From assembly GCA_016932145.1 (NCBI GenBank), contig JAFGDI010000188.1:1-25098 (forward strand): 25,098 nt of DNA, in the 5' to 3' direction. Source of the stretch: Sedimentisphaerales bacterium. GTDB lineage: Bacteria; Planctomycetota; Phycisphaerae; Sedimentisphaerales; SM23-30. How positions within the stretch are numbered: position 1 is the first letter of the stretch; each line of letters starts with the position of its first letter. Made by a program: the position numbers and the translations under genes. A model generated the notes under the pieces. The model ran no database searches. It saw nothing but the letters and a program-made list of their open reading frames with translations, and had not been told where the DNA came from. Shown piece by piece: positions 1 to 25,098 of this stretch.

Positions 1-66
1 AAATATAAAATATACACTTTTATTATAGGACTCAATTAAAATCTTTTTTATTTTTATTTTTTTAAC

Positions 67-93
67 TAACCCGATAACTTTTTATGCCGATTA
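67..93 (+). promoter_or_regulatory. Candidate sigma28 (FliA/SigD)-type promoter
   Basis: TAAC-N15-GCCGATTA versus consensus TAAA-N15-GCCGATAA: 2 mismatches with exact spacing, upstream of the DGC start at 170. Confidence 0.4.
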
Positions 94-111
94 AGGTTAT
101 GATGCGAGATG

Positions 112-128
112 CTGGCAACGAGCCTGCA
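112..128 (+). promoter_or_regulatory. Candidate sigma54 -24/-12 promoter
   Basis: CTGGCAACGAGCCTGCA versus YTGGCACGNNNNTTGCW. GG at 114-115 and GC at 126-127 have canonical spacing, about 40 nt upstream of the DGC ATG. Confidence 0.4.
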
Positions 129-169
129 TACACCAGATACAGAGAGTAAAAGTTAAGTAAACACTATAT

Positions 170-1549
170 ATGGATATAAGCATAGTATATAAAGGAACTA
201 ACGAGTTATTCAGTGATACTCTGGAAAAAATCTGCCAGAGTTGCCAGTATCGCTTTGTCCATAGCTCTGATATTTCACAAAATCCTTCTGACAATATTGA
301 AAACTATATTGTTTTCAGTGACCCAAATAGAATTGCCAGTCAGGAAATGACCTGTGAAATTCTGGTACTACCTCATAATTCAAGCTATACCATTCCCGAT
401 GAATTATCACCTCTGGACATAGTACATGACAACTGCCCTGCCAGAATACTGTTAAATAAGATCAATCTCTATCGCAATAATCTGGCAAAATGCTGCCAGA
501 GCGGCCAGAACTTTAAGGCTGCTGTGATAATGGCAGCCAAAGAAAAGATTATTATCGAACGATTCAGGAGGATAAGCAGTATTTCTCGCAAGGTTAATAG
601 CCTGGACATGGACGAAATAGCCCGGGCCTGCGTAGAAGACATACCCGACATTTTTCATGCAAAGTATGCTTCAATATACACTTACGACTCAGAAAATCAA
701 TGTCTCCACTTAATGAGACATAATCATGACCATAAAATATCTTCTTTGGTAAATATCAGTAGCAACCCTGACCGGCCAATGGCACAGGCGGTTAAAGGCA
801 AGAAGTTAATGATCATTGAAGATCTCAATATTCATAAGTTTGCCACTGTCAGTCAGCAAAACCAGACAAACTATCAGACAAGAAGCTGTGTGGTAGCACC
901 ACTGCTCAGTGGCGATAAGGTCCTGGGCATTCTGAACCTGGCCGACAAATACGACCTGTCGAACTTTGAAAAACAAACCGATCTGCCGGCCTTGGAGCTG
1001 CTTTGCGAAACTATTGGTGCGGCCCTCTGCAATATTCAGCTTTATAAAGAAGTTAACCATAAGGCCCAGACCGATGGCATGACCGGGCTGGTTAATCACA
1101 CGACATTCTATAATATTCTCAAAAGAGAACTTAATCGAGCCGAACGCTACAGTGGAAAACTTGCCTTACTGATGATCGATCTCGATGGACTCAAGGGCAT
1201 AAATGATAAATACGGACATATCGCCGGGGATCTGGTCATAAAACACATTGCCGATTGCATAAGAAAGTGTATTCGCCAGACTGACATAGCAGCGAGATAT
1301 GGCGGAGATGAATTTGCTGTAATTCTCCCAGAAACAAATATTTATGACGCGGAAATTATAGCAGACCGACTACTGAATGAGGTAGAAAGTAATCTGGTCC
1401 ATTTCAAAGATGCCGACATTCGCGCCACCATCTCTATAGGACTGGGGCAAAGCGAAAATGGTAAGCCCATCGAAGAGCTTGTCGATGATATCGACAGTGC
1501 CCTGTTCACCGCTAAAGAAAACGGTAAGAACCAGAGAATACTGGCTTAA
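170..1549 (+). CDS. GAF-domain diguanylate cyclase (GGDEF), with an N-terminal ~120 aa region that may be a degenerate receiver-like domain
   Basis: C-terminal 'AQTDGMTGLVNH...LLMIDLDGLKGINDKYGHIAGDLVIK...RQTDIAARYGGDEFAVILPET'. The active site GGDEF is intact and an RxxD I-site (RQTD) lies 5 residues upstream. The central GAF signature is 'RSCVVAPLLSGDKVLGILNLADK'. Confidence 0.93.
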   Translation: MDISIVYKGTNELFSDTLEKICQSCQYRFVHSSDISQNPSDNIENYIVFSDPNRIASQEMTCEILVLPHNSSYTIPDELSPLDIVHDNCPARILLNKINLYRNNLAKCCQSGQNFKAAVIMAAKEKIIIERFRRISSISRKVNSLDMDEIARACVEDIPDIFHAKYASIYTYDSENQCLHLMRHNHDHKISSLVNISSNPDRPMAQAVKGKKLMIIEDLNIHKFATVSQQNQTNYQTRSCVVAPLLSGDKVLGILNLADKYDLSNFEKQTDLPALELLCETIGAALCNIQLYKEVNHKAQTDGMTGLVNHTTFYNILKRELNRAERYSGKLALLMIDLDGLKGINDKYGHIAGDLVIKHIADCIRKCIRQTDIAARYGGDEFAVILPETNIYDAEIIADRLLNEVESNLVHFKDADIRATISIGLGQSENGKPIEELVDDIDSALFTAKENGKNQRILA

Positions 1550-1567
1550 AATATTCCGTCATGCCAA

Positions 1568-2353
1568 TCAGGTCTTAAATACCAGCTTAAGCGGACAATG
1601 GTCTGACCCCATAACTTCAGTAAGATGACTGCACGAAATGAGTCTGGGACGAGCTGACTCGGTAGCGAAGAAATAATCTATTCTCCAGCCAACATTTCTA
1701 CTACGAGCTCTGGTTTTATAGTCCCACCAGGTATAGCGGTCAGGTTCTTTGTCAAATTCACGAAAGACATCAACAAAACCGGCGGCAATAAGCTCATCGA
1801 TCCAGGCCCTTTCGCAAGGCAAAAAACCTGTAATCTTTTCGTTAGCCTTTGGGCGGGCCAGATCAATTGACTTGTGTGCAGTATTAACATCGCCACAAAA
1901 GACAATATCTGGGCATACCTTACGGCGATTTTTCATATATTTCAGGAACTCATCATAAAATTCCATCTTATAATCCAGCCGGGCAAAGCCGCCTTCTGGC
2001 AGATCGGCACCACCATTAGGGAAATATATAGTATATAATTCCCAATCGTCAAAGCGCAGGCCAATTACCCTGCCTTCGCAATCGAACTTTTCTATGCCAA
2101 AGCCAGTTACCACCTCTTTGGGCTTCACTCTCGACCAGATAGCAGTACCACTATAGCCGGGCCGCTGGGCAGAGTTGACATATAATTCATAGCCTGCTTT
2201 ATGCAGCAGTTCTTCGGGGAATTGTTCAGGTTTGGCCTTTATCTCCTGCAGACAGATAATATCGGCCTCGAAATCATCAAAAATCTGCGAAAACCCCTTG
2301 CCATGTATAGCCCGGACCCCATTTACATTCCAGTTTATTATTGTAGTTGTCAT
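1568..2353 (-). CDS. xth: Exodeoxyribonuclease III (AP endonuclease)
   Basis: Motifs 'NWNVNGVRA', 'DIICLQEIK', 'GYSGTAIW', 'EGRVI', 'IYFPNG', 'CGDVNTAH', 'YTWWDY...NVGWRIDYF' and 'GSDHCP'. Confidence 0.96.
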   Translation of the reverse strand: MTTTIINWNVNGVRAIHGKGFSQIFDDFEADIICLQEIKAKPEQFPEELLHKAGYELYVNSAQRPGYSGTAIWSRVKPKEVVTGFGIEKFDCEGRVIGLRFDDWELYTIYFPNGGADLPEGGFARLDYKMEFYDEFLKYMKNRRKVCPDIVFCGDVNTAHKSIDLARPKANEKITGFLPCERAWIDELIAAGFVDVFREFDKEPDRYTWWDYKTRARSRNVGWRIDYFFATESARPRLISCSHLTEVMGSDHCPLKLVFKT

Positions 2354-2360
2354 AATTTTA

Positions 2361-2504
2361 GTATAGACGCATGATCATGCATCTCATTTTGATTCTTAAT
2401 ACCGTTTCGCACACATACTTTTCTTCAGCGTCCTGAAGCCATAATTATGTATTATCAATATCCTCATTTTTCAACTTCTCAGACGCATAATCATGCGTCT
2501 CTGC
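2361..2504. repeat. Inverted REP doublet (REPIN-like) no. 1: copy 1 (+) 2361-2388 and copy 2 (-) 2477-2504
   Basis: Copy 1 is GTATAGACGCATGATCATGCATCTCATT and copy 2 (reverse complement) is GCAGAGACGCATGATTATGCGTCTGAGA. They match GTAGAGACGCATGATTATGCGTCTCAGA at 23/28 and 26/28, and each has an internal palindrome AGACGCAT-N4-ATGCGTCT (one mismatch in copy 1). Confidence 0.75.
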
Positions 2505-3530
2505 ATTCAACTTTCTTTCAATTTCTTCCAGTTCGTCCCACTTATCTTCATCCTCGTCGATTTCGTCATCGAAATCAGAATCAGACTCATAGAGCATTTC
2601 ACTGACGGCATCTTCTACCGTCTCGCTGAACCCGGCGAGATCTTCGGTAATACTTATGCCATCAGAAAAGAGCTTTTCTGGCTCTGGCTTTTCCATACCA
2701 ACATCACGAAGCAACTCTTCTTCCTCGCTCTGGATCGCGGCTCCGGAAATAGTATTTAGTACCGCCTGCTGCGGGTCAGCTTCTGTAAGGGGAAAGACAT
2801 AGATCGTGCCAAATGACTTTTCCTGCTCAATGCGTATAAGTCTGTGGCGCATCAGTTCCAGAATAGCCAGGAACAAGCCGACAAATTCTTCCCTGCTGGT
2901 GGCCTCGCGGAAAACCGCCTCAAATATAAGCGGTTTGGCCTGCTGAGCCATAGTCAGTATCCGTACCTCATAAACATCGATAGGCGTTTCATCTTCGACG
3001 ACATTATGTGTGGCACGAGCAGCCATAGTCGCAGTCATCAGCCGGGCAAAAGCGTCCATCAGGTCCCAGATCTGCACAGATTCCATGTCCAGTTCCTGCT
3101 CGCTTTTCAATTCCTGCTTTAACCTCTGCAAATCAGCCAGAGGGCGATGGAATTTATTACTCCGCTCTTCGGCACAATCTTCGAGCATGCCGGCGGCATC
3201 TTTGAACCGCTTATATTCCAACAACTGATGGATAAGCTCCAGCCGCGGATCACTGGGATCTGTCGCCCCTTCGCCCTGCTCATCTTCGGGGTTCTGTTCC
3301 CGCGGAATAACCATAAGGCTTTTAAGCTCGATCAAAGTAGCAGCCATAACCAGAAACTCACCGGCGAGATCGACATCAAGCTCCTCCATCAGATTGATAT
3401 AAGCCAGATATTGCTCTGTTATCTTAGCTACCGGGAGATCATATATATCTATCTCATCTCGGCGGATCAGATAGAGCAGCAGGTCCATCGGACCATCATA
3501 TACTTCAAGTTGTACTCTGTAATCAGACAT
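2445..3530 (-). CDS. scpA: Segregation and condensation protein A (kleisin), with a long acidic C-terminal tail
   Basis: N-terminus 'YRVQLEVYDGPMDLLLYLIRRDEIDIYDLPVAKITEQYL...AGEFLVMAATLIELKS', 'DPRLELIHQLLEYKRFKDAA' and C-terminal winged helix 'FLAILELMRHRLIRIEQEKSFGTIYV'. SD GAAGGA at 3535-3540. Confidence 0.93.
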   Translation of the reverse strand: MSDYRVQLEVYDGPMDLLLYLIRRDEIDIYDLPVAKITEQYLAYINLMEELDVDLAGEFLVMAATLIELKSLMVIPREQNPEDEQGEGATDPSDPRLELIHQLLEYKRFKDAAGMLEDCAEERSNKFHRPLADLQRLKQELKSEQELDMESVQIWDLMDAFARLMTATMAARATHNVVEDETPIDVYEVRILTMAQQAKPLIFEAVFREATSREEFVGLFLAILELMRHRLIRIEQEKSFGTIYVFPLTEADPQQAVLNTISGAAIQSEEEELLRDVGMEKPEPEKLFSDGISITEDLAGFSETVEDAVSEMLYESDSDFDDEIDEDEDKWDELEEIERKLNAETHDYASEKLKNEDIDNT

Positions 3531-3540
3531 AAATTCCTTC

Positions 3541-3653
3541 GTAGAGCCGCATAATTATGCGTCTCAGACATTCATTCCAGGCTCCCATCTCACGAAAACG
3601 CACCTTATGTTACTCGGGTTGCATTTCTGAGACGCATAATCATGCGTCTCTAC
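3541..3653. repeat. Inverted REP doublet (REPIN-like) no. 2: copy 3 (+) 3541-3568 and copy 4 (-) 3626-3653, 57-nt spacer
   Basis: GTAGAGCCGCATAATTATGCGTCTCAGA ... TCTGAGACGCATAATCATGCGTCTCTAC. The arms are 26/28 complementary and both start with the GTAG tetranucleotide facing inward. Confidence 0.85.
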
Positions 3654-4621
3654 CTCAGGCCGGTAGCAGACCTTACCTTTTCCATGAGAACATTGGTTTT
3701 TTCTCTGGCTTTACGGCCGCCTTCGGCCAGTACATCATCGACATACGCCGGGTCATTCACCAGTTGCTCGTACTTTTCGCGGTATGGTGCCAGCAGCTCA
3801 TTAAGTTTTTCGGCAACGGCCTTTTTAGCCTCGCCATACCCCATACCGCCTCGTGTATATTTTTCCTGCCATTGGGCCAGTTCCGCTTCATTACAGAGCA
3901 GTTTGAGCATGGCGAAAACATTGCATTTGGCCGGGTCTTTGGGGTCTTCAACAGGCGTAGAGTCAGTCACAATACGCATCACCCGCTTACTACTCTGCTT
4001 GGCCGTCTCGAAAAGGGGAATGGTATTATCGTAGCTTTTGGACATTTTGCGACCATCAAGTCCGGGCACTACCGCGGTATTATCGAGAATGTAAGCATCT
4101 GGTACAGTGAGTATCTCACCATACTGGTTATTAAACTTCTCAGCTATATCGCGAGTAACCTCTATATGCTGTTTCTGGTCCTGCCCAACCGGCACCAGAT
4201 CGCAACTGGTGATCAGAATATCAGCCGCCTGCAAACAGGGGTAATAGAACAGGCCATGACTGGCGGTAAGTCCCTGAGCGACCTTATCTTTATAACTGGT
4301 ACAGCGTTCGAGCAGCCCCATCGGAATCAGGCAGGAGAAGATCCAGCTCAGCTCTGTTACCGCCGGGACATCGCTCTGGCGATAGAAAACCGACTTTTCC
4401 GGGTCAATACCCAGAGCCAGATAGCTCATTGCTACTTCTCGCACATACTCCCGCAGCAGAGCGGGCTCTTTAACCGAAGTCATAGCATGATAGTCAGCAA
4501 TAAAATAATAACAGTGATTGCCCTGCTCTTGCAAAGCCAGAAACTGGCGAATCGCCCCGAAATAATTGCCGATATGCAATTTACCCGAAGGCTGCACACC
4601 GGATAATATAGTCTTAGTCAT
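3650..4621 (-). CDS. trpS: Tryptophanyl-tRNA synthetase
   Basis: 'SGVQPSGKLHIGNYFGA' (HIGH motif), 'IADYHA', 'YPCLQAADIL', 'VPVGQDQKQHIEVTRDIA' and 'GLDGRKMSKSYDN' (KMSKS motif). Confidence 0.98.
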   Translation of the reverse strand: MTKTILSGVQPSGKLHIGNYFGAIRQFLALQEQGNHCYYFIADYHAMTSVKEPALLREYVREVAMSYLALGIDPEKSVFYRQSDVPAVTELSWIFSCLIPMGLLERCTSYKDKVAQGLTASHGLFYYPCLQAADILITSCDLVPVGQDQKQHIEVTRDIAEKFNNQYGEILTVPDAYILDNTAVVPGLDGRKMSKSYDNTIPLFETAKQSSKRVMRIVTDSTPVEDPKDPAKCNVFAMLKLLCNEAELAQWQEKYTRGGMGYGEAKKAVAEKLNELLAPYREKYEQLVNDPAYVDDVLAEGGRKAREKTNVLMEKVRSATGLR

Positions 4622-4680
4622 TCCAATAATCCGTAACTCATTAAATTATATAGTTTTACATTCTTCCGAAACAAAACACC

Positions 4681-4709
4681 ATCATAACCGATAATCTTGC
4701 TAAAGTCAA
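4681..4709 (-). promoter_or_regulatory. Sigma70-type promoter for trpS-scpA-xth
   Basis: Minus strand TTGACT-N17-TATGAT (-35 at 4709-4704, -10 at 4686-4681), about 60 nt upstream of the trpS ATG. Confidence 0.7.
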
Positions 4710-4764
4710 TCGCTTCCCCGGGGTGTATTGCCCCTGCCAGCTCTGGCCTAATCGACTTAAGCCC

Positions 4765-4799
4765 AATAAAGAAAGGCACAACTGGACGGGTTGTGCCTT
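4765..4799 (-). terminator. Intrinsic terminator of the flagellin transcript
   Basis: Minus strand AAGGCACAAC-CCGTCCA-GTTGTGCCTT is a perfect 10-bp stem followed by TCTTTATT, about 95 nt after the fliC stop. Confidence 0.8.
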
Positions 4800-4892
4800 G
4801 TCACGGAGTTGAGGCTGTTGCGGGTTCCATAAAGGAACAGGGGGACGAGCCCTGCTGCGGTAAGCATTACCCACGAGCCTTGCGCATAATTT

Positions 4893-6353
4893 TTATTGCA
4901 GCAGTGAAAGGACTGACTGCGCGGTCTGGTTAGCGATACTAAGAACAGAAGTACCGGCATTAACCAGAATCTGATTACGAGTAAGATTAGCAGACTCTTC
5001 GGCGAAGTCGGCATCTCTGATATCACTCTCGGAGGAAGTTACATTTTCCAGAGTAATGCTCAGAGAGTTAATATTGGTTTCCAGAGTGTTCTTTTCAAAA
5101 GCACCCAGGCGACCACGCAAAACAGAGATCTGCGAAATAGCTTCTTCAACTATCTTTGAAGCTCCGGCAGTATTACCACTCACCAGAGAAGCGATACCAC
5201 CTGTGGAAACCTCGTTAAGGAATCCGCTTTCAATTGAACCCAGATTACTGGCCGCAATAGAAGCAATACCAACGCTGACCTGTTCTGAAGTATTGATGTG
5301 CGGTCCTAACTGGAACATAGCGCCACCGCCGGTAACATAAAATGTTGTGCTGTTACCAGAGCCGAATTGGGTATCGAGCTTCAGACGCATGTCCAGGCCG
5401 CCGCTATTAAGCGTAAGCATAGAGCCATCGCCAGTTGTGGTAGTACCATTGATAGTAGCAACAACATCACGACCGACATCACGCTGGGCAGCGACATAAG
5501 TTGCCGTAGCTTCATTATACTTTTTAACGGTAAAGGTGCCTGAACTGCTGGGCAGAGCACGAACAGAGACAAAGGCATCACTGCCATAGTCTATGCTCAG
5601 GAAAGAAATGCCCGAGTTAGCATTAGCACCATTAACAAAGGCGGCAGAGACGCCGGTAGCACCGGTAACGGCATTGATCGCCATTACTATGCTGCTGGCA
5701 GCGAATCCGCTGACGAAGTTAAATACCTCGACGCCACGATTGGAAGCAACTTCCAGAGTGACAGACTGACTCAGAGCGGTTATTCCGCCTGATAGTCTCA
5801 GCTCACCCCGCTGTGCGGAAATCACACCGGAAACCGTCACAGTAAGGTAATCCTGGCTGCCGAGCATGGCGCTATAGACATCGAGCCCCTTGACTGCCGA
5901 GGTTGAAACGCCGGAGGTAACATATCCCATATTACCATTAAGCAGTTGCAAGCCGGAGAAGGTAGTAGAATTAGCAATACGGGTGATACTCTCAATAGCA
6001 GAATCGACCTGGAGCTGATTAGCCCTGATCTCTTCATCGCTGAGAGCGCCGGTATTGGCCGCTTCGACTGTAAGGCCCTTAATTGTGATGAGCAGAGCCG
6101 CTACTTCAGCTAAAGCACCTTCGGCAGTCGCAATGACATTCGAGGCCCTTTCAGAATTGCCGATAGCATTTTCAAGACTGGTCATTTCTGAACGCAAAGT
6201 TTCAGATACGATCAGCCCGGCAGGATCGTCTGCTCCCCGGTTGATCCTCAAGCCACTACTAAGCCTTTCCAGAGTAGTGCCGAGGCCTTTGTTTGACTTA
6301 CCCAGAAAATTCTGGGCAGTCAACGCTGATACATTTGTATTAATCCTGGTCAT
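4893..6353 (-). CDS. fliC: Flagellin
   Basis: N-terminus 'MTRINTNVSALTAQ...LERLSSGLRINRGADDPAGL' and C-terminus 'RGRLGAFEKNTLETNINSL...ENVTSSESDIRDADFAEESANLTRNQILVNAGTSVLSIANQTAQSVLSLLQ'. SD GGAGG at 6367-6363. Confidence 0.98.
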   Translation of the reverse strand: MTRINTNVSALTAQNFLGKSNKGLGTTLERLSSGLRINRGADDPAGLIVSETLRSEMTSLENAIGNSERASNVIATAEGALAEVAALLITIKGLTVEAANTGALSDEEIRANQLQVDSAIESITRIANSTTFSGLQLLNGNMGYVTSGVSTSAVKGLDVYSAMLGSQDYLTVTVSGVISAQRGELRLSGGITALSQSVTLEVASNRGVEVFNFVSGFAASSIVMAINAVTGATGVSAAFVNGANANSGISFLSIDYGSDAFVSVRALPSSSGTFTVKKYNEATATYVAAQRDVGRDVVATINGTTTTGDGSMLTLNSGGLDMRLKLDTQFGSGNSTTFYVTGGGAMFQLGPHINTSEQVSVGIASIAASNLGSIESGFLNEVSTGGIASLVSGNTAGASKIVEEAISQISVLRGRLGAFEKNTLETNINSLSITLENVTSSESDIRDADFAEESANLTRNQILVNAGTSVLSIANQTAQSVLSLLQ

Positions 6354-6402
6354 TAGTCAAATCCTCCGTGACTATTCCTTGAACTCCCGCCGGCTCCTTG
6401 CC
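6354..6402 (-). promoter_or_regulatory. Flagellin 5' leader with multiple putative CsrA sites (GGA motifs, two in hairpin loops)
   Basis: Minus strand GGC-AAGGA-GCC (6402-6392), CGGGAG, CAAGGAA, and TAGTCA-CGGAGGATT-TGACTA (6374-6354) enclosing the SD. csrA and fliW lie immediately upstream. Confidence 0.65.
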
Positions 6403-6428
6403 TGACATAAAGCACATTATCCTTTTTC

Positions 6429-6446
6429 ATACATGCTTAATGCCGG
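6429..6446 (-). promoter_or_regulatory. Candidate sigma54-like promoter for fliC with a non-canonical -12 box
   Basis: Minus strand CCGGCATTAAGCATGTAT has GGCA-N7-TGTA, the same geometry and TGTAT ending as the element upstream of the flg operon. Confidence 0.35.
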
Positions 6447-6490
6447 GAGTGTAACTTCCTGTTAAATCACAGTTATCGCTGTTTATACAA

Positions 6491-6700
6491 CTACGCCTCA
6501 CTTATGTCTTCGAGTGTTATATTGGACGCCTGCTTATTTTCCTTCTTGATCGCCTCGTAAACTTCCTTACGATGGACCGGGATATTTGGCGGAGCCGTAA
6601 TACCAACTCTAACTTTGTCACCACGAATATCTACAACGGTGATCTCTATATTATCACCGATCATTATTGTCTGATCTTTATGCCTGCTTAAAACCAACAT
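6491..6700 (-). CDS. csrA: Carbon storage regulator / translational repressor CsrA
   Basis: 'MLVLSRHKDQTIMIGDNIEITVVDIRGDKVRVGITAPPNIPVHRKEVYEAIKKEN' is the canonical CsrA fold plus the C-terminal extension typical of FliW-binding CsrAs. Confidence 0.97.
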   Translation of the reverse strand: MLVLSRHKDQTIMIGDNIEITVVDIRGDKVRVGITAPPNIPVHRKEVYEAIKKENKQASNITLEDISEA

Positions 6701-6814
6701 TTTAATGCTCCCTGGTCTGATACAAACCGTTATATTATCAGTCTATTTTCTGGTTTGCAGACTGCCTCACTAAGAAACATGTCTGTAAATATACAATTAC
6801 CACTGCTCAACGGG

Positions 6815-7294
6815 TCAGGCTGTCTGGGAGACCTGCGGCTGAGACACCTGCTGCTCTGACTGGGGCTGCTTATTACGCAGCTCCATCAGCGGGTGACGGG
6901 TACTGTATCTTTTCTCAGAAAGCACAAGCTGGCGGGCCTGACAGGTAGTAGCATTAACTACCAGCGGTCCTTGCAGGTTGCCGGTCAATGCCTGGCCAAC
7001 CTTATTGACTATAATCATGACCTGGGCATTATCAAGATTTTCCAGATCGATAGTCTTGAGATCTTCTGCCTTTACCGGCACCTGATAGTCCGGCACGAAC
7101 AGCAGTGGATCGCAAACAACAAAGGCCAGATTGGCACATTCGATCGATTGCAGCCAGAAGAAGCAATTTTCTGTATTGGTCTGCAATAAGGCGTAATCAT
7201 GATAATCCGGGAAGCCGAGTATTCCCTCAGCAAATCGCATTATGCGTGAACCGTCGATCTCAATTTCGCCAAATCTTGTTGTCTGTATATTCAT
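6815..7294 (-). CDS. fliW: Flagellar assembly factor / CsrA antagonist FliW
   Basis: 'IQTTRFGEIEID...IMRFAEGILGFPDY...FFWLQSIE..NLAFVVCDP..FVPDY...TGNLQGPLVVN...ARQLVL'. The start was reassigned from 7336 to the ATG at 7294 because AGGAGG sits at 7310-7305. Confidence 0.95.
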   Translation of the reverse strand: MNIQTTRFGEIEIDGSRIMRFAEGILGFPDYHDYALLQTNTENCFFWLQSIECANLAFVVCDPLLFVPDYQVPVKAEDLKTIDLENLDNAQVMIIVNKVGQALTGNLQGPLVVNATTCQARQLVLSEKRYSTRHPLMELRNKQPQSEQQVSQPQVSQTA

Positions 7295-7354
7295 TATTGT
7301 ATAACCTCCTGTTATATGGTCCTGGCGACACTCCAATTGTCGCTCTGTTTATTT

Positions 7355-9322
7355 TTATTTCAAAAAGTCAAGCAGTGTCATTTGATTTTGTGAACTGCTG
7401 GCTGAATAACTTGCCTGTAAAGCGGTGTAAAGAGAATAATATCTGGTAATGGCCTCAGTATAGTCAACATCACGAATGTCGCTGCGCAGAGTCTTGGTTG
7501 CCAGAATATTGTCATTCATATATGATTCTCTTTGCTCTATGCTCTTGCCCATAGAACCAACAATACCATTGACATTTATAACCTGGTCCAGATCTTCAGC
7601 AAGCTGCTGACCGGCCAGAGTAATTGCTGCATTGTCATTAGCATAAAGGGCATCACGCAGAGCCATCAGATGGGAAAAGACGCCATTTGGCTCAACGGTA
7701 CTGACATCAGCACTTTGCAGAACATTACCGGTTATGATAATGTCCGGCCGGGCAGTACTCAGCCCCAATTGTTCTGCCACATCATAATTATTTTCACTGG
7801 TGGTACATACAGTCATATTGCCTGCCCCACCAGAGTTATCTGTCAAAACAAAACCATTACCAACAGCAGCCAGGTCAGCAGTAACCATTCCGCCAGTTGC
7901 GGCATTGATACGGTCAAGCACATCCTGAACGGTAACAGCACCATCTAAAGCAACGGCATATTCTACACCGGCTGAAGAAGTAATAGTTATCTCGCCATTT
8001 TCTGTCGCTACACCTTTACCACCACTGAAACTACTGAGTAAGGTCGAGTAGGTAAAGCTCCTTATACCCAGGTCCGAGGCAGTAGTGCCACCATTTTCGC
8101 CAATGGTCATTTTTGAACCGCTGAGCTGATTAACAATATTAAAGCCTGTACCATCGGCATTGATCTCAGCCCGGGCACCAATATTAGTACCATTTATCAG
8201 ATTAAGCATATCACCAACAGTATCGCAATCGGTGAATTTGATCGGATTAACTTCAGGCATAAGCGAGTTTTTAATGATAAGACCTGAATTCAGGTCAATG
8301 CCAGCGCCACCTGCCAGAGCAGTAACGGCTGTCTGAGCGGTTAATTTAGCATCTATGTCATCACCGATGAGTTCTGCACCAGTGGCTGTTCCGGCAATAG
8401 TTGCACCGCCAGTGTTTATGCCCAGATCACGGGCGGTCGTGCCGCTGCCAATATCAGATATACCCAGATCAGCCCAGGCCGTATTAGCAACTATGCTCAG
8501 ACCATTATTATTAGCGTTTATACTGGCTGTTACCGCACCGCCGGTCTGATCACTGATCAGATTTACTACATCAGAAACAGTAACGGCATTACGCAAGTCA
8601 ACTATATAAAGGTCTGTACCAACAGTTATACCTATCGAACCCTTGCGAATACCCCGGTCGAGTGTACCGTTAACATCAGTCAGCAGGGTATCAGATGTTA
8701 TAGCCGGGTCAAGATCTTCAATACCAACAACCTCACCACTTAAAGCACCAAAGACCTCATCGCCCTGGACACTGAAATAGGACAAATTGTCATCATTTAT
8801 CTGGGTCATACGCTGCTCGGTATTGCCAGTGTACATTACTCCGCCAGTGCTGCTATCAAAAGGCTTAAGGGTAGAGTTCAGACCGCCAAAGACATAAGCC
8901 CCATAATTTGTCTGATTAGATACAGCCACCATCTGGTCAACAATAGCATCGATCATAAGAGCATTAGCCTGGCGGGCATCGTCATCAACGGTATCACCCA
9001 CGCTGGTAAGAGCCAGATTATAAGCCTCATTGATCAGATCAGTTGCCTCTTGCAAGGCTGTATCTGCAACATCAAGATAATCACCGATGAATTTGATATT
9101 ACTCAGATAACTGTTCTGTCTTTCCATCTGACTATCAAGACTCATTACCACAGTAGCACCAGATGGATCATCACTGGGACGCATGATCTTGAGACCGCTG
9201 GCCAACTGCGCCTGAACATCCATCAGCTCAGTCGAGGTAGAGTTAATGCTGCTCATCATCAGATTTGACTGCATCAGCATTGTTACTCTGCTTGTCGCTA
9301 TAGGTCTTACAGAAGAAGTCAT
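7355..9322 (-). CDS. flgL: Hook-associated protein 3 (hook-filament junction), enlarged by internal repeats
   Basis: Flagellin-family N-terminus 'QAQLASGLKIMRPSDDPSGA', 'YVFGG' and C-terminus 'LRSDIRDVDYTEAITRY...ALQASYS...QMTLLDFLK'. It follows flgK. Confidence 0.9.
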   Translation of the reverse strand: MTSSVRPIATSRVTMLMQSNLMMSSINSTSTELMDVQAQLASGLKIMRPSDDPSGATVVMSLDSQMERQNSYLSNIKFIGDYLDVADTALQEATDLINEAYNLALTSVGDTVDDDARQANALMIDAIVDQMVAVSNQTNYGAYVFGGLNSTLKPFDSSTGGVMYTGNTEQRMTQINDDNLSYFSVQGDEVFGALSGEVVGIEDLDPAITSDTLLTDVNGTLDRGIRKGSIGITVGTDLYIVDLRNAVTVSDVVNLISDQTGGAVTASINANNNGLSIVANTAWADLGISDIGSGTTARDLGINTGGATIAGTATGAELIGDDIDAKLTAQTAVTALAGGAGIDLNSGLIIKNSLMPEVNPIKFTDCDTVGDMLNLINGTNIGARAEINADGTGFNIVNQLSGSKMTIGENGGTTASDLGIRSFTYSTLLSSFSGGKGVATENGEITITSSAGVEYAVALDGAVTVQDVLDRINAATGGMVTADLAAVGNGFVLTDNSGGAGNMTVCTTSENNYDVAEQLGLSTARPDIIITGNVLQSADVSTVEPNGVFSHLMALRDALYANDNAAITLAGQQLAEDLDQVINVNGIVGSMGKSIEQRESYMNDNILATKTLRSDIRDVDYTEAITRYYSLYTALQASYSASSSQNQMTLLDFLK

Positions 9323-9374
9323 TTTTCCAGTTCCTTGTATTTCAGAATTAACTTAAATCCTGCATTACTGATCT

Positions 9375-11126
9375 TTAATTGATCAACATCATCAGTTCAT
9401 CAAGTAGTTCATCGACTACACCAATATATTTCGCAGCTCCCTGATAGGCTCTTTGAAAAGTTATCAGGTTCATTGTTTCTTCATCTATGGATACTCCGCT
9501 AATCGACTGAACCTCCAGTAGCAGTGTATCACGAACGGCCGCCGAAGCCGAATAATTATCTTCAGAGCGTTTTGTATTACTGGCAATATCAGCTACCAGC
9601 GAGCTGAAATCATTGGCGAGCGATATACCGCCAAGACTCTGAACACCTTTGGTTGCCAGGGCAGCGATCTGTGACGCGATACTGCCATCAGTAGTCAGGC
9701 CGATAGCAAAGTTACCTGCTACCACCCGCTCAGGATGATTATATAGTTCAGCCTTCAGTCGGATATCGCTGGCATTATTACCACTGAAAAAAGTATTTAT
9801 GCCCAGCACCGCCAGTATATTACTGGTTGCATCAAAATCTACCATTCCCTCGGCATCTTTAACGGCAGAGAAGGCAAAACTATCGCCAGCAGAACTTGAC
9901 TCTATATGCAGATAACCACCGCCATCAACAAAAGAGGTCAGGCCATCAATAGCATCAAGTTTGGCTGCTACTGAGTCAAGTGAATCGCTGCCGGGAGCAT
10001 TAACATCTATCTTAACCTGTTCAGTAGTAATTATCTCACCACTACTATCAAAGATATGAACATTGATAACGCCGTTAGTCACACCCCAGTTCAGTCCATT
10101 ACCGGCAGCAGCAGTAAGAGGCTCAGAAGAATCTATGACTTTATAATCTGAGACCATTTCCTGTACTTTTTCCATAGAACTGCCAATACTGTGCAGTTTA
10201 TTAACTTCATAGATCATTGCTGATGACCAGTTATCAAGCTCACTGATAACGCCATCTACCATTTCATCACGAGCAATGAGCATACCATTAAGCCGACCGG
10301 TGGTAAGTTCCAGTTGACCATCATTATCGTCAAAGATTATCTCGGTTATTTTCTCACCATTATTACCAGCCACATCACGAATAGTCAGACCGCGGCAATC
10401 GGTGTACTGTATAAGCGGTTCACTACCTATATAAACCGTTACCGAACCACCTTCGTTTTCACGGGTGGAAATATTGATCAGAGAATTAAGCTCTTTGAGT
10501 AAGCTGTCACGCTGATCGCGCAAGGCTGAAGCGGAACCGCTTTTACCTGCTTCGGTAGAAACAATATCTGAGTTCAGAGCAGCGATTTGTTTAGCCAGGG
10601 TGTCAGCTTCAATTACCGATGCCTTGATCTGAGAATTAAGGTCATCATGGACATCTTTCAAATCTGTACGCAGTTCACGGATCACACTGGTCATGGTATC
10701 AGCATTTTGCAATACAACATTGCGTGATGCCACATCCTGCGGCTGAATCTGTAAAGAAGACCAGGCAGCGAAGAAAGAATTAAGACGACTGGAAATATCA
10801 TCATCAGTCAGCTCATTGAAGGCCGCTTCCAGCCTGGACATTGTCTGCTGCTGCAACTGGAATGAAGCCACATCGCCACTGGCATTACGGTATCGGGAAT
10901 TCAGAGATTCATCAACCAGACGGTTAATGCTTGAAACGGTAACACCAGTGCCAGTATATTTGCCGGGGAACACTTCATAGTATTGCGTCGGAACCAGATT
11001 GGCCACCTGCCGGGAATACCCCGGAGTAGCTGAGTTGGAAATATTATTTCCTGTCACAGACAATCCTGCCTGTGAGGCACTCAGCCCGGTCTGACCTATT
11101 TGTAATGATCCATTTATTAACGACAT
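9375..11126 (-). CDS. flgK: Hook-associated protein 1
   Basis: 'SLQIGQTGLSASQAGLSVTGNNISNSATPGYSRQ...GTGVTVSSINR', 'ALRDQRDSLLKEL' and C-terminal 'SISGVSIDEETMNLITFQRAYQGAAK'. Confidence 0.96.
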   Translation of the reverse strand: MSLINGSLQIGQTGLSASQAGLSVTGNNISNSATPGYSRQVANLVPTQYYEVFPGKYTGTGVTVSSINRLVDESLNSRYRNASGDVASFQLQQQTMSRLEAAFNELTDDDISSRLNSFFAAWSSLQIQPQDVASRNVVLQNADTMTSVIRELRTDLKDVHDDLNSQIKASVIEADTLAKQIAALNSDIVSTEAGKSGSASALRDQRDSLLKELNSLINISTRENEGGSVTVYIGSEPLIQYTDCRGLTIRDVAGNNGEKITEIIFDDNDGQLELTTGRLNGMLIARDEMVDGVISELDNWSSAMIYEVNKLHSIGSSMEKVQEMVSDYKVIDSSEPLTAAAGNGLNWGVTNGVINVHIFDSSGEIITTEQVKIDVNAPGSDSLDSVAAKLDAIDGLTSFVDGGGYLHIESSSAGDSFAFSAVKDAEGMVDFDATSNILAVLGINTFFSGNNASDIRLKAELYNHPERVVAGNFAIGLTTDGSIASQIAALATKGVQSLGGISLANDFSSLVADIASNTKRSEDNYSASAAVRDTLLLEVQSISGVSIDEETMNLITFQRAYQGAAKYIGVVDELLDELMMLIN

Positions 11127-11163
11127 AATACTAACCTGTTACCTTTTATTACTTTAACTATCC

Positions 11164-11673
11164 TTAAGCTATGGCATCGATGAGCCCGCTGGCAAAACTG
11201 GGGGCTTCCATGCCGGTCTTGTTGTATATTTTACTGTCATGTTCAAGGTTAACTATGGCCTTGAATATAAAATCCAGATGGCCCATCATTTTCTTCACCG
11301 CCAGATTGGTTATGCGGGTAAGGCTCTGGGTCTGCTCTACCTCTTTATGTAGCATAGCTTTAAGAGCTAACATCTTACCTCGTTCTGGCTCAGGTGCAAA
11401 AGGTGCAATATCAGTTATGGTAACCCGCACTCTGCCAAGCCTTTCAGGAAAATACATCTTAGTAAGGCTGTCAACTATCTGCATCCGGCGACGGGTATTA
11501 GCCGCGATATTCTGCATGATAATATCCTGGGCATCAGATGTCTGCTGAAGCATACCGGCATCACGACCCTTGATCGCAGCAAACCGCTCTTCAAGAACCT
11601 TTTTGAGTTCCCGGTAAGCACGCAGATCATTGCTCATTGCGTTAATCAATTGTCTGGTCAGTAGTTCTGACAT
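11164..11673 (-). CDS. flgN: Flagellar export chaperone FlgN-like
   Basis: Helical protein directly upstream of flgK, with pattern 'L...L..Y.EL..VLEE...AI...D...L' and C-terminal 'IYNKTG' (FlgN-type YxxxG). Confidence 0.75.
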   Translation of the reverse strand: MSELLTRQLINAMSNDLRAYRELKKVLEERFAAIKGRDAGMLQQTSDAQDIIMQNIAANTRRRMQIVDSLTKMYFPERLGRVRVTITDIAPFAPEPERGKMLALKAMLHKEVEQTQSLTRITNLAVKKMMGHLDFIFKAIVNLEHDSKIYNKTGMEAPSFASGLIDAIA

Positions 11674-11726
11674 AAATTACCTGTACTTATCTTTTTATAG
11701 TTTAACCTGAGTAACTATTACTATTT

Positions 11727-12092
11727 TCAATTATTGGGCAATGTTATTGCCGGCTTGTTTATTATGGCACTATCTGCCATCTGTCTGGCATCGAGCTGTT
11801 TTTGTGCCAGCACACCAGAAGTGCGGCTGCCCTTATTTGTCAACTGCCTTACCATAGCATCAATTATCTGATTATTTTCCTGCTTGGAAAGTTCACCGAT
11901 AAAGACATTGTCAAGCTGTTGCTGAAATGCCTGCCCGGCGAAACCGCCGGAAAACAATCCGCCTTCAGAACTCTGACGAAACTCTTTCATCAGCGTGCCA
12001 TAGAAAACATTACTTATCAGCTCGGCAGCTTTTGCCTTAACTTCATTAACATTACTACTGGCGGCCTTATTGTCTATTGCTGCTATATTCAT
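11727..12092 (-). CDS. flgJ: Short rod-binding (rod-cap) FlgJ without muramidase domain
   Basis: 'KAKAAELISNVFYGTLMKEFRQS...GLFSGGFAGQAFQQQLD' resembles the Rod-binding domain. The ATG at 12092 overlaps the flgI stop (ATGA), so the start was moved from 12119. Confidence 0.75.
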   Translation of the reverse strand: MNIAAIDNKAASSNVNEVKAKAAELISNVFYGTLMKEFRQSSEGGLFSGGFAGQAFQQQLDNVFIGELSKQENNQIIDAMVRQLTNKGSRTSGVLAQKQLDARQMADSAIINKPAITLPNN

Positions 12093-13243
12093 TCTGAAAC
12101 GATCCTGGCCTTGAGCCAACTACCTTTCTGCAACTGATATACTGCGGCTACCTTCTTATAAAAAGGCACCTTGAGCTGATCCAATGCCTTGATCAGATCT
12201 GAAAGCTGTGCCTGACGATTACCAGCACTGTCGAAGGAGGCATAAGCACTCTCGCGCACCTGAGGCTGCTGGGGGTCAGGGACAATTTCCGGCTCAACTA
12301 TAGTTATCAACATTCCATCCACAGTTATTACACATGGCAATATCTCGACATTACCGCCGAAAGACATTGTGCCGCTTCTCTCGTTTATTACTACCACAGC
12401 CTCAGACTCTGGCAGCTCGATCGGCAGATTCATTATCCTGGCTATATAAGAAGGATACTTATCTACCTGCTTGGCAGGTATATAAACACGAATAGTCTTG
12501 GCATCAAGAGCTTTGGCAGTATCTTCAACTTCGACGAAATCAGGATTACTGTCTCCGCCGGGCAGTGCATTCATGGCATTGATCTCAACGATCAGGGCCT
12601 GAGCCACCTGGAAGCTGGCAAAACTTTCATCCAGGATAAGATCAAAGTAAAACCGGCCACTTCCTGATTCCTGCTGAATGTAAGAATGGAAATGCGGTAT
12701 CTCTACTGTAGCCCCACCCCGGATAATACCTACCGTTGCATGTCTGGGATCTGGCAGAGTTATCTTGCCCTGAGCCCAGGCATAAACAGTATTATCCTGA
12801 TCATGCAGCGGGGTAAGCGGCGTGGCGAACAATATGCCGCCTTCCAGACTGCTGGCCTTGCCCAGCGATGATACTGTCACATCTATCTGATCGCCATCGG
12901 TAATACCATTTCGGCTCAGATCAACAGTAATAGTTACAAAAGCAACATTTTTCATATTCTTAACAGAATCATAAGACTCTACCGGATTGCCGGCTTTACG
13001 CAACCAGGAGCGAACCGCATTGGCCGTCATCTCCAGATCGCCATCACCGGTACCATTTAAACCGGTAACGAGTCCTGTACCTACCAGCACATTACCGCGT
13101 TCACCAGAGGGACGGGCAATATCCTGTATTCTGGTCATAGCCCCGGCACTTACTGCCAGGAACAACACTACCAGGATCACAGAAATATTTAATTGACTTA
13201 TTGTCTTTCGCGCCACTTTACAGTCCTTGGTTTCTCTGACCAC
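12089..13243 (-). CDS. flgI: Flagellar P-ring protein
   Basis: 'RIQDIAR...NVLVGTGLVTGLNGTGD', 'IDVTVSSLGKASSLEGGILFATPL' and 'VVINERSGT'. The track start is a GTG and the exact start is uncertain. Confidence 0.95.
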   Translation of the reverse strand: MVRETKDCKVARKTISQLNISVILVVLFLAVSAGAMTRIQDIARPSGERGNVLVGTGLVTGLNGTGDGDLEMTANAVRSWLRKAGNPVESYDSVKNMKNVAFVTITVDLSRNGITDGDQIDVTVSSLGKASSLEGGILFATPLTPLHDQDNTVYAWAQGKITLPDPRHATVGIIRGGATVEIPHFHSYIQQESGSGRFYFDLILDESFASFQVAQALIVEINAMNALPGGDSNPDFVEVEDTAKALDAKTIRVYIPAKQVDKYPSYIARIMNLPIELPESEAVVVINERSGTMSFGGNVEILPCVITVDGMLITIVEPEIVPDPQQPQVRESAYASFDSAGNRQAQLSDLIKALDQLKVPFYKKVAAVYQLQKGSWLKARIVSE

Positions 13244-13249
13244 ATCGGT

Positions 13250-13993
13250 TCAGAAGGGGTTAATTGCACCTAATAACTTTACCAGCCAGCCTCGCTTGGT
13301 ATAGTCTCTGGCCATACCTGAATGCTGCTTATCTATTTTCAGATTCGCTATTTTACTGGACAAAATAGTATTCTGGGTCGATATATCATTGCTGCGACAC
13401 ATACCTGTTAAGGTAATTGTTGTCGTTTCTTCATCTGTCTTAATATAATGATTGGCTTCCAGGACGAGATTGCCATTAGGGTAAACATCAACGACTTCCG
13501 CCTGTATTTCAGCAGTAAGATAATCTTCGCGAGTTATCTCAGACTGGCCATCGAATGTGCGTGACATATTAGCCCCGATCCGCGGATCGCCGCTACGCTG
13601 TGTTGCCGGACGCAGATCACCATTAGACAAGCTCAGCCAGTCACTTAATACCATATTAACTGACTGGTCCTTATCAGATTTGTTCTCTGACTCGGTTCCA
13701 TGAGAGCTTTTTTCACGAACCAGAATTGTTACCAGGTCATGAACCTTAACGCCCTTAACTTCAGTTTTTTCCACTATAGTCCAGGAAACCTGACCGGCAT
13801 CAACCCGAGGCTTGCCATTAATCATAGAATCATCATCAGACAACTGGCCATCATTTACCTTACTGCCTCTGACGGCATGATCTCTTTTAACCTGCTCGGA
13901 ACGAAGAAAGAGGCTTGACTCCTGATAGGACCAGGCATTACCTGCACACAACAGGACAGCAAAAAGGGAGATAAGTTTATTTTTCAGATTCAT
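13250..13993 (-). CDS. flgH: Flagellar L-ring protein
   Basis: 'VHDLVTILVREKS', 'AEIQAEVVDVYPNGNLVLEA', 'ITLTGMCRSNDISTQNTILSSKIANLKI' and C-terminal 'GWL....INPF'. Confidence 0.92.
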   Translation of the reverse strand: MNLKNKLISLFAVLLCAGNAWSYQESSLFLRSEQVKRDHAVRGSKVNDGQLSDDDSMINGKPRVDAGQVSWTIVEKTEVKGVKVHDLVTILVREKSSHGTESENKSDKDQSVNMVLSDWLSLSNGDLRPATQRSGDPRIGANMSRTFDGQSEITREDYLTAEIQAEVVDVYPNGNLVLEANHYIKTDEETTTITLTGMCRSNDISTQNTILSSKIANLKIDKQHSGMARDYTKRGWLVKLLGAINPF

Positions 13994-15138
13994 CTTACCT
14001 CCTCCAGATCAACGGCCTGAGCCAGTTCCTGCGACTTATTGCCAAACATATCTTCATCAACCATTACTACTTCGCCCTGGGCAATTACCCGGCAATACAA
14101 AACCTGAGATACAGCTGCATTCTGGCCGGTCTTAGGGTGATTGACCTTAACTGCGATCACATCGTTAAGCGAACCCTCTTCCATAGCCTGACCTTTGGCA
14201 GTTATACTGATAACACTGCTGTTATACCTTATATATACGGGGGTATTGCGTTCTACCAGCGTAATCCGTTTAACCATATTGCTCTTAACAATACTTTCAG
14301 CAGCAACACTGCGGGTGAGCTCTTTACCAATAACTGCTTCAACTGTTGATACACCAACCTGGTTGATCGCAGTAACCAGTTGCGGAACCATTTTAACATC
14401 GTCAGCTGCAATAATTACACCCACTTTCAAATCGCGGGCAGCAACAACATACTCGCTGAGATATTGAACATAGCCATTAACATAAAAAGTGCGGGGTTTA
14501 TTATAGAACTTTTCATGCTGAGGCAGTACATTTTCCGGCAGAGCTGGTGTCTTATCTGTTACCATAAAACGAACATTACCCAATGAGACACTGCGTTGCG
14601 GCTTTATCTCGTAACGAGCATTGTCCATAGCCAGATCAAGTAAACCATCTTCACTGCATTTCCAGTCGATAACCAGTCTATCAGCAGTATAGCCTGTTAT
14701 ATTGGCAACCATACGACTAAGCTCCTGTCGGATGCTGTCTTTGGCATCAGCGGCAGGAGTCTGCTCTACGGGTATAATTGCCGGTCGAGGTTCTATTCGA
14801 CCAGCAGAGCCGATAAAGGTTACCCGACATTCATTTGAGCCATAAATATCAATTGCGACCGGATTAATCCCGGCCCGGGACAAGCAACGGGCAATATCAA
14901 AACTGCTTACTACTATTGCGCTGCTGTTCTGGTCCTTTTCAGCCACGATCATATTTGTCAACTGACTGCGTAATGACTCGTCATCACAATTTATCCAGGC
15001 GATCGAGCCAATAGTTACAACCTTATCGCTGAGCCTGGCCTGACCATTCAATCGGACCTGAACTCCGCTGGCTGATGCTGCTGCACAACAGGCAGTCAAC
15101 ACCATAGCTATTATCAGATTGTAAATATTTCTTTTCAT
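13990..15138 (-). CDS. flgA: P-ring formation chaperone FlgA, long form
   Basis: C-terminal SAF-type 'VVAARDLKVGVIIAADDV...IGKELTRSV....LVERNTPV...ITAKGQAMEEGSLNDVIAVK'. It lies between flgG and flgH and has a signal peptide. Confidence 0.85.
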   Translation of the reverse strand: MKRNIYNLIIAMVLTACCAAASASGVQVRLNGQARLSDKVVTIGSIAWINCDDESLRSQLTNMIVAEKDQNSSAIVVSSFDIARCLSRAGINPVAIDIYGSNECRVTFIGSAGRIEPRPAIIPVEQTPAADAKDSIRQELSRMVANITGYTADRLVIDWKCSEDGLLDLAMDNARYEIKPQRSVSLGNVRFMVTDKTPALPENVLPQHEKFYNKPRTFYVNGYVQYLSEYVVAARDLKVGVIIAADDVKMVPQLVTAINQVGVSTVEAVIGKELTRSVAAESIVKSNMVKRITLVERNTPVYIRYNSSVISITAKGQAMEEGSLNDVIAVKVNHPKTGQNAAVSQVLYCRVIAQGEVVMVDEDMFGNKSQELAQAVDLEEVR

Positions 15139-15170
15139 AATACGCTTATCTTTCTGTTAATCATTCAAAC

Positions 15171-15971
15171 TTAGCTTCTTAAGGCAGCTACAACCTTCAG
15201 AGAATTATCCGCAGCCTTGATCGACTGAGAATTCATTTCAAAATTACGCTGGGTCTTGATCATACTTACCAGCTCTCTTACTGAATCTACATTACTGTAC
15301 TCCAGATAACCCTGAATAATACCGCCAAAACCAACTTCCTGCGGATTACCCTGAATAGCATTTCCACTACCTTCGGTCTCTGTGTACAAATTTCCACCTT
15401 CGAGCTTCAGGCCATTAGGGTTAGGAAACTTATATATCTCGATCTGGCCAACTTCCTGAGTCTGGCCGTCAACAATAACATTCACGCGGCCATCGGTAGT
15501 AATCGTCACATCAGAAGCACCCTGCGGTATGGTTATTCTTGGTTCCAGATAAGGGCCGTCAGTTGTGCCTAATACCAGATCACCATCGACATTAGGTAAG
15601 AAATTGCCCGCACGGGTATAAGCCTCACCATTACCAATACCATCAAAGGTCTGAACTCTGAAAAAGCCCGGTCCCTCGATTGCTACATCATAGTCACTGC
15701 CTGTGCTTTCCAATGAACCCTGGGTAAAATCCAACTGGGTATTAGATATCTGAGTGCCCAAACCAACATAAAGACCCGTGGCACTATATTGCCCCAGGCT
15801 GTTGAGTGTGCCCGGCTGTCGTTTCTCATCATACATGAGATCTTCAAAATTGGCCCGCTGTGCCTTGAATCCTGTAGTATTAGAATTTGCCAGATTGTTT
15901 GCTATGACATCCAACTGGGTGTCCATAGCCTTCATACCTGTCGCTGCTGATTGTAATGCTGTTAATGTCAT
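15171..15971 (-). CDS. flgG: Flagellar basal-body distal rod protein
   Basis: 'ALQSAATGMKAMDTQLDVIANNLANSNTTGFK.QRANFEDLMY...PG...GLG', 'YTRAGNF' and 'QGYLEYSNVDSVRELVSMIKTQRNFEMNSQSIKAAD'. Confidence 0.96.
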   Translation of the reverse strand: MTLTALQSAATGMKAMDTQLDVIANNLANSNTTGFKAQRANFEDLMYDEKRQPGTLNSLGQYSATGLYVGLGTQISNTQLDFTQGSLESTGSDYDVAIEGPGFFRVQTFDGIGNGEAYTRAGNFLPNVDGDLVLGTTDGPYLEPRITIPQGASDVTITTDGRVNVIVDGQTQEVGQIEIYKFPNPNGLKLEGGNLYTETEGSGNAIQGNPQEVGFGGIIQGYLEYSNVDSVRELVSMIKTQRNFEMNSQSIKAADNSLKVVAALRS

Positions 15972-15999
15972 TTTTTTTCCAACTCAACTTTCAGACTTA

Positions 16000-16755
16000 T
16001 TATCCAATATTACCCATCTTAGAAATAGCCGAACCCAGCGTCTGATCCTGTATCTGTAACATTGTTACATTATTCTGGAACATACGCTGAGATTTTATCA
16101 TAGCTGTAATTTCTTCCAAAGCATTAACACCAGAGCCTTCAACACAACCCTGGATCATCTCCGCTTTTGATGCAATTGCCTTACTGGCATCTCCCTCATA
16201 CAAATTATTACCTAATTTGCGTAACTGAGTCTTATCTTCAAAGTCAACTACGCCCAACTGAGCTACATCCTGACCATTCTGACTGATAAAACCATTACGG
16301 TCGATCTCAGGAGTTATACCCGGCAATAACTTGATCGGAGCCCCGGCATTATCCAGCACCGGCTGCTCGCCTGCTATTGTCACTAAGCTCATACCATCTG
16401 GCCCTACCATAAAACGGCCATCACGGGTATATGAGACCTTATCACCTGCCTGTACCTGGAAAAATCCTTCTCCATTCAAGGCAACATCAAAAGAAGAGTC
16501 AGTTCGATCAAGAGATCCCTGCGAAAAGTCAGTATAGGTAGGAAGCGAAAAGACCCCACCACCTGTTTTCTCTAACAGGGCTGAGGATAGACGGCCAGAA
16601 CCAGCCAGCTGCGCCTCTGTGGGCCGCGCCTGGTATAGTGCCATATCTTTTTTGAATGCCGCTGTATCTACATTCGCCAGATTGTTCGCTACGACATCCT
16701 GTCTATACGAACTGGCCATTGCACCAGCAGCCGAAATATACATTCCGTACAACAT
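16000..16755 (-). CDS. flgF: Flagellar basal-body proximal rod protein FlgF
   Basis: 'GMYISAAG...QDVVANNLANVDTAAFKKD', 'DVALNGEGFFQV...YTRDGRF' and 'QGCVEGSGVNALEEITAMI'. It lies directly upstream of flgG and lacks the FlgG-specific insert. Confidence 0.85.
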   Translation of the reverse strand: MLYGMYISAAGAMASSYRQDVVANNLANVDTAAFKKDMALYQARPTEAQLAGSGRLSSALLEKTGGGVFSLPTYTDFSQGSLDRTDSSFDVALNGEGFFQVQAGDKVSYTRDGRFMVGPDGMSLVTIAGEQPVLDNAGAPIKLLPGITPEIDRNGFISQNGQDVAQLGVVDFEDKTQLRKLGNNLYEGDASKAIASKAEMIQGCVEGSGVNALEEITAMIKSQRMFQNNVTMLQIQDQTLGSAISKMGNIG

Positions 16756-16773
16756 CGCTCATCCTTAAGCTAA

Positions 16774-16965
16774 CTAGGCCGAGTACTCCGCCTCGACCGC
16801 CTGCATCTCCTGAGCTTCCCCGTATTGATGTCTGACTACTGCCAGACGGGCTGCTTCCGCAATCCGTTGCGAAAGACGGCCGCTTCGTAACTCATTCAGC
16901 ATCGAGTCTAACCGACTCGCCTTATCCATATCCCCGGATATTTCTCTGCTGATCATTGGCTCCAT
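16774..16965 (-). CDS. Small hypothetical protein (63 aa), first ORF of the flg operon
   Basis: ATG start with SD (TAAGGA) 5 nt upstream, non-overlapping, and stop 18 nt before flgF. There is weak by-eye similarity to the FlgM C-terminus. Confidence 0.6.
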   Translation of the reverse strand: MEPMISREISGDMDKASRLDSMLNELRSGRLSQRIAEAARLAVVRHQYGEAQEMQAVEAEYSA

Positions 16966-17069
16966 CCAATTCCTTACTTTACAGGTTATATTCGCTCATA
17001 TTAAACGGCTGAAATTCTCCGAACTTCTCGCCGTATTAAACTCATGCAAGTCATTCCAGAAAACCTTAA

Positions 17070-17086
17070 TACAATAACCGTGCCAA
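17070..17086 (-). promoter_or_regulatory. Sigma54 -24/-12 promoter candidate for the flg operon
   Basis: Minus strand TTGGCACGGTTATTGTA matches YTGGCACGNNNNTTGCW at every specified position except C->T at -12. It is followed upstream by A/T tracts (about 17085-17190). Confidence 0.65.
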
Positions 17087-17244
17087 AAAAACAAAAACTC
17101 ATAAAAAATATTTAAAATTATCTTTTTTTAACCAAAATCGACCTAAATACTTTAATAACAACATGTTACAATAAACAATTAAAATGGCAGGCCCTTTAAC
17201 CTCTCTGAACAGATAAAATCACTTATCGGACTAGAAAATCGACA

Positions 17245-17298
17245 GCGCAGCTTTTGCGCCCTGACCTGCAATTTTTACGCTTCGCGCAATAAATGCCG
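17245..17298. promoter_or_regulatory. Three tandem imperfect palindromes (possible activator/enhancer sites)
   Basis: GCGCA-GCTTT-TGCGC (17245-17259), CTGCA-ATTTT-TACGC (17266-17280) and GCGCA-ATAAA-TGCCG (17284-17298). Confidence 0.45.
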
Positions 17299-17400
17299 GA
17301 TTATTGTTGGCTCAACTGGCTTTTTACCGATTATCAAACTGCGGCAGAACCAGTACAGGCCGCACCATACTGACCATAAGTACTTATAGATAAGCTAATT

Positions 17401-18648
17401 ATGCCTAAAGAACCAAAGCCTTCCATACTAATACTCTATCATTTTTACAAACCTGACGATGTAATTTCAGCTCGCCACTTCTCTGACTTATCAGAAGGCC
17501 TTGCCCAGAGAGGCTGGAATGTAACAGTTTACACCAGCAACCGCTACTGTCGCAGTGCCAAAAAGAGCATACCGATAAAAAATGAGCTGATTAACGGCGT
17601 TAATGTATTTCGTTTTAACAGACCGGCACTTGACCAGTCTAAAAACATATCTCGCATGATAAATTCCTTTATCATATCGCTGAAGTGGCTTGCAAAAATA
17701 GCTACTGGCAAATCCTATGATATTGTCCTGCTGGGAACAGATCCACAGTTAGGCTATTTCATAACCCCCTTCATTCGCTTGTTCAGGCCGGGCTGCAAAA
17801 TAGCACTCTGGGCTTTTGATCTTTATCCGGAGATCATTGCAAAGGTTGATCGGCCAACTTTTTTTACCCGATCCTTACCTTATATATTAAGCCCATGGGC
17901 CAGATTAAGCTATCGATGTATGGACTTAATTGCCGATCTGGGCAGTTGCATGAGATCCGCAATAGAGCGATACAACCCCAGTGGCAGACTGACCACACTG
18001 ATACCCTGGGCCTTGAAAGAGCCGGACAAAGCAGTACAGCCAGATGAGGATATCAGACATAAACTATTTGGAGATGCAAAGTTAGCAATACTATATTCCG
18101 GAACTATTGGCAAGGCCCATACATTCAGCGATTTTATCGAGCTGGCACGGTCATTGCGTCAGAGAAAAATATCAGCCCATATCTGTTTTGCCGGTCGAGG
18201 TAATGCCCTGAGCCAATTACAGGCAATGATAACCGCGGAAGATACCAATATCAGTTTCGCCGGGTTTGCTAATGAAGAGGAGCTGGAACTGCGACTATCG
18301 GCTGCCGACCTGCACCTTATCAGCTTACGAGAGGGTTGGCAAGGCCTGGTAGTACCCTCAAAGTTTTTCGGCTCTCTGGCTACAGGCCGCCCTTTGATCT
18401 ATGCCGGCACACCAGATTCTGCTATAAAAAAATGGATAGAGCAGTACCAGATTGGCTATTATTTATGTTCAAGTAATTCCGACTTTGTGGCCGATAACCT
18501 AATGATGCTTTGCGAACAGCCGCATCTGCTGGCAGAGTTACAAAAGCGAACCCTGGAGACCTGGAAAGAGCATTTCTCCAGAACTAAGATCATAGATTCA
18601 TTCGATCTGGAACTAAGAAGTATAATAAAAAGAGAAAGAGACCTATAA
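17401..18648 (+). CDS. Glycosyltransferase family 4 (WbuB/WcaI-like)
   Basis: 'HFYKPDDVISARHFSDLSEGLAQRGWNVTVYTS', 'LYSGTIGKAH', 'LSAADLHLISL...VVPSKFFGSLATGRPLIY'. Confidence 0.88.
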   Translation: MPKEPKPSILILYHFYKPDDVISARHFSDLSEGLAQRGWNVTVYTSNRYCRSAKKSIPIKNELINGVNVFRFNRPALDQSKNISRMINSFIISLKWLAKIATGKSYDIVLLGTDPQLGYFITPFIRLFRPGCKIALWAFDLYPEIIAKVDRPTFFTRSLPYILSPWARLSYRCMDLIADLGSCMRSAIERYNPSGRLTTLIPWALKEPDKAVQPDEDIRHKLFGDAKLAILYSGTIGKAHTFSDFIELARSLRQRKISAHICFAGRGNALSQLQAMITAEDTNISFAGFANEEELELRLSAADLHLISLREGWQGLVVPSKFFGSLATGRPLIYAGTPDSAIKKWIEQYQIGYYLCSSNSDFVADNLMMLCEQPHLLAELQKRTLETWKEHFSRTKIIDSFDLELRSIIKRERDL

Positions 18649-18649
18649 G

Positions 18650-19669
18650 ATGAAAACAGCATTAGTCTGTGGTGCAGGCGGATTTATTGGCAGCCATCTG
18701 GTAAAGAGATTAAAAGCCGAGGGCTTTGAAGTTACTGGAATTGATCTGAAATACCCGGAGTTTGGCACTACTGCCGCCGACGAATTCGTCATAGGAGACC
18801 TTCGCAGCCAGTCTGTATGCAGTGAGATAATGGACCGCCCCTACGACGAGGTATATCAGCTTGCTGCTGACATGGGTGGCGCGGGCTTTGTATTCACCGG
18901 CGAACACGACGCTGAGATAATGCACAACTCAGCCATTATAAACCTTAATATAGCCGACCTGGCTGCAAAGACCGGCGTCAAAAAGCTATTTTACTCTTCT
19001 TCTGCCTGTATCTACCCGGCATATAACCAGCTCGACCCTGACAACCCCAAATGTAATGAAGATTCGGCATACCCGGCAGCACCTGACAGTGACTATGGCT
19101 GGGAAAAGTTATTCAGCGAAAGAATGTATATGGCATACAGCAGGAATCTTAACCTGGATGTCCGCATCGCCCGCTTCCATAACATTTTCGGGCCGGAAGG
19201 AACCTGGACCGGGGGCAGAGAAAAATCACCTGCCGCTTTCTGCCGGAAAGTTGCTCAGACACCTGACAACGGTACAATTGAAATGTGGGGCGATGGCAAT
19301 CAGACCAGATCGTTCCTCTATATCGATGAATGCCTTGAAGGCGTAAGAAGACTAATGAACTCATCTTTCATGGGACCATTAAATATTGGCTCAGAGGAAA
19401 TGGTGTCAATAAACCAGCTCTGCCAGATGATCGCTGAGATTGCCGGAAAAACGATTAATGTGCAGCATATCGATGGCCCGCTTGGCGTTCGCGGCAGAAA
19501 TTCAGACAATAACCTCATGTTCGAAAAGCTCAACTGGAAACCAACCCAGCCGCTCGAAACCGGTCTGAGACATACTTATAAATGGATTTGCCAGCAGGTT
19601 GCCGACACTAACAACAACTTGATATCACAATCGGCCAAAAACAAGAATTCTCAGAATACACACGCATGA
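18650..19669 (+). CDS. NAD-dependent epimerase, GDP-mannose 3,5-epimerase (GME)-like
   Basis: 'GAGGFIGSHL', 'VYQLAADMGGAGF', 'YSSSACIYP', 'YGWEK', 'RFHNIFGPEGTW.GGREKSPAAFCRK' and 'WGDGNQTRSFLYIDECLEG' are the GME subfamily motifs. Confidence 0.88.
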   Translation: MKTALVCGAGGFIGSHLVKRLKAEGFEVTGIDLKYPEFGTTAADEFVIGDLRSQSVCSEIMDRPYDEVYQLAADMGGAGFVFTGEHDAEIMHNSAIINLNIADLAAKTGVKKLFYSSSACIYPAYNQLDPDNPKCNEDSAYPAAPDSDYGWEKLFSERMYMAYSRNLNLDVRIARFHNIFGPEGTWTGGREKSPAAFCRKVAQTPDNGTIEMWGDGNQTRSFLYIDECLEGVRRLMNSSFMGPLNIGSEEMVSINQLCQMIAEIAGKTINVQHIDGPLGVRGRNSDNNLMFEKLNWKPTQPLETGLRHTYKWICQQVADTNNNLISQSAKNKNSQNTHA

Positions 19670-19683
19670 CTAAGTGTATCTGA
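19656..19683 (+). repeat. Degenerate fifth REP copy overlapping the epimerase stop codon
   Basis: ATACACACGCATGACTAAGTGTATCTGA matches the REP 28-mer at 20/28 without gaps. It sits between convergent genes. Confidence 0.4.
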
Positions 19684-19712
19684 CGGCTTTGGCCCGACTA
19701 TAAATCAACTGC

Positions 19713-22700
19713 CTAATTGAGCCATTGACCGGCAAGCGTTTCCAGGTCGATAATATCTACCTGGCCATTGCGATCAATGTCAACACCAGAGCAATTGAAC
19801 CAGCTATTCTGACATTCGTCATTAAGCCAATACTGAGCAATAACCGCCAGGTCTAAAAGATCAACCCGACAATTACCATCAAAGTCAGCCAGGCTCGCTG
19901 CGGTAGTAAAGGTCCAGACCGGACCACGAACTACATCGCCACATCTGTTACTCGCTTCGACCTGCCAGTAATAAGTCTCACCCGTACCCAGCACACCGGG
20001 ATCATAAACCGGATATTCATATCCAGTTACGAGCAATGTCTGGGGCGGATTGACAGTGTCCAGATAGACATCATAAAAATACAGACTCAGGGCACTCCTG
20101 ACCGCATTGGCAATTATCAGCGATTTGCTATTATCATAAGAATAATAGTCCCAGCCTAAAAGCAGCACACTGCCGGCGCCAATACTTTTCGCTATTGCCA
20201 CAGGACTGCCTTCACACACTACTATCACATCACCATTATGCTCACTATAAGATACTGTCCCATAAGTAGCAGGGAAAGTTTCCGGCAACGACCTGGTCAG
20301 CCTGCTTTGCTCTGCTACCCTCAAAACCGCATCATCGGCTAAAACCGAAGCGGCATTAACCTGAAGCAAACCAGTAGCATTCAACAGGCGGTCTGCCCCC
20401 CAGCTATAATCGCAAACGACAACCACACCGCCATTTTCCACATAGCCCGGCAGCACTGTAGCAAAAACTTCAGCCAGAATATCTACATGACTACTGGCAA
20501 TAAGCTCCTGTTCAGGCACAAGAAAGACCTGATGATCAGCCAGCATTTGCGTAAGAGCAACCGGGTCCTCGCTATCGGTAAGCGTTACAGAAAAATCTGA
20601 AAAGTTGTCGGCTATGGCATTAAGCGTATTCTCCAGCTCACCTCCAGATGAATTATCAGAATAGCCGGCAAACACCAGAATATTTACCAATGCCTGACCA
20701 CCACCAATAAATTCTAACAGTGGAATTGCTCTTACAGTACCTTCCCCTGGCTGCTGACCCGTCAGAAGAGATTTAGCCTGTATCTCTGCTATCTGCTCTG
20801 CACTTCGTGTATTATACTTCTTCACAGACTTATTATCAGACTCGGGAATCTGCCACTGTAAGGGCATATTCGCCGGCTGACAAATCTGCATATTCACCGG
20901 CATTACCGGTTCAGGGGCAGACAGAAAACTACACTGGTTAAAATACAGATCTACACGGGCAAAATCTGAGGCCAACACCTGACCGTTGTCTGCATTAAGG
21001 GCATACCAGGTAAAAACATCTGGCAATGTTGCCTGACGATCCGAAACATACAATACCACATTATTGGCATCAAGGTTATAAGGTACGGCATCTATCAATA
21101 ATGCCCCATCATAAAGCTCGCCTGAAGCGGGCAGCGTCTCGATCACATAACTACTGACATTGGTTGCTGACAAAGCAATAGCCTGCTCCTGACCAGACCA
21201 TAATTCATAACTGGCATTAGCTGCTACCGGGTAAACGCCGGTACAAAAATCCATATCAGTGAAATCGCTTGCCACAAACATAGACGGCATACCGCCACCA
21301 GCAGAAAGGCCAACACCTACATCTTTACTATTGCCTGAAACATTCAGCCAGCTCAACACTATCATACCATCATAAAACATCTGCACCTGAAAGGTTCGCA
21401 AAACACTTGTACCAAATTCTGGCACACCGGCAAAGGTCACCACTACCTGATCTTCAAGCTGCTGCCAGGTCACACTATCTCCCAGCGGCGGATTAAGGTC
21501 AGAATAATACATTGAGATATGAGGTCTGGAAAAATGCTCATACAGGTCAAAGTTGTAGTTTATCTTAGTAGAATCAAAGGCAATATAGCCATTGGAACAT
21601 ATATGCAATACACTCCATAACTGACCATAAAGACTGATCGACTTACCATTAGCCAAATACACAGTTTCCATTCGCTCATCATTACTGCCCTGACTGAGGT
21701 CAAATACCGCTGTACCTGACTGTGGGTCGATTGGCAATGTATCAATATGACTCCGACAGGCAAAATAATAATTATCTGAACCATCTGGAACAAAACTGAT
21801 CGATACACCTGAAAGGTCACAGGCTCCCGGCAAAAAACGCTCGGTAAAATAATTTGCCAGCGGCATGATATTTAACACATAATCAGCCTGAGACGAATCA
21901 TCAAGGCCATCAGATACATGCCATTGAAATATATCACCGCCAACATAAGAGTCCGATGCCTGATATTCTATATAACCTGTATTACCCAAAGAGTAAGGCA
22001 CAGCTTCAATCAATATATCACCAGCATAAAGAGACCCTCTTTGCGGCAGGGTGTCTATTATATATGTCAGCGGCGAAGGAACACCATCATCATAGGCCGG
22101 CAAATAAATCTCTTCACGCATACTCTGCAATATGGTGATCGACGAATCAATCGCAATCGGAATACCAGTATCTGCCTTAGCTGACAGATAATTACTAAAA
22201 TCACTCTCAACAAATGGCTCTGGCTTGCTACCGCCTGATAAGCCAACTATTAAATCATTTGTACCAACCTGCAACCAGGTTATCCTAATAATACCATTAT
22301 AAAAATGCTGGATCTGAAATGAACTACTCACTGAGCCATCAACCTGAAGAATATCTCTATAAGTCACTACCAGCGAACTATCAGTTATAAGATAACTAAT
22401 ACTGCAATTTCCTCTGACTGGATTAAGATCGTCAAACAAGGCCGAAACTCGAGGCTTCAAAAAATGGCTGTCAATAGTATCTTCATATTTAGTATCAGAT
22501 AGACCATAGGTAAGATATCCATTGGAACCTATAAATACCTGGCTATATGCCACACCGAATAAAGACAGATAATTACCCGGCAAAGTAACACCATAACTGT
22601 CATCATCACCGAGTTCTAACTCTACAGCTCCGGCAGTATCAACCTCAAAAACATTGGCCCGGGTCACTATAGCCTTATATGTGCCATTAACCTGCGGTGT

Positions 22701-24362
22701 GAATGTCAGGGTTTTGTTACTTAAGTCAAATATATCGGAACCATAGCCGGTAAACTGCTCTGTAAGACAATCATTCATACCCAGAGCCAGCCCCATTTCA
22801 AGGGTATAGTTTTTATTATAGGTATTGTCAGCAATAGTAATATCATTGCGATAAACGCCATTTGTAAGCGATAAAGTTGCCTGGGCATTTACCTCTACCT
22901 GTATATCAGTTTCGCTGACACCGGCGAGAACGCCCGATTCGGGAGTAATTGTCAGCCAGGCCGGTTTCTCGGTTATAGACCACGATACAGGACTATCAGT
23001 TCGGTTTGACAAACGATATAATACCGCCTCTGGCGAGAACCCTTCACTCTCTGAGCCATAGAACACCTGACCACTTATCGGCCACACTGATAGCCCCACC
23101 GGGCAATTTGCTGTAATACCTGCTACAATACTCTGTAAGTCATAATAAAAATAGTCACTTTCCACCTGAATTGACTCTCGGTGAGCCTGCCTGAGCCAAC
23201 TATCGTAAGGAAAAGAAACGAAAGCATCAAGAAAAGCAGGCCAGCTTGTCTCTCTGACAAATGCCATAGAATGACCGGCATAATCACTGCCCGCACCGGT
23301 GGTCGGAAAATTAATCGACACACCCCCAAGACCAGACAGATCACTACTGGCAGCATGTGATACTATGGCCTCTGACAAACCGGCCCGAACTGAATTAGCA
23401 GCAGCAAGACAATTTTCCGGGTCAGAGTCTATATCAACCATCAGAGAATCTGCCAGCGCATCAACACTTGCCAGCAAAGTCTCAACTTTACTGAGGTCTA
23501 TAGCTGACAAAGCAACATCTGACTGAAAATAATTGCAATATCTCTGCACAACAGTATGACCCAGCTCTGCCAGAGACATTCTCGGATTATACTGCAAATC
23601 ATTTATGAAAAGATCGTAGGGCCAGCCATCCCCCGGCTCTTTCACCTCTGAGCCAATGAACATTGAAGCATTATTGCGGATCTCACCTACCACCTCGACC
23701 ATAGCCATCAGGCAGGCATCCATACCCAATATGTCAATATCCACACCCTCACGAACTGACAGTCGGTCGAGAACCTCCCTTAGCTCGCTAAGCGTCAATT
23801 CATCAGAACTGGTAAAATCCTGACATATAGCCTTTTCTATTTCCGGTTCTTTCTCTGTTGGCAAACTACCTGTGCGAGTTATCGCTTCGGCCATAGCTAC
23901 AGAAGCAAAATACTCAGACCAGCCGCCGCCATGATTCCAGAGGACTAACATTGTCTTATCTGAGGGATAACTCTGGTGTGCCCAAAGCACAAAATCCTCC
24001 AGTACCGCCGGGTCGCCCATATTGGCCTCACCCAGAACCGTACCCCAGCTCGATACTGGCGTATCGCCAAAATCTATACCACCTCGCCTGGCATCTGTCC
24101 AATTGTCGTAAGCAGAACTATAACCTGCTATCCGGTCAAGCATTACAACGATATTCACATTCATATCTGAACCAATACTAGCCATTTCCAGAAAATCAGA
24201 TAAGGCATAAGGTTCAAGATTGTTATCACCATCAATATACACCATAATCGTCCAGCTCTTATATGGAGCTGGATTCTCTGGTGAATACTGGGCAAATAAA
24301 GACGAAATACATGTCGTCAATAAAACTGCCGACAATATACATTGTCTGATAAAAATATTCAT
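19713..24362 (-). CDS. Secreted clostripain-family (C11) cysteine peptidase with BACON-like, two nidogen-like + Ig-like repeats, an accessory domain, an FN3-like segment and a C-terminal dockerin-like module
   Basis: Signal peptide ending 'SLFA|Q'; 'WTIMVYIDGDNNLE', 'NMGDP..L..FV.WA...YPSDK..LVLWNHGGGW' (His144) and 'ILGMDACLMA' (Cys217). The C-terminal duplicated EF-hand-like 'DFDGNCRVDLLDL...W / DIDRNGQVDIIDL...W' is dockerin-like. Confidence 0.85.
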   Translation of the reverse strand: MNIFIRQCILSAVLLTTCISSLFAQYSPENPAPYKSWTIMVYIDGDNNLEPYALSDFLEMASIGSDMNVNIVVMLDRIAGYSSAYDNWTDARRGGIDFGDTPVSSWGTVLGEANMGDPAVLEDFVLWAHQSYPSDKTMLVLWNHGGGWSEYFASVAMAEAITRTGSLPTEKEPEIEKAICQDFTSSDELTLSELREVLDRLSVREGVDIDILGMDACLMAMVEVVGEIRNNASMFIGSEVKEPGDGWPYDLFINDLQYNPRMSLAELGHTVVQRYCNYFQSDVALSAIDLSKVETLLASVDALADSLMVDIDSDPENCLAAANSVRAGLSEAIVSHAASSDLSGLGGVSINFPTTGAGSDYAGHSMAFVRETSWPAFLDAFVSFPYDSWLRQAHRESIQVESDYFYYDLQSIVAGITANCPVGLSVWPISGQVFYGSESEGFSPEAVLYRLSNRTDSPVSWSITEKPAWLTITPESGVLAGVSETDIQVEVNAQATLSLTNGVYRNDITIADNTYNKNYTLEMGLALGMNDCLTEQFTGYGSDIFDLSNKTLTFTPQVNGTYKAIVTRANVFEVDTAGAVELELGDDDSYGVTLPGNYLSLFGVAYSQVFIGSNGYLTYGLSDTKYEDTIDSHFLKPRVSALFDDLNPVRGNCSISYLITDSSLVVTYRDILQVDGSVSSSFQIQHFYNGIIRITWLQVGTNDLIVGLSGGSKPEPFVESDFSNYLSAKADTGIPIAIDSSITILQSMREEIYLPAYDDGVPSPLTYIIDTLPQRGSLYAGDILIEAVPYSLGNTGYIEYQASDSYVGGDIFQWHVSDGLDDSSQADYVLNIMPLANYFTERFLPGACDLSGVSISFVPDGSDNYYFACRSHIDTLPIDPQSGTAVFDLSQGSNDERMETVYLANGKSISLYGQLWSVLHICSNGYIAFDSTKINYNFDLYEHFSRPHISMYYSDLNPPLGDSVTWQQLEDQVVVTFAGVPEFGTSVLRTFQVQMFYDGMIVLSWLNVSGNSKDVGVGLSAGGGMPSMFVASDFTDMDFCTGVYPVAANASYELWSGQEQAIALSATNVSSYVIETLPASGELYDGALLIDAVPYNLDANNVVLYVSDRQATLPDVFTWYALNADNGQVLASDFARVDLYFNQCSFLSAPEPVMPVNMQICQPANMPLQWQIPESDNKSVKKYNTRSAEQIAEIQAKSLLTGQQPGEGTVRAIPLLEFIGGGQALVNILVFAGYSDNSSGGELENTLNAIADNFSDFSVTLTDSEDPVALTQMLADHQVFLVPEQELIASSHVDILAEVFATVLPGYVENGGVVVVCDYSWGADRLLNATGLLQVNAASVLADDAVLRVAEQSRLTRSLPETFPATYGTVSYSEHNGDVIVVCEGSPVAIAKSIGAGSVLLLGWDYYSYDNSKSLIIANAVRSALSLYFYDVYLDTVNPPQTLLVTGYEYPVYDPGVLGTGETYYWQVEASNRCGDVVRGPVWTFTTAASLADFDGNCRVDLLDLAVIAQYWLNDECQNSWFNCSGVDIDRNGQVDIIDLETLAGQWLN

Positions 24363-24496
24363 CGTAAGTATGGTTCTCTCACTCCCAGAAATGCAACTTT
24401 AAAAATGACAGCTACTTACGAGAACCACCTGAAATAATAAAGGCTCAGGAAGGGCTCTCTTTTCTCCTGTAAGTAATTATGCCTGCTTTGCTTATT

Positions 24497-24519
24497 ATAC
24501 TATAATATTGGTATAGTAT
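24497..24519. promoter_or_regulatory. Perfect inverted repeat (candidate operator) overlapping a TATAAT -10 box upstream of the peptidase gene
   Basis: ATACTATA-ATATTGG-TATAGTAT has 8-bp arms and a 7-nt spacer. The minus strand reads ...TATAGTATAAT. Confidence 0.4.
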
Positions 24520-24546
24520 GTCGTAAAAATCAAATCTACATAGATA

Positions 24547-24573
24547 ATATCGGCCAAATCCATATACCATATA
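24547..24573 (-). promoter_or_regulatory. Candidate sigma28-type promoter upstream of the peptidase gene
   Basis: Minus strand TATA-N15-GCCGATAT versus TAAA-N15-GCCGATA(A/T): 1 mismatch. Confidence 0.35.
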
Positions 24574-24689
24574 ATCTTACGACTCAAAAAATAAACAGAA
24601 ATTACCAGCCAGAAAGCGCTCTTGCTTACTGCCCCAGACAATTATGGTTATAGGACTATGCTTAACCCTTAACTTTCCGGCCAATTCGA

Positions 24690-25098
24690 TCACTGCTCAG
24701 AAGAGCTTTTGTCCTCATCGGCATTTATATCTGATATGGTATTATCGTTACCAGCAGTCTGTCCTTCTGCCGCTGACTGCTGCTCACTCTGGGAAGAGGT
24801 AGTACCATTTTCGTCGCACTCCTTATGCTCGCCATGCGAATGGGGAAATGATATTCCTTCAAAGAGTTCATTAACATGAGTCTCAAGATAACATTCAGAA
24901 AGGTCGATCTCATCTTCATGCTTACGAAGCATAACATAAATTTGCGTTGCAGTTGTATAATAGTAACTGCAAGCATACGCCGGGAGGATAAGCACAACAC
25001 TCTGACATGCCAGACGGATCAGCCAGGCACATACCGCCTCACCGCCAGAGAGCAAATGCCATTGTATCGCCGGCAATAACGCCGTAAAAGAAGGAACC
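24690..25098 (-). CDS. 3' end of a probable membrane protein, truncated by the window edge
   Basis: The frame stays open to position 25097 (VPSFTALL...), so the track's TTG start is not the real start. A hydrophobic segment is followed by 'YYYTTATQIYVMLRKHEDEIDLSECYLE' and a low-complexity tail. Confidence 0.7.
   Translation of the reverse strand, partial: VPSFTALLPAIQWHLLSGGEAVCAWLIRLACQSVVLILPAYACSYYYTTATQIYVMLRKHEDEIDLSECYLETHVNELFEGISFPHSHGEHKECDENGTTSSQSEQQSAAEGQTAGNDNTISDINADEDKSSSEQ

Follow-up and report, generated by a model that had tools for sequence, protein, structure and literature searches.

GTAG-tagged REP doublets at the trpS-scpA-xth junctions of a Sedimentisphaerales genome and their probable cognate RAYT

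The four 28-bp elements found on either side of scpA in the window (the whole stretch of DNA that was analysed, 25,098 nucleotides, contig C301 of its genome) are very probably copies of F1, a GTAG REP family cognate to a RAYT of TnpA_REP subclass 2.4 (RAYT group 4) that is encoded on contig C101 of the same genome. The source MAG, G000, comprises 2.63 Mb in 398 contigs and is 72% complete, and its relatives place the host in the Sedimentisphaerales (Phycisphaerae, Planctomycetota). The window elements are a well-described, ordinary kind of bacterial repeat. A reading made from the window sequence alone had proposed a non-autonomous mobile repeat family in a planctomycete-like genome, which is now supported by the number of copies, by the cognate RAYT and by the absence of these copies from relatives. 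We recovered all four 28-bp copies where the sequence-only reading had placed them, with the same match counts, and likewise its two inverted pairs with spacers of 57 and 88 nt at the trpS-scpA and scpA-xth junctions. The features of this region are the following:

1568-2353, minus strand: xth-like gene, Exo_endo_phos nuclease
2361-2388, plus strand: F1 REP copy, 23/28 to the reference, degenerate, with tag GTAT and a weak hairpin
2389-2476, minus strand: spacer of doublet 2, 88 nt, single in the genome
2445-3530, minus strand: scpA, SMC_ScpA
2477-2504, minus strand: F1 REP copy, 26/28 to the reference, with its tag mutated to GCAG
3541-3568, plus strand: F1 REP copy, 26/28 to the reference, the inverted partner (iREP in the sense of the mRNA)
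3569-3625, minus strand: spacer of doublet 1, 57 nt, its middle ca. 32 nt single in the genome
3626-3653, minus strand: F1 REP copy, 28/28 to the reference and exact consensus, its GTAG holding the trpS TAG stop
3650-4621, minus strand: trpS, class I tRNA synthetase (W/Y)

In both doublets the GTAG faces outward, and each F1 hairpin consists of this tag followed by a stem of 8 to 9 bp and a 4-nt loop. As single-stranded DNA the reference copy has a folding energy of -10.2 kcal/mol, compared with a mere -2.8 kcal/mol for the degenerate copy at 2361; shuffled sequence gave no match to the window element in 100 shuffles. The two ends of the doublet 1 spacer (AATGCA... and ...GGAATGAATG) are conserved REP extensions of F1. 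Doublet 1 had been said to reach the scpA Shine-Dalgarno sequence, and its copy at 3541-3568 indeed ends 10 nt before the scpA ATG, adjoining a Shine-Dalgarno-like GAAGGAA, just as the end of doublet 2 lies 7 nt before the xth ATG. Within the spacer of doublet 2, the palindrome CATAATTATG at 2440-2449 encloses the scpA TAA stop and may be a decayed third REP.

The TAG stop of trpS (3650-3652) is the TAG within the GTAG of copy 3626-3653. Copy 2477-2504 forms part of the 3'-terminal scpA coding sequence, encoding A-E-T-H-D-Y-A-S-E, and the frame continues past it to the TAA at 2445-2447. About 20 C-terminal residues of ScpA derive from REP and spacer. At the corresponding gene end, the closest relative (G001) has ...GAATG-TAG and the window has GAATGCAG at the head of the REP, the window being 14 nt shorter just upstream. 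This short match suggests that scpA has lost an ancestral G-TAG stop and is now translated through the REP: with the tag changed to GCAG and 14 nt deleted just upstream, translation would pass through the element and add the extra residues.

Once transcribed, the two window doublets are predicted to form long hairpins, with energies of -57.7 and -51.9 kcal/mol and z of -6.5 and -7.3. That of doublet 1 starts at the trpS stop codon and has its far end at the scpA ribosome-binding region, and an influence of these hairpins on mRNA stability or on the translation of trpS, scpA and xth is plausible. Folds as stable as these and the exact position of the doublets at gene junctions would also suit palindromes that are dedicated regulatory sites of trpS-scpA-xth (operator, attenuator or terminator) and not mobile at all. 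We regard this as very unlikely, given more than 100 copies at unrelated loci and the same operon without doublets in three congeners. Furthermore, an intrinsic terminator (GC-rich hairpin plus T tract) was found at none of the four window REPs, and the window doublets matched no Rfam family.

The repeat is indeed a dispersed family, with 103 to 127 copies genome-wide that occur both as doublets and as singlets. Its consensus is GTAG-AGACGCAT-GATT-ATGCGTCT-C, of which the 20-nt core was found at 127 genome sites with up to 4 mismatches, compared to 2 in a reversed-genome control, and the 25-mer in 103 copies with up to 3 mismatches. In a position-frequency table the GTAG is kept in 99 to 114 of 125 copies and the 3' flank is looser. 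At a crude coding density of 88% for the genome, 76 copies are fully and 29 partly intergenic. Of the 65 clusters of the family, 27 hold a single copy, 23 are simple inverted doublets and 15 are larger or have another multi-copy make-up, and adjacent copies have GTAG outward in 34 cases versus the opposite arrangement in 1 (P = 2e-9); the larger clusters, too, are mostly bounded by a plus-strand copy on one side and a minus-strand copy on the other. Arrays have periods of 46, 53-54 and 101 nt. We rejected a CRISPR array as an explanation, since the copies are inverted or, as inner copies of arrays, alternate in orientation and the array spacers are themselves repeated.

The doublets span 73 to 227 nt and include a class of 80 to 81 nt in which the oriented spacer is conserved between copies, so that the repeated unit of this class reaches ca. 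13 to 15 nt past the 28-mer. The spacers of the window doublets, unlike those of the 80-81 nt class, are otherwise unique in the genome, and these two doublets are therefore REPIN-like in architecture only. Of the earlier proposal of REPIN-like doublets, the inverted, outward-facing arrangement holds, whereas replication of the window doublets as units is unsupported.

Base changes within the palindrome point to a conserved hairpin. The inner stem pair covaries between T-A, A-T and G-C, with C-G added in other genomes, and is Watson-Crick in 99 to 100% of cases, while the pair next to the innermost one is G-T on the GTAG strand, which makes the hairpin strand-specific. One identical centre is shared by 58 of the 64 copies that have the exact outer stem. 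Direct repeats of 2 to 8 nt that could represent a target-site duplication were found at the flanks of 0 of 33 F1 clusters. This last result argues against doublets that are MITEs, i.e., non-autonomous derivatives of an insertion sequence with a DDE transposase, with the 28-nt arms as terminal inverted repeats. Inverted 28-nt ends and the lengths of the doublets are MITE-like, but each arm is itself a hairpin, many copies are singlets or parts of alternating tandem arrays, a full-length insertion sequence with F1 ends was not found, and F1 both brackets and sits within a Y1 gene (see below), so that we give the MITE explanation next to no credence.

A Y1 search of the window gave no transposase, in agreement with the sequence-only reading. 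Across genomes, PF01797 detected 3 Y1 genes in G000 and 25 in the relatives G001, G002, G003 and G005, none of them with F1 within 1.5 kb. This would have made F1 an orphan family devoid of a RAYT, an interpretation that we rejected because the Pfam result is a false negative and a cognate gene was found on C101. The route to its class led through other genomes: G415 has F1-like pairs spaced ca. 630 to 700 nt, and in G349 and G428 F1-like sites are clustered. With the subclass-2.4-like proteins of these genomes as queries, tblastn hit contig C101 at 37% identity over 241 residues (E = 1e-29):

G000, C101:4519-5229, minus strand: P0001, cognate RAYT of 236 residues, identified by tblastn, motifs and fold

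The RAYT flanked by the same repeat whose existence the earlier reading had raised is thus present in the genome, with F1 upstream, downstream and inside. Upstream, an F1 REP ends 22 nt before the ATG; downstream, the TAG stop of P0001 falls within the GTAG of an F1 doublet; and three in-frame F1 REPs follow the HUH motif (residues ca. 95 to 140) in an ORF that is intact. In P0001, the HUH motif MPDHIHAII aligns to H59/H61 of E. coli TnpA_REP (PDB 4ER8), and the helix IRQYIIDNP to Y115/N119. A profile search against the PDB retrieved 4ER8 at E = 2e-6, and it also was the top hit of a Foldseek search (E = 5e-6), followed by IS608 and ISDra2. The underlying AlphaFold model is modest, with a mean pLDDT of 59.5 and a core at 70 to 90, and the REP-encoded stretch (residues 96 to 159) is disordered in it. 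The motifs of the protein, DHIH, WQ and YIIDNP, depart slightly from the NH[IFV]H, WQ and YIxNNP of subclass 2.4, and its homologues have NHIH or NHLH and YILNNP. Judged by its flanking and in-frame REPs, P0001 matches TnpA_REP subclass 2.4 and appears to be the cognate HUH Y1 RAYT of F1. This subclass is reportedly the one named RAYT group 4 by Bertels et al. in 2017.

Pfam (PF01797) gave no match for P0001 because the in-frame F1 REPs split its domain, and the best NCBIfam match, REP_Tyr_transpos (NF047646), scored 43.5 bits, below the cut-off of 80. Homologues in G349, G428 and G415 each carry one F1-like palindrome at the same in-frame place, where it encodes VETHGRASL. In-frame REPs thus hide RAYTs of subclass 2.4, and a verdict of "no RAYT" from PF01797 alone is unreliable.

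F1 is not the only family of its kind in this genome, which contains at least three GTAG REP families, with ca. 103 copies of F1, 24 of F2 and ca. 31 of F3. Two further Y1 genes form REPtrons with the latter two:

C314:1344-2015: F2 REPtron Y1 gene, bracketed by F2 doublets (GTAG-CTCAAGCA...)
C36:99-710: F3 REPtron Y1 gene, bracketed by F3 (GTAG-GACAGGCA...)

Orthologues of both RAYTs in G001 and G003 are bracketed likewise. All three families have in common the GTAG tag, a stem of ca. 8 bp ending in GCA and a loop of 3 to 4 nt, and this shared design, together with the retention of F2 and F3 RAYTs in G003 and G001, which have F1 in the absence of a subclass-2.4 RAYT, could indicate that the F2 or F3 REPtron enzyme mobilises F1 in trans in place of the C101 protein. 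We consider this improbable to a high degree, since RAYT and REP co-evolve (PMC8266576) and each RAYT gene is bracketed only by its own family: F1 alone surrounds and invades the C101 gene, and the F2 and F3 genes are flanked by nothing but their own REPs. GTAG hairpins do not bracket any L001-type Y1 gene (HWH), and no F1-like flanks were found at fifty Y1 loci of five f43 genomes.

Beyond the genus, 19 of 401 Planctomycetota genomes in a phylum-wide scan have the outer stem of F1 around centres that vary and are usually palindromic; most of the 19 belong to one distant family, and G349 to another family of the same order. The exact F1 25-mer occurs in 75 metagenome contigs with GC contents of 0.32 to 0.66, mostly as symmetric GTAG...CTAC forms. 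In 491 kb of these contigs, tblastn found no homologues of RAYT-A, RAYT-B or L001, and scanning metagenomes for F1 REPs ahead of MKDIFYN, the N-terminus of the F2 and F3 RAYTs and so of the wrong RAYT class, gave 0 matches. The wide range of GC contents and a core with two CGTCTC sites had raised the suspicion of an adapter or cloning-site artefact, which we rejected because the copies differ from one another and covary, are found in frame within RAYT genes and adjoin gene ends.

In three congeners (G001, G002 and G003) trpS-scpA-xth is syntenic and all four window copies are absent, which answers the presence or absence of the doublets that had been left for comparison. The closest relative, G001, has a ScpA 96 to 98% identical to that of the window at 84 to 88% DNA identity, and it carries an additional gene of 410 aa before xth. 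Neither single-sequence nor profile searches found a subclass-2.4 RAYT in G001, G002, G003 or G005. F1 sites number ca. 8 in G001, none in G002 and ca. 90 in G003, the latter being copies of a compensated variant and mostly singlets, so that copy number and detectable presence of the enzyme are not always coupled.

The variant copies of G003, which has no detectable cognate RAYT, would fit with window copies that are old, immobile relics persisting or spreading by recombination or gene conversion and not by a current RAYT. The unique spacers of the window doublets and the degenerate state of doublet 2 (matches of 23/28 and 26/28, altered tags GTAT and GCAG, a weak hairpin) point in the same direction. 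We nevertheless find this improbable in view of the identical centre of 58 of 64 copies with the exact outer stem, the intact RAYT ORF and a relative as close as G001 that lacks the window copies. Spread of F1 by its cognate RAYT remains our preferred explanation.

To compare F1 gene-end junctions between G000 and G001, we used nine sites where the F1 tag abuts a gene 3' end. In six of the nine, G001 already has GTAG at the identical position (P of ca. 6e-7, because G-TAG makes up 4.5% of stops). What follows this GTAG in G001 differs between sites: the C152 site has an F2 REP, the C81 site an F3-like hairpin and C259:1913 a decayed F1, and both trpS and C259:4155 have a purine-rich inverted repeat. 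By comparison of the two sequences, the junctions in G001 are shared, re-used sites and not clean empty ones. Because these sites hold other sequence of similar length that is often headed by GTAG, exact insertion boundaries are not proven, and clean filled and empty pairs with G001 are mostly unobtainable since intergenic DNA is unalignable at 84 to 88% identity and the sites hold other elements. A tentative and rather doubtful extension is that G-TAG stops are fixed landing pads taken over repeatedly by different REP families, each with its own RAYT. Takeover might then proceed by a RAYT that cuts immediately 3' of the shared GTAG and transfers the strand there, and a gene end with F1 in one species would have F2, an F3-like hairpin or a different inverted repeat headed by GTAG in its congener.

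For the F1 copies of the window, the preferred mechanism builds on analogy to E. coli TnpA_REP and IS200/IS605 (PMC3479197, PMC8266576): P0001 would recognise the hairpin in single-stranded form, with GTAG at its 5' end, and cleave and religate DNA close by, and copies would spread into extragenic DNA. In this lineage, copies would have landed on either side of scpA, each directly 3' of a G-TAG, and at trpS the tag serves as stop codon at the same time. For RAYT mobilisation of REPs in general, no system has a demonstration in vivo (PMC8266576).

Several known systems share parts of this picture. The REPINs and group 3 RAYTs of Pseudomonas fluorescens SBW25, reportedly described by Bertels and Rainey in 2011, resemble F1 in having two short, perfect inverted hairpins and a single-copy RAYT, and the 80-81 nt doublets with their conserved spacer are a subclass like these REPINs. 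Differences are the other RAYT subclass and the unique spacers of the window doublets. E. coli REP/BIME elements with TnpA_REP (YafM, PDB 4ER8) share the fold and catalytic residues of the enzyme, GTAG hairpins and alternating, BIME-like arrays, but their stems are bulged and imperfect, whereas the palindromes of F1, like those of group 3 and 2.4 systems, are perfect; in the E. coli enzyme, a C-terminal tail reads the GTAG. As in IS200/IS605 elements such as IS608 and ISDra2, the enzyme is a Y1 HUH protein that by analogy would recognise hairpins in single-stranded DNA, targets are not duplicated, and the repeat lies immediately 3' of a fixed tetranucleotide. Unlike those elements, REPs are non-autonomous and the RAYT gene is single copy, and in the published REP model the GTAG is a guide sequence inside the element and not a target.

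The closest match is subclass 2.4, in which a variable insertion made up of in-frame REPs separates the HUH strand from the helix that follows (Quentin et al. 2018, PMC6006769) and which has been described mainly from Cyanobacteria and Bacteroidetes, with "long" and "double-foot" REPs (PMC6006769). The F1 system agrees with it in the HUH, WQ and YI..NP motifs, in-frame and flanking REPs and a patchy taxonomic distribution, as well as in the double-foot GTAG...CTAC forms of relatives and metagenomes. It differs in its host, a member of the Sedimentisphaerales, and in having mostly single-foot REPs in inverted doublets, while P0001 is set apart from the homologues examined by three in-frame REPs instead of one and by its DHIH and YIIDNP motifs.

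The superfamily of GTAG-tagged REPs surveyed by Di Nocera, De Gregorio and Rocco (2013, PMC3733652) includes families of Rhodopirellula baltica and Opitutus terrae and resembles F1 in the 5' GTAG, stems of 6 to 9 bp and dimers with spacers of 20 to 100 bp, in positions downstream of unidirectional or convergent genes with several families per genome, and in GTAG tags that supply TAG stops and REPs inside ORFs. The stem of F1 (GAGACGCA) is absent from the main text of that survey. Earlier publications (PMC3733652, PMC6006769) already cover GTAG REPs in Planctomycetes, several families per genome, REP-donated TAG stops, REPs inside ORFs and RAYTs with their own in-frame REPs. What may go beyond them is that different REP families share G-TAG sites at gene ends in sister species.

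Taken together, one small Phycisphaerae genome links a repeat family, its cognate enzyme and two sister REP/RAYT pairs. Locally, the REPs appear to have reshaped gene ends by supplying the stop codon of trpS and a new tail of ScpA, and more generally RAYT genes of subclass 2.4 with in-frame REPs fall under the thresholds of Pfam and NCBIfam. The sharing of G-TAG sites, finally, offers a testable handle on how REPs choose their landing sites.

In two congeners of the window's genome (G000), G001 and G003, the trpS-scpA spacer is occupied by an element some 150 nt long whose inverted arms are purine-rich and which does not belong to F1, the GTAG-tagged REP family of the window; in G003 the same element also occupies the scpA-xth spacer. 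Its copies lie in two loci:

L035:2843-3000, purine-armed element of about 150 nt
L037:2828-3000, purine-armed element of about 150 nt
L037:4147-4312, purine-armed element of about 150 nt

The site where F1 sits in the window seems to have been occupied earlier by this element. At another gene end (G000:C152:2498; counterpart L231 in G001), G000 carries an F1 doublet and G001 a REP of F2, another GTAG family, with one shared G-TAG stop as the starting point of the two elements. Between its scpA and xth, G001 also carries an additional gene of 410 aa (L035:4206-5438), which is absent from the window, G002 and G003.

Within the window's doublet at the scpA-xth junction (2361-2504), the scpA TAA stop falls inside a CATAATTATG palindrome (2440-2449) that is identical to the centre of the F1 copy at 3541-3568. 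Because the flanks of this palindrome look like decayed REP, the doublet may originally have been a triplet.

Elsewhere in G000, F1 forms tandem arrays of fixed period, the inner copies of which are devoid of GTAG and alternate in orientation as they do in BIMEs:

G000:C303:6132-6344, F1 array, period 46 nt
G000:C119:3044-3287, F1 array, period 54 nt
G000:C329:2060-2352, F1 array, period 53 nt
G000:C314:3473-3904, F1 array, period 101 nt

Two short repeat families unrelated to F1 were seen in G000:C259, at L044:5553-5708 and L044:6865-6966; they have dozens of matches across G001, among them a 21-nt tandem array of one family (G001:C1:3069206-3069419).

F2 (24 copies in G000) and a third GTAG family, F3 (about 31), each have a RAYT gene of their own, encoding PNHVH proteins of 203-223 aa and of a class other than F1's RAYT. 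A further Y1 gene is of a third type:

G000:C314:1100-2150 (L051), F2 REPtron, RAYT gene bracketed by inverted F2 doublets
G000:C36:40-860 (L003), F3 REPtron, RAYT gene bracketed by inverted F3 doublets
G000:C388:3397-4074 (L001), Y1 gene with HWH motif, full-length match to REP_Tyr_transpos

Own-family bracketing recurs at the F2 and F3 RAYT orthologues of G001 and G003. In the F2 orthologue of G003 (L073, G003:C1:4352746-4353393), the match continues across an in-frame TAG; since the open frame ends at a TAG abutting the F2 GTAG, the C-terminus may be truncated at that point. No bracketing GTAG hairpins were found at L001, and an F3 REP lies within its 3' end, close to the contig edge.

In G003 the variant F1 copies occur mainly as singlets. 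Along G003:C1 they switch strand blockwise, each block spanning tens of kb (for example 175-248, 3796-3871 and 4104-4155 kb), which suggests co-orientation with gene direction. Among G000 F1 singlets between same-direction genes, 9 of 11 are oriented as those genes.

The exact F1 25-mer occurs in 75 metagenome contigs (L082-L156) from many samples and with GC contents of 0.32 to 0.66, mostly as symmetric GTAG...CTAC "double-foot" hairpins; its spread appears to reach far beyond the window's genus.
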